A stretch of 64,000 nucleotides of DNA from Candidatus Kaiserbacteria bacterium (GTDB taxonomy: Bacteria > Patescibacteriota > Minisyncoccia > Phycocordibacterales > UBA2100). Below are positions 1 through 64,000 of this stretch, in pieces. The position numbers were made by a program, and so were the translations under genes. The stretch covers positions 207,656-271,655 of the forward strand of contig JACRFK010000003.1 of NCBI GenBank assembly GCA_016217925.1. Direction: 5' to 3'. Position 1 is the first letter of the stretch. Each line of letters begins with the position of its first letter. The notes beneath the pieces were generated by a model. It made no database searches. It saw only the letters and a list, made by a program, of their open reading frames with translations, and was not told the DNA's origin.

Positions 1-782
1 TGCGCCTTCAGCATCAAGAACAGCGGAAACTCTTTGCGTGCCCTGTCTTCCGCCTCTGCCCTCGGCCCCTTCTCGCTCACACGGTGTGATATCCATTCTT
101 CGAGACCCGCGAGCGCGAAGCCGTGTTTGGCGAGTTCTTTCATATAAAGCTGGAGTGGACGGTGGTATGAAAGCGTCGTTGCACTTGGGTCGGAGCCGGG
201 GTGCATTTGAATGGTGTATGCGCTTTCTGAAAGATATTTGTCGACACGGCGAAATTGCACATCCGCATCTGCATCAAATCCCCACTCGGAATGTCGCGGG
301 ATGCGAAATGCGGGGTGATTGAGCACGATGACGAACGCGCCGCCCTGTTTGAGCAGATGCGAGACTTGTGCCAAGGCACCTGAAAGGTCTTTGATGTTTT
401 GGAGTGCGAGTACGCAGATAGCTGCATCAAAAGAAGAATCGGGTAGTGGCATGCGCGACGCCGGCGCCGCGAGGTAGTGAATGCCCGCGGGCCCCAGCTT
501 TTTCCCAATAGCGATGAGCTCCGGCGCGATATCGGCACCGGTCACGTGCGCACCCGCCGCCGCAAGCGCGCGCGAGAAGAATCCCTGCCCGCAGGCGACG
601 TCCAGAACTAATTTCCCTTTTACGTCGCCGAGCACGCGAAGCAAATTGGGCTTGATGACTTTCTCGTGGTACGTGTCGTCGGATTCCGAGACGTGTTCGT
701 GATACCAATTGGCCACATGCCCCCACGAAGTGTCCGATTTCTTCTTCGGGGCGGGCTTCCCTTTTTTCACTTCTCGCCGCAT
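1..782 (-). CDS. class I SAM-dependent methyltransferase (3' end runs past the window start)
   Basis: Manual minus-strand translation from ATG at 782..780: MRREVKK...KLVLDVACGQGFFSRALAAAGAHVTGADI (motif I). Frame stays open to position 1. Absent from ORF track because there is no stop in the window. Confidence 0.6.
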   Translation of the reverse strand, partial: MRREVKKGKPAPKKKSDTSWGHVANWYHEHVSESDDTYHEKVIKPNLLRVLGDVKGKLVLDVACGQGFFSRALAAAGAHVTGADIAPELIAIGKKLGPAGIHYLAAPASRMPLPDSSFDAAICVLALQNIKDLSGALAQVSHLLKQGGAFVIVLNHPAFRIPRHSEWGFDADADVQFRRVDKYLSESAYTIQMHPGSDPSATTLSYHRPLQLYMKELAKHGFALAGLEEWISHRVSEKGPRAEAEDRARKEFPLFLMLKA

Positions 783-1831
783 ATATCAATGAGTGCAAGC
801 TCCAGCGGCAAATACGGCACGGCTGCATATGCCATCTGCTGATACGCTTCAAGCAACGCCTTTAGGGTATCTGAATTCACACCCGGTTCCTTGGCAAGTT
901 CCTGGGCGAGAGCGAGGTCGGCTTCGGTCAATTCTTGTGCGAAGGATTTCGCTAGGTCGGGCGCATACCGAAGCAAAAGGACCGCGCGCAGACGGTGGAT
1001 GAGTAGCTTCGCGAGCGTGCGCGGGTCCATGTTGTCCTCGACGGTCTTTGCAACGACCGCGAGGCCTGCGGCGGCATTTTTCTTTGCGACGGCGGTAAGT
1101 AGCTGTCGGACGATTTCACCGCGCGGAGCGCCGGAGACGGCTTCCACTTCCGCCACCTCGATTTTTTTGTTACCGGAAACGGCAAGGACTTTTTGCAAAA
1201 TTGAAAGGGAGTCGCGGAACGAGCCTTCAGCGAGAAGTGCGATGAGCTCCGCCGCTGAACGTTCGAGTGTGTATCCCTCCTTCTTGGCGATATCGGCGAC
1301 GGTCTCGGCGAGCATTGCGCGCGTCGGCTGCTTGAATGCGTAAACTTCGCAGCGCGATTGTATGGTCTCCGGTACGCGGTCGCGGTCGGTCGTCGCGAGG
1401 ACAAATATCGCGTGCGATGGCGGTTCTTCCAAAGTCTTCAGAAATGCGTTCCACGCCTCTTTCGTGAGCATGTGCGCCTCGTCGATGATGTAAAACTTGT
1501 ACGGCGACTCGAACGGCATCGCGTAAACCCCTTCGCGCAAGAGTCGGATATCATCTATTCCCCGATTGGATGCGGCGTCTATTTCGTAAAGGTCTTTGTC
1601 GGAGACTCCGAGCTCGCGCGCGAGGATGCGCGCGACCGAAGTCTTACCCGTCCCCCGCCCGCCTGCAAAGAGGTACGCGTGCGCTACCTTCTTGTTCTTT
1701 ATCGCCTTTTCAAGCACGTCCACGACATGCGCCTGCCCCCGCACATCCTTAAATGTCGCCGGCCGGTAGGTGCGGTAAAGCGTCGCGTGCCGTGCTTCTT
1801 TCTTCACCCCGTTAGAAGCTTTGCCTATCAT
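767..1831 (-). CDS. dnaX: DNA polymerase III subunit gamma/tau (short form)
   Basis: 354 aa; Walker A GGRGTGKTS, DEAH-like IIDEAHML, clamp-loader AAA+ architecture. Confidence 0.85.
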   Translation of the reverse strand: MIGKASNGVKKEARHATLYRTYRPATFKDVRGQAHVVDVLEKAIKNKKVAHAYLFAGGRGTGKTSVARILARELGVSDKDLYEIDAASNRGIDDIRLLREGVYAMPFESPYKFYIIDEAHMLTKEAWNAFLKTLEEPPSHAIFVLATTDRDRVPETIQSRCEVYAFKQPTRAMLAETVADIAKKEGYTLERSAAELIALLAEGSFRDSLSILQKVLAVSGNKKIEVAEVEAVSGAPRGEIVRQLLTAVAKKNAAAGLAVVAKTVEDNMDPRTLAKLLIHRLRAVLLLRYAPDLAKSFAQELTEADLALAQELAKEPGVNSDTLKALLEAYQQMAYAAVPYLPLELALIDICGEK

Positions 1832-2055
1832 AGAAAAAAGTTACGCAGTGGGTAACGGAAAGATTGCGAACGTGTCTTTTGCTGGCTTCTAACGGGGTTC
1901 ATTCGGACAGTATACATAGAAGACTGCGTCTTATGTAGCACCTTCGCTCGCAAATCATATTAACCTGCGGTTCATGCGATATTGCTCGCTAGGCGCTATA
2001 AAAAAAGTCGGCCGGCGGAACCGCATAGAGTTGCATTCCGTCGGCCGTACTGTCC

Positions 2056-2748
2056 CTATGTGCTATCGAGCGAGTCTAGAGAGCCTGGCTTCCCAGTCAC
2101 ATCCCATGTCTCGACCCATCGCAAGTATGCTAGTCGCACGATGAGGCGTTTGTGCGTCCGCACTTTGATATGCTGTATCCTTAACGTCTTGTAGATATCG
2201 TTGAAGTTTCTATTTACTGTCAAGGGCTCAGTTTCCATCTCTGCGGCTATTTGCCTGGCCGTTTCGTATCCCATGCGGAGATGCATCAGCGTGGCTCGTT
2301 TTCGCGCAGGCAACGAGTTGACCCCTTCTGCCAACGCATCGAGGTTGAGTTTGTAGTAGCCGATAATGTCGGGCGGCACTTCAGGCCGGCCGCGGCCCGT
2401 TCCCCGAAGTTTGGCATTCTTTTTTGGGGATTGAGCATGCTGTGTAGCAGCAACCTGTGCGCTTGCGCGACACATTTCGGCGAACTTTTTGTACGAGCTG
2501 CCGATAGCTCGGAGCATCGCCTTTTCGCTACTCAGGCCGTAGAGGTTGAGTTTGCCGCACATACCGGTGAAAAGCTCGCGCGCGCTTTCCTTGTCCGTCC
2601 CGCGACGGACTTTGATCTGCAGCTGGGTATCTATTTTTGGTAGATCATTCCCGAGAGCGAGCTGCCTCGCGACGAACAGTTCGTCCTCGCTGAAGCGCAG
2701 AAAGGTACTGTAGACCTCTGCGTTCAACGGTTGATCGGTTGAGTTCAT
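2056..2748 (-). CDS. DNA-binding protein with C-terminal sigma-70 region-4-like HTH
   Basis: 230 aa ORF; LPARKRATLMHLRMGYETARQIAAEMETEPLTVNRNFNDIYKTL resembles sigma region 4. Confidence 0.4.
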   Translation of the reverse strand: MNSTDQPLNAEVYSTFLRFSEDELFVARQLALGNDLPKIDTQLQIKVRRGTDKESARELFTGMCGKLNLYGLSSEKAMLRAIGSSYKKFAEMCRASAQVAATQHAQSPKKNAKLRGTGRGRPEVPPDIIGYYKLNLDALAEGVNSLPARKRATLMHLRMGYETARQIAAEMETEPLTVNRNFNDIYKTLRIQHIKVRTHKRLIVRLAYLRWVETWDVTGKPGSLDSLDST

Positions 2749-2837
2749 GGATGTATCCCCGCTGTTTCGAGTTAAACTTCAAACCTTCGCGCCCTTTCTA
2801 GATTGTGAAAGAGCAGCTAACGGGCACCATAACCTTT

Positions 2838-3797
2838 TTACGAGTTTCCGCCAAGAATGAATTTTGCCTCATCTGCGGTATTCGTTTCCATAAGCTTCAC
2901 GCGCAATTCTTTGGCCCCGTCCCAGCCCGAAATATAAGCTTTGAAATGTTTCTTCATGGTGGCGTAGTTGACACTGTCTCCCAGCAATTCGTCGAAAAGT
3001 GTGAGGTGTTCGATGAGTGCGCTGATACGTTCCTGTGGCGCCGGCAATTCAGTGCGGTCCGAAAAAAGCCACGGATTTCCAAAGACGGCGCGGCCGAGCA
3101 TCACGCCGTCGCATTTCGTCTCCGCAGCTTTCGCGCGCGCGTCGTTCAAGTCTTTCACGTCGCCGTTCCCCGCGATGAGCGTTTTGGAGCCGAGCGAATC
3201 GCGGATGGCGACCGCGCGCGCGACGGCATCCCACCGTGCCGGCACATCCGACATCTCTTTGCGCGTGCGTGCGTGAAGTGTGACGAGCGCGGGTTCTTCG
3301 GCAAGCAGCTCCGACAGCCACGTATCGAGCTCGTCTTTGTTATAACCGATACGGGTTTTGACGGAAACGGGCAACCCGCTTTTCTTCGCCGCACGGATAA
3401 GCTCGCGCGCAAGGCTGGGATTCTTGATGAGCGCGGCACCACATCCACTTTTCTCTACCGCTTTGTCAGGGCATCCCATGTTGATATCGAAACCGTCAAA
3501 ACCAAGCTCGGCGCAGAGACGTGCCGCGGCTTCCATGCGTTCCGGCGACGAGGTGAAAAGCTGCGCCACGATAGGCCGTTCTGCCTCATCGTATAAAAGT
3601 TTCTTCAGGAGCTTGACCTTGCCGTCTTCCGGAGCGAGGATAAGACCGTCGGCCGAAGTAAACTCCGTGTACATCACGCGCGGGACGTCGGGCGAACTAT
3701 GTTGTGCGATAAGCCGCCGGAATGCTGCATCCGTCACATCCTCCATGGGTGCCTGGATAAAAAACGGTTTTGGTAGCGTGTGCCAAAAGTCTTCCAT
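2838..3797 (-). CDS. dus: tRNA-dihydrouridine synthase
   Basis: FIQAPMEDVTDAAFRRL, GFDGFDINMGCPDKAV, KTRIGYN motifs (Dus TIM barrel). Start taken at internal MEDFWH. Confidence 0.8.
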   Translation of the reverse strand: MEDFWHTLPKPFFIQAPMEDVTDAAFRRLIAQHSSPDVPRVMYTEFTSADGLILAPEDGKVKLLKKLLYDEAERPIVAQLFTSSPERMEAAARLCAELGFDGFDINMGCPDKAVEKSGCGAALIKNPSLARELIRAAKKSGLPVSVKTRIGYNKDELDTWLSELLAEEPALVTLHARTRKEMSDVPARWDAVARAVAIRDSLGSKTLIAGNGDVKDLNDARAKAAETKCDGVMLGRAVFGNPWLFSDRTELPAPQERISALIEHLTLFDELLGDSVNYATMKKHFKAYISGWDGAKELRVKLMETNTADEAKFILGGNS

Positions 3798-3811
3798 GCG
3801 GGCACGATAAC

Positions 3812-4180
3812 ATGAGCGCGTTGACATCCGAACCAGGCTTGGGCACCATGCAGGTCGGCCGTTGTGGAGGGGCCGTGCTCATGACTACACCCAAACCCGT
3901 GAGCGGCGTTGGACTGCTCACCGAACCAGGACTGTTGGCCGCGCAAGCGCTGTTCAACGTTCTCGAAGAGGGCGCCAAGACGAACAGCAGGAACATCGAT
4001 GACCTGAAGGACGCTCTCAAAAATGGCCTTCTCGAGTTGAACGACGAGGAGACCGATCAACTGAGGCCAATCTTCGCAGCGCTCGGCGAATCGGAATTTG
4101 CTGCGAAGCACCTGAGGAACGCGTCCCAGAAACCCGCAGCCATCGGGACAGTTGAGGGACCCCAGGGAAGCTTTTCCTAA
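3812..4180 (+). CDS. hypothetical protein
   Basis: Plus-strand ORF, more protein-like than the overlapping minus ORF; followed by an intrinsic terminator. Confidence 0.35.
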   Translation: MSALTSEPGLGTMQVGRCGGAVLMTTPKPVSGVGLLTEPGLLAAQALFNVLEEGAKTNSRNIDDLKDALKNGLLELNDEETDQLRPIFAALGESEFAAKHLRNASQKPAAIGTVEGPQGSFS

Positions 4181-4208
4181 GCGCAAGGTCCACAACATAC
4201 GGCAATCA

Positions 4209-4237
4209 AGGCGACCGCAATGGCCGCCTTTTTTGTT
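4209..4237 (+). terminator. rho-independent terminator
   Basis: GGCGACCGCAATGGCCGCC hairpin followed by TTTTTTG. Confidence 0.55.
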
Positions 4238-4335
4238 TGTCATTTTTTGACATTAATACAAAGAAGGGTTATAATCATCGTGGCGGAGAAATTGTTCAAC
4301 CACTTACCGCCAAGTCATTTGGAATGGGGCTGGTA

Positions 4336-4617
4336 ATGAAATCAAGAAAAAAAGCCCGAGGTCGGCCGACTTTGGGTAAACGTGCGAGCAAGGCAATCGC
4401 TGAGGGGAATACTGGGCCGAAAGTCAACCCAGTAGCATTGCAGAAGAGTCTGCAGGCTCTCCTGGACGCTGACAAGCATCCCGGCGACGAGGCAATTGCC
4501 GTGATTGCAGACTTGCGTCACTTGGCCGCTGTGCCGGCAGAGGCAAAACCCCTGATCGAAAGAGTTCTCGCAAAGTATCCGTACACCAAGCGAGAACGGT
4601 TTAACTGGTGGAAATAG
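4336..4617 (+). CDS. hypothetical small basic protein
   Basis: ORF 4237..4617; likely start MKSRKKARGRP after a GGAATGGGG RBS-like stretch; terminator follows. Confidence 0.35.
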   Translation: MKSRKKARGRPTLGKRASKAIAEGNTGPKVNPVALQKSLQALLDADKHPGDEAIAVIADLRHLAAVPAEAKPLIERVLAKYPYTKRERFNWWK

Positions 4618-4625
4618 ACGTAACT

Positions 4626-4650
4626 CGGGCGGCCCACGTGGCCGCCCGTT
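4626..4650. terminator. bidirectional intrinsic terminator
   Basis: GGGCGGCCACGTGGCCGCCC perfect palindrome with T-run; lies between convergent genes. Confidence 0.6.
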
Positions 4651-4651
4651 T

Positions 4652-5647
4652 CTATTGTGCGTTTTGCTGTGCCTGCCCATTTCCGCCGAAGGCGGATTCT
4701 CCTCCGGAGAACAATTTGTAATACGCGCGGTTGGTGAAGCGGAGATCTATATATTCAAGCTTGTCCCGTTTATCCTTCAACACGTCCGATGAAAGCACGA
4801 GTTGCAAATTTTTCACGAGAGTGTTCGCATCAGCGCCGTATGAGGCTTTGATGGTAAAACCTTCTCCAAGCTGCACGAAAAAGTCCTGGTCGTTATCCAC
4901 GTGTGCTCCGAGCGGGGTGAGGCCCGCCTGCCCCAAGAGCTTGAGGAGCGAGAGCATGCCCGGCAAGTGCGCCTGAACGAACGACTCCCCTAACGGGTAG
5001 GTCGAGGTGGCAGTCACCTCCTGCGCGGGTAGCCCCCCGGCAAAAACATACTGCGTACTCGAGGTGGCGGTGCCAGCCCAACCCATCGGTGCGTAAATAA
5101 ATCCACTCGCGTCCATCAGATAGCAGTATCCCTGTTGGATTCCAGTGCACCAACGGGCAAACGGCTCACGCTCCTCTATCGTAATAACGATGTCCGTCGC
5201 AAATACGGAAGGCCGTGAAATGTGGACTGATTTAACGGGATGAAAAGATGCGATTGCCTTCTCGAGTTCCACCTGCGGATACAAAAAGATATTACGGCGC
5301 GAGAGAACATGGTACGCGCCGTCGTCGAGTACCGTCTCGACGAAACGTTTGACGTGTTCTTCTTTCATGCCCTTGGCACCCACGACAGAAATGCCGGATA
5401 CGTTGAACTGCGGAAGGTACGAGGCCCAACTCACCCCATAAAAAATCGCACCGCATAGAACGAGGACAGCGAGCGCAAAGACTGCGCGCACGCGCCGACG
5501 CCTTGCGCGCAGGGGCATCGGCCGCTTCGGCGGCTCGGGAGCGCGCGGACCCTGCAGAGAAAAAAGCGGCACCTGCCCGCGCGGCGGGCTCTTCGGCGCA
5601 CGGCCGCCCCGTAAATCAATGACTCCACTACTTTTTTTCGATTGCAT
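4652..5647 (-). CDS. ftsQ: cell division protein FtsQ/DivIB-like (POTRA domain)
   Basis: N-terminal TM (VFALAVLVLCGAIFY), POTRA-like VKSVHISRPSVFATDIVITIEEREP. C-terminal tail SGGESAFGG is encoded by a copy of the ~30-nt palindromic element. Confidence 0.55.
   Translation of the reverse strand: MQSKKSSGVIDLRGGRAPKSPPRGQVPLFSLQGPRAPEPPKRPMPLRARRRRVRAVFALAVLVLCGAIFYGVSWASYLPQFNVSGISVVGAKGMKEEHVKRFVETVLDDGAYHVLSRRNIFLYPQVELEKAIASFHPVKSVHISRPSVFATDIVITIEEREPFARWCTGIQQGYCYLMDASGFIYAPMGWAGTATSSTQYVFAGGLPAQEVTATSTYPLGESFVQAHLPGMLSLLKLLGQAGLTPLGAHVDNDQDFFVQLGEGFTIKASYGADANTLVKNLQLVLSSDVLKDKRDKLEYIDLRFTNRAYYKLFSGGESAFGGNGQAQQNAQ
4682..4711. repeat. ~30-nt palindromic in-frame element (GG-Ser-rich coding), copy in ftsQ 3' end
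   Basis: CCGCCGAAGGCGGATTCTCCTCCGGAGAA; about 85% identical to copies in gyrA, pth and the GIY-YIG gene. Confidence 0.7.
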
Positions 5648-6896
5648 CTTTGCCCATGTAGCCCCGCAAGACGTCGGGGATCGTTATTGAGCCGTCCGCA
5701 CGCTGATTGTTCTCGACGAGCTGGCAGAGGATGCGCGGCATCGCGAGCGCAGTGTTGTTGAGCGAGTGGACGTAGCGCACGGTACCGTTCTCATCGCGAT
5801 AGCGGATGTTGAGGCGTCGCGTCTGGAAATCGTGGAAATACGAAGACGAGTGTGTCTCGCGATATTTTTTCTCGCTCGGCATCCATGCTTCGATGTCATA
5901 CTTTTTCACCTGGCCCAATCCCAAGTCGCCCCCGCAATTGACGACCACGCGGTACGGCAATTTGAGTTCTTGGAGCAGCGCCTCGGAATTCGCGGTGAGC
6001 TCTTCGTGCAGCTTTACCGACTCCTCGTGGCTCGCTTCGCAGAGCACGACTTGCTCGTATTTTACGAATTCATGTATGCGGAAAATCCCTTTCGTATCTT
6101 TGCCGTGACTCCCCGCTTCACGGCGGAAGCACGGCGAGAAGGCGAAGAATTTGATAGGAAGGTCTTTCTTGTCGAGTATCTCTTCCATGTAATAGCCCAT
6201 CGAGGCGACCTCTGCGGTGCCCGCGAGATATTCTCCATCCTGCGTCTTGTAGAGGTCATCCTCGGATTGCGGTAAATAGCCCGTGCCGACGAATGATTCG
6301 CGGCGCACGAGTGAGGGGACGATTATCGGCGTGAAATCTTTTTTTGAAAAGCGGTCCTCCACGAACCGTTGGAGCGCCCACACCAGCCGCGCGCCGTCGT
6401 TTTTCAAAAAGTAGCCGCGGAAGCCCGCGACTTTGGCACCGCGCTCATAATCCGCCATGTCGTGGGCGAGCAAAAGCTCGCTGTGCGTCTTGGGCTCGAA
6501 ATCGAATGCTGGCTTTTCGCCCCACGCCCTGACCTCCTGATTGTCTGCGTCGGACGTGCCTTCCGGCACCGACATGTCTGGAACATTCGGGACAAGCACC
6601 ATCATCGCGCGCCACTCTTTTAGAATGGCCTGCATTGATTCCTCGGCGAGCTTGAGGGTCTCTTTCACACCCTGCATACGGGCGATGACTTCCTGCTTTT
6701 CGGTGTCTGACTTGGCCGATGCGATGGCATCCGATGCGATATTCTGCTCTGCGCGTTTCTCGTCTATCGTCATCTGCAACTCCCGCCGCTTGTCATCGAT
6801 TGAGAGGAGTTTGTCGATGTCTATCTCGATGTGCTTTTTCTTCGCGCCCGCGGCGACAATATCCTTGTTTTCTCTGATAAACTTAATATCCAACAT
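5628..6896 (-). CDS. serS: seryl-tRNA synthetase
   Basis: 422 aa; N-terminal coiled-coil MLDIKFIRENKD, class II core motifs FRREAGSHGKDTKGIFRIHEF. Confidence 0.9.
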   Translation of the reverse strand: MLDIKFIRENKDIVAAGAKKKHIEIDIDKLLSIDDKRRELQMTIDEKRAEQNIASDAIASAKSDTEKQEVIARMQGVKETLKLAEESMQAILKEWRAMMVLVPNVPDMSVPEGTSDADNQEVRAWGEKPAFDFEPKTHSELLLAHDMADYERGAKVAGFRGYFLKNDGARLVWALQRFVEDRFSKKDFTPIIVPSLVRRESFVGTGYLPQSEDDLYKTQDGEYLAGTAEVASMGYYMEEILDKKDLPIKFFAFSPCFRREAGSHGKDTKGIFRIHEFVKYEQVVLCEASHEESVKLHEELTANSEALLQELKLPYRVVVNCGGDLGLGQVKKYDIEAWMPSEKKYRETHSSSYFHDFQTRRLNIRYRDENGTVRYVHSLNNTALAMPRILCQLVENNQRADGSITIPDVLRGYMGKDAIEKK

Positions 6897-6913
6897 ATCA
6901 CGATGATACCATC

Positions 6914-7780
6914 ATGGCGGACGACCTCAAATTACTTTCCCCACACGAGTTCCCGCCACTCCTCAGGGAAATTTCTGACCCGCCGAAGCAATTGCACCAG
7001 CGGGGCGTGATGCCGAGCACCGAGCACAAGTGGCTCGCGGTCGTCGGCTCTCGTGCAATGACGAACTACGGCAAGCAGGCCGTACGCCATCTTATAGAAG
7101 GCCTCCGCGGCTATCCTGTCGTCATCGTGAGCGGGCTTGCGTACGGCGTGGATGCCGAGGCGCACAAAGCGGCGCTTGAGGCCGGCCTCACGACAGTCGC
7201 GGTGCCAGGCTCCGGACTCGACTGGAACGTGCTGTATCCCCGGGCGAATGTGGGCCTCGCGCGCGAGATATTGAAAGCGGGTGGTACGCTCTTGTCAGAA
7301 TTCAAACCGGAGCAAAAAGCGACGGACTACACTTTTCCACAGCGCAACCGCATCATGGCGGGGCTCTCGCACGCGACGCTCGTCGTCGAGGCAAAGGAGA
7401 AATCGGGCTCGCTCATCACCGCGAAGCTCGTCACCGAATACAACCGAGAACTGCTCGTCGTGCCCGGCTCCATATTCTCGGCCGAAAGCAAGGGCACACA
7501 CCAATTCCTGCGGCTCGGTGCGACGGCCGTGACTTCGCCCGAAGACATCCTCGTCGCTCTCGGAATCGCGAAACGAGAAGGCCCGGCGTCTTGGGCGGAA
7601 ATGCGTGAAGGTCTTTCGGCCGACGAGCTGAGGGTGTTCGAGATAATTCATTCGCCCGTATCCCGCGACGAGCTCATCGGCGAACTCGAACTGCCGATTA
7701 CCGAAGCGAATGTGCTGCTCTCCACGATGGAGATCAAAGGGTTGATAGTGGAGGAGCTTGGTGTCGTCCGGATGCGGTAG
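6914..7780 (+). CDS. dprA: DNA processing protein DprA (Smf)
   Basis: GSRAMTNYGKQAVRHLIEGL...VVIVSGLAYGVDAEAH Rossmann-like DprA core. Confidence 0.85.
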   Translation: MADDLKLLSPHEFPPLLREISDPPKQLHQRGVMPSTEHKWLAVVGSRAMTNYGKQAVRHLIEGLRGYPVVIVSGLAYGVDAEAHKAALEAGLTTVAVPGSGLDWNVLYPRANVGLAREILKAGGTLLSEFKPEQKATDYTFPQRNRIMAGLSHATLVVEAKEKSGSLITAKLVTEYNRELLVVPGSIFSAESKGTHQFLRLGATAVTSPEDILVALGIAKREGPASWAEMREGLSADELRVFEIIHSPVSRDELIGELELPITEANVLLSTMEIKGLIVEELGVVRMR

Positions 7781-8145
7781 TGTTGCAAAGCCAGTAAAAT
7801 CAATGTATAAAGCAGGCCGCTCTGTGTTGTTGTTGTGTAGGCGTACACCGCGTTCCCCAAACGACACCGAGGGAGATGTCCCGTGTCACGACGAAGAATT
7901 GATTGGTATGAACTTGGTACAGCGCGGAAGAAAACGGCCGCGATACGATGCGTCATGCAGAGACTTCGCAAGAACAAAAAGCGCGTGACGGGGGATGCCG
8001 TCACCGCCCGCTTCAAAAACGTATCGCGTGGTGGCGTGATCACGCATTGCTGGCGTTACGGTCCTCGACTTCCAAAGGCGCGCTCGAGTGCGGGCTCACG
8101 CAAGTGGCCGCGTCCGCTGACGCGAACGCATTGGCGATGAGCAAG

Positions 8146-8175
8146 ATGCCCGGCGCGAAAGCGCCGGGCCATTTT
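8146..8175 (+). terminator. rho-independent terminator
   Basis: GCCCGGCGCGAAAGCGCCGGGC followed by CATTTTT. Confidence 0.55.
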
Positions 8176-8224
8176 TATCTGCACCATTTGACATATGGTA
8201 CTCTTCTGGAGTATGACTACCCGC

Positions 8225-8329
8225 CATGAATCCCGCCCTTTCAGCGCGATATTATTTCTGCGAAATACTGATACTGTTCGATATGTCATCTTGCGTACCA
8301 ATCGTTATTAGCGTAGAAAGGGCGGGATG
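8225..8329 (+). promoter_or_regulatory. long-range inverted repeat whose 3' arm ends at the topA start codon
   Basis: CATGAATCCCGCCCTTTC (8225..8242) pairs with GAAAGGGCGGGAT (8316..8328) immediately before ATG 8327. The same 13-18-nt motif recurs at 31865 and 48297. Confidence 0.4.
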
Positions 8330-18217: not shown

Positions 18218-18308
18218 TCCTTCCTCCACGGGAAAACAGATGTTTTCCCGACCCCTTTCTTCTGCAAACGGTTCTTGCTGCAGCTTGTTACGTGTAATCG
18301 AACAAACT

Positions 18309-18467
18309 TTATTTCTTGGCTTCCTTATGTTTAGTATGTGCTTTACACCATTTGCAGTACTTCTTGAGCTCAATTTTGCGCGTGACAAGCTTGCGATTCT
18401 TGCGCGACCAATAATTGGTACGGTCGCATTTTGAGCAAGCTAGTTTAAAAAGTTGATCTTGGGACAT
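18309..18467 (-). CDS. rpmG: 50S ribosomal protein L33
   Basis: 52 aa MSQDQLFKLACSKCDRTNYWSRKNRKLVTRKIELKKYCKWCKAHTKHKEAKK: C..C...NY..KN......LELKKYC.WC..HT.H.E.K zinc-ribbon L33 signature. Below ORF-track cutoff. AT-rich relative to genome. Confidence 0.8.
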   Translation of the reverse strand: MSQDQLFKLACSKCDRTNYWSRKNRKLVTRKIELKKYCKWCKAHTKHKEAKK

Positions 18468-18490
18468 AATATGTTTGTTATATCATAAGC

Positions 18491-18540
18491 TCCGACGCTT
18501 TCGGTCGGAGTCCCGACTGCTTCAGGCACGTCGGGATTGA
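18491..18540. repeat. structured double-hairpin repeat R3 (copy 1)
   Basis: TCCGACGCTTTCGGTCGGA and TCCCGAC..GTCGGGA hairpins; related copy at 39782..39830. Confidence 0.5.
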
Positions 18541-18587
18541 TCCTGTGACATGCGCGACACTATACAGAAAACCCTCTAATTACGCAA

Positions 18588-19025
18588 CTATACGAGCGCC
18601 GAGGCGTGCGAGAAGAGCTCACACACTTTGTTCCACGGGCCAAAACCTCCGCTCTGGTTGGTAAGCGTTTTCATGAGCGTATCCACCACGAGCCACCCGG
18701 CGAGGATGATGACGAGCCCGATGGCAACATTCGCAAATATCTCTTTGGCGCGTGAGACCTCATTGCCTGCCACGCTTGTGAGGTAGAGCCACCCCGCCCA
18801 TGCAAAAAGCACTGCTGAGAGGAACACCGCGATATAAATGCCGGTGTTGAGGACATTCTGTGCGACCGTCGCAATATCACAGATCGATTGGCAGCCGCCA
18901 ACGACATTACATTCCTTCGGTACTATCTGTCCCGGCAGTGCATTTGCCGCGAGTACGACAGACGGGGCGACGATAAAAACTACTATAAAAAGAGCGAGGC
19001 TCCGAACCAACTCTCTGCGGGTCAT
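18588..19025 (-). CDS. TrbC/VirB2-like pilin family small two-TM protein (6th paralog)
   Basis: Signal/TM, then two TMs with acidic loop AGNEVSRAKEIF...IGLVIILAGWLVVDTL; same architecture as the 28339..30516 cluster. Start at internal MTRRELV. Confidence 0.45.
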   Translation of the reverse strand: MTRRELVRSLALFIVVFIVAPSVVLAANALPGQIVPKECNVVGGCQSICDIATVAQNVLNTGIYIAVFLSAVLFAWAGWLYLTSVAGNEVSRAKEIFANVAIGLVIILAGWLVVDTLMKTLTNQSGGFGPWNKVCELFSHASALV

Positions 19026-19071
19026 GGAAATATTGTAGCATGCGGAAAAATACGGCATACTGTGCACTGTT

Positions 19072-19154
19072 GCGTCGGTGGCAGAGTGGTCAAATGCACA
19101 TGGCTGTAAACCATGCGACTTCGGTCTACGGAGGTTCGAATCCTCCCCGGCGCA
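19072..19154 (+). tRNA. tRNA-Tyr (anticodon GTA), type II
   Basis: GCGTCGG...CATGG CTGTAAA CCATG, long variable arm, GGTTCGAATCC, CCGGCGC A. Confidence 0.8.
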
Positions 19155-19155
19155 C

Positions 19156-19368
19156 ATGAGGGAAATTCTGTTGTTCATCGTTATCACTATGGTCGCCTAC
19201 GACCTGTCTATCCACCTGATTTATCTATTCCAAAGGGAAACATTCTTCATACAGAGAAAACTCAACTATTGGCCTAATTGGCCCGGCCATGATCACAACT
19301 ACCAGATATTCTGGAGTATCTTCTGGGGAACGGCGTTCGCCCTGCTTGTGACGTATACGCTCACGTAA
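19156..19368 (+). CDS. hypothetical small membrane protein (2 TM), low-GC
   Basis: ATG immediately after tRNA-Tyr; MREILLFIVITMVAY... hydrophobic; GC about 42%. Confidence 0.3.
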   Translation: MREILLFIVITMVAYDLSIHLIYLFQRETFFIQRKLNYWPNWPGHDHNYQIFWSIFWGTAFALLVTYTLT

Positions 19369-19378
19369 ACAACCGACC

Positions 19379-22105
19379 TTACGCGGCAATCTTTGCGCGA
19401 GAGCGGGCGCCACGATGGCGTTCCGGGCCTTTGCGCACGTCGAACTTGAAGTCGCCCTGGCCGGGCAGGCCTTTCTTACCGTTGTCCGCTCCGCTTGACG
19501 GATCAAAATCCACAGTAACGGAACCTCCCTCCATGACCCCGCGGGCGACCATCATATTGGCCACCGCCGTAAGTATCTTCGTCTGAATGAGACGCTTGAG
19601 CGGACGCGCTCCGTACTGCGGGTTGTAGCCTTCCTTCGCCAAGTGCGCTATCGCCGCTTCTGTGAGAGTAAGTTTGATCTGTTTTTCTTCCAATCGTTTG
19701 GCGACGATATCGGTCTGCATGCGCACGATATCCATGATGGCATCGGTCGAAAGGATATTGAAGAGAACTATCTCGTCGAGACGGTTCAGGAATTCGGGGC
19801 GGAAGAACTCTTTGAGCGCGCCCATTACCTTTTCCTTCACCTGTTCGTAACGCTCACCTTCGGTCTTGGAAAGGCCGCTTCCGAAACCAAGACCCGACAT
19901 CTTGTCGATGTGCTCGGAACCGATATTGGAGGTCATGATAATGACCGAGTTCTTGAAATTGACCACGCGGCCCTTCGCATCTGTCAGTCGGCCGTTGTCG
20001 AGGACCTGAAGAAGGATGTTGAACACTTCCGGATGCGCCTTTTCGATCTCATCGAAGAGAATGACCGAATACGGGCGATGGCGTACGAGCTCGGTCAATC
20101 CCCCGCCCTCGTCGTAGCCGACATAGCCCGGCGGGCTGCCTATCATCTTGGAGACAGAATGTTTCTCCATGTACTCGGACATATCGACGCGGATCAAAGC
20201 TTTTTCGCTGTTGAAAAGGAAGTCGGCAAGCGCACGAGTAAGCTCGGTCTTACCCACACCTGTAGGACCGAGGAAAAGGAACGAGCCCACCGGACGGTTG
20301 GGATCGGCAATCCCCGCGCGGCTGCGCTTGATGGCATCTGAAACTTTTTGCACCGCTTCATCCTGGCCCACGATACGGGTTTTCAGTTCGGATTCCATGC
20401 GTGAGAGCTTCTCGGCTTCTTCTTCAAGCATTCGCGAGACAGGCACACCGGTCCAACGGGAGACGACCGCGGCGATGTCTTCTTCGGTGATCTCTTCTTT
20501 CAATACGCGGCGTGTCTGCTGGAGCTTCTTCAGGCGTTTCTGTGCTGTCTCGATCTCTTTTTCGAGCAGCGGTATCTTGCCGTAGCGCATCTCGGCGGTC
20601 TTGGTGAAATCTGCGGCAGCCTCCGCTGAATCAGCTTCGATGCGCGCTTGCTCAAGCTCATTCTTGGCGCGTTTTATCTCAACGAGCGTATCTTTTTCGT
20701 TCTTCCATTTCACCTCAAGCTCACGTGTCGAATCGCGAAGGTCCGCGATTTCCTTCTCTATTGTGCGCGTCCTCGTACGGGCCTTGCCTTCCTCGGCTTC
20801 GGATTCTTTCTTGAGTGCTTCCCGCTCAATCTCCAGGCGCGTTACCTTGCGATGTGCCTCTTCGAGTATCGGCGGCTTGTTCTCGAGCGAGAGTCTGAGT
20901 GCGGAGGATGCCTCGTCGATGAGGTCTATGGCTTTGTCCGGCAAGAATCGCTCCGTGATATAGCGAGCAGAGAGTTGCACGGCCGCGATCATCGCATCGT
21001 CAGTAATGTGTACACCGTGGTAGAGCTCATACCGTTCTTTCAGCCCGCGCAAAATAGCGATGGCGTCCTCGATGGAAGGCTCATTGATGTACACGGGCTG
21101 AAAACGGCGCGTGAGAGCCGCATCGTGCTCAATGTGCTTTTGGTACTCTTTGATAGTGGTCGCGCCGATGACGCGGATGTCGCCGCGTGCGAGCGCCGGC
21201 TTCAGCATATTGGAAGCGTCCATTGAGCCCTCAGCCGCCCCGGCACCAACGAGCGTGTGTATCTCATCGATAAAAAGAATTATCTTGCCTTCTGAGCGCT
21301 CGACCTCTTTCATGACCGCCTTGAGCCGCTCTTCAAATTCCCCGCGATATTTGGTGCCCGCGATAAGGAGCCCCAGGTCAAGCTGGATTATTTCCTTGCC
21401 ACGCAGCGATTCGGGCACGTCCGACGAAGCGATGCGTTGAGCCAAGCCTTCTGCGACGGCGGTCTTCCCCACACCGGCCTCGCCGATAAGAATGGGATTA
21501 TTTTTGGTGCGACGCGAGAGTATTTGTATCACGCGTGTGATCTCCTGGTCGCGGCCAATGACCGGATCGAGCTTGTTCTCGCGTGCGCGGTCGGTGAGCG
21601 AACGCGCGAATTTTGCGAGAGCGCGGGGCTTTGACGGCGCATCAGTGTCGCGTATTTTTCCCTCTTTAATGTCCGTAAGCACGCGTGCGAGAGCGGCGCG
21701 ATCGATGCGAAAACGTGTCAGGATATCGGCTGCTGGACCGGGGTGTTCGGTGATGCCGAGCAAGAGGTGTTCCGGCGAGACGAACTGGTCGTTGAAAGAT
21801 GCCGCGATGCGCGGTGCCGCCTCGAACACCCGCACAAGCTCGGGTGTGAGGTAGAGCTGGAAGGATGGTGAGACCGCGGTATTGCCCGAGACGCCTTCTA
21901 TCAACTCCAATATCGAATCCGAAAGGTGTGCGACATCTATCTCGCCCTGCTCGAGCATGGGCACCACCATCGTCTCTTCCTGCATCAAAAGCGCCGCAAA
22001 GAGGTGCAACGTGGAGACCTGATTGTGTCCGCGCTCTACGGCAAGCTGATGCGAGCGGTGTATCGCTTCCTTTGCCTTCGTCGTGTAATTATTGAATGGA
22101 GCCAT
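19379..22105 (-). CDS. clpB: ATP-dependent chaperone ClpB
   Basis: 908 aa; two AAA+ modules ([18 protein letters not shown]), middle coiled-coil, Clp N domain. Confidence 0.9.
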
Positions 22106-22169
22106 ATAGAAAAAAGCATTCAGCTTTTCGTTCTCAGCTTACCGCAAAAAATAGAAAATTCAAATACCT

Positions 22170-23000
22170 CTATTCCTGTGTTTCGTCTTTCTTCTCTTCT
22201 TTCTTCATGAGGACGGACGCGGAAACGAATCCCGTTGGAGAGGCCGCGCGGGCGACTCCGGTACGGAGTCCTAAAATGCTTCCTTCCGTTGTAATGAGCG
22301 GGGAGCCTGCGAATATCGACTCCGGCCCCAGGTCGGTATCTATGACTTGCGGTCCCTCTTCAGCCGAGGACGCAATAAGCGCGGTGACGATTCCTGTTCC
22401 GACCCTCGGGGTCGATTTTCCGCCTATCGCTATCACCGTCGTTCCCAGTGTCGGACGAACTCCCGCTATTGAGATGGGGCTCCAGACTACCGACTTGCCT
22501 TCCGTGGTCGTTGTTGCCGAGGCGAAGTACGCTATCGCCGAGGTCGCGTCCTGCGAGGTCAGCGCGACGCGCACACGTGAACCGCTCGCAAGTTCGGCGA
22601 TGGCTACATCACCTTCCTTAAACATATCCGCGTCGCTCACGATAGTGCCCGAAGCGTCCATCACGACCCCGAGGGCCAGGAATGCGGGGGTATCGGTGCT
22701 CGTCGTAAAGAGGCGCACCACCGAAGGATTCACGCGCGTGAGCGCTTGGGAAATGAGGTCGGACTCTTTGACGACGACGGTCTTCTCCTGGGTGATAATC
22801 GTCGAAGCTGTTTGACCCTTCGGCTCGACGGCGACCGTCTCGATAGTACGCTCGATGATGCGGTTGACTGTTTGTGCAACGACCGGCGGTGCTTGATCCA
22901 TGAGGGAAACGGTGACGATGCCCGTCGCGATAGAGGTAACGAAAGACACGAGGAGTGTGAGCAGAACAATCTGGGATTTGGTCAGTTGCTCCATGTTCAT
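22170..23000 (-). CDS. membrane-anchored trypsin-like (S1) serine protease domain protein
   Basis: N-terminal TM; GxSxxP region FAGSPLITTEGSILG; PA-clan-like beta-rich sequence. Confidence 0.45.
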   Translation of the reverse strand: MNMEQLTKSQIVLLTLLVSFVTSIATGIVTVSLMDQAPPVVAQTVNRIIERTIETVAVEPKGQTASTIITQEKTVVVKESDLISQALTRVNPSVVRLFTTSTDTPAFLALGVVMDASGTIVSDADMFKEGDVAIAELASGSRVRVALTSQDATSAIAYFASATTTTEGKSVVWSPISIAGVRPTLGTTVIAIGGKSTPRVGTGIVTALIASSAEEGPQVIDTDLGPESIFAGSPLITTEGSILGLRTGVARAASPTGFVSASVLMKKEEKKDETQE

Positions 23001-23039
23001 AGCCGCATCGTATCACAACGTCATGAAATGAATCAAACC

Positions 23040-24257
23040 CTAGCCGATCAGCACTTTCTCGAGGATATCGAGCGTCTTCTTGATACCCTGTTCGGCGGTA
23101 TCGCGGCCGAGGGAAAAACGCAGGGTGTTTTTGGCCCGCCATTCGGGACCGCCGAGCGCCGCGACGACATGCGAGTCCGTTTCCCCCTCGCGACACGCGC
23201 TTTTTGTAGAAAGAGCAACGCCGAAGTGGTCGAGCTGAAGTGCAAGGTACTCCCCGCTCTTGTCGCCGGGCACTGATATGTTGAGCATGTGCGGAAGCGC
23301 GTGCCTGAGGTCGCCATTTACGATAATGCCTGGAATGCGGGCGACGATTTCGCGCGCAAAATCGTCGCGCAATTTCCGCAAGCGCTTCGTCTCTTTACCG
23401 CGCTCCGAAGTGAAGACATCGAACGCCGCTGCAAAGCCCGCAGCAAGAGCGGGGTCTTCTGTGCCCGGCCGCAATCCGCGCTCCTGTCCGCCCCCGTACA
23501 TGACGGGCGATGCATGGGCGCGATTGCTGAGGTGGAGAGCGCCCACGCCCCGCGGGCCGTACAACTTGCCGGAGCCGAGACTGAACAGGTCAACGCCGAG
23601 CGAATTGACCTGCGGAGAGAGGTAGAGCGGTGCTTGACCCGCGTCGCTGTGGAAAAGGACGGTCGTCTTATTATCTTTTTCGTACCGGTGGAGTGCGTGC
23701 GCGATATTTGAAAGTGGCTGCACTGTACCGATCTCGTTATTGCCCCACCCGACGGAAACGAACACGGTCTCCGGTCGCAGTGCTTTCACCACGTGTTCCG
23801 CCGCTACTATGCCTTTTGAGTCCGGCTCCACATGCGTGACAGCTCCTCCCATACGCTCGACTTCGGCGAAACATTCGAGCACCGACGAGTGCTCGATAGA
23901 ACTTACGATCCAGTGCGTACCTTCGAGTGAGCGACGATGTATCTCAAGCGCCCGTGCAGTCCCGACGATGGCAATGGTATTCGACTCGGTGAGCCCTGAG
24001 GTGAAGACGAGTTCCCGCGCCTTACAGCCTAGGTGCTTCCCTATGCGTTCACGAGACGAGGTGAGCAGCCGCTTGGCGACAACTCCCTCTTCGTGCAGAG
24101 CGCCGGGATTCGCAAAAATACCCATCGCCTCGCTGAGGGCCTGTGCGGCCTTTTGATGCACGGGTGTCGCGCTTGCATAGTCGAGATAGATGCGCCGCGT
24201 ACCGAAAAGACTCATGTGAGAAGTGTACGCGGCGAATTTACAATTTCCAAGGCTCAA
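23040..24257 (-). CDS. cysteine desulfurase (class V aminotransferase, NifS/IscS-like)
   Basis: PLP-lysine region SLGSGKLYGPRGVGALH, SSIEHSSVLE, catalytic Cys STKSACREG. Confidence 0.8.
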   Translation of the reverse strand: MSLGNCKFAAYTSHMSLFGTRRIYLDYASATPVHQKAAQALSEAMGIFANPGALHEEGVVAKRLLTSSRERIGKHLGCKARELVFTSGLTESNTIAIVGTARALEIHRRSLEGTHWIVSSIEHSSVLECFAEVERMGGAVTHVEPDSKGIVAAEHVVKALRPETVFVSVGWGNNEIGTVQPLSNIAHALHRYEKDNKTTVLFHSDAGQAPLYLSPQVNSLGVDLFSLGSGKLYGPRGVGALHLSNRAHASPVMYGGGQERGLRPGTEDPALAAGFAAAFDVFTSERGKETKRLRKLRDDFAREIVARIPGIIVNGDLRHALPHMLNISVPGDKSGEYLALQLDHFGVALSTKSACREGETDSHVVAALGGPEWRAKNTLRFSLGRDTAEQGIKKTLDILEKVLIG

Positions 24258-24298
24258 TTTTCAATCAATTTCCAATGTCCCAGTTGTGCAAAATTGAA

Positions 24299-24328
24299 AA
24301 TTGCGAATTGAAAATTTCGGCGTATACT
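24299..24328 (+). promoter_or_regulatory. candidate sigma70-type promoter for infB within an AT-rich (AATTGAAAATT)n motif region
   Basis: TTGCGA, 16 nt, TATACT about 30 nt upstream of infB ATG; repeated CAATTTCCAAT/GAAAATT motifs at 24241..24317. Confidence 0.3.
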
Positions 24329-24358
24329 CTCGCAATCGTATGGCCACCTTCCCTTCCT

Positions 24359-25885
24359 ATGAAAACAGCAACTCACACGACAGAAAGGCCCCCTATCGTA
24401 GCGGTACTCGGGCACGTAGACCACGGTAAATCTACCCTCCTCGATTTCATCCGCAAATCAAATACCGTCGGGAAAGAGGCCGGCGGCATCACGCAACACG
24501 TCGCCGCCTATGAGGTAGTGCATATTTCGAAGAAACCCTCCTCCGCTAAAGCTTCGGAGGGCAAGCGCATCACATTCATCGACACCCCCGGGCACGCGGC
24601 CTTCAGCGCGATACGGGCACGGGGTGCGACTGCGGCGGATATCGCTATCCTTGTCGTTGCCGCCGACGACGGCGTGAAGGCACAAACGCTTGAGGCGCTG
24701 AAAAGCATCCGCGACGCGGGCACGCCATTCATCGTCGCCATCAACAAAATAGACAAACCGAATGCCGACCAGGAACGCACGATACGAACACTGCTCGACG
24801 AGAAGGTGTATCTGGAAAAATACGGCGGCGATGTGCCGTGGGCGGCGATATCGGCAAAAGTCGGCACCGGCGTCGAGGAACTCTTGGACCTCATCTTGCT
24901 TGTTGCCGAAATAGAAGGATTCACGGGCGATAAAGGTGCGCCCGCACATGGATACGTCATCGAAGCGCACCGTGATCAAAAACGAGGCCTCGCCGCGACG
25001 CTCATCATTACGAACGGCACTCTTCGCTCTGGTATGGCGGTACTCGCGGGACACGCTGTTGCACCTGTACGCATCATGGAGAGTACCGCGGGAAAATCGC
25101 TTCGCGAGGCCACCTTCTCGACCCCCGTACAGCTCGTTGGATTCGACGTCTTGCCACAGGTCGGCGAAGAGTTCCATGCATACAAGAATAAACGCGAAGC
25201 CGAAGCCGCGCGCCCCGCATTCGTACCGACGGATAGGCATGTCGCGAAAGCGCCGCTTGCCGAAGGCGAGACGGGTCCTTTCACGATGCCTGTCATCATT
25301 CGCGCCGACGCCTCCGGCTCGCTCGAGGCGATCGACCAGGAGATACCGAAGCTCGGCAGCGAGCACGCGCGCGTCCAGGTCGTGCAGTCGGGCATCGGAG
25401 CTGTTTCCGAGAACGACGTAAAGGCCGCCATCGCGAGTGACACCCCGGCGGTCGTCGTAGGGTTCAATGTCGGCATTGACGCCCCTGCGGCGGCACTCGC
25501 CCTTCAACACGGCATCCGTATCGAGACGTTCACTATCATTTATAAATTGACCGAGCGTCTCGCAGAACTCCTGCAAGAAACGGCCCCGAAGCGTAGAGTG
25601 GAGGCGATAACGGGAAAAGCCAAAGTACTAAAACAATTCGGAAGCCGTAAAGAGGAACACGTCATCGGGGGGAAGGTCTCGGAGGGCTTTCTCGAGCGCG
25701 GAAGCTCGGTGCGCATCATGCGGCGCGCTATCGAAGTCGGTGTCGGTAAGATCAAGAATATCCAAAGCAATAAACAGGACGTGAACCGCATCGAGGAAGG
25801 CCGCGAATTCGGAGCGCAGATCATCGCGCCATTCGAGATATCGCAGGGTGACACGCTGGAAGGATTCACGACGTCGATGGAATAA
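24359..25885 (+). CDS. infB: translation initiation factor IF-2 (minimal form)
   Basis: G1 GHVDHGKSTLLD, DTPGHAAF, NKIDK; C-terminal beta-barrel domains. Start at internal MKTATH. Confidence 0.85.
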   Translation: MKTATHTTERPPIVAVLGHVDHGKSTLLDFIRKSNTVGKEAGGITQHVAAYEVVHISKKPSSAKASEGKRITFIDTPGHAAFSAIRARGATAADIAILVVAADDGVKAQTLEALKSIRDAGTPFIVAINKIDKPNADQERTIRTLLDEKVYLEKYGGDVPWAAISAKVGTGVEELLDLILLVAEIEGFTGDKGAPAHGYVIEAHRDQKRGLAATLIITNGTLRSGMAVLAGHAVAPVRIMESTAGKSLREATFSTPVQLVGFDVLPQVGEEFHAYKNKREAEAARPAFVPTDRHVAKAPLAEGETGPFTMPVIIRADASGSLEAIDQEIPKLGSEHARVQVVQSGIGAVSENDVKAAIASDTPAVVVGFNVGIDAPAAALALQHGIRIETFTIIYKLTERLAELLQETAPKRRVEAITGKAKVLKQFGSRKEEHVIGGKVSEGFLERGSSVRIMRRAIEVGVGKIKNIQSNKQDVNRIEEGREFGAQIIAPFEISQGDTLEGFTTSME

Positions 25886-25894
25886 CTAACAACC

Positions 25895-26218
25895 ATGGAA
25901 TCACGAAGACAGACGCAGGTCTCGCAGCTTATATCCCAACTCGCCGGAGATTTTTTCGCGCGGGAATCCAATGTGAAGGCGCTTATCACCGTCACGCACG
26001 CCGATGTGTCCCCGTCTTTCAAGGAAGTAACAGTGTTCATTACTGTCCTACCGCAGACCATGGAGGAGCAGGCACTCAAATTCGCGAAGCGTGCCCGAAG
26101 TGATTTCCGCGAATATCTCAAGAAGCAGACACGATTGCATCCCATTCCCATCGCCGACTTCGCCATAGACTTAGGCGAGAAGAACCGACAGCGCATCGAT
26201 GAATTAACGAGAAATTGA
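25895..26218 (+). CDS. rbfA: ribosome-binding factor A
   Basis: 107 aa; RQTQVSQLISQLAGDFF...ITVTHADVSPSFKEVTVFI KH-like RbfA. Confidence 0.75.
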   Translation: MESRRQTQVSQLISQLAGDFFARESNVKALITVTHADVSPSFKEVTVFITVLPQTMEEQALKFAKRARSDFREYLKKQTRLHPIPIADFAIDLGEKNRQRIDELTRN

Positions 26219-26289
26219 GGCCACGGCGGGACTCGAACCCGCGCATAAGAGTTTTGCAGACTCCAGCGTTACCCCTTCGCCACGTGGCC
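26218..26289 (-). tRNA. tRNA-Cys (anticodon GCA)
   Basis: GGCCACG...GGAGT CTGCAAA ACTCT...GGTTCGAGTCC...CGTGGCC T. Confidence 0.8.
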
Positions 26290-26331
26290 AACGCGTGTAC
26301 TCTATCATAATTTAAGCTAAGATTGTCCGAG

Positions 26332-26415
26332 GTCGGGGTGGCGAAATTGGTAGACGCGCGTCACTTAAGATGACGTGACCGAAAGGTTCTGAGGGTTCGA
26401 TTCCCTCCCCCGACA
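26332..26415 (+). tRNA. tRNA-Leu (anticodon TAA), type II
   Basis: GTCGGGG...CGTCA CTTAAGA TGACG, long variable arm, GGTTCGATTCC, CCCCGAC A. Confidence 0.8.
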
Positions 26416-26416
26416 C

Positions 26417-27142
26417 ATGAAAACAACAAAGGATTACGTTGCCGCAATCTGGTTGCCGCTTTTTGCATTAGGCGTATTCGGGCTCTTCTATCTTGTGTGG
26501 ACACTGTTCGACCTACCGTCAAAAGAGGAGGTCATCTCGCTCGCGAAAGTATATTTTGAGCGCTATGGCATGCTTACCATCTTTGTCTCTGCGATTATCG
26601 AGGCGATGCTTTTCGCCGGTTGGTATTTCCCCGGCAGCTTCGTCATAGTCCTCGGCGTCATAATCGCGCACGACGACCTCACACAGGTATTCGGCGTCTA
26701 TGCGGCAACAACGCTTGGTTTCTGGGTCGCGTATACATTCAATTACTATGTCGGCGCGTACGGTTGGTACCGGCTTCTTCTCGCGCTCGGATTACGCGAA
26801 CCGCTCGAACGGGCGCAACGCCAGCTCGCGAAGTACGGCCCGCGCGCCATATTCTTCACCTACTGGCATCCCAATCTCGCCGCGCTTACCTCGACCGCCG
26901 CCGGCATCCTGCAGATTCCTTTCTACACATTTGCCTTGTACTCCGTCGTGGCATCGGCGCTCTACGACGCCATATGGACGGTCATCGGCTATTCTTTCGG
27001 GGCGTATTCACTGACGCTCATCGGCCCCACCTTTGTGCTTCCCATCATCGCAGTGTGGATGGTGATCAGCATCGTGTACCGCATCCAGCGTGAGCGCGCG
27101 CAAGAGACGGCCGATGCGGGCGTCGAGAGCCAAGAACAATGA
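26417..27142 (+). CDS. DedA/VTT-domain family membrane protein
   Basis: 241 aa polytopic; FFTYWHPNLAALTSTAAGILQIPFYTF typical of DedA/TVP38. Confidence 0.55.
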   Translation: MKTTKDYVAAIWLPLFALGVFGLFYLVWTLFDLPSKEEVISLAKVYFERYGMLTIFVSAIIEAMLFAGWYFPGSFVIVLGVIIAHDDLTQVFGVYAATTLGFWVAYTFNYYVGAYGWYRLLLALGLREPLERAQRQLAKYGPRAIFFTYWHPNLAALTSTAAGILQIPFYTFALYSVVASALYDAIWTVIGYSFGAYSLTLIGPTFVLPIIAVWMVISIVYRIQRERAQETADAGVESQEQ

Positions 27143-27846
27143 TACAATCTGCGCACATGGAACCGAATTCTGGTAAAAAATTGGAAATCGTCGTTGACGG
27201 CATGGCGTGGCAGCGCCTGCCTCTCAGAACGCACGTCGTCGGGAAAGACGACAACATCACGGACGTTGTAAAAAAGTACGCGAGTCCGTATCTACGGAGC
27301 GGCGACATTCTTTTTTTGAGCGAACGCATCGTCGCCATCAGCCAGGGGCGCGCATACCCTATCAAAGACATTCATCCTTCATGGCTCGCGAAGCTCTTGG
27401 TAAAATTCGTTCACAAATCCCCCTACGGCATCGGGCTCGGCAGTCCGTGGACAATGGAGCTTGCCATCCGCGAGGCTGGCGCGTTCCGCATGCTTGTGGC
27501 TGCGTTTGCCGCGGCGATTACGAAGCCGTTCGGGATGAAAGGAGTCTTTTACCACGTCGCGGGCAACAACGTGAACGCGATAGACGGTCCGTGCGACTAT
27601 ACGCTCCCGCCCTACAATGATTATGCGAAATTGGGTCCGGCCAAGCCGATGAAAGTCGCAAAAGAGTTGAGCGCAGAAATTGGCGCCGACGTAATCATCA
27701 TTGACGCCAACGATCTCGGCGCGGCGGTACTCGGCAAATCGAATCCGGATATTACTGACGCATTCTGCAAAGCAGTCTTTAAAGATAACCCGCTCGGTCA
27801 GTCGACAGAACAAACTCCGCTTTGTATCGTCAGAAAAGTCGCATAA
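27139..27846 (+). CDS. CofE-like protein (F420-0:gamma-glutamyl ligase family fold)
   Basis: 235 aa; GDILFLSERIVAISQGRAY and IIIDANDLGAAVLGKS resemble CofE/FbiB N-domain; ATGA overlap with upstream gene. Confidence 0.45.
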   Translation: MIQSAHMEPNSGKKLEIVVDGMAWQRLPLRTHVVGKDDNITDVVKKYASPYLRSGDILFLSERIVAISQGRAYPIKDIHPSWLAKLLVKFVHKSPYGIGLGSPWTMELAIREAGAFRMLVAAFAAAITKPFGMKGVFYHVAGNNVNAIDGPCDYTLPPYNDYAKLGPAKPMKVAKELSAEIGADVIIIDANDLGAAVLGKSNPDITDAFCKAVFKDNPLGQSTEQTPLCIVRKVA

Positions 27847-27877
27847 GGAAAATATTTTGTGTACAATCTCCTTGTAA

Positions 27878-27950
27878 CCGCCTATAGCTCAGCTGGTAGA
27901 GCAACTGCCTCTTAAGCAGTGGGTCCCTGGTTCGAATCCAGGTGGGCGGA
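27878..27950 (+). tRNA. tRNA-Lys (anticodon CTT)
   Basis: CCGCCTA...ACTGC CTCTTAA GCAGT...GGTTCGAATCC...TGGGCGG A. Confidence 0.75.
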
Positions 27951-28164
27951 CTTGAGACAAAAAGAGCACCTGCGTGCCCTTTTTGCTTACAAGTCCGAGA
28001 CGGAGCGCTGTGAGGCCAGCAGGCCGAACCGCGAGTCGTGGTCAGAAAATCTTTGCTGCGACGGCAGCAAAGATATTTGTGACGACGAAAAATCTGTTAG
28101 GATACGCGGGTTGGGCTCCCGATTTGTCTACGCCTCGCGCAGCTACAAATCGCAGTCCTCCTGA

Positions 28165-28203
28165 GGGCAGGTGGCGAAATTGGCGAATCAGCTGATTCGT
28201 GGC
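28165..28203 (+). pseudogene. tRNA 5'-half fragment (tRNA-Leu-like acceptor/D-arm)
   Basis: GGGCAGGTGGCGAAATTGGCGAATCAG shares the GGTGGCGAAATTGG D-arm with tRNA-Leu-TAA; no anticodon or T arm. Confidence 0.35.
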
Positions 28204-28233
28204 TTGGCCATGAAAACGCGCTCTTTTCAAAGT

Positions 28234-28315
28234 GCTGGGGTGGTGAAATTGGCAGACACGCAAGGTTTAGGACCTTGTGCCGCAAGGCGTGGAGGTTCAA
28301 GTCCTCTCCCCAGCA
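28234..28315 (+). tRNA. tRNA-Leu (anticodon TAG), type II
   Basis: GCTGGGG...CAAGG TTTAGGA CCTTG, long variable arm, GGTTCAAGTCC, CCCCAGC A. Confidence 0.8.
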
Positions 28316-28338
28316 CTTTGAACGGAACAAACAAATAG

Positions 28339-28650
28339 TTACTGAAAGAAACTCCCCGGTAGCATGATGTTGTTGGCGCGCGAGACGTCCGGATTGCGAA
28401 AGTCGAGGCCGAAGGTGTTGTCGAGCAGGTCGAGAATGCCGTAGACCGAGACCATGATGAGCATGCCTATGATGCCCCAGAGCATGTGCTGTTTTCCTTC
28501 TTCATTCTCCCCTCCCTCGTTCAAATTCCAGAGGAACTCCACGAGCCCGTAGACGAACAGAAAAAAGCCGGCCGCGAAGACGACAAGTATCACCGGATTT
28601 ATAATGTAGGTCACGAACCGGTCCATTATGTTCGTTGCTGCGTTTGTCAT
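28339..28650 (-). CDS. TrbC/VirB2-like pilin family small two-TM protein (paralog 1)
   Basis: 103 aa; TM1 ILVVFAAGFFLFVYGL, acidic loop NEGGENEEGK, TM2 WGIIGMLIMVSVYGILDLL. Confidence 0.45.
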   Translation of the reverse strand: MTNAATNIMDRFVTYIINPVILVVFAAGFFLFVYGLVEFLWNLNEGGENEEGKQHMLWGIIGMLIMVSVYGILDLLDNTFGLDFRNPDVSRANNIMLPGSFFQ

Positions 28651-28706
28651 AGTTAGACAGAGGCGATCAATAATGCGCCTTTTGGTTCACGAGAGATGCA
28701 TCCCTC

Positions 28707-29069
28707 TTAGTAGCCGCCGACGCCGGTGTTGATCTGAATGCCTTTTGGAATGACCGGGTCAGTGGAGGTCACCTTAAATGTGCTCTGCAAAAGGCGGATG
28801 ATGCCCCAGATGGAGACCATGACGAAGATGGCAATAACCCCATAGAACATGATAGATAAGCCTTCGCTCGCCTCCTCACCTGCGTGCATGAGGTACCTGA
28901 TAAGACCCCAGAAGAAAACGACGATCGCGAGCGTGATGAAGAGACCTATCATCGCGTTCAAGAACGTGTTGAAGAGGGCGAGTGTATCAAGCAGTGTCGC
29001 AGCACTTGCGAGCGCGGGGAGTGCGAGTGTCGCCGCTGCAAGAACCGAAGAACCTAGTATTTTACGCAT
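28707..29069 (-). CDS. TrbC/VirB2-like pilin family protein (paralog 2)
   Basis: Signal peptide; FFWGLIRYLMHAGEEASEGLSIMFYGVIAIFVMVSIWGIIRLLQSTF. Confidence 0.45.
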   Translation of the reverse strand: MRKILGSSVLAAATLALPALASAATLLDTLALFNTFLNAMIGLFITLAIVVFFWGLIRYLMHAGEEASEGLSIMFYGVIAIFVMVSIWGIIRLLQSTFKVTSTDPVIPKGIQINTGVGGY

Positions 29070-29341
29070 AAAATATAATATATGACCTCCGCTTTAGCTA
29101 ATATCTATGTACCTTAATGGTATAGCTATGCGCCTAAAACACAATATATGTTTGGGGATAACCGACTCCGCCGTGAGGTGACCCCGCTCGAAGAGAGCGC
29201 CCGTAGGGGCCGAATGTCGGCTACTGCCGATATGAGGCGGGTCAGGCACGCGCGAGCACGCGCGGGCCAAAAGTCGAGAAGGGTCCGGCACGTGCGGGCG
29301 CAAGCGACTCGCGGGCGTAGAGCGCACTGCCAACGAAGACA

Positions 29342-29752
29342 TTAGTGCTCCGCTGATTCTTTCTTCTCCCCGCCTCCCGATTTCGCAGCGATAACAACGA
29401 TGATCCAGACGATGATGACGGCTAGAATAAAGGACCCAACAAAGCGTGCTTCGCGCGGATGATACTGGAAGAATTGGACGATAGCCAAAAGCACGACCAG
29501 AACGAAAAGAATGACGACCGACCACTCCATGATCTTGATCGCTTCGGTGCGATACGTCGGCCACGTTCCAAGGCGCACGAACCACACGACAAACCCGGTG
29601 CCATAGATGACAAGCGCCGTCGTAAGCATAAGTCCTACGAACACGTTGAAAAGTCCTACCGCCTGCGCGAAGGAGGTTTCGGCACTTGCGTACACGGGCA
29701 ACACAAGCACGAGAGGCGCAAAAAGACGTAAGAAGTATAGTGTTGTTCGCAT
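29342..29752 (-). CDS. TrbC/VirB2-like pilin-related membrane protein (paralog 3, extended C-terminus)
   Basis: Start at internal MRTTLYFLRL; signal peptide; LFNVFVGLMLTTALVIYGTGFVVWFV; additional C-terminal TMs. Confidence 0.4.
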   Translation of the reverse strand: MRTTLYFLRLFAPLVLVLPVYASAETSFAQAVGLFNVFVGLMLTTALVIYGTGFVVWFVRLGTWPTYRTEAIKIMEWSVVILFVLVVLLAIVQFFQYHPREARFVGSFILAVIIVWIIVVIAAKSGGGEKKESAEH

Positions 29753-29762
29753 ATGGAATTCT

Positions 29763-30149
29763 CTATTCAGAAACAAATTGCGGTGTCTCGAAGCCGTTCG
29801 ACGCTGTCTGTACCTCACCAGTCGTCGGATTACCGACGCTGCCGCCGAAGAGCGTATCTTGCAACAGGCGTAAGATGCCCCAGATGGAGACCATCACGAA
29901 TAGAACAATGATGCCCCACAAAAAATACGCCCTGAGCTTTTCTCCGGCCTCATTGCTGAAATTAAGGATGTTGGTGGAAACTCCGTAGAAATAGACGACG
30001 ATGCCCGCGACCACGAGGACCGCCGTCGCGTCATTGAGTATGGTGACTACTACGTTGGAAAGCTCGAGAAATGTGCGCGGAGCCGAGGCAAAAGCCACCG
30101 CCGGCGTTGTGAGGAGTGCAAGGGCAAACACAAAGCGGAGCAGCGACAT
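29763..30149 (-). CDS. TrbC/VirB2-like pilin family protein (paralog 4)
   Basis: Start at internal MSLLRFVF; FYGVSTNILNFSNEAGEKLRAYFLWGIIVLFVMVSIWGILRLLQDTLFG. Confidence 0.45.
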   Translation of the reverse strand: MSLLRFVFALALLTTPAVAFASAPRTFLELSNVVVTILNDATAVLVVAGIVVYFYGVSTNILNFSNEAGEKLRAYFLWGIIVLFVMVSIWGILRLLQDTLFGGSVGNPTTGEVQTASNGFETPQFVSE

Positions 30150-30150
30150 A

Positions 30151-30516
30151 TCAGTTGCCGACGAGTTGTGTGACGGTCCCACCGATGAGTGTTGCGATAA
30201 CCCACGCACCGAGGATGAGCAGTGCGCCGATAATGACATATACAAAATTCTTTTTCGCTTCCTCAAGCTTGCTCGAATTGCCGCGTGCAAAAACGAACAT
30301 AAAGCCTGCTATGACGATAAAAAGCGCGATTATCGGCAGCGCAACGATGACAAGCACCTTCAATGCGCCTGCGATGAACGCGGGGATGGTACTGAAGTTG
30401 CTATTAAGCGGGTTCTCGAGATCTGCGTGCGCGATCACCACAGTGGCGAATGTGATAGCCGCGGAAGCAGCCACGGACGCAAGATGATGCGTGGTTCGAG
30501 TGAGGTGTTTCATCAT
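30151..30516 (-). CDS. TrbC/VirB2-like pilin family protein (paralog 5)
   Basis: Signal peptide; IIALFIVIAGFMFVFARGNSSKLEEAKKNFVYVIIGALLILGAWVIATL; ATGA overlap with upstream SBP gene. Confidence 0.45.
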   Translation of the reverse strand: MMKHLTRTTHHLASVAASAAITFATVVIAHADLENPLNSNFSTIPAFIAGALKVLVIVALPIIALFIVIAGFMFVFARGNSSKLEEAKKNFVYVIIGALLILGAWVIATLIGGTVTQLVGN

Positions 30517-31859
30517 AAGCCCAAAATATGTGCCATCTCCTGGTCCGCGCGCTGTACAGCCTCGGTGACAAGCAGTGTACCGCTCGTCGTATTCTCAATC
30601 ATAGCTTGGAAAAGTGCGCTTGTCTTATCGGGGTCGGGATCGAGCCAGGAGTGCGCAAGAATAGCTTGTTTGTTGAAGAGATCGTCGTTGCCCTGTGCCG
30701 GCTTGTTGAGGATGTCACGGCGTGCGCTTGGTATTCCGAGCGCAGTTGAGAGAGGACCGGCCGTATCGGCAGAGACGAGAAGGAATGCGACGGTAATTGC
30801 CCCTCCGGGATTCTTGCCCGCGCGAGAAGCCGCTAGAGCCCAAACGCGCCCCGTGTTAAGCGTGTTCTTTGCTGCGCGTACCTGCGGCATTGGCGCCACG
30901 GCATAATTGAGATTCGGGTTCATGCGTGTGATGCGCGGAGCCTCGCTTGCGTAGCCGATATAAAGAGCCACGTCGCCGGAGGCAAATGCTTTTTGGGATT
31001 CGGGAAGCGAGCGGCTCCAAGAGTAGTCGTTCTTCGACGGGTCGGAGAATTCCGTATAGAAACGCAGGGCGGAGGCCGTTGATTGTATCGACGTCGCCCC
31101 GACGCGCGGCGCGAGCGCCGGTGTGAGACGTCCGGCGTTATCAAATGCCGTAATATCACCACCAGCTTGAAGTATGAGAGTCGCGAGAATATCTTTTGCG
31201 TTCGTCACATTCCTGTATTCGCCGAGTGCGATCGCCGATTTCACGATCGAGCCACTCTCGTTGCGCTCACTCGTCTTTTGCGCAATACCGAAAAGCTCAT
31301 CCCAATACTTCGGCGGTTGTGCGTATCCGGCAGAGGCGAGCATGTCTTTGTTCCAGTAGAGGACGAGTGGATCGGCGAGAAGCGGCACAGCTATCACACC
31401 GTTTTGTGCGAGAAATGGTCTTGCCGCCTCGACGAACGTACTCTCAAATTGAGTCCGGGATAAAGCGGAGAACGGGATCACTGATACTTTACCCGCATTT
31501 TTTAGGGCGTAATCCTGTCGCATTAAGAAAAGGTCGGGGCCAGCCCCGCTTGCAAGCGCGTTGATGAGATCCGCCTCGAAAGTCACTGGATCTTTTTGCT
31601 CGTAGGTTACCTGACTCAACTGTGCGTTGTTCTCGGCGGCTTGGCGAAGGACGGTAGCGAAGGCATTCTGATCGAGTGTGCCCCATATACGTACCGGCCC
31701 GATCGCACTGCCTTGCCCGCCACCGATAGCAAGCGCGAATATGAGCACGCCGGAAATGGCGAGACCGCCAAAAACGACGAGTAGTGTTATCTGGAACATC
31801 GAAAGTTTTTTCATCCCGCTCTTTTTATGTTTGTAAATATTGTTTTCATAGTACTCCAA
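30513..31859 (-). CDS. extracellular solute-binding protein, ABC family 1 (orphan, membrane-anchored)
   Basis: 448 aa; N-terminal TM, periplasmic-binding-protein type 2 fold sequence; no adjacent permease or ATPase. Confidence 0.65.
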   Translation of the reverse strand: MEYYENNIYKHKKSGMKKLSMFQITLLVVFGGLAISGVLIFALAIGGGQGSAIGPVRIWGTLDQNAFATVLRQAAENNAQLSQVTYEQKDPVTFEADLINALASGAGPDLFLMRQDYALKNAGKVSVIPFSALSRTQFESTFVEAARPFLAQNGVIAVPLLADPLVLYWNKDMLASAGYAQPPKYWDELFGIAQKTSERNESGSIVKSAIALGEYRNVTNAKDILATLILQAGGDITAFDNAGRLTPALAPRVGATSIQSTASALRFYTEFSDPSKNDYSWSRSLPESQKAFASGDVALYIGYASEAPRITRMNPNLNYAVAPMPQVRAAKNTLNTGRVWALAASRAGKNPGGAITVAFLLVSADTAGPLSTALGIPSARRDILNKPAQGNDDLFNKQAILAHSWLDPDPDKTSALFQAMIENTTSGTLLVTEAVQRADQEMAHILGL

Positions 31860-31864
31860 ATTTT

Positions 31865-31882
31865 GAAAGGGCGGGATTCATG
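31865..31882 (+). repeat. copy of GAAAGGGCGGGATTCATG motif (M1)
   Basis: Identical 18-mer to the reverse complement of 8225..8242; intergenic between two minus-strand genes. Confidence 0.5.
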
Positions 31883-32477
31883 ATGTTTTTTGCGGGACGA
31901 GACGAAGGATCAGCCCATAATGATGGCCCCCTGCGGAAAATTCGCGTAACAGTTTGAAGCCGTTTTCCTGTGCGAGCTTGAGCGCCTTCTCTTTTCCGAC
32001 AATAGCCTCCTTGCTTGGACCGAAGGAACTTGCCCCGTTGGAACGCGAAACGTTTCCAATGGGGTCGCTCCAATCAATGATAGCAAGTTTTCCCGTGGGT
32101 TTGAGTACTCTCCACGCTTCGGCAAGCACTGCGGCTTTGTTCTCGATCTGGAACAAAAGATTCGAGATGAGCACAAGGTCGAGCGTCTTGTCCGCAATTT
32201 TGGAGGCCCCCGGGTGTTCGAGGTCCGTCCATATCACATCCACATTCTTGAATCCGCGCCGATGTGCCTCGTTCTTCACTCGTTTCAAGAGGTCCTGCTG
32301 CACATCTATTGCGTATACACGGCCAGCATGTTCGAGCGCCTCGGCGATATGGAGTACGTAGATGCCGCTGCCCGAGCCAAAATCGGCGACTGACATTCCG
32401 GGCTCAACACCGAGCGCCGCGACATTGCGCTTCGGGTGCGCAAAACTCGCCGTCTGTAGCGGAGTACTTGTAGACAT
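31878..32477 (-). CDS. class I SAM-dependent methyltransferase
   Basis: 199 aa; motif I VADFGSGSGIY; DVIWTDLEHP. Confidence 0.7.
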   Translation of the reverse strand: MSTSTPLQTASFAHPKRNVAALGVEPGMSVADFGSGSGIYVLHIAEALEHAGRVYAIDVQQDLLKRVKNEAHRRGFKNVDVIWTDLEHPGASKIADKTLDLVLISNLLFQIENKAAVLAEAWRVLKPTGKLAIIDWSDPIGNVSRSNGASSFGPSKEAIVGKEKALKLAQENGFKLLREFSAGGHHYGLILRLVPQKTS

Positions 32478-32541
32478 TGCGTACAGTATATACTGCGCGC
32501 GAGTTCGCGAGCTCTATAAGAAAGCGCTCCTGGGGAAATTC

Positions 32542-35100
32542 TTATTCTGCTACGGCGACCGCTTCGAACACCACGAACGATGCGACCGAATCCCCTTCGC
32601 GCATTTTCATCACACGCACTCCCTGCGTCGCGCGACTGAGGGTCGGGATTTCGTCTAAACCTGTACGAATGGTCTGACTTTTCTTGGACATCGCGACGAG
32701 CTCGCCGCCGCGCGCGAGCACAACTGCGGCGCCGACAAGCTGCTTGGTCTTTGCGGTGATTGACATCGTTTTGATACCGCTACCGCCGCGACCCTGCTTC
32801 TTGTATTCCGAAAGTTTTGTCTTCTTGCCGTACCCTGTCGAAGAAAGAACGAGAAGCTCGGCGTCTTTTCCTCCGGAGGAGGATCTGCCTCCGGCAGACA
32901 CGCCCTTCGGTACGATGCCCGTGCCGACGATGTTATCTCCGCTTCCCAGTTTCATGCCGCGCACACCCGCCGCCTGCCGGCCCATCTCACGCACGTCTTT
33001 GACCGCGAAGCGAATGGCCTGCCCTTTCGACGTCGCCAAGACCGCATCATCACCCGGGTATACGAATTGTGCGGAAATAAGGGCGTCGCCCTTGTCGAGG
33101 CCGATGGCGATAAGCCCGCTGCGGCGTACCTCGTGGAATTGCGACGCGGCTACGCGCTTCACCGTACCATTCCTCGTCGCCATCAGGAGCGAGAGACCTT
33201 CGACGGCTTTCTTTTCTTTCGGCATCGCGAGGATGGAGGTGATTTGTTCGCCTTGTTCAAGCGAGATGAAATTCATAATGGATTTTCCCTTGGTGGCGCG
33301 CTTGCCTTCGGGGAGGTCGTACATTTTGAGCTGGTAGACTTTGCCGCGGTCCGAGAAAAAGAGGAGGTCCGAGTGCGCGCTTGCGGTCAAAAATTGCGTG
33401 ACGAAATCTTCTTCCTTGGTGTCGAGGTCGACGACGCCGACGCCGCCGCGCTTTTGCCTGCGGTACTCAGCCGGATTCGTGCGCTTGATGTAGCCGCCCT
33501 GCGTGAGTACCAAGACGGAGTCCTCGTCGGCAATCAGGTCTTCGGCGGAAAGTATCGTCGCGCCGCGCTTCACGATTTTCGTGCGGCGGTCGTCGCCGTA
33601 CTTTTCGACGACCTCGCGCAACTCCTTCTTGATGAGCTCCATGAGCTTCTTCTCGCTCTTCAAAAGCGCGGTCAATTCTTCGATGAGCGTCTGTACCGCT
33701 TTCAATTCGTCTTCTATCTTCTTGCGTTCGAGCCCCGCGAGCTTTTGCAGACGCATGTCGAGAATCGCATTGGCCTGCAGCTCGGAAAATCTTCCTCCGA
33801 AGGAGGACCCGCCTCCGGCGGGGATCTTTCCCATCAACTGCGCCCGCGCGTCGTCCACGTCTTTGGACTTCTTGATGAGCCTGATTATCTCGTCGATGTG
33901 GTCAAGCGCTTTCTTTAGGCCGAGAAGGATATGCTCGCGCGCCTGTGCGATTTTGAGATCGTACCGGGTGCGGCGTGTGACCACCTCTTTGCGGTGCGCG
34001 ACGAAGTATTCAAGAAGTGCTTTGAGCGAAAGCGTCTGCGGCACGCCATCGACGAGCGCGACGACGTTGTAGTGGAAGGTCTCTTCAAGCTGCGTGTGTT
34101 TGTAGAGATAATTGAGCACCGTCTGGGCGTTGGCGTTGTTCTTCAATTCGATGACAACGCGGATGTCTTTGGTGCTTTCGTCGCGGATATCGCGGATGCC
34201 TTCGAGCTTTTTTTCATGCACGAGGTCGGCGATTTTCGTGAGCAGGTCCGACTTATTTACGCGAAACGGTATCGAGGTGACGACTATCTGATAGTCGCCC
34301 TTCTTGCCCTCGGCAATTTCCGCATCTCCGCGCACGACGACTCCCCCGCGGCCCGTGGTGTATGCGTGTCTGATGTCGGTCTGATTGAAAGCGATACAAC
34401 CTGTTGGGAAATCCGGCCCTTGAACGAATTTCAAAAGGTCTTCGGTCGTCGCATCGGGATTTTCTATCAGGTGAATGGTCGCCTCGCCGACTTCGCGGAG
34501 ATTGTGCGGAGGGATGTTGGTCGCCATACCGACCGCGATGCCGAGCGTGCCGTTCAGAAGAAGATTGGGTGTTGCTGATGGCAAGACGGTCGGCTCCTGC
34601 TTTGTGTTGTCATAATTCGGAGCGTAATCCACCGTCTCTTTCTCGATATCGCGCATCATCTCGCCCGCGAGCCGCGACATCTTGGCTTCGGTATAGCGGT
34701 AGGCGGCCGCACCGTCGCCGTCGATGGAGCCGAAGTTGCCTTGGCCCACGATGAGCGGGTAGCGCATCGTGAAATCCTGCGCCATCTTCACCATCGCGTC
34801 GTACACCGATGCGTCGCCGTGCGGATGGTATTTGCCGAGCACGTCGCCGACCACGGTCGCGGATTTGCGGGTCTTGGCTGAGACGGTGAGACCGGCTTCT
34901 TGCATCGCGAATAGGATGCGGCGGTGTACCGGCTTGAGCCCATCGCGGACATCGGGAAGTGCGCGCGCGGTGATGACGGACATCGCGTAGTCGAGGTACG
35001 ACTCGCGCATTTCGGTCGAGATAGAACGAGCGCGGACCCCTTCGGGTCGCGCTATCGGAGCAGATGTTTCCTCGTTTTTCCTCGCTGCCATGATGGACAC
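32542..35100 (-). CDS. gyrA: DNA gyrase subunit A
   Basis: 852 aa; active-site Tyr region [23 protein letters not shown]; C-terminal beta-pinwheel. Carries two in-frame copies of the ~30-nt palindromic element (AGGRSSSGG; AGGGSSFGG). Confidence 0.9.
32868..32896. repeat. ~30-nt palindromic in-frame element, gyrA copy 1 (CTD)
   Basis: TTCCTCCGGAGGAGGATCTGCCTCCGGC; encodes AGGRSSSGG on the coding strand. Confidence 0.7.
33790..33824. repeat. ~30-nt palindromic in-frame element, gyrA copy 2
   Basis: TCTTCCTCCGAAGGAGGACCCGCCTCCGGCGGGGA; encodes [11 protein letters not shown]. Confidence 0.7.
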
Positions 35101-35241
35101 ATTATAGCAAAAAACGGCCCTCCATGCACGCTCACTTTGTCGGCGGTTTATTGACTTTCGACGCCATTCAACGCATACTCTTGGCTGTAAATAGTTGCGT
35201 TTTGTTGCGTCTGCGTTTCCCCAAAATAGGAGAAACCAGCG

Positions 35242-35514
35242 ATGCAGAAAAAGAAAGAGGGGGTAGGCGTGAAGACCGACCCCTTGGCCCTGCGCGTTAC
35301 GAGCTGCACACCGACCGAATGCGAAGTTGATGTGCCGAATGAGTTCCTGACGCTTTTCTGTAGACGGTGTCAGGACGGCACGGCGATGTGCACAAGTTGG
35401 TCGCGGTGGAGTAGTGACTCCCCCGGTTCCCCTTCACCTTCGGCGCGAGCCGAAGCAGAGAAAGTCGCCACAGAAGCAATCAGGAAGAAGCGGGAGGAGG
35501 CGCCGGCAGCATGA
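35242..35514 (+). CDS. hypothetical small Cys-containing protein
   Basis: Preceded by TTGACT, 17 nt, CATACT and an AGGAG RBS; CTPTECEVD...[12 protein letters not shown]. Confidence 0.4.
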
Positions 35515-35894
35515 CTAAAATGTACAAGGGAAGGCCCGTCAAAGGCTTTCGAGACCCGCCGCCACCCATCCCAGTCATCTATCGCGGTACCCACGAAGAC
35601 GCAGAGGGCAACCTCGTCGCGGAGTGTCTCGTCGTGCACGGGAAGCGGAAGTTCTGCTTCTGGTGTTCGCAACCGCTCGGAGAAAAGACCGCATGGAGTG
35701 AAGTGCACGGCATGGTAGTCGACGACCGCATTCTCCCGGAGCTGCCGCGGGGATTCGAGAAACTGCGGCCGCTTCGCAAACCCGGAAAGTTCGTGTCGTA
35801 TCAGGCGAAACGAGCAGCTTTCGCTGTCCTGCGAGAAGTGCGGTCAAAAGAACACTTTCGCAGGACGCACCCTTCGCTCTTTCCTGAAGCCTGA
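35511..35894 (+). CDS. hypothetical protein (Cys-x-x-Cys containing)
   Basis: ATGA overlap with upstream ORF; CLVVHGKRKFCFWC; strong terminator directly downstream. Confidence 0.4.
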   Translation: MTKMYKGRPVKGFRDPPPPIPVIYRGTHEDAEGNLVAECLVVHGKRKFCFWCSQPLGEKTAWSEVHGMVVDDRILPELPRGFEKLRPLRKPGKFVSYQAKRAAFAVLREVRSKEHFRRTHPSLFPEA

Positions 35895-35904
35895 ACTGGA
35901 CAAG

Positions 35905-35938
35905 TCCCACCGCGAAGTTTCGCGGTGGGCGATTTTTT
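35905..35938. terminator. bidirectional intrinsic terminator
   Basis: CCCACCGCGAAGTTTCGCGGTGGG followed by CGATTTTTTTT; sits between convergent genes. Confidence 0.65.
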
Positions 35939-36313
35939 TTAATAAGTCGGATTTTGGGTGCCGAATTGGTCGGGCTGGTTGCCTTGCTGCTCTTGCACAC
36001 CCGTTTGCTGTTGGAATTGCATCTGCCCCGATGCTGCATCGTCGCGGAGCTTTTGGAGATCTTGGGGAGAGACAGTGAATTGTTGCTGCAATTGCTCCTG
36101 CGCATCTCTAACGCTCGAAAAATTGAATTCATCTTGCGCGCCGCCGCTCAGATTGAGCTGCTGTGAATTTCTCTGGATGTTACGAAAGAAAAATATCGCC
36201 CATGCGGCGAGGAGGACTACGACTACAGAGATAGCGATGCCGCTCGCGACGGCTACTTTGTCGTCCTTCGGCCCCTGCTTGAGATTGTTTATCGCCTTCT
36301 GGACCACCATCAC
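35939..36313 (-). CDS. hypothetical membrane-anchored Gln-rich protein
   Basis: 124 aa; TM ISVVVVLLAAWAIFFF then Q-rich low-complexity tail; ends at terminator. Confidence 0.4.
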   Translation of the reverse strand: MMVVQKAINNLKQGPKDDKVAVASGIAISVVVVLLAAWAIFFFRNIQRNSQQLNLSGGAQDEFNFSSVRDAQEQLQQQFTVSPQDLQKLRDDAASGQMQFQQQTGVQEQQGNQPDQFGTQNPTY

Positions 36314-36335
36314 ACTATTGTACTATATTGTCGCG

Positions 36336-36956
36336 CTACGAAGATAGAACCACGACTTCATTCTCTTTGCCCGCGACATCGCGCGGCTTGATGGTGAGTT
36401 TGTCCACGGGCTTCGTGCCCTCCTCGCCTGCTTCTTTCAAAAATCGTTTGAGCGATTTGTCGTCGTACAAAATCGGGATGATTATTTTCGCTTCGAGCTT
36501 CACCGCAAGCTTCTGCGCCTCCGCCGGTGTGAGGGCGCCATTGCCCCCGATGGGGACGATGAGCACATCGGGTGAATCCATTTCAAGCACGTCGCCCGGC
36601 AAATCGAGATCGCCGAGTGCGCCGAGGTAGAGAATGGACATCCCGTCGAAGTGGGCATAGTAGATGGTGTTGATGCGAGGGTCATTCCCGTATTTGGAGC
36701 CCGATGCAAATCCCGCGATGGTCATGTCTTTCACCTCATACTCTCCAGGGCCTGAAATAATGAACGGCTGCCTTTCTCCGCGCGCCGCCTCTTCGGCGCC
36801 GTTCATATCGGGATGATTGAAAGAAATGAAAGCGACATCGGCGCCAAAATTCGTCGGTTTGAAATTTTTGGATTGTTTGGAGACGGGCCCGAAGACGACA
36901 GTCGTGTCCCCCGCCGCAGCGCGTATGCAAGCACCCTCGTGAAAAGTGAGAATCAT
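36336..36956 (-). CDS. MBL-fold metallo-hydrolase (UPF0173-like)
   Basis: ISFNHPDMNG (HxHxD-like), DVLIVPIGG, IIIPILYDD; about 207 aa. Confidence 0.6.
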   Translation of the reverse strand: MILTFHEGACIRAAAGDTTVVFGPVSKQSKNFKPTNFGADVAFISFNHPDMNGAEEAARGERQPFIISGPGEYEVKDMTIAGFASGSKYGNDPRINTIYYAHFDGMSILYLGALGDLDLPGDVLEMDSPDVLIVPIGGNGALTPAEAQKLAVKLEAKIIIPILYDDKSLKRFLKEAGEEGTKPVDKLTIKPRDVAGKENEVVVLSS

Positions 36957-37126
36957 GCCGCTATTATATAGCAATTTTGCTGTCCCCTAAAGGACACAGC
37001 ATGTCCTTGACGTTATCTTCATGGAACCCATACTGCGAGTAGCTGCCTGATCTTTCCTAGGGTGGCTAGTCGGCCACCTTGGCCGGCTCTTTAACTTTCA
37101 ACGGAAAGAAAACAGGAGCGAAACGA

Positions 37127-37570
37127 ATGACTCGTTTGAGAACGTTGTTGATGACAACGGCAGCAATCGCAGCCATGGCCATCGGTCTCGCTACAACCGT
37201 GCAAGCGACCGGTCCGGTTCTCGGCACCACGCTTGCTTCGTCGACTTTCAGCACAGGCCAAGCCGGTCCATCGCTGAAGATCGACGCGTTCAAGAGCACC
37301 GCGCTGCAGGCCATCCAGAGCCAGACGCAGTTCGAGCAGGCTATCGCCACGTCGGTCTACTTCGGCGACGGCACCGGCAAGAAGCTGGTCGGCGACAACG
37401 AGGCGGCGAAAACGGGTGCGACGTGGGCTATCACGTCAAGCACGGTCGGCTTCTACCGCATGCAGGCGCAGGTGCGCGGCTTCGACATCAAGGACGTCGC
37501 CGTCATCGACAAGGCCAAGCATAGCGTGATTACCCGGTTCGTTCCGCGGCAGGTGCTCTATACTTCGTGA
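37127..37570 (+). CDS. hypothetical secreted protein
   Basis: Signal peptide MTRLRTLLMTTAAIAAMAIGLATTVQA; AGGAG RBS; followed by terminator. Confidence 0.5.
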   Translation: MTRLRTLLMTTAAIAAMAIGLATTVQATGPVLGTTLASSTFSTGQAGPSLKIDAFKSTALQAIQSQTQFEQAIATSVYFGDGTGKKLVGDNEAAKTGATWAITSSTVGFYRMQAQVRGFDIKDVAVIDKAKHSVITRFVPRQVLYTS

Positions 37571-37617
37571 ACCACAACGTCTACAACGTTCTGATGAACG
37601 CATGTAGCGTTCGTTAG

Positions 37618-37650
37618 TGGAACCCCGGGCGGGAAACTGCCCGGGGTTTT
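37618..37650 (+). terminator. rho-independent terminator
   Basis: AACCCCGGGCGGGAAACTGCCCGGGGTTTTCAT. Confidence 0.6.
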
Positions 37651-38185
37651 CATACATTGACGTATATATCTTTAGGGAGTAGGTTGGCCACGATGCCAAG
37701 CGCGGTGTACAAGCCTTGGCAGCCGCCCAAAATCCACGGGGGGTCGTAATGGCAAGTCCGCCTCAGTAATTTTCAGCCTTCAATAGAAAGGGGGTCAGAA
37801 GATGAAAAAACCGGGTAAGTAGCTCCTAGAACTCTGATTAGACAGGAGGACGCAAAGCAAATCCGTCGACGAAAGCGTAATTAACTTTCGTTCGGGACTC
37901 GTACAAATGTTCTTCGGGGAAAATCGGTACAAATCCCCAGTACCACTGACCTGATTAACGGCTCTGGCCGTAATTGACTTGAAGTCAAATACTCCACAGC
38001 GTTTCTACAATGGGAGTGCGGCGAGCATTACAAAACTCGCCCACCCCTAACCCTTTTTATACATTGACCGCAAAGACGAATTGCCATATACTCCGCGGAC
38101 ATATTAGTAGTGTACGCGCGGTTCATACCTCCCTGCCGACTGTCACGGTAGCGCAAGCAGGAAGGCACCAAAGCGTCCATTTAAA

Positions 38186-39304
38186 ATGTCAGAAGAAGAG
38201 AAGAAGGTTGTTGGTAGTGAAGAGAGCGAAGTCGAGGTAGTGCAGGAGAAGCAGGGCCCCATGGCGGAGCTTATGGCTACTGCCGGTACGCCGCCTGTCG
38301 TAGATGACGTCGTCGAAGGCCCCGTTGTCGCTATTGGCCGCGCGCGTGTATTCATCGATCTCGCGCCATACGGCACGGGTATCATCTACGGCCGCGAATA
38401 CCTTTCCGCACGTGAGGCCCTCAAGAACGTGAACATCGGCGACACGGTGACCGCGAAAGTCGTCGGGATGGACAACGCCGAGGGTTATATCGAATTGTCA
38501 TTGCGCGAAGCGCGCCAGGCCGTCATCTGGAACGAAGCCGAACAGGCCATGCAGAAAAAGACGGTCTTCGAATTGCCGGTCGTGGATGCCAACAAAGGCG
38601 GGCTCATCATCAATTGGAACGGTCTCGCAGGATTTTTGCCCGCCTCCCAGCTCGCACCCGCGCACTACCCGCGCGTACCCGACGGTGACAAGGAAAAGAT
38701 CTTCGTTGAGCTCAAGAAAATGGTGGGAACGAAAGTCGAGGTCATGGTCATCACCGCGAGCCCGAAGGAGCAGAAGCTCATCTTCAGCGAAAAGGGCGCG
38801 GGTGTCACCGAGCGCGCGTCGCTCGTGGAGAAATACCACGTGGGCGATACACTCGACGGCATCGTGACAGGCGCGACTGAATTCGGTGTCTTCGTGAAAA
38901 TAGAAGAAGGCCTCGAGGGCTTGGTGCACATCTCCGAAATGGATTGGGCGCTCGTCGAGAATCCGAAGACGCGCTTCAAGGTTGGTGAGCCGGTCAAGGT
39001 AAAGGTCATCGAGATAAAGGACGACAAAGTTTCCCTCTCCATCAAAGCGCTTCTTGACGACCCGTGGAAGGCGGCCGGCGCCAAATACAAAAAAGACCAG
39101 CGCGTGGATGCCGTCGTCATCAAATACAACAAACACGGTGCACTCGCTTCTATCGAAGAGGGCGTCGCAGGATTGGTGCACATCTCCGAATTCGCCAACG
39201 AAGACGACCTCCGCACGAAATTGGAACTCGGCAAAGTGTATCCGTTCACGATTACTTTCTTTGAACCGAAGGACAGAAGGATGACGCTCAAGCCCGCTGT
39301 TTAG
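38186..39304 (+). CDS. rpsA: 30S ribosomal protein S1 (four S1 domains)
   Basis: 372 aa; repeated S1 OB-fold motifs (GPVVAIGRARVFIDLAP, GDTLDGIVTGATEFGVFV, GLVHISE). Confidence 0.9.
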   Translation: MSEEEKKVVGSEESEVEVVQEKQGPMAELMATAGTPPVVDDVVEGPVVAIGRARVFIDLAPYGTGIIYGREYLSAREALKNVNIGDTVTAKVVGMDNAEGYIELSLREARQAVIWNEAEQAMQKKTVFELPVVDANKGGLIINWNGLAGFLPASQLAPAHYPRVPDGDKEKIFVELKKMVGTKVEVMVITASPKEQKLIFSEKGAGVTERASLVEKYHVGDTLDGIVTGATEFGVFVKIEEGLEGLVHISEMDWALVENPKTRFKVGEPVKVKVIEIKDDKVSLSIKALLDDPWKAAGAKYKKDQRVDAVVIKYNKHGALASIEEGVAGLVHISEFANEDDLRTKLELGKVYPFTITFFEPKDRRMTLKPAV

Positions 39305-39321
39305 TCAACGCTACATAGCAA

Positions 39322-39363
39322 AAGGCTCGGCCGCGGTATCCACGCTGCGGTCGAGCCTTTTTG
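39322..39363 (+). terminator. rho-independent terminator
   Basis: AAAGGCTCGGCCGCGGTATCCACGCTGCGGTCGAGCCTTTTTG. Confidence 0.65.
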
Positions 39364-39378
39364 CAGTGCATTGGGTTT

Positions 39379-39708
39379 TCATTTTCCCCTCCGCCTGCCA
39401 TACAGTTCCGTGACAAATCCGGATGTGACTTGGTTTCGAAGTTCCGCGATGAGCGCCTCACGCTCCGAGGCATTACTCATTGCCATTCGTGTCAGTCGGC
39501 CCTTGAACTCTCTGTCCCAGGAGTCGCAGTCCGGGACCATCACGTCGCCGACCTCCTTTGACAATTCGTCGATAACGGATATCCGCATTCTCGAACGAAC
39601 CGCGAGTCCAAGTTCACCCTGAGCGACGGTTACTTGAACATAGAACCACTCGACGGTACGCCATTGCTGCAGATATTCCCACCAGGGAATTCGCTGATGC
39701 AGTCGCAT
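39379..39708 (-). CDS. hypothetical protein
   Basis: 109 aa; strong SD GGGAGGTGAGCC before ATG. Confidence 0.45.
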   Translation of the reverse strand: MRLHQRIPWWEYLQQWRTVEWFYVQVTVAQGELGLAVRSRMRISVIDELSKEVGDVMVPDCDSWDREFKGRLTRMAMSNASEREALIAELRNQVTSGFVTELYGRRRGK

Positions 39709-39781
39709 GGCTCACCTCCCTGGTTAGCGACAGAACTATCTCTGCCGAGCAGCAGCTAAGCACGCTCATGAAGCCGCGTCA

Positions 39782-39830
39782 ATCCCGACGCTTCGGTCGG
39801 GACTCCGACCCTATTTGGCGTCGGAGTTGA
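39782..39830. repeat. structured double-hairpin repeat R3 (copy 2, inverted)
   Basis: CCGACGCTTCGGTCGG and ACTCCGAC..GTCGGAGT hairpins; reverse complement aligns with 18491..18540. Confidence 0.5.
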
Positions 39831-40443
39831 ACTTGTTCATCGCTATCTGAGGGCCGTCGGCGACGACAGCCTCGAGCGCTCCCGCGACTTTTTTGAAAAC
39901 TTTTTGTAAAATTTCTAATTCTGACGGTTTTCCGCCGGAGGCGGATCCTCCTTTGGAGGAGAACTTCGAGAGAATGAATTTGACGACTTCGTCTTCGCCT
40001 TGCGGCTTCTTGAGTTTGCCCCCCGGAGTCTCGGGCGAGACGCCTACGCGCACGCGCGTGAATTTCTTGGTCTTCACCGCTTTCATAATAGACTCGACTC
40101 CCCTGTGCCCGCCACTTCCTCTATTGAATGAGAGCTTGAGGCCGCCGATAGGCAGGTCGAGGTCGTCGTAGACGACGACCATGCGCTCGGCGGCCTTCTG
40201 ACTTTTGACGAATTTGAGTACCGCCGCGCCGGATTTGTTCATAAAGGTGTCCGGAGCGACGAGTACGACCGCAGTTTTCCCTATCATGCCGCTCGCTACA
40301 TGCGCTTTTGACTTGTTATCCTCCTTCCAGTCGCCGAATTGCATCTGTTTCCCAAAAAATTCAAGCGCCATGCGGCCTGTATTGTGCCGCGTGCCTTGAT
40401 ATTCCTCTCCGGGATTCCCCAAACCGACGATTACCCATGCCAT
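39811..40443 (-). CDS. pth: peptidyl-tRNA hydrolase
   Basis: VGLGNPGEEYQGTRHNTG, MNKSGAAV, DDLDLPIGGLKL; start at internal MAWVIVGLGNPG. In-frame 10-codon insertion SSKGGSASGG in the GKPP loop from the palindromic element. Confidence 0.85.
   Translation of the reverse strand: MAWVIVGLGNPGEEYQGTRHNTGRMALEFFGKQMQFGDWKEDNKSKAHVASGMIGKTAVVLVAPDTFMNKSGAAVLKFVKSQKAAERMVVVYDDLDLPIGGLKLSFNRGSGGHRGVESIMKAVKTKKFTRVRVGVSPETPGGKLKKPQGEDEVVKFILSKFSSKGGSASGGKPSELEILQKVFKKVAGALEAVVADGPQIAMNKFNSDAK
39931..39961. repeat. ~30-nt palindromic in-frame element, pth copy (opposite orientation)
   Basis: TCCGCCGGAGGCGGATCCTCCTTTGGAGGAG. Confidence 0.7.
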
Positions 40444-40460
40444 GAGCGGATAATATCCGC

Positions 40461-40550
40461 TAATTTTCAATTTACAAGTAACAATTTTCAAAAAACGCCG
40501 CATTACGAGCTCCTCATTTGAAAATTGGAAATTGGAAATTGGAAATTTCG
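40461..40550. promoter_or_regulatory. divergent pth/lepB promoter region with (GGAAATT)3 and AATTTTCAA repeats
   Basis: TTTGAAAATTGGAAATTGGAAATTGGAAATTTCG; TAATTTTCAATTTACAAGTAACAATTTTCAAAAAA; related motifs upstream of infB. Confidence 0.35.
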
Positions 40551-40693
40551 CGATGGAACATCGCGCACGCTTGGTGTCAACGCCGCTCACACAGTAGAAT
40601 ATCGCACATGTCTGATCCCGTGGTGCCAGTTGACCCATCACGGACCCCGTTAGAGATTCATAGAGAACTTGTTGTTGGTGATTTAAATAGTAT

Positions 40694-41305
40694 ATGAGTG
40701 AAAACTCACCAAGTGAGGCGCAAAACGTCCCCGTCTCTAACGGGGCGGGTACCCAAAAAGGTTCTCAGCGCTCACTATTCATTTACACGGTCGTTGCGCT
40801 CGGCCTCGCGCTCTTCATCCGCTTTTTCGTCGCTGCGCCGTACGTCGTTTCAGGTGCTTCCATGGAACCAAACTTCGAAGATTGGAATTATTTGATCGTT
40901 GACCGTGTGTCGTATGTCTTTGGGGCCCCCGTTCGCGGAGACGTCATCGTTCTCGACCTTCCGCAGAACGAAAGCCGCGCGCTCATCAAGCGAGTTATCG
41001 GCCTCCCCGGTGAGACCGTCGTACTCTCCGGCCAAAAAGTGACGATTATCAACGAAGAGCACCCGCAAGGCTTCACACTCGAGGAGCCGTACCTCGATGC
41101 AGCCAACCTCACGGGCAGCAACGAGCTTACGATGGAACTTTCCGGAGACGAATATTTTGTACTCGGCGACAACCGCCGCGTTTCCGCAGATTCACGCATC
41201 TGGGGCTCGCTTCCGCGCAAGGACATCGTCGGCCGCGTGTTTATAAGACTCTACCCTCTCGATCACATCGGTATTTTTCCCGCTGAAGCACGCTACACGG
41301 AATAA
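40694..41305 (+). CDS. lepB: signal peptidase I
   Basis: TM, catalytic GASMEPN (SM(E/Q)P box), GDVIVL, GDNRRVSADSR. Confidence 0.85.
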   Translation: MSENSPSEAQNVPVSNGAGTQKGSQRSLFIYTVVALGLALFIRFFVAAPYVVSGASMEPNFEDWNYLIVDRVSYVFGAPVRGDVIVLDLPQNESRALIKRVIGLPGETVVLSGQKVTIINEEHPQGFTLEEPYLDAANLTGSNELTMELSGDEYFVLGDNRRVSADSRIWGSLPRKDIVGRVFIRLYPLDHIGIFPAEARYTE

Positions 41306-41308
41306 CAT

Positions 41309-42601
41309 ATGATCAGATTGCGAGACACACAGTACCAGAACACCGCCGCGTTCCTAGAGAATGCGATACGTATCGCCGAGTACTACGGATTTGCACCGCT
41401 CGATAGCATGCCCCGCAACGCCGCGAATTCCGATTCGGCGGGCAAGCGCGGCGTCTTGCCTCTTTCCAAGGTCGAATCCGCGATAGCGTTCGCACGCAGA
41501 GACGAGCGCACCCTCCTTTCCGGCGCGCGCAAATGCATGAGTTGTCTCCCAGCGTTAGTGAATCTACCGTCCGCATCAGCGACCGGCCCCTTTGCGCCTC
41601 CGCACAGCGGCACCTTGCTCGCGTGGCGGACACTCACAAGCACGACCGGTATTCCATCGGTATCTTTTGAGCTCCACATCGTAGGTTCGACGAGCGCGAT
41701 GGCCGAAGCGCTTCTCATCGTCGTTGGCAATGCCATAGCGGAAGAAGCGGGTATTAAGGAGCGTGCGCTCGCCATCAACAACATCGGCTCGTCCGATTCG
41801 TCGAATCGCTTCGTGCGGGATGTCGGACTCTATCTGCGCAAGCACATCGAATCGATATCGCCCACGCTGCGCCCACGCGCAGCCGTCGACCCCTTGGGCA
41901 CGCTCGTGCAGCTCATCGAGCGCGGTCATCCGGCCACACCGCGCGCGCCACAAGCGATGGAATATCTGACCGAAGAGGAGCGCCGGAAATTCTGGGAACT
42001 CCTCGAGTACCTCGAGGTGTTCGGACTACCGTATGAATTAAATGCGCACATCCTCGGCAGCCGTGATTGCTGGTCGCACTCGCTCTTCGAGATCTCCACA
42101 ACGGACTCCGAGACCGGAGCGCGTATCCCCGTCTCATTTGGCGGACGCTACGATCCTCTTGCGAGCCGTTTCGCCCGCACGCCCTCATCCGCGACGATGA
42201 TATCCATCACCTGCGAAGTGCGCGGGAAAACTCGCCCCATGAGAAAAAAGAATTCCAACGGTGCAGGCGTGAAGTCCGATGACGCTCAACCTGCGGTCTA
42301 TTTCGCCCACCTCGGAAGTGAAGCGCGCCGCCGCGTACTCGGCGTTCTTGAAAACTTGCGCCACGCCTCAATACCGGTGCATCAGGGCATCTGGTACGAG
42401 CGCGTTGCCGAGCAGATGGCGGCGGCCCGCACACTCGCCGTGCCGTACATCCTCATCATGGGACACAAAGAAGCGGTGGAGGGCACGATACTCGTTCGTG
42501 AGGTAGCGACCAATTCCCAGGACGCGATTCCCCTTCCCGAACTTCCCAATTACCTCAAACGCCGCCGCGTCGGTGCGTGGCGCGAAGGAGCGCACGCTTG
42601 A
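41309..42601 (+). CDS. class IIa aminoacyl-tRNA synthetase, HisRS-like (divergent N-terminus)
   Basis: FGGRYDPL (HisRS motif-2 region) and C-terminal anticodon-binding domain AVPYILIMGHKEAVEGTILVREV; N-terminal motif 1 poorly conserved. Confidence 0.5.
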   Translation: MIRLRDTQYQNTAAFLENAIRIAEYYGFAPLDSMPRNAANSDSAGKRGVLPLSKVESAIAFARRDERTLLSGARKCMSCLPALVNLPSASATGPFAPPHSGTLLAWRTLTSTTGIPSVSFELHIVGSTSAMAEALLIVVGNAIAEEAGIKERALAINNIGSSDSSNRFVRDVGLYLRKHIESISPTLRPRAAVDPLGTLVQLIERGHPATPRAPQAMEYLTEEERRKFWELLEYLEVFGLPYELNAHILGSRDCWSHSLFEISTTDSETGARIPVSFGGRYDPLASRFARTPSSATMISITCEVRGKTRPMRKKNSNGAGVKSDDAQPAVYFAHLGSEARRRVLGVLENLRHASIPVHQGIWYERVAEQMAAARTLAVPYILIMGHKEAVEGTILVREVATNSQDAIPLPELPNYLKRRRVGAWREGAHA

Positions 42602-42707
42602 ATAAATCAAACTGCAAACTCCAAAGTGCAAAATGATAATGATGCACTTTTTGGTTTTTGGATTTTGACTTTTGCATATGCAGATGGTAGACTCGTCGCC
42701 ACATGAG

Positions 42708-42823
42708 TCCCGTTAGAAGTAGCGGACGCATGTGCCTAGATTAACCAAGAAAACCAACCTTATTACACTTTATCGAGTATGGTGCGAGACGTCCTACGTT
42801 TCCGCGTCCTACTTCTAACGGGA
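42708..42823 (+). promoter_or_regulatory. long-range inverted repeat ending at the rpsU start codon
   Basis: TCCCGTTAGAAGTAGCGGACGC (42708..42729) pairs with GCGTCCTACTTCTAACGGGA (42804..42823) directly before ATG 42823. Confidence 0.4.
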
Positions 42824-43155
42824 TGAGCATAAACGCAGAAGTATCCAAAAGCGGCAATGAAAGCACGCTTTCTACCATTCGCAAATTCTCCCGCCGCGTA
42901 CAGGGTACGGGCTTGGTACGCACCGTCCGCGGAGGACGCTACTACACACGCACCGCATCCAAGATAGTGAAGAAGAAGCGCGCGCTCAAGCTCATTAAGC
43001 GCCGCGCTGACTACAAGCAGCTCATCAAGGAGGGTAAGGTCATCGAAGCTGCGCCCCGCCACGGACAAGGAGGCCGCCCATCGCACAATCGCCCCGGCCA
43101 GACTGAACAATCGTCCGCTCCGAAGCCTGCCGAGAGTACCCCTGTCGCAAGATAA
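42823..43155 (+). CDS. rpsU: 30S ribosomal protein S21-like
   Basis: GNESTLSTIRKFSRRVQGTGLVRTVRGGRYYTRTASKIVKKKRALK resembles the S21 (E..ALRRFKR..G.L.EVR.R.Y.KPS.KRK) pattern; basic; extended C-terminus. Confidence 0.5.
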   Translation: MSINAEVSKSGNESTLSTIRKFSRRVQGTGLVRTVRGGRYYTRTASKIVKKKRALKLIKRRADYKQLIKEGKVIEAAPRHGQGGRPSHNRPGQTEQSSAPKPAESTPVAR

Positions 43156-43194
43156 CGACTTCGTAAGTCGTTATAACGATTTGCGAAGTCGTTA
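43154..43194. repeat. tandem 20-nt palindromes R1 (AACGACTTCGTAAGTCGTTA / AACGATTTGCGAAGTCGTTA)
   Basis: Perfect 8-bp-arm palindromes spanning rpsU stop to ybeY start; further copies at 44838 and 45011. Confidence 0.6.
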
Positions 43195-43205
43195 TGCACC
43201 CAACG

Positions 43206-43610
43206 ATGAAAACCGGGATTACAACGACTATTCGCGGCCCTATGCCACGAATTCCGTTTGAGAAGATAGCCCGCGCGATACTTGGCAAGAACTATGAGCT
43301 TTCACTCGTCATCTGCGGCGATAAACTCGTGCGCCGGATGAATCAGAAGTATCGGAAGAAGAGTTACCGGCCAAATATCCTTTCCTTTCCCCTTTCAAAG
43401 GACGAGGGGGAGATTTTTTTGAACGTCCGCGCGGCGGCGCGCGAAGCGCGCCGCCTCAAGGTCCCCCTTCGTGACCGTTTGGCTCTATTGTTTGTCCACG
43501 GATGCTTACACTTAAAGGGACTGCAACATGGGCGTATAATGGAGGCACAAGAGCAGCGCATTCTGCGTGTCTTTCATTTTTCATGCAACGGCCAATATAT
43601 ACAGGAATAG
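43206..43610 (+). CDS. ybeY: endoribonuclease YbeY
   Basis: HGCLHLKGLQHG (H..LHL.G.DH metal site); about 134 aa. Confidence 0.8.
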   Translation: MKTGITTTIRGPMPRIPFEKIARAILGKNYELSLVICGDKLVRRMNQKYRKKSYRPNILSFPLSKDEGEIFLNVRAAAREARRLKVPLRDRLALLFVHGCLHLKGLQHGRIMEAQEQRILRVFHFSCNGQYIQE

Positions 43611-44755
43611 ACATCGGCACGTACCACGTCAAGGTCGTTGTCGCAGCGCCTACGGAGAACTCTGAGCTCCCGCTTACTATCCTGGGCACCGGCACATCGA
43701 CGTCGCGCGGATTACGGCACGGCTATATCATCGACCAAAAAGAGGCGACGCGGAGTATCCGCGAGGCGCTCGGGCGTGCGCTCGGCGCGGCAAAGGTCAA
43801 AGTGCGTAGCACACGGGTGGCCCTCGGGGGCATCGGCCTCGATGAGATACGTTCCACCGGCGAAGTAGCGCTTACCGTATCCGGCGGCGTCGTGACAGAG
43901 CGCGAGATAGACCGCGCACTCCGCGAGAGCGAGAAAAAAGCTTCCGCCAAGCTAACGAACCGCACCGTTATCCATGCAATACCGCTCGAGTACCGTGTAG
44001 ATGGCACCAAGGTTTTCGGCAGGCCGCTCGGGCTTCAAGGCACGCGCCTCACCGTCGACACGCTCCTCATAACGATGCTCTCACAACACCAGGAAGACCT
44101 CATCGAGGCGGTCGAGGCCGCCGGTATCGAAGTCGATGGCGTTATGGCCTCTCCGCTTGCCGCGAGCCTCGTCACGCTCACGAAGGCGCAAAAAACCGCT
44201 GGCGTCGTCCTCGCGAATATCGGCGCAGAAACACTCTCTGTCGTCGTCTTCGAAGACGATACGCCGATCTCGCTCAAGATCTTCCCGACCGGCTCATCCG
44301 AGATAACGGAATCCATCGCCCTTTCGTTCAAGATACCGCTCTCGGAAGCAGAGAGCCTCAAGCGTGGCGGTGTGATTGGAAGCGACATCCCAGAGAAAAA
44401 AATGGGCGTCATTATCGGCGCACAGCTCAAAGAAATGTACACACTCGTGAACGCACATCTGAAAACCATCGGCCGCCACCGTCTTTTGCCCGCGGGTATC
44501 GTCATTACAGGCGGCGGCTCAGGCCTTACTTCCGCGGCGGAAATCGCACGCGCCGTCCTCCAGCTACCCTCGCAGGTCTCACAGATAGGGCAGATGCCAC
44601 GCTCATCCGGCGTTGACGCCACGTGGGCGGTCGCCTACGGCCTCTGTAGGTGGGCCTACGCCGAAGACGCCTCAGGGGCGCGGCAGACGTTTGGCGGGGT
44701 CCTCTCCGGCGGCTGGGAGTCATTGAAACAAGGCTTGCGATCGTTACTCCCATAA
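43583..44755 (+). CDS. ftsA: cell division protein FtsA
   Basis: Actin-fold IYTGIDIGTYHVKVVVA...GGIGLDE...VITGGGSGL; start at internal MQRPIYTG; overlaps ybeY by about 28 nt. Confidence 0.85.
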   Translation: MQRPIYTGIDIGTYHVKVVVAAPTENSELPLTILGTGTSTSRGLRHGYIIDQKEATRSIREALGRALGAAKVKVRSTRVALGGIGLDEIRSTGEVALTVSGGVVTEREIDRALRESEKKASAKLTNRTVIHAIPLEYRVDGTKVFGRPLGLQGTRLTVDTLLITMLSQHQEDLIEAVEAAGIEVDGVMASPLAASLVTLTKAQKTAGVVLANIGAETLSVVVFEDDTPISLKIFPTGSSEITESIALSFKIPLSEAESLKRGGVIGSDIPEKKMGVIIGAQLKEMYTLVNAHLKTIGRHRLLPAGIVITGGGSGLTSAAEIARAVLQLPSQVSQIGQMPRSSGVDATWAVAYGLCRWAYAEDASGARQTFGGVLSGGWESLKQGLRSLLP

Positions 44756-44837
44756 AAAGACACGGACTCGCCAACGCGGCGAGCCCGCATGTTCAGACGA
44801 TAATCAAGAGCAAGATTATCGCTGTAACCAGAAAATT

Positions 44838-45060
44838 AACGACTTCGTAAGTCGTTATCATAAGTCGTTCTCATGCAATGAGATGTCATCTCATTGCAAA
44901 TCTAATATTCTTATATTTCGTCTATGGTGAGAAATAGGAACATCGAAGATATTCCCAGTTGGTGACGACAGCTTACGAATGGGAATATTGCTTTTCGCAT
45001 TAAAAAGATTAAAGACTTCGTAAGTCGTTATTCCCTACGCAATGAGATGTCACCTCATTG
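44838..45060. repeat. repeat-dense intergenic block: two R1-R2 palindrome units about 170 nt apart
   Basis: R1 AACGACTTCGTAAGTCGTTA (44838, 45011) and R2 GCAATGAGATGTCATCTCATTGC (44875, 45040); followed by a long hairpin at 45078..45126. Confidence 0.6.
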
Positions 45061-45158
45061 GGTCTCATAAAAGAAGAACCGCCTCGCCGAGAGAAGATGT
45101 CCCGACGAGGTCGGTGGTTCTTCTTCGACGTAGCGGTTCGTTAGTCCAAGAGGCTCGC

Positions 45159-45317
45159 TTACATTTTCTGCAGCGTGCGAGCTACCCAGACCATCGCGGC
45201 TAACGTCACAACGACAAAAACGACCAGTTGGATTTGGGGCCGTATTTCAGGCGCAATGGCCCAGAGCACGGCGACCATAATCACAATGGCGGTAAGCGGG
45301 AGCAGCAAACTTTTCAT
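45159..45317 (-). CDS. hypothetical small membrane protein
   Basis: MKSLLLPLTAIVIMVAVLWAIAPE...VVFVVVTLAAMVWV; 52 aa, 2 TM. Confidence 0.3.
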   Translation of the reverse strand: MKSLLLPLTAIVIMVAVLWAIAPEIRPQIQLVVFVVVTLAAMVWVARTLQKM

Positions 45318-45430
45318 TTTCTTCCCCTGGTTTCGTAGCGTTGACGATTCGTGACCAAGTTGTATGATACCACCCCATATTGTGTTTGTCAAGCTTGCCC
45401 TTTTCGGTAAAGTGCTATTATGGCCTCACT

Positions 45431-46621
45431 ATGACAAAACAAGTAAAGCCGGATGTTGAGTCGTTCGCACGTATACGAGTTATTGGCGTCGGTGGATCAG
45501 GAGGAAACGCGGTGAATCACATGGTTTCCTCGCACGTGGTCGGCGTTGATTTCATAGCCATCAATACAGATGCGCAAGACCTCCACAAGAACAAAGCGAA
45601 GCGTAAAATCAATATCGGTAAGACTCTCACGCGAGGGCTTGGCGCGGGAATGAACGCAGAGCTTGGCAAGCAGGCGGCTGAAGAAACGCGAGAAGAAATC
45701 CAAGAAGCTATCAAGGGTTCCGATATGGTGTTCATCACCTGCGGTATGGGTGGCGGCACTGGCACGGGTGCCGCGCCGACAGTAGCGAAAATCGCGCGCG
45801 AGCTCGGAGCGCTCACCGTCGGCGTCGTCACGCGCCCGTTCGGATTTGAAGGCCAGCAGCGTATGCGCCTCGCGGAGGCAGGGCTCGCCGAATTGCGCAA
45901 GGCGGTAGATGCGCTCATCATAATTCCCAACGACAAACTTCTCGCTATCGTTTCCCGCGAGACCGGCATCAAAAATGCCTTTGCAATGTGCGACGACATT
46001 CTGAAGCAGGCCGTTGAAGGTATCTCTGATCTCATTACAACGACCGGCATTATTAACGTCGACTTCGCGGACGTGCGTGCCATCATGCACAACGCCGGAA
46101 GCGCGCTTATGGGTATTGGCACCGCGATAGGCGAGCACCGCGCCGAGATGGCGGCCCGCGCAGCTATCAATTCCCCGCTTCTCGAGGTCTCGATAAACGG
46201 AGCCAAGGGCGTTCTCTTCTCAATCGCCGGCGGCGAGGACCTCGGAATGCTCGAAGTGCAGGACGCGGCCAACGTCATTACCGAGGCCATCGATCCGGAT
46301 GCGAAAGTTATCTTCGGTGCTGTTACCGACGACTCGCTCAAGAAGGGCCAGGTACGAGTCACTGTTATCGCGACTGGTTTCCCGGAGGCCGGACAACGCG
46401 CCTCGCTTTTCGCGGGTTCGCAACGTATCGTAGCCAAAAAAGATCAGGATGTACCGCCGGTCAATCCGCGGGCACGTGAGGAGATGAAAAAAATGACTGA
46501 GACTACGGAGAAACACGAAAAGTCAACAGTAAAAGATGCCCCGAAAACAGCCGTCAAAACCCAAGCAGAAGATGACGAGGATAGCTGGGGAGGACTGCCG
46601 TCGTTTTTGCGTCGTAAATAA
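45431..46621 (+). CDS. ftsZ: cell division protein FtsZ
   Basis: [13 protein letters not shown], tubulin signature [11 protein letters not shown]7 loop NxDxxD-like region; start at internal MTKQVKPD. Confidence 0.9.
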
Positions 46622-46635
46622 TGTAGAATAGTCCG

Positions 46636-47565
46636 ATGTCGGAGAGCTACGAACTCGGAATTGTGGGCGGCGGCCCCGCAGGGGCCGCCGCAGCTATCTA
46701 CGCCGCGCGCAAACGCTTGAAGACCGTCTTCATCACGAGTGAATGGGGCGGCCAAAGCACAGTCTCGACCGATGTGCAGAATTGGATAGGTACGCCTTCC
46801 ATCTCCGGCACCGAGCTCGCGGCCAACTTGCGCAAACACGTGGAAGCGTACGCCGGTGAATGGCTCACCATCGTCTCCCCCGCACTTGCGACCGGCCTCA
46901 CCACACACGACGACCGCGTTGAGATGACGACGAACAAGGGCGTATTTCAGGCGGGCGCCGTCCTCATCACGACCGGTGCCAACCGTCGCAAACTCGAAGT
47001 GAAAGGTGCGGCGCAGTACGACCAAAAAGGCCTCACCTATTGCGCGAGCTGTGACGGTCCCCTCTTTGCCGACAAAGATGTAGCGGTCATCGGCGGCGGC
47101 AACGCCGCATTTGAAACGGCGCTCCAGCTCCTTGCCTACTGTAAGACCGTGACGCTTTTCAATCGCACCGACACCTTTAGGGCCGACGCGATATCCGTCA
47201 ATGCCGCGCTCACCAACCCAAAAATGCACGTCATAAAGCAGAGCGAGATACTCGAAGTCGTCGGCGACAAATTCATCACGGGCCTGCGTTGGAAAGACTC
47301 ACAAAGCGGCAAAGAAGAGGTCCTCCCCGTTGAGGGTATCTTCGTTGAAATAGGACTCATTCCAAATACCGCGTGGACGGGCAGCGCCGTTGAGAAAAAC
47401 GAAATAGGACAGGTCAAAGTGGACCCCCGCACGCACCAGGCCTCGCACCCGCGCATCTGGGCCGCGGGCGATTGCACCGACGGCCTCTACCACCAAAACA
47501 ACATAGCCGCCGGCGACGCCGTGAAAGCGCTTGAGGATATCTACATGGCGCTGCGGAGGGTTTAG
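46636..47565 (+). CDS. trxB: thioredoxin-disulfide reductase
   Basis: FAD site GGGPAGAAAAIYAAR, redox CASCDG, NADPH site GGGNAAFETAL. Confidence 0.85.
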   Translation: MSESYELGIVGGGPAGAAAAIYAARKRLKTVFITSEWGGQSTVSTDVQNWIGTPSISGTELAANLRKHVEAYAGEWLTIVSPALATGLTTHDDRVEMTTNKGVFQAGAVLITTGANRRKLEVKGAAQYDQKGLTYCASCDGPLFADKDVAVIGGGNAAFETALQLLAYCKTVTLFNRTDTFRADAISVNAALTNPKMHVIKQSEILEVVGDKFITGLRWKDSQSGKEEVLPVEGIFVEIGLIPNTAWTGSAVEKNEIGQVKVDPRTHQASHPRIWAAGDCTDGLYHQNNIAAGDAVKALEDIYMALRRV

Positions 47566-48212
47566 GAGGTTATCCGCTTCAAGACCGAAAACGCGCGGTC
47601 GATATCCGCATTGTCGAAAATAATACTGAGTTCCGTTCGCACCGACATTATTTCGACGAAGCTGATGCTCTCGGTCGCGAGCGCTTTCAATATCGGATAG
47701 TACATGCCCGGCACGGTGAGGCTCTCCTCGGGCATACGCATCGTTATCGCCGACAGATTTCCGATTTTCTTTGTGTGTTTTTCACTTGCGAGCGCCGCCG
47801 TTACTTCGGGCTCGAATTCCGAGCTTACGATGATGAGCGACTCGTGGAGCCCGCGCGAAAAATTGAGAAATGTGTCTTTGCGTTTCGATGCGCTTTTGGA
47901 CAGCGTCTCCAATACCCGCGGAAGCGCCTCGGAATTCGCACAGACAAATTCGACGAGGTTGGAACGTACTGTCAGGTCGTTCATCTTTTTCACAAGCTTC
48001 GCGCTGTACAGATTTTGCGCAGGCTTTTTGCGCATGCGATGCAGCGCCATTGCGATAGCGGCCTCGGATACTTTCTCGTAGAGGCGTTTCTCGACATCGG
48101 GACGTATCTTGCGCGCGATTTGCGCATTATTGGCGATACCCTCGGCCATCGCCTCGGCGAGGAATGGCGAGCGTTGGATTATCTCCTCGACGGCCTGGCT
48201 TATCGTTCTCAT
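47562..48212 (-). CDS. hypothetical protein with C-terminal ACT-like domain
   Basis: Start at internal MRTISQ; C-terminus LTVPGMYYPILKALATESISFVEIMSVRTELSIIFDNADIDRAF has ACT-like beta-alpha-beta pattern. Confidence 0.4.
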   Translation of the reverse strand: MRTISQAVEEIIQRSPFLAEAMAEGIANNAQIARKIRPDVEKRLYEKVSEAAIAMALHRMRKKPAQNLYSAKLVKKMNDLTVRSNLVEFVCANSEALPRVLETLSKSASKRKDTFLNFSRGLHESLIIVSSEFEPEVTAALASEKHTKKIGNLSAITMRMPEESLTVPGMYYPILKALATESISFVEIMSVRTELSIIFDNADIDRAFSVLKRITS

Positions 48213-48296
48213 CCCGCTCTTTCTAGACTGATAATCAAGGGTAGACGAGCATAGGGAGAGAAGACCCGCAGGGGACTGACAAGCCGGACGTGCGAT

Positions 48297-48315
48297 GAAA
48301 GGGCGGGACTCATTG
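48297..48315 (+). repeat. variant copy of GAAAGGGCGGGA(C/T)TCAT motif (M1)
   Basis: GAAAGGGCGGGACTCATTG; intergenic. Confidence 0.45.
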
Positions 48316-48448
48316 TCAGGAATATAACAAATTGTTACATATTTGCAATTATACCCACGAAATTTGTTTCCGCGGCTACGTGGCTTCATATTCACCGAGG
48401 GAAACGTTTCCGGACAAAACTGCACATTCACAAGTGAGGGCCAGTGCC

Positions 48449-48802
48449 ATGCTGCATGAGAAATGCTACTTCTTTGGCGTTTCGTTGCCTGTCCAGGCGC
48501 TCGATTACTCGAACGTAATCGTCACCGGTACCCTCGTCAGTCTTCGTACTGACGACATCGGCCCGGAAAACGCCGAAGCCATCGCAACGATACGGGAGGT
48601 GTTACCTGATAAGAAAGCCTTCCGGGTCGTCCGCATCGAGTTATCGGAAGTGAACTCATGGGCGATTATCCGCGGGAAAGGAGAAAACGGGTGCGTTGTC
48701 GGCGGCAGAGTCGTCGGCGAATTGCCCGGATATATCGACGTCCATGTCCCGCTGACGCTGCTCGTTCCTGCAATTCAACATACCGTCGCCGCCCCCGGTT
48801 AA
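48449..48802 (+). CDS. hypothetical protein
   Basis: 117 aa from internal MLHEKCYFFG; no recognisable motifs. Confidence 0.35.
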   Translation: MLHEKCYFFGVSLPVQALDYSNVIVTGTLVSLRTDDIGPENAEAIATIREVLPDKKAFRVVRIELSEVNSWAIIRGKGENGCVVGGRVVGELPGYIDVHVPLTLLVPAIQHTVAAPG

Positions 48803-48825
48803 AGGGGCGGCAAAACTACTTTCAT

Positions 48826-49248
48826 ATGAACCAAGATTTTTCAAAAAGATTTGCTATTGTCGTGCGACACGACCTTGAGCCGTGGCAAATTACCAACGTC
48901 ATCGCACACATTGCCGCAAAGCTTGGGCGCGTGGTGGAGCAATTCGACACGGGCGATTATTTCACCATGAAAGACGGATTTTCGATGCCGCGTAATTCTC
49001 AATATCCGATAATTGTTCTGCGAGTCGGCTTTAGCCGTGACCTCCAAGCGCTTCTTGCGGCCGTACAGGCCGCCCAACTACCCTATCTCGCATTTGTCCG
49101 CGAAATGCTCGATTTTAATGAGGATGAGAAATTACAAGAAGCCCTCAGCAAGAAAGATGCATCAGAGGTGGAGTATCTCGGAATCGGAATGTTCGGAGAA
49201 AATCAGGAGGTCAAACAACTGACCAAGGGCTTCGATCTCTGGAAATAG
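48826..49248 (+). CDS. DUF2000-family protein
   Basis: About 140 aa; FAIVVRHDL...WQITNVIAHIAAKLG...YLGIGMFGENQEVKQLTKGFDLW matches the DUF2000 length and end pattern (..YLGIA.YG....V.KLTG.L.L). Confidence 0.55.
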   Translation: MNQDFSKRFAIVVRHDLEPWQITNVIAHIAAKLGRVVEQFDTGDYFTMKDGFSMPRNSQYPIIVLRVGFSRDLQALLAAVQAAQLPYLAFVREMLDFNEDEKLQEALSKKDASEVEYLGIGMFGENQEVKQLTKGFDLWK

Positions 49249-49249
49249 A

Positions 49250-50221
49250 CTAGTGCCTGAAATGCCGGATGTCGGTCGTCACCATTGCGATGTTTGCCTT
49301 GTCTGCGGCATCGATTGAATCTTGGTCTTTGAGCGACCCGCCGGGCTGAATAATAGCGGTCGCGCCCACGCGCGCGGCTTCTTCCACACAATCGGGGAAC
49401 GGGAAGAATGCGTCCGAGGCCATGACCGCTCCTTTTAAACCATGAGATGACATCTCATTGGCTTTCATGGCTGCTATCTTTGCGCTCACGATGCGGCTCA
49501 TTTGGCCTGCGCCGATGCCGACCGTGGCACCATTTTTGGCATACACAATTGCGTTGGATTTCACGTGTTTGCAGACGGTAAAGGCAAACATCATGTCGGA
49601 AAGTTCTTCGGCAGTCGGCGCACGTTTGGTGACCGTTTTTACTTCCCCGTCGAAAACCATATTGTCAGCATCCTGCACAAGGAATCCTCCCGCGATAGAG
49701 CGCGCCGTAACCCTCTTCTCCGCGGCATCCGGCATCGTCCCCGTGAGAAGCACGCGGACATTGGGCTTGGCGGAAAGAATCGCGAGCGCGTCCTCTTCCG
49801 CGTCGGGTGCGATGACGACTTCGAGAAATATCTGAACCAATTCGGTCGCGAGCACTGCGGTCAGTTTGGAATTAAGAGCTACGATACCGCCGAAGGCTGA
49901 AACCTTGTCGCACGCGAGCGCACGTAGATATGCCTCTTGGACACTCTCACCCACCGCGACGCCGCAGGGATTCATGTGCTTGACGATGACGCAGGCCGGC
50001 TCGTCGAATTCCGCCACGCACTCGAACGCCGCGTCGGCATCCTGCAGATTGTTGTAGCTCAGTTCTTTGCCCTGCACCTTGCGCGCTGTGGCGACACCCG
50101 GGCGCTTGTCGTTTGGATTGAGGTAGAGAGCACCCCCCTGGTGAGCATTTTCGCCGTAGCGCAGCACCTCGGCCCGCTTGAGGTTGAGCCGCATCTCCTC
50201 GGGAAACTCTGTATCTGTCAT
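49250..50221 (-). CDS. purH: AICAR transformylase domain protein (PurH C-terminal domain only; no IMP-cyclohydrolase/MGS domain)
   Basis: 323 aa; aligns to E. coli PurH residues about 200-529 ([39 protein letters not shown]). Contains in-frame R2 palindrome encoding ANEMSSHG. Confidence 0.8.
49440..49461. repeat. R2 palindrome copy inside purH CDS (in frame)
   Basis: CCATGAGATGACATCTCATTGG; rc-identical arms CCAATGAGATG/CATCTCATTGG around a central single base. Confidence 0.65.
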
Positions 50222-50230
50222 CTCAACAGT

Positions 50231-50728
50231 TTACTCAACAACGACAATTTTACCAAACGCTCCCACACTTCGATGATCGTGGAACGGCCATGTGCCAACT
50301 TTGTCGAATGTGAACGTGTAGCTCGTTCCTGCCGCACATTGGTCAAACGACGGTACTGCTCCAGCGGCACAGTGTGCATTTCTTGTCGTTCCATCGTAAT
50401 TCGTGTGTTCCGGATGCGGACCGGAAGCAACCCACATGGTGCTCGGTCCATTAAACGTCACTGTGCCGCCCTTTTTGATAGTCACTTCCGATGGGGAAAA
50501 ACTTGACCCATTGTAGGTAACTACCGCCGACGTCGGTGTGGTGTCCACCACCGCATCCCCTCCGACCAGTGTTCCCGTGTCGCCGGTCGGCGTTGTGTTC
50601 GTCTCTCCGCTTAGCTGGGTCGAATTATCCGCTGTGGGCACTGCCGCCGGCTGGCTTGTAAACCACCAGGCACCTGCCGCGATAATAAGTAGCGCGATTA
50701 TGACCGCTATCCATCCATTTTGAGACAT
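50231..50728 (-). CDS. membrane-anchored cupredoxin-fold-like protein
   Basis: N-terminal TM; GTVTFNGPSTMWVASGPHPEH...NAHCAAG...WPFHDHRSVGAFGKIVV suggests plastocyanin/azurin-like fold; no clear Met ligand. Confidence 0.4.
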   Translation of the reverse strand: MSQNGWIAVIIALLIIAAGAWWFTSQPAAVPTADNSTQLSGETNTTPTGDTGTLVGGDAVVDTTPTSAVVTYNGSSFSPSEVTIKKGGTVTFNGPSTMWVASGPHPEHTNYDGTTRNAHCAAGAVPSFDQCAAGTSYTFTFDKVGTWPFHDHRSVGAFGKIVVVE

Positions 50729-50798
50729 AACAAAATTGTACATGTAAACCTCTACTACTAAATTGACACTGAGTATAGCACCCTACCTCGTGAACGTT

Positions 50799-51437
50799 CT
50801 ATGAGGATTTTGTGGATTCCTTCGAGAGAAAATCCTTCCCGTGGCCTATATCCGTATTGACGGGAATGTTGCCTTCACAGAGCTCGCACTCACCGGCGTC
50901 CCAAGAGTCCAGATGGACGTTGAGCAATTGATCGAAGACGGGCGGATTGCCCACGCTCTCTTTCGTCACGTCGCCACGGTTGCAGATGGCTATTGCTCCG
51001 ACGACATCGGCCCCCGTCGCGCGCGCTGCGTCGACCACTTTTTTTATAGAACCACCGGTCGTCGTCAGATCTTCAACGACGAGCGTCTTCTTGCCTTTGA
51101 TGATCTGATCATATCCGCGCTTGATGATGAATCCTCCCTGCCCGTCTTTGTCCGCATACACGCCGTAGACCTCACGGCCCGTGAGTTCTGAGAGGTGATA
51201 GGCTGTCCACTGCGCGAGAATGGCCGCGCCGATGGCGGGGCCGATGACGGCCTCTACGCAGGCATCCTTGAATCGCTCAGCCATCGCCCGGCACACCTGC
51301 GACGTCTCGCGCGTGTACGCATACATCGCATCTTTGAGAATGTAGGAGCCCGCATGCCTGCCGGAGGTAAGCACGAAATGTCCCGCGCGGAACGCGCCGA
51401 CTTTTTGCAGGAGCTCAAGCACTTCGTCTTCGTTCAT
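50799..51437 (-). CDS. pyrE: orotate phosphoribosyltransferase
   Basis: GHFVLTSGRHAGSYI, PRPP loop LVVEDLTTTGGS. Confidence 0.85.
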   Translation of the reverse strand: MNEDEVLELLQKVGAFRAGHFVLTSGRHAGSYILKDAMYAYTRETSQVCRAMAERFKDACVEAVIGPAIGAAILAQWTAYHLSELTGREVYGVYADKDGQGGFIIKRGYDQIIKGKKTLVVEDLTTTGGSIKKVVDAARATGADVVGAIAICNRGDVTKESVGNPPVFDQLLNVHLDSWDAGECELCEGNIPVNTDIGHGKDFLSKESTKSS

Positions 51438-51443
51438 AAGCGA

Positions 51444-52280
51444 CTATTGTACAAGGGCGGCCTTAATCGCGCCATGTAGCGCTGTGGCTTTCTCCCGGGC
51501 CGCTTGTGCAAAATCCGCTCCGCTTGAAGCGAATATGACCGCGCGCGACGCAGCGATTATTATTCCCCTTCCGCGATCGTCCTTCCCCGCTTTCACTGTC
51601 TTCTCCAGGTCACCGTTTTGGGCTCCTATTCCGGGAATAAGGATGGGCATGTCGCCGACGGTTTTGCGCACTTCGGCCAGCTCCTCCAGGTATGTTGCGC
51701 CGACGACGAGTGCGCAGTTCCCGTTCTCGTTCCACTTTTCCGCGACGTGGCGCGCGACAATCGAATAGAGCGGTTCGCCACCTACCTGAAGGTCTTGAAA
51801 CTCCCCTGCGCCCTCGTTTGAAGTGCGGCACCAGACGACGACACCTTTGTCTTTGCGTTCAAGAAAAGGCGAGAGTGCCTCGCGGCCGGGGTACGGATTG
51901 ACGGTGATGGCATCTGCGTGCAAGTGGTCGAATGCTGCCGCAGCGTAGCCGTTGTTGGTATTGCCGATGTCCGCCCGTTTCGCGTCGAGGATGACGGGTA
52001 ACTCCGGCGCGACTTCATGTATATATTGGATGGTCTCGCGGAGCGCTTGCCAACCTTCGTCGCCATGAGCTTCGTAAAAAGCGCTGTTGAGCTTGAAGGC
52101 GCACACGAGGTCCTTCGTCGCATCTACAATGGCGCGGTTGAAGTATACGAGGCTTTCTCTTGTGCCGTCGATATGTGCAGACTCCGGTATTTTCTCAAAA
52201 TCACTATCGAGCCCTACACAGAGAAATTTGCCCTGCTCCCATTTGGCCTCCAAGAGCTGCCTGAAGTTCCTGCCGTTCAT
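51444..52280 (-). CDS. pyrF: orotidine 5'-phosphate decarboxylase (type 2)
   Basis: LCVGLDSD, ILDAKRADIGNT, VNPYPG; start at internal MNGRNF (the upstream ATG lies inside an R2 palindrome). Confidence 0.8.
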   Translation of the reverse strand: MNGRNFRQLLEAKWEQGKFLCVGLDSDFEKIPESAHIDGTRESLVYFNRAIVDATKDLVCAFKLNSAFYEAHGDEGWQALRETIQYIHEVAPELPVILDAKRADIGNTNNGYAAAAFDHLHADAITVNPYPGREALSPFLERKDKGVVVWCRTSNEGAGEFQDLQVGGEPLYSIVARHVAEKWNENGNCALVVGATYLEELAEVRKTVGDMPILIPGIGAQNGDLEKTVKAGKDDRGRGIIIAASRAVIFASSGADFAQAAREKATALHGAIKAALVQ

Positions 52281-52335
52281 TGGAGAACATACTACCATTC
52301 CGCACAAAAATATACAGCAAACCGCTATCGTGAGA

Positions 52336-52360
52336 CCCAATGAGATGACATCTCATTGGG
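52336..52360. repeat. R2 palindrome copy (intergenic)
   Basis: CCCAATGAGATGACATCTCATTGGG; supplies a spurious in-frame ATG to the pyrF ORF. Confidence 0.65.
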
Positions 52361-52377
52361 TCGTCCCCCCTCAAGAT

Positions 52378-52938
52378 TTAGCTAATCGACTTTCGACGCA
52401 AATGGAGGATGCCGACTAGAGTTGCAAACACCAGAACGACAGTCGGAAAGAAGCTTTGAGCCAAAGTCAACGAGCCGGCTGCAAAAATATTCGTAGCCGC
52501 AGCAAACGCTCCAACGAACCAGTTCCAGCCTTGTCCGCGTTCAGGATGTCGAAAGGCATCTATAACAGTCGGAATTCCTGCTACACAATACTTTCCAAGA
52601 GTAAGACTCAATAACGCAACTATCGGTCCGGCGATATACCACAACCCAAGACAGGCTAAGGTGATAAGAGTACAGATAGTCTCAAGCGTTCCCCAGCGCC
52701 ACACACCTTTGAAAAAGAGAGCAGTCGTGACCAGAACTGCCCCGACGGCGAATCCTACGGAGAGGAAGGGGGCCGGTGCTCCTCCCGCCAGAGATGCTGC
52801 AAGTACTGCAGTGTCGATAATGGACCATAGAAGCCACGTGGCGATATTGAGGTGCATCGTACCCCTCCATATTCCCCATATCCATACGAATTGGGACGCG
52901 AGAGCTACAAAACCGCCAACGAGTGCAAGGGTATACAT
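52378..52938 (-). CDS. polytopic membrane protein, unknown family (tandem paralog A)
   Basis: 186 aa, about 6 TM; N-terminal half alignable with 52956..53558 product. Confidence 0.45.
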   Translation of the reverse strand: MYTLALVGGFVALASQFVWIWGIWRGTMHLNIATWLLWSIIDTAVLAASLAGGAPAPFLSVGFAVGAVLVTTALFFKGVWRWGTLETICTLITLACLGLWYIAGPIVALLSLTLGKYCVAGIPTVIDAFRHPERGQGWNWFVGAFAAATNIFAAGSLTLAQSFFPTVVLVFATLVGILHLRRKSIS

Positions 52939-52955
52939 AGTTTGGTTGTTTCGAA

Positions 52956-53558
52956 CTAATTATATACGTTTGTCCGTCCGGCAAGTTGCCTGCGGCGAAT
53001 GAGGAGCGTTGCGACAAGCGTGGTGTCGAGCAGAGAGATGACGGCGGGATAGAGAACCGTTGTCAACGAAAGTGTTTGAAGCGCGATGATTGAGAATATC
53101 CAATGAGACGCGCTGAGGGTGTACATGGAGACAGTTTCTTCGTACGGCTTAGTATACGACTTGCGCAACGTCGGGGCGAAACCGAGCGCGTCCGCACTTA
53201 TGACCAAGAGGACGGCCAGAAGCGGCTGGTCGGCCAAAAGCCACATGCCGGTCGCGAGGAGTGCCGCGCCAAAACAAATCCAATCAACGCGGGTTATATC
53301 TTTTTCGCCCCGTGTATACGAGAGAACTGCGACGCCCAAACAACTCAACGACTCGACTCCCGCGACCCACGCACCCGCGCCCCCACCCTCGCTGAACTGA
53401 ATTAAAGACGTCAACCCCGTAAGAAGTGTCCAAACAATCCAGGTGAAAATGTGCGGTTTCGTTTTCCCCCTGAAAATATCTTTGAAATAGAAAACGAAGC
53501 TCAAGAGGCCGAGTGCGGAACCGGCCGCGGCAAAAACGACATGGTAGTCATACACCAC
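52956..53558 (-). CDS. polytopic membrane protein, unknown family (tandem paralog B)
   Basis: 200 aa, about 6 TM; IFRGKTKPHIFTWIVW...GGGAGAWVAG. Confidence 0.45.
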   Translation of the reverse strand: MVYDYHVVFAAAGSALGLLSFVFYFKDIFRGKTKPHIFTWIVWTLLTGLTSLIQFSEGGGAGAWVAGVESLSCLGVAVLSYTRGEKDITRVDWICFGAALLATGMWLLADQPLLAVLLVISADALGFAPTLRKSYTKPYEETVSMYTLSASHWIFSIIALQTLSLTTVLYPAVISLLDTTLVATLLIRRRQLAGRTNVYN

Positions 53559-53570
53559 CCGCGCATTATC

Positions 53571-56177
53571 TCATGCCCGCTTGCGAAACAGGGCTTTGCC
53601 GAGTTCGATTGCCGTCATGTTGAGCACGCCGATGAGCACGACGCAGAGGAGCCAGACGGGGGGCAGCGCCACGGTGCCGAGCACCCCCTGAAGGAGCGGC
53701 ACATAGATGGCAAGCAAGAGCAGCGCGATGCCGATAGAAACACCGCCTATGAGGTAAGAGTTGCTGAAGAAGTTGTACCTAAAGATACTTTTGTCGAGGT
53801 CGCGCAGTGAGAATGCGAGGAAGAGCGTGTAGCTCCCGAAGCTCGCGAAGATGAATGTCTGCACAAGCGCGGTCGGGAATCCGAGATGAAGCAGCAACCA
53901 GTAGAGCCCGAAGAGGAAGGCGCTTGTTGAAAAGCCTACGAAGAGGACGAGGAAGCGCATCAGCGGGTCGAAAAGCGAGCCGTCTGACCGGCCGAGGTGC
54001 GTACTCGGGCGACCCTCAAGCGTGCCGTCTCCTTTTTCGAAAGCGAAGGCCACCGCCGGGAAACTGTCAGAGAAAAAGTTGACGTAGAGGATTTGGAGCG
54101 CGTTGAGGGGAAGCGGCAACCCGACGACAAGCGCGCCGCCTATGAGCAGCAATTCGGCAAACACCGAGTAGAGCAGGTACACGAGCACCTTGCGGATATT
54201 TTTCAGTATCTGCCTTCCCTCCTCCACCGCGGCTACGATGGTCTCGAAATTGTCGTCGAGGAGCACGAGGTCGGCCACATCGCGGGCCACCTCGGTACCC
54301 GAGCCCATCGCGATACCGATGTCTGCCTGTCTGATGCTCGGGGCGTCGTTCACACCGTCGCCCGTCATCGCGACGACCTCGCCCATCTCCTGCAAAGTCT
54401 TCACTATCATCATCTTGTCGAGCGGCGATACGCGGGAAATGACCCGCAGCGTAGCGAGACGATGTTTAAGCTCTTGGGGACTCAACCCCCGCAGCTCCGC
54501 GGCATCCAAGACGCTGCCTTCCCCGACGGGTAGTCCCACTTCCCGCGCGATGGCCTCCGCCGTGCCGCGGTGGTCGCCCGTCATGATGACCGTCCTTACA
54601 CCTGCACGCTCGACGCGACGTATCGCATCCTCGACTCCCGGCCGGATGGGGTCGCGGAGTGTGAGCAATCCCTTAAAAGCGAGCCGTTCGGCTTTGACGT
54701 CTTTGGGAAACGCTCCCGCTTCCTTCGCGTCAACCGTCTTTGTCGCGACCGCCACGACGAATTCACCGCCCGCCGCGAGGGTATGGATGCGCTGCAGCGC
54801 GTGCCGCTTTTCCGAATCATTCATGAGCGAGCGTTCGACGAGAATATCAGCCGCGCCAAAAAATATCAGCTCATGCTTCCCTGCCCGCTCGATGAGCGAC
54901 GCGGAAAATTTGTTGACGGCATTGAACGGGAGCGAACGTACGATCTTGTACTGTTGCTTGACCTCCACGTCGGAGATGTCGCGGAGCGCCGCCGCACGGA
55001 TGAGGGATACTTCGAGTATCTTTCCGCTCATACGCCATTCGGCGACCGGGTCCTGCCTATTTTCGACAAGCACATTCGAGTTGAGAACAGCAAGCTCGAG
55101 CAATGTGTTTTTCTCGAGGCCTTCGGGTAGGAGCTTCCCGAGTTCCATCTTGGCCATCGTGAGCGTGCCTGTCTTGTCGGTGAGAATGAAGGTCGTGCTG
55201 CCGAGCGCCTCGGCGGCGACGAGCTTGCGGATGACGCCCTTACGCCCTGCCATACGCTGCACGCCAATCGCTAAGATGACCGTGAGCGCGATGGGCAAGC
55301 CTTCGGGTACCGCGGCAACCGCGACCGCGACGGAAGTGATGAACATATCGGCAAACGAGTGTCCCGAGTAAATACCGAGCACGAAGACGAATACGGTAAG
55401 CCCGCCGAGCAGGAGCCCCGCACGTGCGCTGAATTTCTTTATCGTCGCCTGCAGCGGTGTATCCTCGTTATCGGTCCTTCCGACGAGCGCGGCAATCTTG
55501 CCGAGCTCCGTTGCAGAATTGGTGCGGCAGACGAGCGCTGTGCCGAGCCCCTCGGTCACCAGTGTACCGGCGAAGACCATACACTCCTGGTCGCCGAGTA
55601 CCGCGTCCTTGCCCGACGGCTGCGCGGATTTTTCCGCAGGTAGTGATTCTCCCGTAAGAAGTGCCTCGTCTATTTGCAGGTCGTTCACGTATACGAGCCG
55701 CGCATCGGCGGGCACTCTGTCACCTTGCGAGAGTCGCAGCAAATCGCCCGGCACGAGGTGGGCGGCGTCCACCTCTCTCTCGACACCCCCGCGGATGACG
55801 CGCGCCCGCTCCCGCAGATATGATTTGAGCCCCGCGAGCGCGCGGCTCGCTTTGTGCTCCTGATAAAAACCGAGGCCGACGTTGACCGCAAGCGCGGCCA
55901 AAATGAAAAGGGAGTCGCGCAGGTGTCCGATGGAGAGCGTGATGACGCCTGCAATCGCGAGGACGAGGATGAGCGGGCTCTTGAATTGGTCTACGAAGAT
56001 GAAGTATGCGGCAGACCGCCCGTGCTGCTCGATGCTATTTGCACCATACATTTGCAGCCGTCGTCGCGCTTCGTCCTCCGTGATGCCGTCGCGCACGTCG
56101 CTTTCCAAAACGTCAACAACGTCGGCCTCCGGCATCGCCCAAAAGTCCTTTCCCACGATGCCGGGGTTCACTGACAT
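53571..56177 (-). CDS. cation-transporting P-type ATPase (type IIA/IIB-like, Ca2+/Mg2+ family)
   Basis: 868 aa; phosphorylation site DKTGTLT, TGES, MTGDHRGTAEAIA, hinge GDGVNDAPS; 10 TM. Confidence 0.9.
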   Translation of the reverse strand: MSVNPGIVGKDFWAMPEADVVDVLESDVRDGITEDEARRRLQMYGANSIEQHGRSAAYFIFVDQFKSPLILVLAIAGVITLSIGHLRDSLFILAALAVNVGLGFYQEHKASRALAGLKSYLRERARVIRGGVEREVDAAHLVPGDLLRLSQGDRVPADARLVYVNDLQIDEALLTGESLPAEKSAQPSGKDAVLGDQECMVFAGTLVTEGLGTALVCRTNSATELGKIAALVGRTDNEDTPLQATIKKFSARAGLLLGGLTVFVFVLGIYSGHSFADMFITSVAVAVAAVPEGLPIALTVILAIGVQRMAGRKGVIRKLVAAEALGSTTFILTDKTGTLTMAKMELGKLLPEGLEKNTLLELAVLNSNVLVENRQDPVAEWRMSGKILEVSLIRAAALRDISDVEVKQQYKIVRSLPFNAVNKFSASLIERAGKHELIFFGAADILVERSLMNDSEKRHALQRIHTLAAGGEFVVAVATKTVDAKEAGAFPKDVKAERLAFKGLLTLRDPIRPGVEDAIRRVERAGVRTVIMTGDHRGTAEAIAREVGLPVGEGSVLDAAELRGLSPQELKHRLATLRVISRVSPLDKMMIVKTLQEMGEVVAMTGDGVNDAPSIRQADIGIAMGSGTEVARDVADLVLLDDNFETIVAAVEEGRQILKNIRKVLVYLLYSVFAELLLIGGALVVGLPLPLNALQILYVNFFSDSFPAVAFAFEKGDGTLEGRPSTHLGRSDGSLFDPLMRFLVLFVGFSTSAFLFGLYWLLLHLGFPTALVQTFIFASFGSYTLFLAFSLRDLDKSIFRYNFFSNSYLIGGVSIGIALLLLAIYVPLLQGVLGTVALPPVWLLCVVLIGVLNMTAIELGKALFRKRA

Positions 56178-56216
56178 CAGGAAATTATAACGTATCCCGA
56201 CGCTCCTCCATGCGCG

Positions 56217-57224
56217 CTAATTGATTTCGATGTCGATATGCCGGATGCTCGGGTGGAGTTTCTTGATGCGCAATTCTATCTCGTCAATTTTCTTTCCCAT
56301 GAGGCGCGGAATGCGGTCGGCATAGTCCGCAAGAAAACGCTTGAACTCTCCGAAATCCCCCCGTACATCCTCGTACTGCTGTTCCATCGAGCGCCGTCTG
56401 TATACTTCCCGCAGGAGCGCGCCGCCGTTGAATTCCACCTCGCACTTGATGCGATACACGCCCCACCCGAGTGTCGTCGATTTAAAATCGACCACCTTCT
56501 CAATAGCCGGATCGGCTTCGAGTATCCCGACCACCTGTTCTTGCAGATCCTCGGGTATCGCGCGGCCGAGAAGATATATGCGATTTTTGAGGATAAGCGT
56601 AACCGCGGTGAAGGCGAGCAGAATGGAGATGAGAACGGAACCGAGGGCGTCCCAAACGGGATTTCCGGTCAAGTATGTGGCACCTATCGCGACTGCTGCA
56701 ATCGCGACACCCAAAACGGCGACCGCATCTTCGAGATACACCGCCAGGGTCATCGGGTCGGCAAGTTCCAGACGTTCCCGGAGCGCCGCTCCGGGATGAG
56801 CCGCGCGCAACGAGCGCGCGGCAACGCGAAACGTGTACAGCTCCACGAGGAACGCGAACAGCAACACCACAAAGACAATGACGCTAAACTCGACCTCCCC
56901 CGGATGAAGAAGCGAAGTCACTCCCTTGTAGCCGGTAATGCCCGCGCCGATAAAAAAGACGCCGACCGCCGAAAGCAGCGCCCAGAAGAAGCGTTCGCTG
57001 CCGTAGCCGTATTCAAATGTTTCGTCGGCTTTCTTGAGCGAGCGGCGAAGACCGATAAGAAGCAGGATTTGATTGAGCGTATCGGCGAAGCTGTGTACCG
57101 CTTCGGCAAACATCGAGGACGAGCCCGAAACAACGGCTGCACCAAATTTGCTTACGGTAACAACCGCGTTGCCCGCAATCGCCGCGACGACGGGCTGGAA
57201 TCCCGAAGTGTGTTGAAGTGCCAT
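56217..57224 (-). CDS. cation diffusion facilitator (CDF) family transporter
   Basis: About 336 aa from MALQHTSGF; HSFAD motif, 6 TM plus cytoplasmic domain. ORF upstream extension would overlap tRNA-Glu. Confidence 0.8.
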   Translation of the reverse strand: MALQHTSGFQPVVAAIAGNAVVTVSKFGAAVVSGSSSMFAEAVHSFADTLNQILLLIGLRRSLKKADETFEYGYGSERFFWALLSAVGVFFIGAGITGYKGVTSLLHPGEVEFSVIVFVVLLFAFLVELYTFRVAARSLRAAHPGAALRERLELADPMTLAVYLEDAVAVLGVAIAAVAIGATYLTGNPVWDALGSVLISILLAFTAVTLILKNRIYLLGRAIPEDLQEQVVGILEADPAIEKVVDFKSTTLGWGVYRIKCEVEFNGGALLREVYRRRSMEQQYEDVRGDFGEFKRFLADYADRIPRLMGKKIDEIELRIKKLHPSIRHIDIEIN

Positions 57225-57229
57225 ACTTG

Positions 57230-57301
57230 TGACCCTACCGGGAATCGAACCCGGGTTCCATGCTTGAAAAGCATGTGTCCTAACCGTTAGACGATAGGGC
57301 C
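57230..57301 (-). tRNA. tRNA-Glu (anticodon TTC)
   Basis: GGCCCTA..GTCT AACGGTTA GGAC..CATGC TTTTCAA GCATG..GGTTCGATTCC..TAGGGTC A. Confidence 0.75.
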
Positions 57302-57555
57302 GTGCGGTCAATACTATCAAAAAGATCCTTTCTTGCACGTGCAGTTTTCTTTAAGAAAAGTTCCCGCAAACGGGCTTCTTTTTTGTTCACGAACATTTGT
57401 ACGTATTCCAACTTCCAGGGGCGGTAACCTTTAGTCGAACGGACCTCTCCTGCATTGTGTTGGGATAGTCTTCTCGACGGATTGCTTGATATGCCGATGT
57501 AATGTCGTGGCAGCGCCGAGCTTTTCAGGATATAAAGGAAGTGGATATTTTCCAT
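57280..57555 (-). CDS. GIY-YIG nuclease family protein (UPF0213-like)
   Basis: MENIHFLYILKSSALPRHYIGISSNPSRRLSQHNAG...GYRPWKLEY; 3' end overlaps tRNA-Glu 5' end. The listed ORF start (57627) is TTG; ATG at 57555 is more likely. Confidence 0.65.
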   Translation of the reverse strand: MENIHFLYILKSSALPRHYIGISSNPSRRLSQHNAGEVRSTKGYRPWKLEYVQMFVNKKEARLRELFLKKTARARKDLFDSIDRTALSSNG

Positions 57556-57575
57556 AATATAAGGTATTTTAACCC

Positions 57576-57607
57576 GTCCTCCGGAGGAGGATCCGCCTCC
57601 GGCGGAA
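57576..57607. repeat. ~30-nt palindromic element, copy in GIY-YIG leader (canonical copy)
   Basis: CGTCCTCCGGAGGAGGATCCGCCTCCGGCGG; would encode SAGGGSSSGG only if the TTG-extended ORF were used. Confidence 0.7.
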
Positions 57608-57743
57608 AAGTGTGCTATTTTGTTCAAAGTCAGCTCGTTGCAACATTCACTCCGAATGTTGCTGGAGCGGCGCGAGGCGCCGCTCCGCCGGAGAAGCTGC
57701 TATCGCGGCTCTCTGAAGGGGCGAACCGCAAGGTTCGTCCAAA

Positions 57744-57828
57744 GGAGAGGTGGCTGAGTGGTCTAAAGCACCGGTTTCGAAAACCGGCATGGGGCAACCC
57801 ATCGAGAGTTCGAATCTCTCCCTCTCCG
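57744..57828 (+). tRNA. tRNA-Ser (anticodon CGA), type II
   Basis: GGAGAGG TGGCTGAGTGG...CCGGT TTCGAAA ACCGG, long variable arm, GAGTTCGAATCTC, CCTCTCC G. Confidence 0.8.
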
Positions 57829-57855
57829 CAATGAATGTTCAAGAGTCTCTGACGG

Positions 57856-57930
57856 CACTCCGGCGCGACAAACGCTTCGCGCCGCTCATCAAGAAGCATG
57901 GGATGCCGGAATTGAAGCGCGGGTCTTCGC
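57856..57930 (+). repeat. direct repeat: duplicated 5' end of alkA-like gene (23 codons), left boundary of an inserted segment
   Basis: Encodes LRRDKRFAPLIKKHGMPELKRG versus gene copy LRRDKRFAPLIRKHGMPELKRG at 58781..58850; about 88% nt identity; differences nearly all synonymous. Confidence 0.6.
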
Positions 57931-57946
57931 ACTCCTGAAAGCGAGG

Positions 57947-58723
57947 CTAACGAGAAGTTTTCTCTAGAATGCGTTCCTCAATGATTTTCGAAAAACTGTC
58001 CATAGCTTCTAGTATCTCAATCTGAAATTGCTCAACGGTCGGCTTCCGATCCATATCTTTTTGTTGTTCAAAAATCGAAGGTGTTCCAGCCCCCTCCCTT
58101 TCCATCGAGTCTAGTATCGCCTTCATAAAAGCAAGCCCGTCCGGTCCCGCACATCGTTTTCTCAATTCGCTAAGACGACTCTTGAGTACACTAAGCTGCT
58201 GGATGCTTCCCCGCTGGATCCCATAGCTTGCCTCCTCAGGCGAAAATCCGTGGTACCAGAATTCGTCGACAATATTAAAATCAAAAAGTATATGCCAACC
58301 CTCTCCTGAGCGTGTGTTGGCTCGGTAGTGTTCGTTGTCGGTGAAGATCTTATCCAGTATCCTCCGGTCAGCCCAAAGCTCGTCTTCACTATTCTCGCTC
58401 TTTTCTATGTACTCGGTTGGCAGTACGTACGAATAAAACTTTCCTGTTTCTTTCTTATAGACGACATCAGAAACGGGCATAGTGCCTTTGAGGAGGCGTG
58501 ATAGGAACATTTGATCTCGAGGAGAATATTCGATCTCATGAAATTTCCTTCCAACTGAGTCCTGAACAATATCTCTGCCTTTGCTGTTCTTGCCTATTAC
58601 TTCGAGATCCTTCACAGACTGCGGCACAACTGATGCCTGAGTAGGGTCATGCGATATGTCCGGCTTTGGCATCTCAATGCCCATTGATAGATTATAGCAA
58701 CCTTGAGCTTGCCCTTCTTTCAA
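57947..58723 (-). CDS. hypothetical protein, low-GC cargo of the tRNA-Ser/alkA insertion
   Basis: 258 aa; GC about 40%; no recognisable motifs; bounded by the 57856/58781 direct repeats. Confidence 0.5.
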   Translation of the reverse strand: MKEGQAQGCYNLSMGIEMPKPDISHDPTQASVVPQSVKDLEVIGKNSKGRDIVQDSVGRKFHEIEYSPRDQMFLSRLLKGTMPVSDVVYKKETGKFYSYVLPTEYIEKSENSEDELWADRRILDKIFTDNEHYRANTRSGEGWHILFDFNIVDEFWYHGFSPEEASYGIQRGSIQQLSVLKSRLSELRKRCAGPDGLAFMKAILDSMEREGAGTPSIFEQQKDMDRKPTVEQFQIEILEAMDSFSKIIEERILEKTSR

Positions 58724-58742
58724 GAACCCTTATGCTCCCCAC

Positions 58743-59405
58743 ATGAATAAAGAGGATGACTTCTCCAAATCCATTGCGATTCTAAGGCGTGACAAGCGCT
58801 TCGCGCCGCTTATCAGGAAGCATGGGATGCCGGAATTGAAGCGTGGAAGAAATCCTTTCCAAGCGCTTGTGCGCTCAATAATTCATCAGCAAGTTTCGGG
58901 CGCAGCGGCGCAGACGATACATGCCCGTTTTCTCGCGTTGTTTCCAAAAAAGAAGTTCCCCACTCCCGAAATGGTGCGGGAGATACCGCTTGAGAAAATG
59001 CGCGCGGCAGGACTTTCAGGCCAGAAGACTTCTTACATCAAAGACCTCGCGGAGAAATTCACGGACGGCACTGTCAGACATAAATCGCTTCACAAGATGG
59101 AAAGCGCGGACATCGTCGAACACCTCACGCAGGTCAAAGGCATCGGCGTGTGGACGGTGCACATGTTCCTCATCTTTACGCTGAATCGCAGGGATGTGCT
59201 CCCGACCGGCGATCTCGGCATACGTAAGGGATTCCAAACACTCTACAAACTGAAAAGTTTGCCAGACCACGCACAAATGGAGAAGCTCGCGCGCCCGTGG
59301 CGCCAGCATGCTTCGGCTGCATCGTGGTACCTCTGGCGTGTGGCGGACAGCGCAAAGCTCAAGCCTCAGGCCGTATCGCGTTCCACACGTCGGCGGCGGA
59401 AATAG
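58743..59405 (+). CDS. HhH-GPD base-excision DNA glycosylase (AlkA / 3-methyladenine glycosylase II-like)
   Basis: VKGIGVWTVHMFLIF, helix-hairpin-helix plus Gly/Pro-rich loop and catalytic Asp (LPTGDLGIRKG). Confidence 0.75.
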   Translation: MNKEDDFSKSIAILRRDKRFAPLIRKHGMPELKRGRNPFQALVRSIIHQQVSGAAAQTIHARFLALFPKKKFPTPEMVREIPLEKMRAAGLSGQKTSYIKDLAEKFTDGTVRHKSLHKMESADIVEHLTQVKGIGVWTVHMFLIFTLNRRDVLPTGDLGIRKGFQTLYKLKSLPDHAQMEKLARPWRQHASAASWYLWRVADSAKLKPQAVSRSTRRRRK

Positions 59406-60000
59406 CCCCTTCGCGCAAAATCACCGGCTGTACTCCCGAAAGGTCCACCACCGTGGAAGGCTGTCGCTCCGGCAACTCACCCGCATCTATCACAAGGCCA
59501 ATATCACGCGCACTGTCGCCGAGCTGCGCAAGGATCTTTTCAACGGAGCGCTCGGGCTGCGCGCCGCTCCTATTCGCGCTCGTCGCCGTAACGGGCATGC
59601 TGAACTCATCTATCAATGAGGTCAAAAATCCATCATCGGGTATACGGTAAGCAAAGGTGTTGATGTTTTTTAATATTCCCGTACTGAACTGAGGTCGCTT
59701 TGTTACAACAACCGTGAGTTTCCCTTTGGGCGATCTTCCTAGAAGTTTCCGCGCCAACACATTCTCTTCGCTGTAAAGTTCTGCCATTTCAACACAAGAG
59801 ACAAGAGCGTGTAACGGTTTCTTTTCGTCACGCCCTTTAATGGAGTAGATTTTCTCCACTGCATCATCTTCAACTGCCCACGCAAGCAACGCGTACTGAG
59901 TATCGGTCGGGCATAAAACCACCCCTGCTGCCCATAGGACCTCATACGCCCTATTGTTTGCGAGCTCGGTATTTTCTTTGGAAAATTTAATTACTTCCAT
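59359..60000 (-). CDS. tsaC: L-threonylcarbamoyladenylate synthase (YrdC/Sua5 family)
   Basis: PTDTQYALLA, KGRDEKKPL, PVTATSANRSGAQP; convergent 47-nt overlap with alkA-like 3' end. Confidence 0.8.
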   Translation of the reverse strand: MEVIKFSKENTELANNRAYEVLWAAGVVLCPTDTQYALLAWAVEDDAVEKIYSIKGRDEKKPLHALVSCVEMAELYSEENVLARKLLGRSPKGKLTVVVTKRPQFSTGILKNINTFAYRIPDDGFLTSLIDEFSMPVTATSANRSGAQPERSVEKILAQLGDSARDIGLVIDAGELPERQPSTVVDLSGVQPVILREGAISAADVWNAIRPEA

Positions 60001-60075
60001 TGGTGCGCGGTAAAGGGATCGAACCTTTGACCCTTGTCACGTCAAGACAATGCTCTACCACTGAGCTAACCGCGC
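60001..60075 (-). tRNA. tRNA-Val (anticodon GAC), CCA encoded
   Basis: GCGCGGT TAGCTCAGTGGTAGAGC..TTGTC TTGACGT GACAA..GGTTCGATCC..ACCGCGC ACCA. Confidence 0.8.
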
Positions 60076-60094
60076 AACGACGTCCAATATACCT

Positions 60095-60937
60095 TTAGAT
60101 GGAGGCTTTTTCAATCTTCCCTCCGCATCCCGACAAGAACGCATCGAACGCCGCCAGTAGCTCTTTAAGGGCTTGTGGCGGCTCGGAGAACGTATAACTG
60201 TCGACTGAACGAGTTGGAAGTATCTTTGCGGAAGTGCTCGTGAGAAAGGCTCCGTCGTACTGCGGCAAGTCTTCAGGTCGGATATCTTTTTGCACAATCT
60301 CAAAGCCGGTATCGGCCGCGACTTTCAGTACCGCCTTGCGCGTGACGCCCGGCAAAATGTTTTTCTCATTTGGCGAGAAGAGTGTCTTACCCTTTATGCA
60401 AAAGAAATTTGTGCGCGTCCCCTCCGTGATGCATCCCCCTCGGTCGATAAGCAACGCATCATATGCGCCGGCCTGTTTGGCTTTGCGGTAGGCGAGATAG
60501 CTTTGCAACATATTGAGTGTTTTTGCGTGGGGAAACGGACGCTCGTATTCGTAGGTCACGCATGCGACTCCGTCCCGGTATAATTTTTTGTCCGGAAAGA
60601 GGGGATTCAGGCAGAGAATATTGAGCTGCGCATCTTCCGCCGTCTTTCCCCCGATAAGAAGTATTTTCACGTTGCAGGTCGTAGCGCCGTTTTTCTCAAG
60701 AAGCTGCGCGACGGCGTCCGACACGCCCTCCGGTGTGTAGGGGTGCAAAAGTCCGATGATGCGCGCGGAATTCATCAGGCGCCCGATATGGTCGGCAAGA
60801 AAATAGACGATTCCGTTGCTTACTCGGACGCTCTCATAGACCCCGAAACCGTACGCGTACTCGATGCTCGAGAGCGGAATAACCGCATCAGTAACCGGAA
60901 GCAGTTCTCCATTCCGCGAAAAATACTTGAAATCCAT
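60095..60937 (-). CDS. class IV PLP aminotransferase (branched-chain / D-amino-acid aminotransferase family)
   Basis: 280 aa; fold-type IV pattern (YGFGVYESVRV, PGVTRKAVL, EAFLTSTSAKILPTRSVD). Confidence 0.7.
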   Translation of the reverse strand: MDFKYFSRNGELLPVTDAVIPLSSIEYAYGFGVYESVRVSNGIVYFLADHIGRLMNSARIIGLLHPYTPEGVSDAVAQLLEKNGATTCNVKILLIGGKTAEDAQLNILCLNPLFPDKKLYRDGVACVTYEYERPFPHAKTLNMLQSYLAYRKAKQAGAYDALLIDRGGCITEGTRTNFFCIKGKTLFSPNEKNILPGVTRKAVLKVAADTGFEIVQKDIRPEDLPQYDGAFLTSTSAKILPTRSVDSYTFSEPPQALKELLAAFDAFLSGCGGKIEKASI

Positions 60938-60940
60938 AAG

Positions 60941-62719
60941 TTATTGGTCCTGAAGGAATCCTCCGGCTTGGTGGGCCCAGAGTTGGGAATAAATCCCGCT
61001 CCCGGCGACAAGCTGCTCGTGTGTGCCCTCTTCGACGATTTTGCCGCTATCCAAGACGATGATGCGGTCCATCTCGCGCAAAGTCGAGAGGCGATGGGCG
61101 ATGGCGATGACCGTCTTCCCTTTCATCAATTCGCGAAGTGCCTTCTGTATCTCCACCTCGCTTTCGCTGTCGAGCGCGGAGGTCGCCTCATCGAGCAGAA
61201 GTATCGGCGCATTTTTCAGTATCGCACGGGCAATCGCTATGCGCTGGCGCTCGCCGCCCGAGAGCTTGATGCCGCGCTCGCCCACCATCGCGCCATAGCC
61301 GGTCGGGAGATTCACGATGAAATCGTGGGCCTGTGCGAGCTTCGCCGCCTCGATGATCTCTCCTTCAGAGGCACCCGGATTCCCGTACGCGATATTCTCG
61401 CGGATGGTGCGGTGAAAAAGGAGTGGCTCTTGCGGCACGACCGAGATAGCGTTGCGGAGGCTCTCCTGCGTCACGCTTGCGATATCGGTGCCGTCGATGG
61501 TAATCGTCCCCGCGCTCAGATTGTGGTGGCGCAAAATGAGCCGTACGAGCGTGGATTTCCCGGCACCCGAACGGCCTACGACGCCGACCCTCTGTCCCGG
61601 AGGAACGACAAGCGTCATGTCATTAAATACGACATTTTCCCCATACGAGAAGCTCACCCCGTTGAACGCGAGCGCCCCGCCGCTTATCGCGAGTACCGAC
61701 GCATTTGGCTCATCGGGGATCTCGTGCGGCGCGATGATTTCCTCAAGGCTCTCGCTTATCTCGCCCCACGTCTCGGCAAATTTATTGAAATTCGAGCCGA
61801 GCGACTGCAAGAGACCCTCGATCCTGAAAATGATCGTGATGACCAAAATGATGTCGCCGAAAGAGAGTATGCCCGCGCGCGAGAACGATACCGTCGTAAA
61901 GACCATGGCGGTCCCGAACACGACCAAGAGAACGCTGTTGAGTACCCGCGTCCACTCGCCGAAATACCAGCTCGCGATATGCGCCCGCCGGCGGTCATCC
62001 GTTGCTCCTTTCAGTCGCTCGATCTCAAATTCACGGCGCGCGTATTCCTGCATCGCGCTCACGTTGGTGAGGAGGTCGACCGTGGCACCGTTCAGCGTTG
62101 TCTCCAGATTGTGTGCGCGCGCCGAGAGCGGTACGCGCCGGTACCCGAGGTATATGTTGATGAGCAAGATTGCGAAAACCCATGCGAGGAACATCCACGC
62201 GATGGGCGGACTCACGAGAAACACAATGATGAAGCTCGTGACCGCATTCACGCCGAGCTCCAGGAATTCCCACAAAAAGACGTCGACGACCTCGCGCATG
62301 CCGGTCGCCGCGTGCCGTATCTTGTTCATGATAGAGCCCGCAAAACGGTCCGAAAAATAAGTACGGCTGTGGAGCGTGACGTATGAAGTGAGCGCGTAAC
62401 GTGCGGTCGCCGAGGCGCCCGTCGCCCAGCGCGCGCCCATGAATCCCGATATGCGCCAAAAGAGTTTTGCGAGAGCAAGCACGAGTATCGTCGCGCCCGA
62501 AGCCATATACAGCAAGTCGTACGAACCGCCTTGTACGAGCGCGACCACCGCATCCGTCACCAATTTGAACACATAGGCGACGCTTGCGGAAAAAGCATTG
62601 CCCGCCGCGGCGAGGAGTATCGCAAGGACGGCGGCCCGCCAGTGCGGCTGTGAGGCAAAAAGGAAGAACCGGAGGGGGTTCTTCGTCATGGGGAGGTCGT
62701 CGCGCCAGATAGAGGTCAT
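60941..62719 (-). CDS. ABC transporter, fused permease/ATP-binding (exporter, MsbA-like)
   Basis: 592 aa; 6 TM plus NBD: Walker A GRSGAGKST, signature LSGGERQR, Walker B ILLLDEATSALD. Confidence 0.85.
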   Translation of the reverse strand: MTSIWRDDLPMTKNPLRFFLFASQPHWRAAVLAILLAAAGNAFSASVAYVFKLVTDAVVALVQGGSYDLLYMASGATILVLALAKLFWRISGFMGARWATGASATARYALTSYVTLHSRTYFSDRFAGSIMNKIRHAATGMREVVDVFLWEFLELGVNAVTSFIIVFLVSPPIAWMFLAWVFAILLINIYLGYRRVPLSARAHNLETTLNGATVDLLTNVSAMQEYARREFEIERLKGATDDRRRAHIASWYFGEWTRVLNSVLLVVFGTAMVFTTVSFSRAGILSFGDIILVITIIFRIEGLLQSLGSNFNKFAETWGEISESLEEIIAPHEIPDEPNASVLAISGGALAFNGVSFSYGENVVFNDMTLVVPPGQRVGVVGRSGAGKSTLVRLILRHHNLSAGTITIDGTDIASVTQESLRNAISVVPQEPLLFHRTIRENIAYGNPGASEGEIIEAAKLAQAHDFIVNLPTGYGAMVGERGIKLSGGERQRIAIARAILKNAPILLLDEATSALDSESEVEIQKALRELMKGKTVIAIAHRLSTLREMDRIIVLDSGKIVEEGTHEQLVAGSGIYSQLWAHQAGGFLQDQ

Positions 62720-62807
62720 AAACGGTTATTATGCCATATCAGGGTTTTGAAACGTTGACGGGACATGTTTTTACTGTAGTGTGCTTCGGGGCAGAAAGGA
62801 GCCAGCC

Positions 62808-63257
62808 ATGCTGGAGAGAACGGTCTATATCATACGGCCGTTTGGTATGCCATTTCGGAATACCATTCGGCAGAGGATCTGGTGGGCAGGTCTTTTTATA
62901 GCTGCATCGCGGGAATTAAAAATACCGTGGTGGGCCTTCGAGGAAATTTACCCGCGCTACACCGACTCCAAGATTCCGGATGCGGTGTGGATGCGCCGGA
63001 TGGTGCTCACGACGGGCAACTTCTCGGAAGTGGGGATACTCGAAGGGGAAGAGGCCGTCGCGCGACTCGTGCGGCTCGTCGGAACCGAAGCGGACCCGGC
63101 CGAGTGCGAGCTCGGGACGATCCGGCGCGACTACGGTGCGAGCGCTGTCGAACGTATCGGCGGATTCACGTTCCACCTCCGGGTGATGCACCGGCCCGTA
63201 GACAAAGAGGAGGCCTTGCGCAACCTCCCCATCATTGAGAAATTGCTCCGCACCTGA
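62808..63257 (+). CDS. ndk: nucleoside diphosphate kinase-like protein (divergent)
   Basis: ERTVYIIRPFG...GTIRRDYGAS aligns to NDK (ERTFVMIKPDG...GTIRGDF); catalytic His region atypical. Confidence 0.45.
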   Translation: MLERTVYIIRPFGMPFRNTIRQRIWWAGLFIAASRELKIPWWAFEEIYPRYTDSKIPDAVWMRRMVLTTGNFSEVGILEGEEAVARLVRLVGTEADPAECELGTIRRDYGASAVERIGGFTFHLRVMHRPVDKEEALRNLPIIEKLLRT

Positions 63258-63303
63258 GTCTCACAAGTCTCGGGTGCAAGTTTTTGTATATACTTCAAAT
63301 ATT

Positions 63304-64000
63304 ATGAGAATTCTCGGTATTGAAACCTCGTGCGATGAGACCGCGGTTTGTCTGATAGAGGCCGAAGGGGAGTTTGGCCCCGGGTTCAAGTACGAAATCC
63401 TGGGCAACGCGCTCCGTTCGCAAGCGAAACTGCACGCGGAGTATGGCGGAGTCTTCCCCAATCTCGCCAAGCGCGAGCACGGGAAGGGCCTTGTTCCCAT
63501 GCTGGAACTTGCTCTCCATGGCCTGACCACCGCCTCGACTTCAACAGCTGCTCAAGGAGTGAAAGCGCTACCAAAAATCCTCGAGAGAGAGCCGGAATTG
63601 CTGGAGCAGTTGGTCCCCTTTTTGGAACGGAGCGGAAAACCCGACATCGACGCTATCGCGGTCACGTATGGCCCCGGCCTTGAGCCGGCGTTGTGGGTCG
63701 GCGTCAATTTTGCAAGAGCACTTTCGCTTGCGTGGCATGTGCCCATCGTCGCGGTCAATCATCTTGAAGGGCACATCGTTATGTCGATGACGGATATGCA
63801 ACCAAGACAACATTCCAACGTTTTGCAAAACGTTAGAATGTCCGGCGGCCTCGCTGATTTTGAATTCCCCATCCTCGCGCTCCTCATCTCCGGCGGCAAT
63901 ACGCAGCTCGTGCTTTCAAAAGAGCCGCTGCGATACGAGGTGGTGGGGAGGACCCGCGACGATGCGGCAGGCGAAGCGTTCGACAAAGTCGCGCGAATGA
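63304..64000 (+). CDS. tsaD: tRNA N6-adenosine threonylcarbamoyltransferase TsaD (Kae1/Gcp), 3' end runs off window
   Basis: MRILGIETSCDETAVCLIE...GVFPNLAKREH...AVTYGPGLEPALWVGVNFARALSLAWHVPIVAVNHLEGH. Confidence 0.8.
   Translation, partial: MRILGIETSCDETAVCLIEAEGEFGPGFKYEILGNALRSQAKLHAEYGGVFPNLAKREHGKGLVPMLELALHGLTTASTSTAAQGVKALPKILEREPELLEQLVPFLERSGKPDIDAIAVTYGPGLEPALWVGVNFARALSLAWHVPIVAVNHLEGHIVMSMTDMQPRQHSNVLQNVRMSGGLADFEFPILALLISGGNTQLVLSKEPLRYEVVGRTRDDAAGEAFDKVARM

Follow-up and report, generated by a model that had tools for sequence, protein, structure and literature searches.

The 64-kb window analysed here, meaning the whole stretch of DNA, comes from a Candidatus Kaiserbacteria genome (CPR), and its TopA matches a Kaiserbacteria protein at 100% identity. 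Six short elements were found in it, which fall into two families according to their terminal arms, TCCCGCCCTTTC in family A and YCCCGTTAGAAG in family B, with YCCCG...CGGGR ends common to both (Table 1). The elements measure 62-116 nt, and their sole open reading frames, of 11-34 codons, provide no coding capacity for a transposase. Their terminal inverted repeats span 12-15 bp, perfect or with one mismatch, and just outside the 5' arm lies ATGAA or ATGAG, which is found again at the 3' arm as the start codon of the host gene plus two bases. The 13-mer motif of these elements occurs nine times when up to two mismatches are allowed (1.9 expected; none of 100 shuffles reached nine), and CATGARTCCCG occurs eight times, where 2.3 occurrences are expected.

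An earlier sequence-only reading had placed inverted repeats before topA (CATGAATCCCGCCCTTTC at 8225-8242 and GAAAGGGCGGGAT at 8316-8328, meeting ATG 8327-8329) and before rpsU (with the 3' arm abutting ATG 42823), and both pairs of arms lie exactly where it had them. Its two further copies of the motif, at 31865-31882 and 48297-48315, were located correctly but are not the isolated intergenic motifs that they were taken for; each belongs, as 5' arm, to a further element of this design on the minus strand, and the corresponding 3' arms (31814-31825 and 48212-48223) abut ATG 31814 and ATG 48212 on the minus strand, and the arm at 31.8 kb overlaps the stop codon of the methyltransferase gene upstream. 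Two more elements of the rpsU type, which that reading had not included, lie before dnaX and inside the signal-peptidase gene, and the direct repeat around the arms had likewise escaped it.

Table 1. Elements of families A and B and associated features in the window, in order of position
Feature	Position	Strand	Details
Element B2, family B, before dnaX	1805..1902	-	arms CCCCGTTAGAAGC 1897-1885 and GCTTCTAACGGGG 1819-1807
Host topA promoter	8188..8218	+	-35 TTGACA 8188-8193, 18-nt spacer, -10 TATGACT 8212-8218
Left target copy ATGAA	8226..8230	+	former leaderless topA start; now mini-ORF start
A1 mini-ORF	8226..8330	+	34 codons, MNPALSARYYFCEILILFDMSSCVPIVISVERAG; stop TGA 8328-8330 overlaps topA ATG 8327-8329
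Element A1, family A	8231..8327	+	97 nt; without counterpart in relatives
A1 5' arm	8231-8242	+	TCCCGCCCTTTC
A1 conserved 3' module, candidate outward promoter	8291..8326	+	TTGCGT 8291-8296, 17 nt, TAGAAA 8314-8319, 7 nt, ATG
A1 3' arm	8316-8327	+	GAAAGGGCGGGA; its last base, A, doubles as first base of the topA ATG
topA, type IA DNA topoisomerase, host gene of A1	8327..10504	+	Pfam Toprim, Topoisom_bac, Zn_ribbon_Top1
Element A2, family A, short form	31812..31881	-	5' arm 31876-31865; 3' arm AAAAGAGCGGGA 31825-31814
Element B3, family B, inside signal-peptidase gene after codon 12	40645..40745	+	flanks CGGA, CGGG
Host rpsU promoter	42665..42693	+	TTGACT 42665-42670, 17 nt, TAGACT 42688-42693
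Element B1, family B, before rpsU	42703..42826	+	arms 42708-42729 and 42804-42823
Element A3, family A	48209..48313	-	5' arm 48308-48297; 3' arm GAAAGAGCGGGA 48223-48212

Most genes of this Kaiserbacteria genome are leaderless, with a -10 box 6-8 nt before the ATG, and Shine-Dalgarno sites are scarce. In the window, TAnnnT precedes the first ATG by 5-9 nt in 23 of 55 genes, as opposed to 3 of 251 internal ATGs, while SD-like motifs were found in just four of the 55. A search of the literature for leaderless translation in CPR, for start-codon MITEs and for MITEs in Patescibacteria returned no relevant paper.

At topA, the host promoter ends 7-8 nt from the left ATG at 8226 and is conserved in the relatives L001, L002 and L004. 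In L002/L003 (93% amino acid identity) it is followed by 7 nt and then ATGAAG, with the element absent, and there is likewise no element at topA in L001 and L004; ATGAA is single in these empty sites and double in the window. Within the 3' module of A1, out-of-frame stops stand close before the ATG, and a consensus promoter scan of positions 8000-8500 reported no promoter. An exact look-up of the A1 mini-peptide found no called gene in the public collection. The left ATGAA of A2 (31881-31877) contains the TGA (31880-31878) with which the upstream methyltransferase gene ends, its host start (ATG 31814-31812) belongs to a minus-strand gene for a solute-binding protein, and its mini-ORF is truncated to 11 codons. 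The left ATGAG of A3 (48313-48309) is preceded by a -10 box, TATATT, and 7 nt, and its host ATG (48212-48210) begins a protein of 216 aa without a Pfam match; here the mini-ORF, MSPALS...LERAG, has 34 codons and ends in TGA at 48211-48209.

In family B, the promoter of rpsU ends 9 nt before the left ATG of B1 at 42703, and its -35 box, TTGACT, is common to the relative L203. ATGAG is duplicated at 42703-42707 and 42823-42827, the arms form 15 perfect pairs followed by a 2-nt bulge and 5-6 further pairs, and two short ORFs (42703-42744 and 42779-42826) are present, the TGA of the second overlapping the rpsU ATG. In the relatives L203 and L204, rpsU is leaderless, with a -10 box, 8 nt and ATG, and has no B1. 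Upstream of B2, a -10 box, TATACT (1914-1909), and 6 nt precede the left ATGAA (1902-1898), and the right copy is GTGAA (1807-1803), the end pair being C-G in place of T-A, with GTG as the regenerated start. The uORF of B2 has 24 codons, and its TGA (1830-1828) overlaps an internal ATG at 1831 that is in frame with dnaX. B3 lies downstream of the leaderless start of its host gene, ATG 40608, which has its -10 box, TAGAAT, at 40595-40600; the frame from this ATG stops at TGA 40695-40697, which overlaps an internal ATG (40694) where the signal-peptidase frame is taken up again, and the N-terminus of the signal peptidase of relatives is unbroken (MxDPVMQE...YTVVALGLALFIRFF). The internal ATGA junctions of both B2 and B3 are in frame with the host gene. 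The peptides of family B differ from those of family A and are often truncated.

RNA folding, which the sequence-only reading had proposed as a check, gave terminal stems in the predictions for the topA copy (-36 kcal/mol, z -2.4), the rpsU copy (-44.6 kcal/mol, z -4.2) and the copy at 31.8 kb (z -3.3). A stable stem 4 nt past a 5'-terminal AUG is an expected obstacle to leaderless initiation, unless translation is co-transcriptional.

The structure of the ends argues for insertion with duplication of the target. The duplicated (A)TGAN measures 4-5 bp, and its fifth base changes in step on the two sides of the element (ATGAA/ATGAA, ATGAG/ATGAG, ATGAT/ATGAT); at other sites the flanking repeats are CTAAA, TACAA, TTGA and TAAA. 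A new start codon thus stands at the 3' end of the element, its first base given by the terminal pair of the arms (T-A for ATG, C-G for GTG). Elements lie exactly on ATGA starts of two kinds, leaderless ones and stop/start overlaps within operons: the left ATG has a -10 box 5-10 nt upstream in 13 of 23 copies, the left TGA closes an ORF of 100 codons or more in 10 of 23, and only three of the 23 have neither. The relatives whose marker proteins are 89-94% identical have empty topA and rpsU sites, in which the same promoter directly precedes the ATG and the start codon is single, and no YCCCG-armed element was found in ~66 kb of their loci, as opposed to six in the 64-kb window. In many CPR contigs copies precede host genes that are unrelated housekeeping genes, at least 20 different ones outside the window. 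These empty orthologous sites, duplicated flanks and unrelated downstream genes support one suggestion of the sequence-only reading, that of a mobile structured motif. An insertion of the IS200/IS605 type, 3' of a fixed target, was considered and rejected, since the pentamer varies with the host site and resembles a duplication.

Family A was assembled as a set of 22 distinct copies from the window and from genome and metagenome loci. Among the listed matches of a contig scan with the exact motif TGARTCCCGCCCTTTC, most were chance matches in unrelated phyla, and the genuine ones were L010, L014, L034, L064 and L078; viral contigs scanned for families A and B gave no match, and a generic scan of the window and relatives for direct repeats combined with inverted repeats found no further family beyond chance level. 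A search of ~620 kb for distant arm pairs enclosing a transposase found none, nor any full-length IS with these ends. Between family-A copies, conservation is limited to the arms and the 3' 40 nt, and the 5' interiors are unrelated; no near-identical copies were found at different loci, which gives recent transposition no support, and such near-unrelated interiors within one genome, which are unusual for a MITE family, require either old insertions or fast turnover of the interior. At many loci with the same arms there is no flanking duplication, and the stem also appears in a lineage of cobalamin riboswitches, for which reasons the arm sequence alone is not diagnostic. The two families appear to have multiplied in this Candidatus Kaiserbacteria lineage as well as in other CPR bacteria, and the main role of the arms would be that of DNA ends for mobilisation, with the RNA stem as a by-product.

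The interior of family A points to translation. The length is a multiple of three in 20 of the 22 distinct copies (60, 63, 93, 96), and a mini-ORF of 33-34 codons, MNPALS...ERAG, begins at the left ATG and closes with a TGA that shares bases with the host ATG. Of 20 copies, 17 keep this frame open; with shuffled interiors (2000 trials) the mean was 5.2 and no trial exceeded 12, and each of the other frames is open in fewer copies (5 and 4 of the 20). The TGA lies inside ATGA in 22/22 family-A copies. The interior of the mini-peptide is not conserved, and its RNA shows no structure beyond that of shuffled controls (mean z +0.33).

These features suggest that translation is central to the elements, in a way different from occlusion of the start, namely by means of a mini-ORF that passes through the element and ends on the host ATG. 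In the mechanism that we infer, transcription, or an upstream ribosome, would still reach the left copy, where a ribosome would start at the 5'-terminal AUG and read the ~33-codon mini-ORF through the element, then stop at the UGA, which forms an AUGA overlap with the host AUG, and reinitiate there. Because of this termination and reinitiation at AUGA, the insertion would be translationally transparent, and the relay would keep the host gene translated. Family B may operate the same relay via its internal ATGA junction, in which case the 3' arm would add a short stretch to the N-terminus of the host protein. Some copies break the rule, with early stops in A2, B1, L119 and L193 and a decayed left ATG in L142, L190 and L179, and because the hosts of rule-breaking copies include ribosomal protein genes, the relay is not the sole route of expression. 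As a joint explanation, small (~60-120 bp), non-autonomous, MITE-like insertions with a regenerated ATG and a putative mini-ORF relay serve best, and we regard this as probable.

The conserved part of the family-A interior is a 3' block of ~40 nt with the form TTGCAN-N17-TAGAAA-N7-ATG, in which 20 of 22 copies have a stop at -13; this out-of-frame stop would close a second reading frame directly before the start. The block may add an outward promoter able to remake a leaderless host mRNA. It is a possible, if doubtful, reading that this promoter is the essential part of a portable cassette and the mini-ORF secondary, which would be compatible with the relay. The conserved block is exactly as long as a promoter and ends at the ATG, its spacing fits the leaderless geometry of the host, and TTGC is kept at the nucleotide level, the preceding codons varying but all ending in T. 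In addition, the orthologous copies L119/L193, in both of which the mini-ORF is broken, are identical at 28 of 37 positions in the 3' interior, as opposed to 10 of 36 in the 5' interior, and L142/L170 have no left ATG and yet lie upstream of rpmJ. However, TAGAAA lacks, by eye, the final T of the clearest -10 boxes in the window and is not preceded by a TG extension, only about half of the copies carry the -35-like TTGCA, and family B has no comparable motif. External promoters are, moreover, intact before the left ATG in 13 of 23 copies, and the multiple-of-three lengths and the open frame are left unexplained. A sigma-54 reading of TTGCA was also tried and rejected, there being no GG element at the proper distance.

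The sequence-only reading had favoured a gene-specific cis-regulatory RNA, whose stem would occlude the ribosome-binding region or the start codon of topA and rpsU in a shared translational or attenuation control. The predicted stems do take in the first two bases of the start codon, and the motif is statistically over-represented, but stems are not conserved at the orthologous topA (L001, L002, L004) or rpsU (L203, L204) loci, where the promoters are kept, an outcome that this reading had itself named as counting against it, there is scarcely any Shine-Dalgarno use to occlude, with four SD genes in 55, the host genes are functionally unrelated, the interior shows no excess of structure, and an Rfam gathering scan of the window returned 10 tRNAs only and no matching family; this control is largely refuted and must be rated very improbable. 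A mimic of the 16S 3' tail by the 5' arm, or a Shine-Dalgarno role of the 3' arm, was separately rejected as main function, the spacing being ~4 nt too short and SD hardly used. A small protein with a function of its own, or a leader peptide with a regulatory role (MNPALS...C...IIS[IV]ERAG), to whose coding the inverted repeat would be incidental, could account for the frame that stays open and for the invariant N- and C-terminal residues; these residues are, however, exactly those encoded by the arms, the interior of ~20 residues is not conserved, TTGC is conserved as nucleotides and not as amino acids, the peptide has no called gene in the public collection, and the family-B peptides are different and often truncated, which leaves this reading with hardly any likelihood. 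Same-arm insertions inside 16S genes (L121, L145/L178, L188) and a 23S gene (L131), which must be removed or tolerated, and the stems of A1 and B1, which are extended to ~21 bp, would agree with IVS-like processing, in which RNase III or a similar enzyme excises the hairpin and the mRNA then starts at or just before the host AUG; we consider it quite unlikely, as most copies have just 12 bp with a conserved C.A mismatch, and the open frame, multiple-of-three lengths and orientation bias are unexplained by it. Mobilisation may be due not to a DDE transposase but to a homing-type GIY-YIG nuclease of a longer same-arm relative, of which the short copies would be cargo-less derivatives. A 300-nt same-arm insertion in the 16S gene of L188 (3325-3624) encodes an 85-aa GIY-YIG protein (Pfam E = 3.5e-14), and in L162 a GIY-YIG gene adjoins a hairpin copy; these are two associations only in bacteria where small GIY-YIG genes are common, target duplications of 4-5 bp are not normal for homing, and the L188 copy is without a flanking repeat, so that we hold this source of mobility to be unlikely.

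Returning to the relay, a broader proposal is put forward tentatively, at somewhat less than even chances: that these are selfish palindromic elements specialised for leaderless genomes, which duplicate the start codon, carry a translational relay and maybe a spare promoter and, in the same hairpin-bounded form, also invade rRNA genes, where a GIY-YIG nuclease can be their cargo. If this is correct, the start codons of essential genes (topA, ribosomal proteins, dnaX) would be open to them even in ultra-compact CPR genomes, at no lethal cost to the host, a harmless-insertion strategy that would be the translation-level analogue of introns and inteins, and mobile DNA could persist despite almost no non-coding space, since insertion at a start codon would restore the signals that it disrupts. 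Testable predictions on 70S leaderless initiation and termination-reinitiation would follow for an uncultivated phylum. For annotation, the elements would give rise to false long 5' UTRs and uncalled mini-ORFs and would split genes, as in the signal-peptidase gene here, which is annotated from the internal ATG; they would also be strain-variable markers, and leaderless expression systems might draw on the 3' module as a compact candidate cassette for promotion and restart. A Kaiserbacteria genome dominated by leaderless genes would have been documented from sequence alone, and such dominance would inform how CPR bacteria with reduced ribosomes initiate translation.

By analogy, the closest known systems appear to be the mycobacterial MIRUs, the Rickettsia RPEs and the Neisseria Correia/REP2 elements, from each of which the present elements differ. 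The mycobacterial phylum, in which MIRUs are found, has many leaderless mRNAs, a likeness to Kaiserbacteria. As described in PMC3184786, MIRUs (Supply et al., 1997) are like the present elements in having 40-100 bp and imperfect inverted ends, in the tetranucleotide direct repeats at filled sites, with empty sites in relatives, and in their position between co-transcribed genes, where the ends of small ORFs overlap the stop and start of the neighbours. According to the same account, MIRUs are tandem minisatellites inside operons, whereas copies of families A and B are single and have a long-range terminal stem, and the resemblance would be functional only (PMC3184786). The present elements, in another phylum, also differ in lying mostly on promoter-proximal leaderless starts and in regenerating the start codon from the duplication.

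Another example is the RPE of Rickettsia (Ogata et al., 2000), which the review PMC10969869 presents as a palindromic repeat of ~100-150 bp that has frame-compatible lengths, as here, and survives inside the genes of a reduced genome by keeping translation going. RPEs are there described as read in frame and part of the host protein, as opposed to family A, which has a separate frame and a stop/start handover (PMC10969869). Residues would be added to the host protein only by family B (B2, B3) and by the 34-nt Uhrbacteria copy L064. The Correia, REP2 and Borrelia upstream repeats share with the present elements a small size, inverted ends, co-transcription and a place immediately 5' of genes; repeats of the Correia/REP2 type can supply outward promoters, and Correia stems are substrates of RNase III (PMC2649163, PMC3184786). 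Correia elements, however, duplicate TA and provide SD-dependent contexts, while here the start codon itself is duplicated, an apparent adaptation to leaderless genes, and the promoter is a candidate only (PMC2649163, PMC3184786).

Bacterial rRNA IVSs are likewise stem-bounded insertions in 16S and 23S genes, comparable to the same-arm insertions in CPR rRNA genes, but they are defined by their excision from rRNA, whereas the elements described here lie in mRNA start regions. RPEs, too, occur in RNA genes. Finally, AUGA stop/start coupling and uORF-dependent expression resemble the proposed relay in that an upstream stop overlaps a downstream start, which implies termination-reinitiation; in the present elements, in contrast, the upstream frame is neither gene nor sensor but makes up the body of the insertion, and it starts at the host's own duplicated leaderless start.

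The two inverted repeats that the sequence-only reading had placed before topA and rpsU are present as claimed: upstream of topA, CATGAATCCCGCCCTTTC is complementary to GAAAGGGCGGGAT, the rpsU arms pair likewise, and in both cases RNA folding predicts that the stem forms. The two further occurrences of the 5' arm, noted as intergenic recurrences, are genuine copies but are not isolated motifs, being the 5' arms of two more elements on the minus strand whose 3' arms likewise adjoin start codons (ATG 31814 and ATG 48212). The 13-mer motif is enriched in the window, with nine matches at two or fewer mismatches versus 1.9 expected, a count reached in 0 of 100 shuffles. Together with two additional rpsU-type copies, this makes six elements in the window, which fall into two families, with arms TCCCGCCCTTTC/GAAAGRGCGGGA in family A (A1-A3) and YCCCGTTAGAAG/CTTCTAACGGGR in family B (B1-B3). 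A direct repeat had been overlooked: the ATGAA or ATGAG just outside the 5' arm returns at the 3' arm, where it comprises the start codon and the next two bases, giving a left ATG and a host ATG. The original observation is confirmed and extended.

Coordinates of the elements and associated features (window positions unless a locus, L, of a relative or a metagenome or genome collection is named)
Feature	Position	Strand	Remark
A1 arms (topA)	8225-8242; 8316-8328		3' arm ends within ATG 8327
A1 mini-ORF	8226-8330	+	full 34-codon frame
A2		-	truncated 62-nt form
A3 mini-ORF	48313-48209	-	full 34-codon frame
B1 arms (rpsU)	42708-42729; 42804-42823		3' arm adjoins ATG 42823
B2	1805-1902	-	rpsU-type; before dnaX
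B3	40645-40745		rpsU-type; inside signal-peptidase gene
S26 signal-peptidase gene	40608-41305		divided by B3
dprA-topA spacer	cf. 7781-8187		about 550 nt; ORF 7883-8140, strong terminator 8148-8169
Tandem 21-nt units	43153-43194		between rpsU stop TAA and ybeY ATG
Other third-family repeats	44837-44857; 45010-45030
ftsA-ftsZ spacer	44756-45430		about 675 nt
CAATGAGATGTCATCTCATTG, recurrence	52334-52362
GAAAATTG/CAATTTTC-like inverted repeats	24242-24316; 40462-40547		two divergent promoter regions
16S insertions	L121 2859-2955; L145 392-486; L178 8278-8372; L188 3325-3624
23S insertion	L131 1170-1263		5-bp CTAAA direct repeat
Region downstream of 16S	L188 5140-6072
GIY-YIG gene and hairpin	L162 about 2240-2618
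Palindromic element	L204 16303-16459		5-bp direct repeat CCGAA
Cobalamin riboswitch, same helix	L123, L129, L132, L133, L136-L139, L146, L149, L155, L158, L175, L177, L181, L183, L191, L198

The window TopA is 100% identical to the protein of a Candidatus Kaiserbacteria MAG, with hundreds of relatives at 80-94%, and relatives retain dprA-topA synteny with the same topA promoter (TTGACR-N18-TATSACT). In L002 and L003 (93% TopA identity), this promoter is followed by 7 nt and then ATGAAG, a leaderless topA without the element, which is also absent from the topA site of L001 and L004. In L203 and L204, rpsU has a -10 box, 8 nt and ATGTC(A/T)ATCAATGCAGAAG, again with no element, and about 66 kb of relatives' DNA contained zero such elements versus six in the 64-kb window. 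These empty sites identify the stems as lineage-specific insertions and not conserved regulators. The proposal of a shared translational or attenuation control is therefore rejected, since the stems are not conserved in relatives, an outcome that the sequence-only reading had itself named as refuting, while the alternative of a mobile structured motif gains support from the absence of the element at orthologous sites; that the elements are insertions at start codons is very probable. The S21 N-terminus, MSIN, is alike in the window (42823-42831), L203 (7945) and L204 (8042); the window encodes its Ser by AGC, which creates the duplicated target ATGAG, and the two relatives use TCA or TCT and have no TGA, so that only the window lineage possesses the rpsU insertion site. 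The dprA-topA spacer also varies, from 31-62 nt in L001 and L002 to about 400 nt, with an unrelated small ORF, in L004.

An exact-motif scan of species genomes gave mostly chance matches; the true copies among the matches listed lie before rplX in Kaiserbacteria UBA10103, in an Uhrbacteria MAG (whose copy is minimal, its loop measuring 11 nt), in one Omnitrophica-labelled contig and in two MAGs. A two-arm pattern search of a metagenome collection returned 84 loci, and about 17 distinct loci carry (A)TGAN on both flanks followed by a long ORF. Hosts elsewhere, named from N-terminal sequences (the Pfam check covered window genes only), are unrelated housekeeping genes: rplX, rpmI (three genomes), rpmJ, rpmE, fmt, map, ppa, pyrG, thyA, tpiA and a pyrF-like gene. 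Copies at start codons all face the same way with respect to the host gene. Left and right repeats co-vary at their fifth base (ATGAA, ATGAG, ATGAT), copies on other site types have 4-5 bp repeats (CTAAA, TACAA, TTGA, TAAA), and B3 is flanked by CGGA/CGGG; the flanking repeats behave as target-site duplications. Interiors are too diverged between copies to provide evidence of recent transposition, and no transposase partner was found between distant arm pairs in about 620 kb.

Leaderless genes predominate in this genome. In 23/55 genes a TAnnnT box ends 5-9 nt before the first in-frame ATG, versus 3/251 internal ATGs, and Shine-Dalgarno-like motifs precede 4/55 window genes. TATAAT-like boxes stand 6-8 nt before ATG across the window (23/55 genes by the strict test). 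A literature search found no paper on predominantly leaderless gene starts in Kaiserbacteria or CPR. In every element, it is the left repeat copy, and not the host start codon, that adjoins a promoter or the upstream gene's stop.

The 22 distinct family-A copies measure 34, 60, 62, 63, 93 (six copies) or 96 nt (twelve copies), a multiple of three in 20. In 17 of these 20, the frame from the left ATG is open through the whole element to a TGA inside the host ATGA, where shuffled interiors gave a mean of 5.2 and a maximum of 12 (2000 trials); of the two alternative frames, one is open in 5/20 copies and the other in 4/20. The product is MNPALS-x(about 20)-IIS[IV]ERAG, whose invariant residues coincide exactly with the ones that the two arms encode, the interior being unconserved and no more structured as RNA than shuffled sequence (mean z +0.33). 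The simplest reading would be that selection acts on ribosome transit rather than on the peptide. In such a relay, the ribosome would initiate on the former start codon, be carried through the element to the regenerated start, and reinitiate at the AUGA overlap; the former start would either form the 5' end of a leaderless mRNA or be reached via coupling from the upstream gene. The relay is somewhat favoured. Copies whose frame stops early or whose left ATG has decayed still precede ribosomal protein genes, and therefore it would not be the sole route to expression.

Apart from the arms, conservation in family A is confined to the final ~40 nt, which read a..TTGCa..(10-12 nt)..ATTATYAGYRTAGAAAGRGCGGG. 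Between the orthologous copies at the infC-rpmI junction in L119 and L193, identity is 20/40 at rpmI third codon positions, 10/36 (random) in the element's 5' interior and 28/37 in the 3' interior. Both copies have a mini-ORF interrupted at codon 8 and yet keep this 3' interior, so selection acts on the 3' block at the nucleotide level and independently of the peptide. The layout of the block (TTGCAN, 17 nt, TAGAAA, 7 nt, ATG) has exactly one promoter length and fits the host's leaderless promoters; given this length and geometry, an outward promoter may well lie here, with a probability about even or slightly below. The candidate -10, TAGAAA, lacks the final T seen by eye in the window's clearest -10 boxes, and a consensus promoter scanner (8000-8500) made no call for the A1 3' block. 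The block also places a second-frame stop at -13 in 20/22 copies, with an in-frame stop within 24 nt in 10/22; in L190, the IF3 frame enters the element and terminates at one of these stops.

Family B would follow the same logic, but with an internal junction. In B2, a 24-codon frame from ATG 1902 stops at a TGA overlapping ATG 1831, which shares the dnaX frame and extends the protein by MIGKASNG; with C-G replacing T-A as the terminal inverted-repeat pair of B2, the regenerated start becomes GTG. In B3, the conserved leaderless start ATG 40608 (-10 TAGAAT) opens a 29-codon frame whose TGA overlaps ATG 40694, from which the host frame is taken up again and leads back into the conserved ...YTVVALGLALFIRFF. 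The signal-peptidase gene is thereby divided into a 29-codon ORF and a 203-aa ORF overlapping at ATGA, and ORF lists or gene callers would begin it at the internal ATG 40694, missing the promoter-proximal start. B1 is less tidy: a 13-codon ORF is followed by another, the TGA of which overlaps the start codon of rpsU.

Arm sequence alone is not diagnostic of the element, because the closing stem in a lineage of cobalamin riboswitches (assignment to Rfam RF00174 confirmed for L123 and L146) is an identical 12-bp helix; many hairpins with family-A arms show no flanking repeats. CPR-like rRNA genes hold insertions with family-A arms at differing positions, and the 16S genes of L145 and L178 also contain a group I intron. 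The 300-nt 16S insertion of L188 encodes an 85-aa GIY-YIG nuclease between the arms, which is a lead for a mobilising activity and not evidence of one. The sequence downstream of this 16S gene carries a fragment of a group II intron, a gene for a LAGLIDADG endonuclease and three minimal hairpins, of which two have a TTCG loop (TCCCGCCCTTTC-TTCG-GAAAGAGCGGGA). In L162, a GIY-YIG gene stands beside a hairpin copy interrupting an apparent RNase P RNA, which scores below the Rfam threshold.

Other repeats were also observed. In a third palindromic family, two tandem 21-nt units, TAACGACTTCGTAAGTCGTTA then TAACGATTTGCGAAGTCGTTA, each 7 codons long and beginning TAA, exactly occupy the rpsU-ybeY gap, a junction that in L203 and L204 is a plain TAATG stop/start overlap; the array looks like another insertion duplicating a stop/start junction. 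The unusually long ftsA-ftsZ spacer has a ~170-nt direct repeat made up of a TAACGACTTCG... hairpin and a second palindrome, CAATGAGATGTCATCTCATTG. The GAAAATTG/CAATTTTC-like inverted repeats (e.g. TTTGAAAATTGGAAATTGGAAATTGGAAATT) may be operator-like sites. The L204 palindromic element has 12-nt arms (CGGTACCCC.../...GGGGTACCG).

By size, inverted ends, target duplication, copy number and empty sites the elements resemble MITEs, while their interiors are not similar among copies; a literature search found no published description of such start-codon-duplicating elements. Closest among known systems is the mycobacterial MIRU, a 40-100 bp unit whose inverted ends are imperfect and whose direct repeats measure 4 bp, which has empty sites in relatives and whose ORFs overlap the stop and start of neighbouring genes (PMC3184786). 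Rickettsia RPEs are palindromic repeats tolerated within genes via in-frame reading (PMC10969869), and the Neisseria Correia and REP2 elements, which are RNase III substrates, supply promoters, RBS and ATG upstream of genes (PMC2649163, PMC3184786). Unlike all of these, the window elements duplicate the start codon itself, reside in a CPR host, and would depend on leaderless initiation and a putative out-of-frame mini-ORF relay.

What the first reader, a model, noticed from the sequence alone, without database searches (positions are those of the whole stretch)
28339..31859. Five tandem TrbC/VirB2-like pilin paralogs plus an orphan solute-binding protein, wedged between tRNA genes; a sixth paralog sits beside tRNA-Tyr
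All five genes encode 100-135 aa proteins with signal/TM, an acidic loop and a second TM (shared ...FVMVSIWGI(L/I)RLLQ(D/S)TF...). They sit on one strand with ATGA overlaps into a membrane-anchored ABC-type SBP that has no permease or ATPase partner. tRNA-Lys, a tRNA 5'-half fragment and tRNA-Leu-TAG lie immediately upstream. A sixth paralog lies at 18588..19025 next to tRNA-Tyr. Expansion of VirB2-like pilins without the rest of a T4SS in the window suggests either a dedicated surface-filament or adhesion system, or the cargo of a tRNA-targeted element.
Basis: partly seen in the sequence, partly recalled or inferred. Interest (0 to 1): 0.6.

Follow-up and report, generated by a model that had tools for sequence, protein, structure and literature searches.

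The report
Conserved sugar-binding protein plus pilin-like gene array
An ultra-small groundwater bacterium (Candidatus Kaiserbacteria) has a stable chromosomal operon joining a membrane-anchored sugar-binding protein to five different conjugation-type pilin-like proteins; such pilin arrays are already known in this group, but the fixed partnership with a binding protein seems not to have been described.

Summary
Five small genes lie head to tail on the minus strand (28339-30516), behind a 433-aa MalE-like solute-binding protein (SBP, 30513-31814). A sixth paralog lies at 18588-19025. HMMs place them in PF18895 T4SS_pilin / PF04956 TrbC-VirB2; no holin, phage or PrgI family matches.

The tRNA-island idea is refuted. 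The same order, GyrA, methyltransferase, SBP, g5-g4-g3-g2-g1, then tRNA-Leu(TAG)/Lys/Leu/Cys, recurs in other Kaiserbacteria.

The SBP is not an orphan. Of 62 Patescibacteria species loci carrying its ortholog (94 to 31% identity), 58 have pilin-like ORFs immediately downstream, normally 4-6. The other four contigs end at the SBP. The SBP stop and first pilin start overlap as ATGA in 32 of 58 loci.

Each paralog has a 1:1 ortholog under purifying selection (dN/dS 0.03-0.12), so this is a fixed subunit set, not a variable array.

No T4SS ATPase lies in the window or within 10 kb of any locus. Published tables report VirB4 in 6 of 7 named Kaiserbacteria MAGs that carry the module.

Tandem VirB2-like arrays in Patescibacteria were published in 2023 and 2025. 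I rate this a new variant of a known kind, of moderate interest.

The parts
30513..31814 (-). Membrane-anchored family-1 (MalE-like) solute-binding protein, 433 aa. It has an N-terminal TM anchor (residues about 4-34) and no lipobox Cys. The ORF could extend to TTG 31859.
   Evidence: PF01547 E 8e-21 and PF13416 E 5e-15. The AF2 model has pLDDT 88.9. The best Foldseek PDB matches are oligosaccharide-binding SBPs (5ci5 E 9e-23, 1eu8, 5ysf, 2zyo). An independent gene call gives 433 aa. Orthologs occur in 62 Patescibacteria species loci.
30151..30516 (-). g5: TrbC/VirB2-type pilin-like protein, 121 aa, with a signal peptide and two TM helices. Its start overlaps the SBP stop (ATGA).
   Evidence: PF18895 34.5 bits (GA 26.6) and PF04956 30.5 bits (GA 27.9). 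There is a weak NCBIfam hit to a Mbov_0395 pilin-like conjugal transfer protein. The ATGA overlap is conserved in 32/58 loci. dN/dS 0.09.
29763..30149 (-). g4: pilin-like paralog, 128 aa, with a signal peptide and two TM helices. It lies 1 nt after g5.
   Evidence: No direct Pfam hit. hhalign against the g2 group gives 99.8% probability (E 8e-29). 1:1 orthologs at 60-62% identity. Gene call of 128 aa in L087.
29342..29752 (-). g3: pilin-like paralog, 136 aa, with a signal peptide, two TM helices, a third C-terminal TM (101-128) and a charged tail.
   Evidence: PF18895 E 5e-3, sub-threshold. hhalign to g2 98.0% and to g4 96.5%. Hydropathy. The third TM and charged tail are also present in the L001 and L004 orthologs.
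29070..29341 (-). 272-nt spacer between g3 and g2. Its g2-proximal third (about 29075-29160) is AT-rich, with GGAGG ahead of the g2 ATG. It is a candidate internal promoter for g2-g1.
   Evidence: Read directly from the sequence. A spacer at this position recurs in relatives: 180 nt in L001, 95 nt in L004, and about 2 kb in L017. The consensus promoter scan did not flag it, so promoter function is inferred only.
28707..29069 (-). g2: pilin-like paralog, 120 aa. It is the most conserved member and the candidate major subunit. It has a signal peptide ending ALASA|A, two TM helices and a conserved C-terminal tail.
   Evidence: PF18895 27.0 bits (GA 26.6). 744 homologs were found, and the best 120 are at least 76% identical. 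dN/dS 0.028. AF2 gives a helical hairpin, H3-61 and H67-98, pLDDT 72.5.
28339..28650 (-). g1: pilin-like paralog, 103 aa, with two TM helices and no signal peptide. It is the last gene of the operon.
   Evidence: PF18895 23.4 bits, below GA. hhalign to g2 99.4%. Orthologs at 72-81% identity. In L060-L063 the gene at this position carries a C-terminal extension of roughly 250-650 aa.
18588..19025 (-). g6: sixth paralog, 145 aa, g5-like subfamily, with a Cys-containing N-terminal extension. It is detached from the array and lies next to tRNA-Tyr and ClpB.
   Evidence: PF18895 23.2 bits, below GA. BLAST to g5 orthologs E 3e-7. A profile hit sits at the same position after ClpB in L001 and L002. 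In distant Paceibacteria a g6-like gene is the first array gene after the SBP.
31878..32477 (-). Class-I SAM-dependent methyltransferase, 199 aa, directly upstream of the SBP. It is a possible operon member, with no demonstrated functional link.
   Evidence: Same-strand neighbour in 55/59 loci, often overlapping the SBP start. NCBIfam gives only sub-threshold ArsM/UbiE-like hits. It is absent in L068.
28234..28316 (+). tRNA-Leu(TAG), convergent with g1. It is a conserved syntenic neighbour and not an integration site.
   Evidence: ARAGORN and Rfam. The same tRNA lies just beyond g1 in L001, L004, L008, L009, L018, L020 and L036.
28170..28184 (+). Fragment of about 15 nt identical to the 5' end of tRNA-Leu, inside the variable 282-nt spacer between tRNA-Lys and tRNA-Leu.
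   Evidence: An exact 14-mer is shared with tRNA-Leu(TAA) at 26337-26350. No tRNA model hit appears at E<=10.

Best explanation
This is a stable chromosomal operon of a Candidatus Kaiserbacteria (Patescibacteria, class Paceibacteria) genome. It encodes a fixed set of five non-interchangeable VirB2/TrbC-type pilin-like subunits plus a dedicated, membrane-anchored MalE-like sugar-binding protein. A sixth subunit is encoded 9 kb away.

Proposed mechanism:
1. SBP, g5, g4 and g3 are made together from tightly packed genes (spacers -4, +1 and +10 nt). g2 and g1 may get extra expression from the AT-rich spacer ahead of g2.
2. The subunits enter the membrane through Sec. Signal peptidase I cuts g2-g6 after an AxA site. 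This leaves two-helix hairpins with both ends outside the cell. g1 inserts uncleaved.
3. A VirB4/VirB6/VirB3-type platform encoded elsewhere in the genome extracts the hairpins and assembles a short heteromeric pilus or envelope-spanning conduit. g2 would be the major subunit. g3, with its third TM and cytoplasmic tail, would act as a membrane-retained base. g1 would be the distal or adaptor subunit. g5 and g6 would be TrbC-like initiators.
4. The SBP, produced in fixed ratio with g5, binds an oligosaccharide-type ligand at the cell surface. Most likely this is a glycan of the host cell or host-derived sugar, which would couple recognition or capture of host material to the pilus apparatus.

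Shown here: gene set, order, coupling, family membership, predicted topology, purifying selection, wide conservation of the SBP-array link, and absence of nearby T4SS genes.

Inferred: Sec and SPase processing, polymerisation, the subunit roles, dependence on VirB4, and the SBP ligand and role.
For: - Family: Pfam hits to PF18895 and PF04956. Relatives' array members all pass the PF18895 gathering score. The paralogs are linked by hhalign.
- Architecture: signal peptide, two hydrophobic helices and a short polar loop. AF2 gives a helical hairpin.
- Fixed subunit set: 1:1 orthologs in the same order g5-g4-g3-g2-g1 in about 45 species loci. dN/dS is 0.03-0.12.
- SBP link: 58 of 62 Patescibacteria SBP loci have pilin-like ORFs immediately downstream, normally 4-6. 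The other four contigs end at the SBP. None of 18 SBP loci from other phyla has them.
- Coupling: ATGA overlap in 32/58 loci and a gap of at most 14 nt in 50/58.
- Independence from local context: the link also holds in L068, which lacks the gyrA/methyltransferase context.
- SBP fold: sugar-binding type.
- T4SS elsewhere: VirB4 is listed as present in 6 of 7 named Kaiserbacteria MAGs that carry this module, including RIFCSPHIGHO2_02_FULL_55_25 (PMC12102498 Table S1).
- Precedent: six PF18895 pilins in the T4SS locus of Ca. Southlakia epibionticum are essential for epibiotic growth (PMC10633639). Arrays of 2-11 VirB2-like genes were reported in 383 Patescibacteria assemblies (PMC12102498).
- Distal role of g1: in L060-L063 the gene in the g1 position carries a C-terminal extension of roughly 250-650 aa.
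Against: - No VirB4, VirB6, VirB3 or coupling protein lies in the 64-kb window or within 10 kb of any of the 58 loci. Dependence on a T4SS is therefore unproven here.
- Only g5, and marginally g2, pass Pfam gathering scores. g4 has no direct hit.
- g5 links to g1-g4 only weakly by hhalign (29-52% probability).
- Neither sequence profiles nor Foldseek connect the proteins to any solved VirB2, TraA or CedA1 structure.
- The loop between the helices is acidic rather than basic.
- No pilus has been seen in any Paceibacteria, as far as I know.
- One module-bearing MAG (54_11b) is listed without VirB4, though it is an incomplete draft.
- The SBP is TM-anchored, so it cannot ride on a pilus tip unless it is cleaved.
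Confidence: 0.55

Rival explanations
1. Autonomous envelope apparatus. The SBP and the five or six two-helix proteins form a self-contained membrane or cell-wall-spanning complex that does not use a T4SS ATPase. One form would be a scaffold that presents the sugar-binding protein at the cell surface, like the Sulfolobus bindosome. Another would be a new SBP-fed uptake channel whose pore is built from the pilin-like hairpins.
For: - SBP and array co-occur strictly and are translationally coupled across the class.
- The subunits are a fixed set of distinct, individually conserved proteins, like those of a complex.
- The strongest conservation lies inside TM2 and in the g2 C-terminal tail.
- No T4SS genes and no ABC permease lie nearby in any locus.
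- The bindosome shows that pilin-like proteins can serve to deploy SBPs (PMC3047682).
Against: - The proteins are homologous to conjugative pilins, whose known mode of action needs VirB4.
- VirB4 is present in most relatives.
- The bindosome uses type IV pilin-like proteins, and its SBPs carry class III signal peptides. This SBP lacks such a signal: no Gly at -1, no Glu at +5, and no N_methyl hit.
- No energising component is evident.
Confidence: 0.2
2. Conventional ABC-import receptor that is merely co-regulated. The SBP delivers a sugar to a MalFG/MalK-type transporter encoded elsewhere. It is co-transcribed with the T4SS pilins only because both are envelope functions expressed together.
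For: - The SBP has a canonical MalE-like two-lobe fold with high model confidence.
- Public annotations name it as an ABC-type sugar or glycerol-3-phosphate binding protein.
- Orphan SBPs that use distant permeases are known (my own knowledge).
Against: - The adjacency persists from 94% down to 31% SBP identity and in a different genomic context (L068), with start/stop overlap. That is far more than co-regulation usually preserves.
- No permease is linked in any of the 58 loci.
Confidence: 0.15
3. Variation array. The paralogs are interchangeable major pilins kept for antigenic or host-range variation, as proposed for multi-copy VirB2 in Bartonella and Anaplasma and suggested for Patescibacteria arrays.
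For: - Identity between paralogs is low (15-30%), as in published arrays (mean 25%, PMC12102498).
Against: - Each paralog has a 1:1 ortholog in the same position across dozens of species.
- Selection is strongly purifying (dN/dS 0.03-0.12).
- The paralogs differ in architecture: g1 has no signal peptide and g3 has an extra TM.
- The exposed C-terminal tail of g2 is nearly invariant.
Confidence: 0.05
4. Cargo of a mobile element integrated at a tRNA gene.
For: - Several tRNA genes lie next to the array.
- A 14-nt tRNA-Leu 5' fragment lies in the adjacent spacer.
- The Lys/Leu inter-tRNA spacer varies among relatives.
Against: - The array, its order, its gyrA/methyltransferase flank and the same tRNAs are conserved across other Kaiserbacteria.
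- GC is 0.53-0.54 against about 0.55 for the window.
- No integrase family was found in the ORFs scanned, and no direct repeat of a tRNA 3' end brackets the array.
- The variable part is the spacer beyond tRNA-Leu, not the array.
Confidence: 0.02

Closest known systems
Essential pilin array of Ca. Southlakia epibionticum ML1 (SEML1_0014-0019; Wang et al. 2023, PMC10633639)
   Same: Both are tandem runs of about six small, sequence-divergent PF18895 (some also PF04956) proteins of 100-185 aa in a Patescibacteria chromosome. Both carry Sec-type signal peptides and fold as a two-helix hairpin.
   Different: The Southlakia array sits inside the T4SS cluster, next to VirB6-like, PrgI and VirB4 genes, and has no SBP. 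The array here is separated from any T4SS gene, is headed by a translationally coupled SBP, and belongs to a different class (Paceibacteria rather than Saccharimonadia).
VirB2-like pilin arrays catalogued across Patescibacteria (Quinonero-Coronel et al. 2025, PMC12102498)
   Same: This locus matches their definition: 2-11 tandem genes hitting PF18895/PF04956, with a mean identity within arrays of about 25%.
   Different: The paper reports arrays as most abundant in Microgenomatia and Saccharimonadia and suggests host-range versatility. It does not mention an SBP. Here the array is a fixed, orthologous subunit set under purifying selection and is bound to an SBP.
Conjugative pilins VirB2 (Agrobacterium), TrbC (RP4) and TraA (F)
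   Same: g5 passes the PF04956 gathering score. The architecture is shared: a long signal peptide, two hydrophobic helices and a short connecting loop.
   Different: The host here is a monoderm. No VirB5, VirB7, VirB9 or VirB10 and no cyclisation partner are evident. The loop is acidic. Several distinct subunits replace a single one. No solved structure is detectably similar.
Archaeal Ced/Ted DNA-import pili (CedA1, TedC; Beltran et al. 2023, PMC9905601)
   Same: Both are chromosomally encoded, non-mobile VirB2-like pilins in a cell without an outer membrane, used for a purpose other than plasmid transfer. They work with a VirB4-like ATPase and a VirB6-like channel.
   Different: No sequence similarity was detected here. 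Ced/Ted loci have no SBP and no five-member paralog set. DNA import by the system described here is not shown.
Sulfolobus bindosome assembly system (Bas; PMC3047682)
   Same: This is a functional analogy only. Small pilin-like proteins are needed to deploy sugar-binding proteins in the cell envelope of an organism without an outer membrane.
   Different: Bas uses type IV pilin-like proteins, a PilB/PilC-type ATPase and membrane protein, and SBPs with class III signal peptides. None of these features is present here.
SBP homologs attached to conjugation or T4SS systems (PrgZ of pCF10, TraC of pAD1, ChvE of Agrobacterium); from my own knowledge, not checked here
   Same: In these cases a solute-binding-protein fold has been recruited as a sensor or receptor that works with a type IV secretion or conjugation system.
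   Different: Those are family 5 (OppA-like) or family 2 SBPs. They sense pheromone or sugar signals and feed a permease or a sensor kinase. None is translationally coupled to pilin genes.

Membership tests
Pfam PF18895 T4SS_pilin / PF04956 TrbC-VirB2 | Score at or above the curated gathering threshold | tested here: met
   Met for g5 (34.5 against 26.6 bits; 30.5 against 27.9 bits) and narrowly for g2 (27.0 against 26.6). Not met individually by g1 (23.4), g6 (23.2) or g3 (17.3), and g4 has no hit. g1, g3 and g4 join g2 by hhalign at 96-99.8%. All four short array members of L061 and three tested in L068 pass the threshold.
Pfam PF18895 T4SS_pilin / PF04956 TrbC-VirB2 | Signal peptide followed by two hydrophobic helices joined by a short loop | tested here: met
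   Hydropathy analysis and an AF2 hairpin for g2. The exceptions are g1, which has no signal peptide, and g3, which has a third TM.
Conjugative (VirB2-type) pilin | Genetic linkage to VirB4, VirB6 or VirB3 | tested here: not met
   None was found in the 64-kb window or among conserved neighbours within 10 kb in 59 loci. Presence elsewhere in the genome is known only from the literature on relatives.
Conjugative (VirB2-type) pilin | Structural similarity to a solved pilin (VirB2, TraA, CedA1) | tested here: inconclusive
Conjugative (VirB2-type) pilin | Polymerises into an extracellular filament | not testable with these tools
   This needs cryo-ET or cryo-EM, or biochemistry.
Patescibacteria VirB2-like pilin array (PMC12102498) | 2-11 pilin genes in tandem or separated by one non-pilin gene, with low mutual identity | tested here: met
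   Five in tandem. Identities to g1 are 15-30%.
Patescibacteria VirB2-like pilin array (PMC12102498) | Variable, lineage-specific paralogs (the proposed host-range versatility) | tested here: not met
   Orthology is 1:1 in fixed order, and dN/dS is 0.03-0.12.
ABC importer, family-1 substrate-binding protein | Two-lobe periplasmic-binding-protein type II fold of the MalE class | tested here: met
   PF01547 and PF13416. AF2 pLDDT 88.9 and Foldseek E about 1e-22 to sugar SBPs, TM-scores 0.68-0.80.
ABC importer, family-1 substrate-binding protein | Cognate permease and ATPase genes in the same operon | tested here: not met
   None in the window or in any related locus. The only ABC protein in the window is an exporter-type fused TMD-NBD (60941-62719).
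ABC importer, family-1 substrate-binding protein | Binds a small-molecule ligand in the inter-lobe cleft | not tested
   Many aromatic residues are invariant among orthologs (W44, Y71, Y153, W171, Y200, Y264, W266, Y285, W390). Their position relative to the cleft was not mapped.
tRNA-targeted genomic island | Integrase, flanking direct repeat of the tRNA 3' end, atypical composition, patchy presence among relatives | tested here: not met
   No direct repeat of a tRNA 3' end brackets the array, and no integrase family turned up in the ORFs scanned. Only a 14-nt tRNA 5' fragment is present. GC is typical. The locus is conserved in relatives.
Bindosome-type system (type IV pilin-like) | Class III (prepilin) signal peptides on the SBP and small subunits; PilB/PilC-type assembly genes | tested here: not met
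   The SBP N-terminus MKKLSMFQITLL has no Gly at -1 and no Glu at +5, and there is no N_methyl hit. The small proteins end their signal peptides in AxA, a signal peptidase I type site. No PilB or PilC is nearby.

The most novel reading that the evidence does not exclude
The SBP plus the five or six VirB2-like hairpin proteins form a previously unrecognised, self-contained envelope machine of Paceibacteria that works without a T4SS ATPase. It could be a pilin-scaffolded 'bindosome' or an SBP-fed uptake conduit that lets these metabolically dependent, transporter-poor cells capture host glycans. Conjugative-type pilins would then have been repurposed for nutrient acquisition.
Probability: 0.2. 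Interest if true: 0.75.

Novelty: new variant of a known kind. Interest (0 to 1): 0.45.

Why it matters
VirB2-like pilins are an oddity of the Patescibacteria type IV secretion system. Other monoderm T4SSs lack them. They are essential in the one organism tested, and their function is unknown.

This work shows that a whole class (Paceibacteria) keeps a fixed five- or six-subunit pilin set welded to a sugar-binding protein. That gives a concrete, testable handle on function: find the SBP's ligand and its contacts with the pilins.

It also argues against the current suggestion that such arrays exist for variation.

If the module proves independent of VirB4, it would be a new kind of surface or uptake apparatus in organisms that dominate groundwater microbial 'dark matter'.

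Tried and rejected

2. Profile searches of the g5 and g2 families against all PDB sequences found no pilin.

3. PHROGs and NCBIfam scans, to look for holin, phage or other assignments, found nothing relevant. The only hits were weak ones to a Mycoplasma ICE pilin-like family.

4. Rfam at a permissive threshold on the tRNA-Lys/tRNA-Leu spacer gave no tRNA or known RNA. The 'tRNA half' is a 14-16 nt match.

5. The consensus promoter and terminator scan gave counts at or below shuffled expectation. The internal promoter ahead of g2 remains an inference from AT-richness.

6. I could not reach the rest of the source genome. The identical protein P0121 is recorded on a 376-kb NCBI contig, but only a 4-kb Logan contig was retrievable. 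VirB4 presence therefore rests on the published table for relatives.

7. Table S3 of PMC12102498 is truncated in the stored copy before the Kaiserbacteria rows. I could not see whether that study called these genes or how it scored their proximity to virB4.

8. I considered a class III (prepilin-type) signal on the SBP because of its conserved F-Q motif. I rejected it because there is no Gly at -1, no Glu at +5 and no N_methyl hit.

Full report
**What is in the sequence**

The window is a housekeeping stretch of a chromosome. It encodes DnaX, Dus, SerRS, DprA, TopA, RelA/SpoT, ParB, a Mur ligase, MiaA, ClpB, IF-2, GyrA, S1, Pth, signal peptidase I, FtsA, FtsZ, PurH, PyrE/F, a P-type ATPase and ten tRNAs. 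The organism is a Candidatus Kaiserbacteria (Patescibacteria/CPR, class Paceibacteria). The g5 protein is 100% identical to NCBI 'HY971_01460 [Candidatus Kaiserbacteria bacterium]'. The g2 protein is 96% identical to a protein of Kaiserbacteria RIFCSPHIGHO2_02_FULL_55_2x.

On the minus strand between 28339 and 31814 lie six genes:
- A 433-aa solute-binding protein (SBP; PF01547 E 8e-21), anchored by one N-terminal transmembrane helix.
- g5, 30151-30516.
- g4, 29763-30149.
- g3, 29342-29752.
- g2, 28707-29069.
- g1, 28339-28650.

The spacers between them are -4 (ATGA), 1, 10, 272 and 56 nt. Gene calls on an independent contig with the identical g5 protein give the same boundaries for the SBP, g5, g4 and g3. 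A sixth paralog, g6, lies at 18588-19025, beside tRNA-Tyr and ClpB. A profile built from the six paralogs recovers only these six among the window's 708 ORFs.

**Family assignment**

- g5 passes the curated thresholds of both PF18895 (T4SS_pilin, 34.5 bits) and PF04956 (TrbC/VirB2, 30.5 bits).
- g2 just passes PF18895 (27.0 against 26.6 bits).
- g1, g6 and g3 score below threshold, and g4 has no direct hit.
- Profile-profile comparison of ortholog alignments ties g1, g2 and g4 together at 99% or more, and g3 to g2 and g4 at 96-98%.
- g5 is only weakly tied to these four (29-52%).

There are therefore two subfamilies. One is a TrbC-like type (g5, g6). The other (g1-g4) carries the FVMVSIWGI..LLQ motif in its second helix.

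In a distant relative (L061) all four short array members pass PF18895, and in L068 the three members tested do as well. No holin, phage, PrgI or defence family competes.

Hydropathy shows a signal peptide ending in AxA, then two hydrophobic helices joined by a short acidic loop, in g2, g4, g5 and g6. g1 has no signal peptide. g3 has a third transmembrane segment and a charged tail. AlphaFold2 models g2 as a helical hairpin with pLDDT 72.5. Fold and sequence searches against solved structures were uninformative.

**Not an island**

Other Kaiserbacteria contigs show the same order: ClpB..., IF-2, RbfA..., tRNA-Cys, tRNA-Leu(TAA), tRNA-Lys(CTT), tRNA-Leu(TAG), g1-g2-g3-g4-g5, SBP, methyltransferase, GyrA. 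GC content is ordinary. No direct repeat of a tRNA 3' end brackets the array, and no integrase family turned up in the ORFs scanned.

It sits in the tRNA-Lys/tRNA-Leu spacer. That spacer, rather than the array, is what varies among relatives: from about 30 nt up to 1.6 kb with extra genes.

**The SBP is a constant partner**

I scanned one genome per species with an alignment of the SBP. This returned 62 Patescibacteria loci (SBP identity 94 to 31%) and 18 unrelated SBPs from other phyla. The Patescibacteria loci are labelled Kaiserbacteria, Zambryskibacteria, Giovannonibacteria, Doudnabacteria and 'Paceibacterota'.

- An iterated pilin profile found pilin-like ORFs immediately downstream, on the same strand, in 58 of the 62, normally 4-6 of them. 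One of the 58 contigs (L023) breaks off after the first. The other four contigs end at the SBP.
- It found none in the 18 controls.
- The SBP stop overlaps the first pilin start as ATGA in 32 of 58 loci. The gap is 14 nt or less in 50 of 58.
- In L068 the upstream context is different: ComM-like and nucleotidyl-transferase genes replace gyrA and the methyltransferase. The SBP-array unit, including the ATGA overlap, persists there.

The SBP model is confident (pLDDT 88.9). It superimposes on oligosaccharide-binding proteins: Thermotoga 5ci5, the trehalose/maltose-binding protein 1eu8, a beta-1,2-glucooligosaccharide-binding protein and a cyclodextrin-binding protein, all at E about 1e-22 to 1e-21. 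No permease or ABC ATPase is a conserved neighbour.

**A fixed subunit set**

Each paralog has a 1:1 ortholog in the same position. Identities in L001 and L004 are: g1 81% and 72%, g2 87% and 80%, g3 63% and 53%, g4 62% and 60%, g5 73% and 68%. The order g5-g4-g3-g2-g1 holds in about 45 species loci. In deeper lineages the array starts with a g6-like gene and then a g5-like gene. The detached g6 of Kaiserbacteria therefore looks like a relocated array member.

Against the closest locus (L007, dS 0.4-1.1), dN/dS values are as follows:

| Gene | dN/dS |
|---|---|
| g1 | 0.049 |
| g2 | 0.028 |
| g3 | 0.118 |
| g4 | 0.109 |
| g5 | 0.092 |
| SBP | 0.051 |

This argues against the idea that such arrays serve antigenic or host-range variation.

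g2 is the most conserved member. Its extracellular C-terminal tail is nearly invariant, and it follows a 272-nt spacer with an AT-rich end. I infer that g2 is the major subunit. In L060-L063 the gene in the g1 position carries a C-terminal extension of roughly 250-650 aa. In L061 this is a Cys-containing fourfold repeat with no Pfam family. That is consistent with an exposed, distal role for g1.

**Relation to the literature**

Wang et al. (Cell 2023, PMC10633639) found six PF18895 pilins inside the essential T4SS cluster of Ca. Southlakia epibionticum. They lie next to VirB6-like, PrgI and VirB4 genes, and there is no SBP.

Quinonero-Coronel et al. (Microb Genom 2025, PMC12102498) found VirB2-like pilins in 1,948 assemblies and 441 arrays of 2-11 genes in 383 assemblies, with a mean identity within arrays of 25%. 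They proposed host-adaptation versatility. Their text mentions no solute-binding protein. A 2025 T4SS review repeats this picture.

My full-text searches for an SBP-pilin link in CPR or Parcubacteria found nothing. That does not prove it is undescribed.

Table S1 of PMC12102498 lists VirB4 as present in 6 of the 7 named Kaiserbacteria MAGs in which I found the module: 55_37, 54_36, 53_29, 55_25, 50_24 and 49_16. It is absent only from the draft MAG 54_11b. A T4SS ATPase is therefore probably encoded elsewhere in this genome, but I could not check that directly.

**Most likely mechanism and rivals**

*Best explanation (confidence about 0.55).* The subunits are exported through Sec and processed by signal peptidase I to give membrane-embedded hairpins. 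A distant VirB4/VirB6 platform assembles them into a short heteromeric pilus or conduit. The co-produced, membrane-anchored SBP binds a carbohydrate, probably of host origin, and links recognition or capture of it to the apparatus.

*Autonomous apparatus (about 0.2).* The module works as a bindosome-like or uptake machine that does not depend on a T4SS. The strict SBP coupling and the absence of any linked T4SS gene leave this open.

*Conventional importer receptor (about 0.15).* The SBP serves a distant ABC transporter and is only co-regulated with the pilins.

*Largely refuted.* A variation array (about 0.05) and a tRNA-targeted island (about 0.02).

**Verdict**

The pilin assignment is supported. 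The mobile-element reading is refuted.

The array as such is a known kind of feature of Patescibacteria. What appears new is its class-wide, translationally coupled union with a MalE-like binding protein, its fixed orthologous subunit composition, and its separation from the T4SS genes. I rate it a new variant of a known kind, with interest 0.45.

Noticed in passing
window 31878-32477 (-): A 199-aa class-I SAM methyltransferase, with only sub-threshold ArsM/UbiE-like hits, lies directly upstream of the SBP on the same strand in 55 of 59 related loci. It often overlaps the SBP start (ATGA). It may belong to the operon, for example as a modifier of the pilins or the SBP. It is absent in L068.
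   Followed up: partly
L060 13210-14268; L061 13236-15560; L062 13158-14639; L063 13413-15242: In a low-GC Paceibacteria lineage the last array gene (the g1 position) carries a C-terminal extension of roughly 250-650 aa. In L061 the extension is four repeats of about 110 aa, each with conserved Cys and Trp. No Pfam family matches. It is a possible adhesin or tip domain.
   Followed up: partly
window 31715-31814 (SBP residues 1-33): The SBP's N-terminal anchor carries a nearly invariant F7-Q8...L11...F15 pattern at the start of the helix across 53 orthologs. It is not a prepilin (class III) signal, because Gly at -1 and Glu at +5 are missing. The conservation suggests a specific intramembrane contact.
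   Followed up: partly
window 27952-28233 (+): The 282-nt spacer between tRNA-Lys(CTT) and tRNA-Leu(TAG) holds two hairpins (27958-27985, just after tRNA-Lys, and 28046-28077) and a 14-nt copy of the tRNA-Leu 5' end (28170-28183). In relatives the same spacer ranges from about 30 nt (L009) to 1.6 kb with two extra genes (L004). It looks like a local hotspot for insertions.
   Followed up: partly
window 18588-19025 (-) compared with L054-L063: The detached sixth paralog (g6) is the type that sits first in the array, right after the SBP, in deeper Paceibacteria lineages. In Kaiserbacteria it has moved about 9 kb away, next to ClpB and tRNA-Tyr, and that position is conserved in L001 and L002. 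It carries four Cys residues, three of them in an N-terminal extension.
   Followed up: partly
L001 8607-8870; L017 12441-14399: The array tolerates insertions. L001 has an 87-aa gene with weak Ig-like hits between g5 and g4. L017 has about 2 kb inserted between g3 and g2, at the position of the putative internal promoter.
   Followed up: no
window 40694-41305 (+): Signal peptidase I (Peptidase_S26, E 5e-42) is encoded 9 kb from the operon. It is the likely enzyme for the AxA cleavage predicted in g2-g6.
   Followed up: no
window 16975-17973 (-), 13419-14501 (-), 4652-5647 (-), 47562-48431 (-), 2056-2748 (-): Several sizeable ORFs (230-360 aa) have no Pfam family at the E-value cut-offs used (1e-3 or 1e-4). 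The ORF at 16975-17973 lies between MiaA and tRNA-Trp and has a Pro-rich C-terminus.
   Followed up: no
L001 12166-12891 (-): A LAGLIDADG homing-endonuclease-family gene lies next to the tRNA-Cys/tRNA-Leu cluster in one relative (L001/L002). It has no counterpart in the window.
   Followed up: no

Follow-up and report, generated by a model that had tools for sequence, protein, structure and literature searches.

A 30-nt double-hairpin element inserted in frame into conserved genes of Patescibacteria, and a GIY-YIG nuclease as its candidate partner

A short G+C-rich repeat occurs five times in the 64,000-nt stretch of Candidatus Kaiserbacteria DNA analysed here (hereafter the window), four times within protein-coding genes and once upstream of the gene for a small GIY-YIG nuclease. 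This raises the question of what kind of sequence is accommodated in genes such as gyrA and pth, and whether the nuclease has any part in it. The five copies are probably members of a family of non-autonomous mobile DNA elements of miniature size, widespread in Patescibacteria and linked to the nuclease through a home locus. No prior description of the element was found in the searchable literature; an absence there is no proof of novelty, and to this extent it fits the remark in the initial annotation of this DNA that the repeat is not a described family.

Structure of the element and its copies in the window

The 28-mer CCTCCGGAGGAGGATCCGCCTCCGGCGG has five matches in the window, each with 0–3 mismatches (Table 1), versus none in shuffled window sequence; a sixth copy is not present in the window at ≤7 mismatches to the 28-mer. 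The initial annotation had placed these five copies correctly to within 1–4 nt. It had also suspected a degenerate copy in the 3' end of ftsA (44691-44717), which is not supported: the peptide FGGV(L/I)SGGW is native there and free of indels in the syntenic relative L113, and the segment was unmatched in any search. Its gene names gyrA, pth and GIY-YIG were confirmed by Pfam, whereas the ORF called ftsQ has only a sub-threshold domain match, although some sources annotate its homologs as FtsQ; it is referred to here as FtsQ-like. A search with Rfam over the window returned tRNAs only.

Table 1. Features of the window, with the positions matched by the 28-mer
Feature	Coordinates	Strand	28-mer match	Remarks
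Element variant, compensated stem TCTCC..GGAGA	4682..4711	(-)	4683-4710(-)	In frame in the FtsQ-like ORF near the C-terminus; encodes FSGGESAFGG
FtsQ-like ORF	4652-5647	(-)		POTRA_1 sub-threshold, E=0.067
Element, compensated stem CTGCC..GGCAG	32869..32898	(+)	32870-32897(+)	In frame in gyrA, C-terminal beta-pinwheel, aa 735-744
gyrA	32542-35100	(-)		Pfam-confirmed
Element	33793..33822	(+)	33794-33821(+)	In frame in gyrA, loop preceding a helix, aa 427-436
Element	39931..39960	(-)	39932-39959(-)	In frame in pth; encodes SSKGGSASGG, flanked by the VL-S-K-F strand and the C-terminal helix
pth	39811-40443	(-)		Pfam-confirmed
tRNA-Glu(UUC)	57229..57301	(-)		Directly downstream of the GIY-YIG ORF, co-oriented, 22-nt overlap with the ORF end
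Single-domain GIY-YIG nuclease gene, 91 aa, MENIHFLYILKS...	57280..57555	(-)		Pfam PF01541, E=5e-16
Element, exact consensus, home-locus copy	57577..57606	(+)	57578-57605(+)	21 nt upstream of the ATG of the GIY-YIG gene
tRNA-Ser(CGA)	57744..57829	(+)		Divergent neighbour of the home locus

The unit had been described as a palindrome of about 30 nt. Its length is indeed exactly 30 nt, but a single palindrome describes it less well than two adjoining 15-nt hairpins, each with a G+C-rich stem of 6 bp and a loop of 3 nt. The consensus is T-CCTCC-RRA-GGAGG-A / T-CCGCC-TYY-GGCGG-A, which together with its flanks reads TTTT-CCTCC-RRA-GGAGG-AT-CCGCC-TYY-GGCGG-AAAA; the home-locus copy has exactly the consensus, and the intragenic copies of the window carry changes. 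Under the two-hairpin model 94.7% of the cells are paired, 10 of the 12 base pairs have changed on both sides, and the covariation score is 0.346 versus 0.120 in shuffles (0/500) and at most 0.082 in slid controls. A single long hairpin or perfect palindrome performed more weakly, with 81% paired and a covariation of 0.191 versus 0.145. The copies used for these scores were gathered by a relaxed search at ≤4 mismatches and hence lean toward the consensus; matches with 5 mismatches were mostly noise and were dropped. In the element-selected set the stems are invariant because the search pattern itself fixes them, and since this invariance is uninformative the claim of covariation rests on the copies from the relaxed search. 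A sequence-agnostic scan recovered 197 perfect double hairpins in 1.2 Mb versus 1 after shuffling. The feature that is conserved is the hairpins and not the primary sequence.

Exact insertion, reading frame and spread

All four intragenic copies are exact 10-codon insertions, as judged by presence and absence in orthologs, and the claim that the repeat had entered gyrA twice, pth and the FtsQ-like gene in frame was thus borne out; orthologs that are 92–98% identical lack the 10 codons. At the nucleotide level, exact 30-nt presence/absence was seen at gyrA sites 1, 2 and 3, at the pth site and at the FtsQ-like site, with no target duplication in any of the five empty/filled pairs (GTG^AAA, AAG^AAA, TTC^AAA, TTT^AAG and CTA^AAG). 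The flank logo of the copies is TTT^...^AAA. The element has entered new sites as an exact insertion of 30 nt without target duplication, typically at TTT^AAR-like targets. Local hairpin loops were considered as genic targets; by inspection this holds for gyrA site 2 only (GGCGT-G^AAAG-ACGCC).

The filled and empty alleles are distributed unevenly. Among 121 GyrA orthologs, the copy at 32869..32898 is present in the window only, with unchanged flanks and an empty site that reads GGCGTG^AAAGAC; the copy at 33793..33822 occurs in the window and in P0001, P0037, P0060, P0072 and P0073 only, with the empty site ACGTTC^AAATTT, and the orthologous copy in L116 differs by one compensated stem pair. 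At the pth site L113 is empty (AAGTTT^AAGCCA), and L116 and L105 are filled with identical 30 nt. Homologs of the FtsQ-like ORF read YYKL|FSGGESAFGG|NGQ when filled and YYKL|KGQ when empty. Some sites also hold independent variants, as is the case for P0016 versus P0100 and for P0197 versus the window. Identity between copies at one site is high: the pth copies are identical in 30/30 positions while synonymous third positions are 64.5% identical, and copies at the FtsQ site are identical in 30/30 and 29/30 positions in host genes that are 75% and 58% identical. The filled alleles are polyphyletic, scattered over the ortholog trees with near-identical elements, and one GyrA has 6 changes in 15 aa in the flank of the insert, and over the rest of its length it shares 98.5% identity with the closest relative that is empty. 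Filled alleles may pass between related genomes by homologous recombination, which would bring short flanking tracts along.

The family extends well beyond this genome. An exact 22-base pattern was found in more than 112 stretches, nearly all of them belonging to Patescibacteria of diverse lineages, versus about 0.07 chance matches expected in 596 Gb; among the matches listed (80), 65 are explicitly labelled as CPR lineages, and the host contigs range from 27 to 58% GC. In 2.9 million viral contigs the pattern had no exact match, and phage as a vehicle was set aside. The initial annotation had likened the repeat to Rickettsia palindromic elements rather than to an ancestral linker, and this is upheld by orthologs of 92–96% identity without the insert and by the spread of the family over Patescibacteria. 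The density of the element is about 1 per 13–28 kb. With coding frames assigned by a longest-ORF rule and no gene finder, 105 of 139 copies lie within ORFs of at least 150 codons, and 88 of these 105 are in one phase (p=2e-26), split between the two orientations as 41 and 47. Whichever the orientation, this frame reads Ser/Ala-Gly-Gly-x-Ser-x-x-Gly-Gly; likewise, the four intragenic copies of the window all begin at codon position 2 and read xGGxSxxGG, so that the prediction of Gly/Ser loops from either orientation proved correct. Insertion itself is probably blind to frame, and selection would purge the two frames that read peptides rich in Pro/Glu/Asp or in Arg. Given the strict frame bias in genes, the element is translated and not spliced out like an intron.

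The host genes encode aminoacyl-tRNA synthetases, GyrA/B, UvrD, DnaK, EF-type GTPases, Mur ligases and ribonucleotide reductase, and within these housekeeping proteins the intragenic copies form flexible loops between secondary-structure elements. In the AlphaFold model of GyrA the insert at 32869..32898 is a coil with a local pLDDT minimum; the model is poor (mean pLDDT 52.6) and therefore gives only soft support for the placement in a loop. The alignment of Pth to solved Pth chains stops at the insert. In Patescibacteria a 10-codon selfish insert has repeatedly rewritten essential and highly conserved proteins, among them gyrase, DnaK and aminoacyl-tRNA synthetases. For this large and little understood section of bacterial diversity there are consequences for annotation and strain typing, for phylogenetic markers and for the prediction of structures, and the inserts also provide a clean and abundant natural experiment on where proteins tolerate flexible loops of 10 residues.

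The home locus of the GIY-YIG nuclease and tRNA genes

The fifth copy had been recorded as lying in the leader of the GIY-YIG gene. That position is right, and what is new here is that this copy marks a conserved home locus formed by the element, a small GIY-YIG gene and an abutting tRNA gene, mostly tRNA-Glu; the copy is not incidental, because the element marks this locus across genomes. The arrangement of GIY-YIG ORF and tRNA seen in the window recurs in L013, L033, L079 and most of L117-L176, and the tRNA-Ser(CGA) neighbour is also found at L118 and L136. In loci selected by the element, 5 of 10 small GIY-YIG genes have a copy directly upstream. When loci were picked by GIY-YIG homology alone, 43 of 74 had an element 35–110 nt upstream (66-fold enrichment, Poisson 2e-60) and about 12 had a copy just downstream as well; some of the fetched loci are near-duplicates from different samples, and therefore these counts overstate independence somewhat. 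The 31 loci without a recognisable proximal copy are mostly distant homologs, a few of them with decayed copies. Distant GIY-YIG homologs carry element variants with compensated stems.

Every proximal copy lies within a duplicated fragment of a tRNA, in one of its loops: most often at position 35/36 of the anticodon, otherwise in the D-loop or the T-loop. In L137, L141 and L131 two copies of the element bracket the unit of nuclease and tRNA. Two simple roles for the proximal copy were considered and set aside. Removal from tRNAs in the manner of an intron is not favoured, as in silico deletion restored a full tRNA at three GIY-YIG loci only, all with an intact duplicate. A function as the Shine-Dalgarno sequence of the nuclease gene is not favoured either, as the arm turned towards the ATG is GGAGG about as often as GGCGG, at a spacing of 10–15 nt.

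PF01541 is the sole domain of the nuclease of the window. Its 57 homologs have a median length of 83 aa and conserve the residues of the catalytic core; among solved structures, UPF0213 proteins come closest (E~2e-4). An NCBIfam search with the nuclease gave no match, and no plasmid-borne relatives were found by tblastn. The product of the GIY-YIG gene of the window is the candidate partner enzyme of the element.

Known systems, a possible mechanism and its rivals

Several known systems resemble this one in part. Ssn nucleases and their NTS/SRM hairpin repeats were described by Chenal et al. 2025 (PMC11893778). In both cases a single-domain GIY-YIG gene of about 90 aa is flanked by a hairpin repeat of 20–50 nt that is dispersed in the genome, the repeat variants co-vary with the nuclease lineages, the repeat-gene-repeat layout is IS-like, and reduced or symbiotic bacteria are enriched in the repeats. 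The length of about 90–100 aa typical of Ssn is matched by the 91 aa in the window, with a median of 83 aa among the homologs, and the flanking repeat is present in the 43/74 loci with an upstream copy, in those with a downstream copy too, and in the bracketed units. Activity of the Ssn type consists of site-specific cleavage of ssDNA near a hairpin, with none on dsDNA or RNA. The differences are that the element has two hairpins instead of one, that about two thirds of its copies are intragenic and in frame versus 2% intragenic NTS, that its home locus lies embedded within a tRNA gene, and that its hosts are Patescibacteria, which are absent from the main text of PMC11893778. By inspection, the SRM motif HGTCWYN(0-2)YYVSBRHN(0-5)WNVSBRGN(0-2)RNCYNB does not fit the element, which has no GTC tag and two hairpins.

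The REP/REPIN-RAYT systems share with it short G+C-rich non-autonomous palindromic repeats, a single-copy enzyme gene flanked by repeats, long persistence and a conserved hairpin structure. REPs are extragenic by definition and have a GTAG or CGTC tag (PMC3733652); here 105/139 copies are in ORFs of at least 150 codons, and according to the flank and position table the ends of the element are only T-rich and A-rich, with neither GTAG nor CGTC at the end of the palindrome. Furthermore, RAYT is a Y1/HUH transposase whereas the gene flanked by this element is a GIY-YIG gene, and the two inverted REPs of a REPIN fold as one long hairpin whereas the two-hairpin fold is supported here. Rickettsia palindromic elements (RPEs) were reportedly presented by Ogata et al. 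in 2000 as selfish palindromic repeats in frame in protein-coding genes of Rickettsia, including essential ones. As in those, a palindromic insert is tolerated here in frame as an extra surface peptide in reduced genomes. RPEs are about 100–150 bp long, encode 30–50 residues and are restricted to Rickettsia, in contrast with the unit of 30 nt and 10 residues in Patescibacteria; we know of neither a conserved partner gene nor a home locus linked to tRNA that has been established for them.

IS200/IS605 elements and PATEs also follow a logic of hairpin recognition and single-strand DNA, with tiny non-autonomous derivatives, and insertion by a short specific sequence without target-site duplication was likewise observed in the five empty/filled pairs. 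Movement of IS200/IS605 elements depends on a Y1 HUH transposase (TnpA), which was not noticed in passing beside the copies here; they also have longer, asymmetric ends that carry guide sequences, and in-frame insertion in coding sequence is no hallmark of theirs. The DHEs of Allomyces are double-hairpin mobile elements of mitochondria. Yeast mitochondrial GC clusters are very short G+C-rich mobile units (PMC4478555). Both are tiny palindromic or double-hairpin units whose host genomes are reduced and richer in A+T, and some of their insertions are in frame within coding regions; they differ in being organellar, with presumably unrelated sequences, and we know of no GIY-YIG/tRNA home locus described for them. 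GIY-YIG homing genes, such as SegB in the tRNA cluster of phage T4 (PMC2330249), also lie among or within tRNA genes. As they spread laterally, flanking sequence is co-converted, much like the patches of change beside filled alleles. Homing enzymes have a further domain for DNA binding and copy their own gene into a single cognate site, and they are not known to disperse a 30-nt repeat over numerous unrelated genes; here the protein has a single domain (83–91 aa) and the repeat is present at many unrelated sites.

The element is probably best read as a nuclease-associated mobile hairpin of the REP/RAYT or Ssn/NTS kind, tolerated in frame like RPEs. Acting on single-stranded DNA, the GIY-YIG protein would recognise the double hairpin in the way that Ssn recognises NTS/SRM and RAYT recognises REPs, and it would drive or assist the copying of the element. 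To our knowledge GIY-YIG enzymes are nucleases, none of them a strand-transfer transposase, and we know of no insertion chemistry established even for Ssn/NTS. A fuller reading is proposed only tentatively: the nuclease would mobilise the element, an autonomous unit of element, nuclease, tRNA and element would invade tRNA genes at 35/36 carrying a replacement tRNA, and solo hairpins would write 10-residue loops into essential proteins CPR-wide and spread between genomes by co-conversion. If the nuclease does mobilise a 30-nt double hairpin, the element would be one of the smallest mobile DNA units, and transposition or homing by a GIY-YIG enzyme on single-stranded hairpin DNA would be a mode so far undemonstrated for this enzyme class. 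The nuclease-tRNA unit inside a tRNA gene split at 35/36 suggests an intron-free route for a selfish gene into an essential tRNA gene. With the tight and independently tested link to GIY-YIG, the Ssn/NTS idea now reaches another superphylum and a repeat architecture of a new type, and the dozens of co-varying nuclease/hairpin pairs are candidate site-specific ssDNA nucleases of biotechnological interest.

An explanation that we regard as unlikely, though still worth weighing, is that the element is mobile and the GIY-YIG protein is not its enzyme: the GIY-YIG gene would be an independent homing cassette aimed at tRNA genes that leaves a dispensable tRNA fragment, preferred neutral loop targets (e.g., TTTT^CAA in the tRNA-Glu anticodon loop) would collect copies, and another enzyme or host repair would move the element. 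The proximal copy is always in the loop of a duplicated tRNA fragment, and tRNA sequence runs on both sides of it, so it resembles a separate insertion and not the end of a cassette; the anticodon-loop target TTT^C also agrees with the general TTT^ target. That GIY-YIG enzymes are not known transposases counts on the same side. So does SegB of phage T4, a free-standing GIY-YIG homing gene in a tRNA cluster (PMC2330249). However, a target of only 40–60 nt is occupied in 55–90% of cases, far above the density in other intergenic DNA, and the stem variants follow distant GIY-YIG lineages and differing tRNA identities. At some loci elements bracket nuclease and tRNA in an IS-like manner, the proximal copy of the window is the exact consensus whereas the intragenic copies are changed, and no alternative enzyme was noticed in passing.

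Mobility through the nuclease also has to be compared with readings in which the copies serve the host or are no element at all. It is improbable that selection keeps the element site by site as a beneficial cis signal, for control of recombination or transformation, RNA/DNA processing or stability, or ribosome pausing via the SD-like GGAGG. Even among very close orthologs some have the copy and others lack it, none of the genes depends on one, the two orientations are equally frequent, and the range of host genes and insertion positions is wide. Conservation of the copies does exceed that of host synonymous sites, with compensatory stem repair at orthologous sites, but recent spread or gene conversion among copies could account for it equally well. 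GGAGG and CCTCC do occur within the unit, and NTS/Ssn modulates transformation in Neisseria (PMC11893778). A signal function and mobility are compatible with each other. The idea of a DNA uptake sequence (DUS/USS-like) that accumulates in naturally competent CPR and is tolerated in certain frames deserves very little credence. CPR bacteria are thought to take up DNA, and filled alleles seem to cross lineages by recombination, both of which count for it. USS/DUS are also found inside genes in preferred frames, with 34% of DUS intragenic (PMC11893778). Nevertheless, DUS/USS are expected to be a fixed word, produced by point mutation and present about once per kb, and here there are discrete 30-nt insertions with no point-mutation drift, at a low density (1 per 13–28 kb), with a covarying hairpin conserved in place of a fixed word and with a tight linkage to a nuclease gene. 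That there is no element, i.e., that the copies are ancestral Gly/Ser linkers, that G+C-rich Gly/Ser codons happen to look alike, or that assembly or adaptors produced an artefact, is hardly credible; this reading is already refuted by the presence/absence and distribution data. Gly-Ser linkers containing GGATCC are frequent in synthetic constructs and Gly/Ser codons are G+C-rich, but shuffles gave no match and orthologs of 92–98% identity lack the insert. Ancestral loops shared among orthologs, a motif confined to this DNA, or copies no more alike than chance codons, which the initial annotation had set against its own proposal, were not what was found. The same nucleotide sequence is present in hosts of 27–58% GC from many laboratories and assemblers yet confined to one superphylum, its covariation is strong, and the same filled site was recovered in independent assemblies (the window, L116 and L105).

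Copies of the element and their insertion sites

The initial annotation had recognised five copies of one repeat, and a search of the window with the 28-mer CCTCCGGAGGAGGATCCGCCTCCGGCGG returned five, with 0-3 mismatches in the accepted copies (see table); no match was found in dinucleotide-preserving shuffles of the window, and relaxing the search to 7 mismatches revealed no copies beyond these. A possible copy in ftsA was rejected as an element, this being native sequence: L113, a syntenic relative of the window, has FGGVISGGW without any indel. The names gyrA, pth and GIY-YIG agree with Pfam, but ftsQ corresponds only to a sub-threshold match and to the label that some sources give to homologs of this ORF, here called FtsQ-like. 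At 100% identity, the ORF matches a protein (locus tag HY971_01300) encoded on a 376-kb contig of a Candidatus Kaiserbacteria bacterium.

Positions in the window of the element copies (28-mer) and of their genes
Feature	Position	Strand	Remarks
Element copy	4683-4710	-	in FtsQ-like ORF
Element copy	32870-32897	+	in gyrA
Element copy	33794-33821	+	in gyrA
Element copy	39932-39959	-	in pth
Element copy	57578-57605	+	home-locus copy, exact consensus
FtsQ-like ORF	4652-5647	-	POTRA_1 Pfam match, sub-threshold
gyrA	32542-35100	-	Pfam
pth	39811-40641, true start near 40443	-	Pfam
Small GIY-YIG gene, 91 aa			Pfam

That the four intragenic copies are insertions, as initially proposed, is borne out by relatives of GyrA, Pth and the FtsQ-like protein from which the 10-codon insert is missing. 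Among 120 aligned GyrA orthologs (82-96% identity), the copy at 32870 (site 2) occurs only in the window, which reads PKGV-insert-KDAELL versus PKGV-KDAELL, and the copy at 33794 (site 1) is limited to six sequences. The window lacks an insert at a third site, MPKEK^KAVEG, which is filled in the orthologs P0015, P0016 and P0020, and filled by a different variant in P0100. Likewise, the pth site is empty in L113 and filled in two further relatives, L116 and L105, and the FtsQ-like site reads YYKL-FSGGESAFGG-NGQ versus YYKL-KGQ in most homologs. In the filled/empty DNA comparisons for gyrA, pth and the FtsQ-like gene, each insertion is exactly 30 nt and target-site duplications are absent. The empty sites (GTG^AAA, AAG^AAA, TTC^AAA, TTT^AAG and CTA^AAG), together with a flank logo that is T-rich at -4 to -2 and A-rich at +30 to +32, indicate a TTT^AAR-like target; the element therefore inserts cleanly at T-rich^A-rich sites. 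IS200/IS605 elements follow a similar target rule, also without duplication.

Outside the window, the pattern CCTCCNNNGGAGGATCCGCCNNNGGCGG (22 fixed bases, for which ~0.07 matches are expected in 596 Gb) matches at least 112 stretches, and in fact more, in contigs representing one genome per species, whereas no match was found in the viral contigs searched. Among the 80 matches listed, 65 carry explicit CPR labels (Kaiser-, Uhr-, Lipton-, Harrison-, Doudna- and Levybacteria, Saccharibacteria, Paceibacteria, Minisyncoccia and Parcubacteria/Patescibacteria groups), 12 are an unnamed 'bacterium' and 3 have other labels. Host contigs range from 27 to 58% GC. Three exact-pattern contigs (L010, L061 and L067) are labelled archaeon, Brocadiia and Cloacimonadota, which may reflect either mis-binning of CPR contigs or true presence outside Patescibacteria.

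Structure and reading frame

The alignment of flanks extended the 28-mer by one residue on each side, since T at -1 and A at +29 are nearly invariant (135 and 134 of 139 copies). According to DNA folding parameters, the resulting 30-nt unit forms a pair of neighbouring 15-nt hairpins, each having a 6-bp stem and a 3-nt loop, in the order T-CCTCC-RRA-GGAGG-A and T-CCGCC-TYY-GGCGG-A. Because the search pattern fixes the stems of the copies that it selects, these were used for flanks, loops, frames and hosts, and covariation was evaluated in 48 distinct copies, mainly from protein-selected loci, accepted at up to 4 mismatches with pairing not a criterion. For the two-hairpin model (12 pairs), 94.7% of the cells are paired, 10/12 pairs show changes on both sides and the covariation score is 0.346, a value reached by 0/500 shuffles (mean 0.120) and by none of the slid controls (0.082 or less). 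The initial annotation described the unit as one near-palindrome; a single long hairpin scores 0.191 (shuffle mean 0.145, slid controls 0.123 or less), with 81% of the cells paired and both-side changes in 7/12 pairs. Compensated stems include CAGCC/GGCTG, CGGCC/GGCCG, CCGGC/GCCGG, GCGCC/GGCGC, CCTTC/GAAGG and CCACC/GGTGG, and two window copies carry the compensated pairs TCTCC..GGAGA and CTGCC..GGCAG. A sequence-agnostic scan for two perfect 5-bp hairpins with 3-nt loops, 2 nt apart, detected 197 double hairpins in 1.2 Mb of fetched DNA versus 1 after shuffling. The conserved form of the element is thus that of two hairpins.

The in-frame Gly/Ser reading noted earlier for either orientation is shared by the four intragenic copies of the window: all start at codon position 2 and encode x-GG-x-S-x-x-GG regardless of the gene strand. 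Within open frames of at least 150 codons this frame is used by 88 of 105 copies (binomial p=2e-26), 41 in one orientation and 47 in the other. The remaining frames encode PP-x-(A/E)-DPP or RRR-I-L/R-RR; copies in them lie mostly 5' of gene starts, and a few are found in long, apparently Pro-rich proteins, so that the Gly/Ser frame is strongly preferred but not obligatory. Copies are filtered to one reading frame; their genic share (~75%) is what would be expected if insertion were blind to frame in ~90% coding genomes and two frames were purged. In four long ORFs (L066 3761, L080 6964, L104 2501 and L069 7169) the copies encode (F/L/S)PP-x-EDPP-x-AE, apparently within Pro-rich, probably disordered stretches.

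The host proteins are diverse (138 Pfam families among 78 proteins) and include class I and II aminoacyl-tRNA synthetases, GyrA, GyrB, UvrD, DnaK, EF-type GTPases, Mur ligases and ribonucleotide reductase. The Pth insert lies between the conserved VL-S-x-F strand and the C-terminal helix, and in a weak AlphaFold model of GyrA (mean pLDDT 52.6) confidence reaches a local minimum at both inserts, which are placed in coil separating secondary-structure elements. A single ORF of L050 (164-428) contains three in-frame copies within ~80 codons.

The home locus, with a small GIY-YIG nuclease gene next to a tRNA

The fifth window copy, initially placed in the leader of the GIY-YIG gene, lies 21 nt upstream of it, and the end of this ORF overlaps the abutting tRNA-Glu by 22 nt (57280-57301). 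Among loci selected by the element, it is directly upstream of 5/10 small GIY-YIG genes. As an independent test, 80 metagenomic loci were retrieved with an alignment of five of these GIY-YIG proteins, protein similarity being the sole selection criterion; a double hairpin is located 35-110 nt upstream of the match in 43 of the 74 with sufficient upstream sequence, including nearly all the closest homologs, and in ~12 loci the gene is closely followed by a second copy. When only perfect double hairpins are counted, whatever their sequence, the upstream 13.2 kb contain 42 and the remaining 311 kb contain 15, an enrichment of 66-fold (Poisson, 2e-60), although the effective numbers are somewhat lower because several loci are near-duplicates from different samples. 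The nuclease has a single domain (median 83 aa) with conserved GIY/YIG tyrosines, Arg, His-Asn and Glu, and its nearest solved relatives are UPF0213 proteins.

In these loci (L117-L176) a co-oriented tRNA almost always follows the gene by 0-40 nt, being tRNA-Glu in close homologs and Ser, Gln, Gly, Ala, Arg or Phe in distant ones. The 5' part of this tRNA is duplicated, nearly identical, upstream, and the element occupies a loop of the duplicate, most commonly at anticodon 35^36 (CTTT^CAC in Glu, CTCG^AAA in Ser) and at some loci in the D-loop, the T-loop or position 8/9. Three loci (L137 980-1620, L141 1150-1800 and L131 2900-3520) have two elements bracketing the GIY-YIG gene and an intact tRNA-Glu, outside of which lie the two halves (5' and 3') of another tRNA-Glu, as if the whole unit had entered anticodon 35/36 bringing a replacement tRNA. 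Tandem units occur in L070 and L169. Removing the element in silico restores a full tRNA at only three loci, all of which have an intact copy, and there is therefore no sign of removal at the RNA level. These data show a physical linkage between the element and a small GIY-YIG nuclease gene that resides in tRNA genes.

Several additional features were observed at such loci. L131 contains additional nested 3' halves of tRNA-Glu; tandem element pairs 43-63 nt apart lie upstream of GIY-YIG genes in L033 (2056-2126), L138 and L177; and in L079 and L013 the tRNA fragment also carries single hairpins around its D-loop. The usual position in the fragment coincides with the Patescibacteria-enriched group I intron insertion site, 35/36, of tRNA-Asn and tRNA-Asp (PMC13011429). 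Between tRNA-Ser and the home-locus copy, the window has three more G+C-rich hairpins (57640-57686 and 57719-57740), i.e., GCAACATTC/GAATGTTGC, GGAGCGGCGC/GCGCCGCTCC (10 bp, perfect) and GGGCGAACC/GGTTCGTCC, with no sequence relation to the element. A larger GIY-YIG-domain ORF (174-229 aa as called; L113 18879-19403, L114 18879-19568) overlaps or adjoins tRNA-Leu(taa) and tRNA-Cys, a pair found in the window at 26217-26416.

Spread, possible mechanism and related systems

Orthologous copies are better conserved than their host genes. Those in pth agree at 30/30 positions among the window, L116 and L105, as against 64.5% identity at synonymous third positions; FtsQ-like copies are 30/30 and 29/30 identical in genes ~75% and 58% identical; and at GyrA site 1 the stems of the window and L116 copies differ by one compensated pair only. 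In a neighbour-joining tree, a rare compensated variant at the FtsQ-like site is common to filled alleles scattered among empty sisters, and the few informative flanking sites group L197 with the window rather than with its close sister L198. One protein filled at GyrA site 3 shares 98.5% identity with the empty protein closest to it, but 6/15 residues just downstream of the insert differ; at site 2 the flanks are unchanged. In our interpretation, the element spreads both by de novo insertion at new sites and laterally, by recombination of filled alleles with short co-converted tracts; alternatively, repeated precise excision could explain the scatter. Some sites were struck more than once, given the canonical variant of P0197 at the FtsQ-like site and the differing variants of P0100 and P0016 at GyrA site 3.

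With high confidence we regard the element as a mobile in-frame family. Clean indels, covariation, distribution and independent assemblies all contradict its being a DNA uptake sequence, an ancestral linker, a chance similarity or an artefact, and a host-beneficial cis-signal acquired by exaptation is possible, yet leaves the patchy presence unexplained. The GIY-YIG protein may well be the partner enzyme. On the model of RAYT/REP and of Ssn, a nuclease that binds to NTS hairpins in ssDNA and cleaves a few nucleotides upstream of them (PMC11893778), it would recognise the double hairpin in single-stranded DNA and cut at the element borders, which would enable copying into new sites and perhaps also homing-like conversion of empty alleles after DNA uptake. 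We know of no strand transfer by GIY-YIG enzymes, so host replication or repair would have to finish the reaction. The link to the nuclease could instead arise if the element favours, as targets, the loops of a dispensable tRNA fragment that an unrelated tRNA-homing cassette has left behind; the level of occupancy, the co-variation of variants and the existence of bracketed units argue against this.

As nuclease-associated hairpin repeats, Ssn/SRM and REP/RAYT resemble the element. However, it does not fit the SRM motif, and it is not a REP, since a GTAG/CGTC tag is missing, the copies are not confined to extragenic DNA and the gene next to the element encodes a GIY-YIG protein instead of a Y1 transposase. 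The likeness to Rickettsia palindromic elements drawn in the initial annotation holds for the behaviour in proteins and not for membership, the unit being 30 nt rather than 100-150 bp and from a different phylum. In size and shape, the element comes closest to mitochondrial GC clusters and double-hairpin elements. In agreement with the earlier failure to recognise a described family, no description of the element or of the GIY-YIG/tRNA/hairpin locus was found in the full-text literature searched, mostly outside the subscription journals.

A second, unrelated in-frame palindromic insert of 39 nt, CACCCGCCTCGACTCGCGGCGACTCGTCGACGCGAGGCGGG, is present in pth of L113 (4578-4618) and also in L114; it encodes TPASTRGDSSTRGG, and its target, GTCA^AAAGTCAG, is empty in the window and L116. 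A 36-nt variant lies at 21678-21713, inside the IF-2 gene (20279-21844), again also in L114, which suggests more than one family of coding palindromic elements in Kaiserbacteria.

Follow-up and report, generated by a model that had tools for sequence, protein, structure and literature searches.

What are the short palindromes that recur, between genes and in frame within them, in a 64,000-nucleotide stretch of a Candidatus Kaiserbacteria genome (the window), and how did they come to be there? A preliminary description of this stretch had proposed two families of repeats, R1 and R2, resembling REP or MITE elements and able to land in coding sequence. Based on their occurrence in related genomes, the genes that they flank, and the protein loops that they encode, we consider it likely that R1 and R2 are two REP-type hairpin families of CPR bacteria (Patescibacteria), each the substrate of its own predicted RAYT-like HUH/Y1 transposase, and that the window holds solo copies of both together with one inverted doublet.

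Two palindrome families in the window

R1 is the palindrome TAACGACTT-CGT-AAGTCGTTA, and R2 is the palindrome CAATGAGATG-T-CATCTCATTG, the center of which is a single base and not the variable stretch first suspected. Each has four copies between 43.1 and 52.4 kb, where dinucleotide-preserving shuffles predict 0.01 copies of R1 and 0.00 of R2; the existence of two dispersed families is thereby borne out. With the exception of one decayed copy in miaA, all copies lie within 9 kb. An Rfam scan of the window returned tRNAs only.

At the rpsU/ybeY junction, two R1 copies adjoin, as had been noted, with the second inverted. The first is perfect (43153..43173, plus strand) and begins with the rpsU stop codon TAA (43153-43155); the second (43174..43194, minus strand) has two mismatches and ends on the A (43194) with which the first ATG of the ybeY open reading frame begins. 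Together they form a 44-nt REPIN-like doublet (43152-43195) predicted to fold into a single 20-bp hairpin (-16.9 kcal/mol as DNA, z = -7.9). R1 thus supplies the first ATG of the ybeY frame, but translation may equally well start at 43206, since the N-terminus of YbeY varies among relatives. An orthologous doublet exists in the related locus L041, and in L150, which lacks the copies, the spacer measures 6 nt. Inverted doublets are also found in L027/L118, L041 and L145, while the majority of copies are singlets.

The ftsA–ftsZ spacer contains copies of both families, all on the plus strand. A perfect R1 (44837..44857) lies 82 nt 3' of the ftsA stop codon and is followed by a lone R1 right half-site, AAGTCGTT (44862..44869), within a 13-nt stretch missing from L059 and L098, and by a perfect R2 (44874..44898, core 44876-44896) with the 12-nt arms TGCAATGAGATG-T-CATCTCATTGCA. 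Further downstream, an R1 with one mismatch (45010..45030) is located inside a 69-nt segment (approximately 45008-45076) missing from the orthologous spacer of L059, and an R2 with one mismatch (45040..45060) is a hybrid, its left arm being of R2 type (GAGATG) and its right arm of a variant type (CACCTC). The R1 copy at 44837..44857 is 100% conserved in the orthologous spacers of L041, L059, L098 and L113. In orthologous ftsA–ftsZ spacers R2 takes the variant form CGATGAGGTGTCACCTCATCG, which differs from the window copy at 44874..44898 by two compensatory pair changes. In relatives without these copies (L150 and L147), the spacer is 26-62 nt long. We also considered whether the spacer is a decayed transposase gene and rejected this origin, as tblastn matched R1-encoded peptides only.

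The remaining R2 copies lie on the minus strand. One, with a single mismatch (49440..49460), is in frame within the AICARFT (purH) open reading frame (49250-50221); the other (52334..52362, core 52338-52358) has perfect 14-nt arms and lies 15 nt 3' of the stop codon of a minus-strand gene, upstream of pyrF, with an orthologous copy in L147 and L149. The decayed R2 variant, CGATGAGGTGTCGCCTCGTCG (16269..16289, plus strand), retains 8 of 10 pairs and is in frame within the miaA open reading frame (15991-16974), where it encodes DEVSPRR; the same site in the miaA gene of L019 holds a perfect R2. The presence of copies at the same sites in relatives marks most of those in the window as old and vertically inherited. 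No clean insertion polymorphism could be read at pyrF between the near-identical strains L147 and L148, because a recombination breakpoint close to the start of pyrF separates them and leaves no readable junction.

Do R1 and R2 form a composite element with fixed spacing, as their neighborhood in the ftsA–ftsZ spacer might suggest? In the window they are 18 and 9 nt apart, and approximately 120 R1-bearing loci yielded just five weak R2 matches. A composite unit is therefore rejected on account of variable spacing and of co-occurrence that is rare outside the orthologous spacer. The adjacency is conserved only in this spacer of close relatives and so looks like a local, BIME-like cluster.

Distribution and hairpin structure

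A scan of metagenome contigs with the R1 core matched at least 120 of them, and R2 occurs in at least 11 CPR contigs from several CPR genomes, including one metagenome-assembled genome with six exact copies. The repeats are thus neither confined to the window nor made by assembly: independently made assemblies (JGI, ENA, NCBI and Logan) contain them at orthologous positions, and conserved genes carry them in frame, which leaves a negligible probability that they are assembly or adapter artifacts. A phage origin was likewise discarded: of 2.9 million viral contigs, 2 contain R1 and none contains R2.

Each repeat is a perfect palindrome that spans 21-27 nt and has a loop of 1-3 nt. Pairing usually extends to the bases on either side (ATG...CAT, T...A), and in 20 of 107 copies, including copies within open reading frames, the stem is lengthened by at least four locus-specific complementary bases, compared with 0.4 copies expected. 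We detected no conserved unpaired 5' tetranucleotide in the flanks of more than 100 copies, and the stem mismatch of TnpA-REP substrates was not seen in R1 or R2. Nor did we find direct target-site duplications around the copies, the flanks of which are often mutually complementary. The label MITE-like, which implies terminal inverted repeats and a target-site duplication, accordingly does not apply to an element of just 21-27 nt without such duplications. A search for intrinsic terminators (a GC-rich stem and a T-run on the transcribed strand) flagged the R1 copy at 44837 alone, on the non-coding strand.

Copies in frame within genes

The presence of these repeats in coding sequence was borne out. 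Sixty-two of 129 distinct R1 contexts (approximately 48%) fall within long open frames, in many cases confirmed by homology (PurB, MnmA, GuaA, UvrA, UvrB and LysA), and the encoded peptides read xNDLRSRx, xNDFVSRx or ERL(T/R)KSF. R2 is intragenic in 4 of 11 CPR copies, in addition to the purH and miaA copies of the window, and encodes (C)NEM(S/T)SH(C) in PurH, PurD, PheT, MiaA and TsaD. The repeat-encoded peptides comprise 7-9 residues. In the window, the gene termed purH encodes a stand-alone AICARFT domain of 323 residues; its R2 copy specifies A-N-E-M-S-S-H-G in a loop where the closest orthologs, at 89% identity, have a sequence of the EEASIS type. This loop is longer by one residue than that of these orthologs and by four than that of Mycobacterium tuberculosis PurH. 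In purH and miaA the copies are probably retained because the reading frame stays open and the peptide, short and hydrophilic, falls in a surface loop that tolerates it.

Whether the repeats land in coding sequence, in the sense of plain insertion, is a separate matter. Their in-frame presence is clear, but in several genes the repeat takes the place of the native loop, the length of which stays the same or nearly so: net changes are 0, 0, -1, +1, +1, +2 and +2 residues. Longer gains are seen in UvrA, UvrB and a Dus-like gene (+13 to +17 residues) and in LysA (+5). Some element-free loops resemble R1 minus its center. From one genome to another, the hairpin family found in a given protein loop can differ.

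A RAYT-like transposase bracketed by the repeats

In at least ten loci of related genomes, R1 brackets a gene of approximately 220 codons with an HUH motif, and in ten loci the module has the order R1, approximately 52 codons, R1 in frame, approximately 165 codons, stop codon, R1. R2 brackets a homologous open reading frame in one locus, L010. Each transposase contains in frame a palindromic peptide of the repeat type, located approximately 20 residues N-terminal of the HUH motif. In a sample selected for R1, approximately 170 R1 copies stand against 29 transposase-gene loci. No RAYT-like gene is present within the 64 kb of the window.

The repeat-flanked reading frames match the Pfam family Y1_Tnp (PF01797) with 25.5 and 25.4 bits (cut-off 23). 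Their sole NCBIfam match is the REP-associated tyrosine transposase (E = 7.5e-9 and 2.3e-9), with scores of 35.6 and 37.3 bits for the RAYT equivalog NF047646 that are far under its cut-off of 80. The HUH histidines (H-Y/F-H), Tyr135 and His137 of a YxHxNP motif, and Tyr168 are invariant in 40 sequences. An AlphaFold model of moderate quality (pLDDT 70) has its best fold match (E = 5.8e-6) in 4er8_A, the E. coli REP-associated tyrosine transposase TnpA-REP bound to a REP hairpin, followed by the TnpA proteins of IS608 and ISDra2; the sequence-profile match to 4er8 in the PDB is insignificant (E = 0.68). Searches recovered at least 7,995 homologous proteins at E <= 1e-10, with hosts annotated as Kaiserbacteria, Komeilibacteria, Parcubacteria and Patescibacteria. 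Many of the RAYT-like homologs are encoded on very short contigs.

The proposed REP-like nature of the repeats is hence on firmer ground than the sequence of the window alone allowed, given that relatives have RAYT-like Y1 transposase genes with R1 or, in other loci, R2 on their flanks. We conclude from this arrangement that R1 and R2 are probably REP-like repeats with cognate RAYT-like transposases.

Discussion

In conjunction, these data lead us to propose the following model, the steps of which are modeled on the TnpA proteins of IS200/IS605 elements and on TnpA-REP. The enzyme would recognize a hairpin extruded in single-stranded DNA at the replication fork, cut at the hairpin foot and transfer strands, which would seed new copies and homogenize or exchange existing hairpins. 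An exchange between hairpins of similar length would explain why different families occupy the same loops in different genomes, why loop length is nearly constant, and how the hybrid copy at 45040 arose. The copies 3' of rpsU, of ftsA and of the gene preceding pyrF probably serve as 3' hairpins on transcripts, a role assigned by analogy with E. coli REPs only.

Several features are shared with the REP/REPIN–RAYT systems, that is, the REP and BIME elements of E. coli with TnpA-REP and the REPINs of Pseudomonas. These include short, dispersed hairpin repeats, identical copies of which bracket a Y1 HUH gene; a protein whose best structural match is TnpA-REP; inverted doublets and mixed local clusters, with R1 beside R2 as in BIMEs; vertically inherited positions; and several coexisting families, each with its own transposase. 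REP hairpins are imperfect and have on their 5' side a guide of four conserved, unpaired bases, which reads GTAG in E. coli (PMC3479197, PMC6006769), and E. coli TnpA-REP requires both this tetranucleotide and the stem mismatch (PMC3479197). R1 and R2, by contrast, are perfect palindromes of 21-27 nt with neither a GTAG-type guide nor a mismatch. REPs are predominantly extragenic, whereas about half of the R1 copies are intragenic and in frame; the CPR transposase is longer (approximately 220 versus 165 residues), scores under the NCBIfam RAYT cut-off, and includes a repeat copy in frame; and the hosts are CPR bacteria instead of Proteobacteria. A literature search for RAYTs or REPs in CPR bacteria or Patescibacteria returned nothing relevant. 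The departures in hairpin structure, score and intragenic location count against the REP–RAYT reading, as do the lack of a RAYT-like gene in the window, the clustering of all window copies but the decayed one within 9 kb, the insignificant sequence match to 4er8, and net loop-length changes that do not agree with simple insertion.

Repeats within genes have a precedent in the Rickettsia palindromic elements, which occur in frame in many unrelated housekeeping genes and add a peptide in a tolerated region (PMC10969869). R1 and R2 share the location in unrelated housekeeping genes, but the Rickettsia elements, for which no transposase is known, are approximately 100-150 bp long and lengthen proteins by 30-50 residues, whereas R1 and R2 span 21-27 nt, encode 7-9 residues, often replace a loop, have a candidate cognate enzyme and reside in another host group. 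With IS200/IS605 elements such as IS608 and ISDra2, the system has in common the transposase superfamily and fold and, by analogy, presumably the recognition of DNA hairpins in single-stranded DNA, subterminal in IS200/IS605. HIP1 of cyanobacteria and the Haemophilus uptake signal sequence are short motifs, over-represented in genes and in preferred frames, that replace sequence without insertions or deletions; they measure 8-12 nt, can arise by point mutation and have no flanked transposase. A perfect palindrome of 21-27 nt, unlike these motifs, is not plausibly made by point mutation.

Could the repeats have spread without transposition? In a templated conversion, replication or repair would use another hairpin, or single-stranded DNA released by the transposase, as the source of a short patch copied into a partly similar site, and the arms would be perfected by intrastrand template switching, with the transposase at most providing nicks or template. 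The hybrid copy at 45040, the replacement of native loops in MiaA, PurB, TsaD, MnmA, PurD and PurH at a net gain of 0 to +2 residues, and the excess of locus-specific stem pairs are all in keeping with such a process. We nonetheless regard it as unlikely, given that true insertions exist in UvrA, UvrB, the Dus-like gene and LysA and that no donor–recipient microhomology came to light. If, moreover, the element-free loops that look like R1 without its center derive from center-deleted copies, insertion followed by trimming explains the lengths. Selection of functional hairpins in place, for instance as stabilizers of RNA 3' ends, terminators or sites of RNA- or DNA-binding proteins, with an incidental transposase association, would account for the R1 copy that is fully conserved in the ftsA–ftsZ spacer amid diverged flanks, for the compensatory changes between orthologous R2 copies, and for the three window copies directly 3' of stop codons. 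This appears improbable: housekeeping genes of many kinds, unrelated to one another, contain the same 19-27 nt sequence in frame, in both orientations and in two frames; copies bracket transposase genes and occur within them; and the coding strand has neither a T-run nor a GC-rich stem.

Autonomous IS200/IS605-type insertion sequences, of which R1 and R2 would be the ends and solo copies the scars, are suggested by a hairpin-flanked transposase of the Y1/IS200 superfamily. In those elements, however, the left- and right-end hairpins are distinct, while here one palindrome marks both flanks and an internal site; the gene has no tnpB beside it, solo copies far outnumber gene loci, and orthologous solo copies are vertically inherited. 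We identified no specific target tetranucleotide of the IS200/IS605 kind for R1 or R2 and hold this origin to be very improbable. An even more remote prospect is that the repeats are operators of dimeric transcription factors: their dyad symmetry is perfect, the 7-1-7 layout of R2 resembles Fur-family boxes, and some copies lie upstream of pyrF, ybeY and ftsZ, but more than 120 contigs share the identical sequence, whereas operators typically are degenerate, and the sites are missing upstream of the same genes in close relatives. Since approximately half of the copies lie in coding sequence of unrelated genes and the repeats flank a transposase, we have set aside both a Fur-like operator and an uptake sequence.

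We favor REP-type hairpins with cognate RAYT-like transposases. It is conceivable, though doubtful, that the CPR RAYT-like family goes a step further and maintains perfect hairpins of 21-27 nt in fixed slots, both intergenic and within protein loops, that are overwritten by whichever family is active while the transposase keeps its own hairpin. Periodic overwriting would proceed by hairpin-for-hairpin strand exchange or by templated patch copying, thereby preserving loop length, and the in-frame hairpin in each transposase would be a module for self-recognition or autoregulation. If true, this would represent a new mode of repeat propagation, by replacement instead of insertion, and would generate systematic loop variation in essential proteins of organisms with minimal genomes.

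What is the relevance of these repeats for CPR bacteria? Their tiny, streamlined genomes carry a large REP/RAYT-like system, with at least approximately 8,000 transposase homologs. As many of these homologs are found on very short contigs, R1- and R2-type repeats may contribute to the fragmentation of CPR assemblies. How REPs spread is an old open question, for which the CPR system supplies many natural junctions, among them some that are in frame and length-neutral and repeated hits on the same loop. With a small, perfectly palindromic substrate and candidate enzymes that can be expressed, the mechanism is directly testable. The short foreign peptides that the repeats place in essential enzymes are, in addition, relevant to genome annotation and to the modeling of protein structures.

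Results

The hairpin repeats R1 (TAACGACTT-CGT-AAGTCGTTA) and R2 (CAATGAGATG-T-CATCTCATTG) are present at the window sites named in the preliminary description, with dinucleotide-preserving shuffles predicting 0.01 and 0.00 chance matches, respectively. R1 is perfect at 43153-43173 and 44837-44857, has one mismatch at 45010-45030, and is inverted with two mismatches at 43174-43194. R2 is perfect at 44876-44896 and 52338-52358, and has one mismatch at 45040-45060 and at 49440-49460; arms extend to 12 and 14 nt in two R2 copies. The copy at 49440, described as lying in frame inside purH, does encode NEMSSHG in ORF 49250-50221, and a decayed R2-variant palindrome (16269-16289) lies in frame in the miaA ORF (15991-16974), at the very site of a perfect R2 in miaA of another Kaiserbacteria genome (L019). 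The R1 pair between rpsU and ybeY abuts in opposite orientation and folds as one 20-bp hairpin (-16.9 kcal/mol). It provides the first ATG of the ybeY ORF, at 43194; the YbeY N-termini, poorly conserved among relatives, fit a start at the 43206 ATG equally well. In a position-by-position alignment, R1 and R2 have 10 of 21 bases in common (xAAxGAxxTxxxAxxTCxTTx), and ATG...CAT ends are frequent in both; the hairpin families may have a common ancestor, or the likeness may stem from contacts with the enzyme that both share. A perfect palindrome with 11-bp arms, GCGGCGGCCCC-NNN-GGGGCCGCCGC, in a thioredoxin-reductase-like gene (46667-46691 in the window; 11885-11909 in locus L001 and 10171-10195 in locus L007) seems to result incidentally from the GGGPAGAAAA dinucleotide-binding motif and not to be a repeat element.

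Neither family is confined to the window or artefactual, both being present in many independent contigs and genomes. A search for exact matches, with each species represented by one genome, placed the R2 core at 17 loci, 11 of them from genomes of the candidate phyla radiation (CPR; Patescibacteria), with six of these 11 in a single MAG; the non-CPR matches are about as many as expected by chance. The usual CPR form of R2 is a 27-nt palindrome, ATGCAATGAGATG-T-CATCTCATTGCAT. A metagenome scan found the R1 core in at least 120 contigs, mostly from groundwater and sediment, in two main forms, (A)TAACGAC...GTCGTTA(T) and ATGAACGAC...GTCGTTCAT, and a scan of viral contigs found almost no R1 or R2. 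One 280-kb contig (L090) carries five copies of a 39-nt palindromic R1 relative, CCTGTGGATAAACGACTTCGCAAGTCGTTTATCCACAGG, within about 5 kb (5697-10255).

At no fewer than ten R1 loci (L034, L068, L069, L088, L115, L124, L125, L128, L133 and L145), three R1 copies about 180 and 515 nt apart frame one ORF of 216-224 aa. The first precedes the start codon, the second lies in frame some 52 codons into the ORF, and the third follows the stop codon. The ORF contains H-Y/F-H (HUH), YxHxNP and YRWSSY motifs and scores above the Pfam Y1_Tnp gathering threshold (25.5 bits vs 23). Its sole NCBIfam match is REP-associated tyrosine transposase (RAYT; E = 7.5e-9), at 35.6 bits far under the equivalog cut-off of 80. 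In L010, a homologous ORF of 235 aa, which scores the same, is bracketed by two R2 copies. The best fold match of an AlphaFold model (pLDDT 70, pTM 0.66) is the E. coli RAYT bound to a REP hairpin (4er8_A, E = 5.8e-6), followed by IS608 and ISDra2 TnpA; the match to 4er8 by sequence only is not significant. The family numbers no fewer than 7995 proteins (E <= 1e-10), its named members coming from Kaiserbacteria, Komeilibacteria, Parcubacteria and Patescibacteria and being annotated "transposase" or "hypothetical protein"; none is encoded within the 64-kb window. A palindrome-type peptide is found in every transposase some 20 residues ahead of the HUH motif. In every R1-associated gene R1 lies there in frame, and the R1 peptide occupies this spot in 41 of 120 homologs, others having different peptides (for example MFDLRSRT, MIEIRSQS and MMEIVSPS); MMEIVSPS recurs as the PurH-loop insert of another compared protein (P0020). 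In the structure model the R1 segment (residues 43-56) is disordered.

About half of the R1 copies (62 of 129 distinct contexts) lie within genes, defined by an open frame of 40 codons or more to either side. They encode xNDLRSRx, xNDFVSRx or ERL(T/R)KSF, and many of the host ORFs can be recognised, among them PurB, MnmA, GuaA, UvrA, UvrB, LysA and an acyl-CoA synthetase; R2 encodes CNEM(S/T)SHC in PurD, PheT, MiaA and TsaD. In 20 of 107 copies (0.4 expected), complementary bases particular to the locus lengthen the stem by at least 4 bp beyond the family consensus. Such extensions also occur within ORFs and differ between orthologous transposase genes.

The relatives of the window's PurH-like protein are Candidatus Kaiserbacteria, within the CPR, and syntenic loci of relatives were recovered. 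The ftsA-ftsZ spacer measures 625 nt in the window vs 26 and 62 nt in two close relatives (L150 and L147), and the rpsU-ybeY spacer, 38 nt and wholly R1, compares with 6 nt in L150. A long ftsA-ftsZ spacer also exists in L041, L059, L098, L113, L121 and L135, where R1 is conserved base for base and in most cases adjoins an R2 variant, CGATGAGGTGTCACCTCATCG, two compensatory pair changes away from R2. Relative to L059, the window has 69 nt more, which hold its second R1-R2 pair; the R2 of this pair (45040) is a hybrid of R2 and the variant. The rpsU/ybeY doublet is common to the window and L041, and the R2 upstream of pyrF to the window, L147 and L149. Because relatives share them at orthologous sites, most window copies are, on these comparisons, old and vertically inherited.

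Several features of these loci may be recorded alongside. The strains L147 and L148 are 99.6% identical from pyrF onward and unrelated upstream, the breakpoint falling about 55 nt downstream of an R2 copy, which may reflect recombination near the repeat. In the ftsA-ftsZ spacer, a 48-nt box, GTCAAGCTTGCCCTTTTCGGTAAAGTGCTATTATGGCYTCACTATGAC (45387-45435), has 97-98% identity across five spacers that otherwise diverge. Hexamers resembling promoter elements lie within it, and the ftsZ start ATG (45431) marks its end, which suggests that the ftsZ leader is very short or absent and that the start lies 51 nt downstream of the ORF-finder TTG. A hairpin-forming stretch in the same spacer, ACCGCCTCGCCGAGAGAAGATGTCCCGACGAGGTCGGTGGT (45077-45118), shows 97% identity with L059 and L121 and differs in other relatives. 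Window purH (49250-50221) encodes a stand-alone AICARFT domain of 323 aa without the IMP cyclohydrolase (MGS-like) domain, and the gene upstream (50231-50743) a cupredoxin-like secreted protein, a layout common to all Kaiserbacteria relatives examined.

Discussion

What kind of element are R1 and R2? Copies in coding sequence tell strongly against transcription-factor operators and, together with the flanked transposase, against RNA hairpins selected in place. Identical palindromes at both ends make the ends of an autonomous IS200/IS605 element unlikely, DDE-type MITEs fail on the absence of target-site duplications, and artefacts on the recovery of the repeats from many independent assemblies. 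Among known systems, R1 and R2 come closest to the REP/REPIN-RAYT systems of Proteobacteria, which they resemble in flanking arrangement, transposase fold and dispersal; these three features support their membership in this kind. They differ in not being predominantly extragenic and in a transposase that scores under the curated RAYT model. Moreover, E. coli TnpA-REP needs an unpaired 5' GTAG-type guide tetranucleotide and a stem mismatch (PMC3479197), whereas R1 and R2 are perfect palindromes with neither. For in-frame palindromes, the Rickettsia palindromic elements provide a precedent (PMC10969869).

How do the hairpins come to lie in genes? Measured against solved structures or orthologs that lack the element, protein length changes by a net 0 residues in MiaA and PurB, -1 in TsaD (vs a CPR ortholog; +5 vs Salmonella), +1 in PurH and a CarA-like protein, +1 to +2 in MnmA, +2 in PurD, +5 in LysA, and +13 to +17 in a Dus-like protein, UvrA and UvrB, the inserts of the latter two containing R1 doublets. 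Since this change varies so widely, plain insertion of 7-9 codons is not the rule. Certain loops have been taken up again and again, the resident hairpin family differing from genome to genome: in a tree of 120 sequences, the PurH loop holds palindromes of at least six sequence families, scattered among eight or more clades, the PurD loop is R2, an IQEASPLGL-type palindrome or empty, the acyl-CoA synthetase loop has R1 or a YREIVSPDM-type palindrome, and MnmA has R1 in three configurations. Element-free loops of MnmA in L136 and LysA in L008 resemble a centre-deleted R1. We infer that insertion would seed sites, that selection and palindrome instability would then trim them, and that the currently active family would overwrite them, slots persisting while sequences turn over. 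Overwriting could proceed by hairpin-for-hairpin strand exchange by the Y1 enzyme or by templated patch copying. Spread by templated conversion instead of cut-and-paste is a serious alternative, one that concerns the mechanism and not the identity of the elements.

Three window sites lie shortly after stop codons, those of rpsU, of ftsA and of the gene preceding pyrF. If E. coli REPs are a guide, these copies may stabilise or end transcripts; on the coding strand, they do not look like intrinsic terminators. Our literature search, which was not exhaustive and in which absence is no proof, found no paper describing RAYTs or REPs in CPR bacteria. The way in which R1 and R2 propagate in these organisms is potentially interesting.
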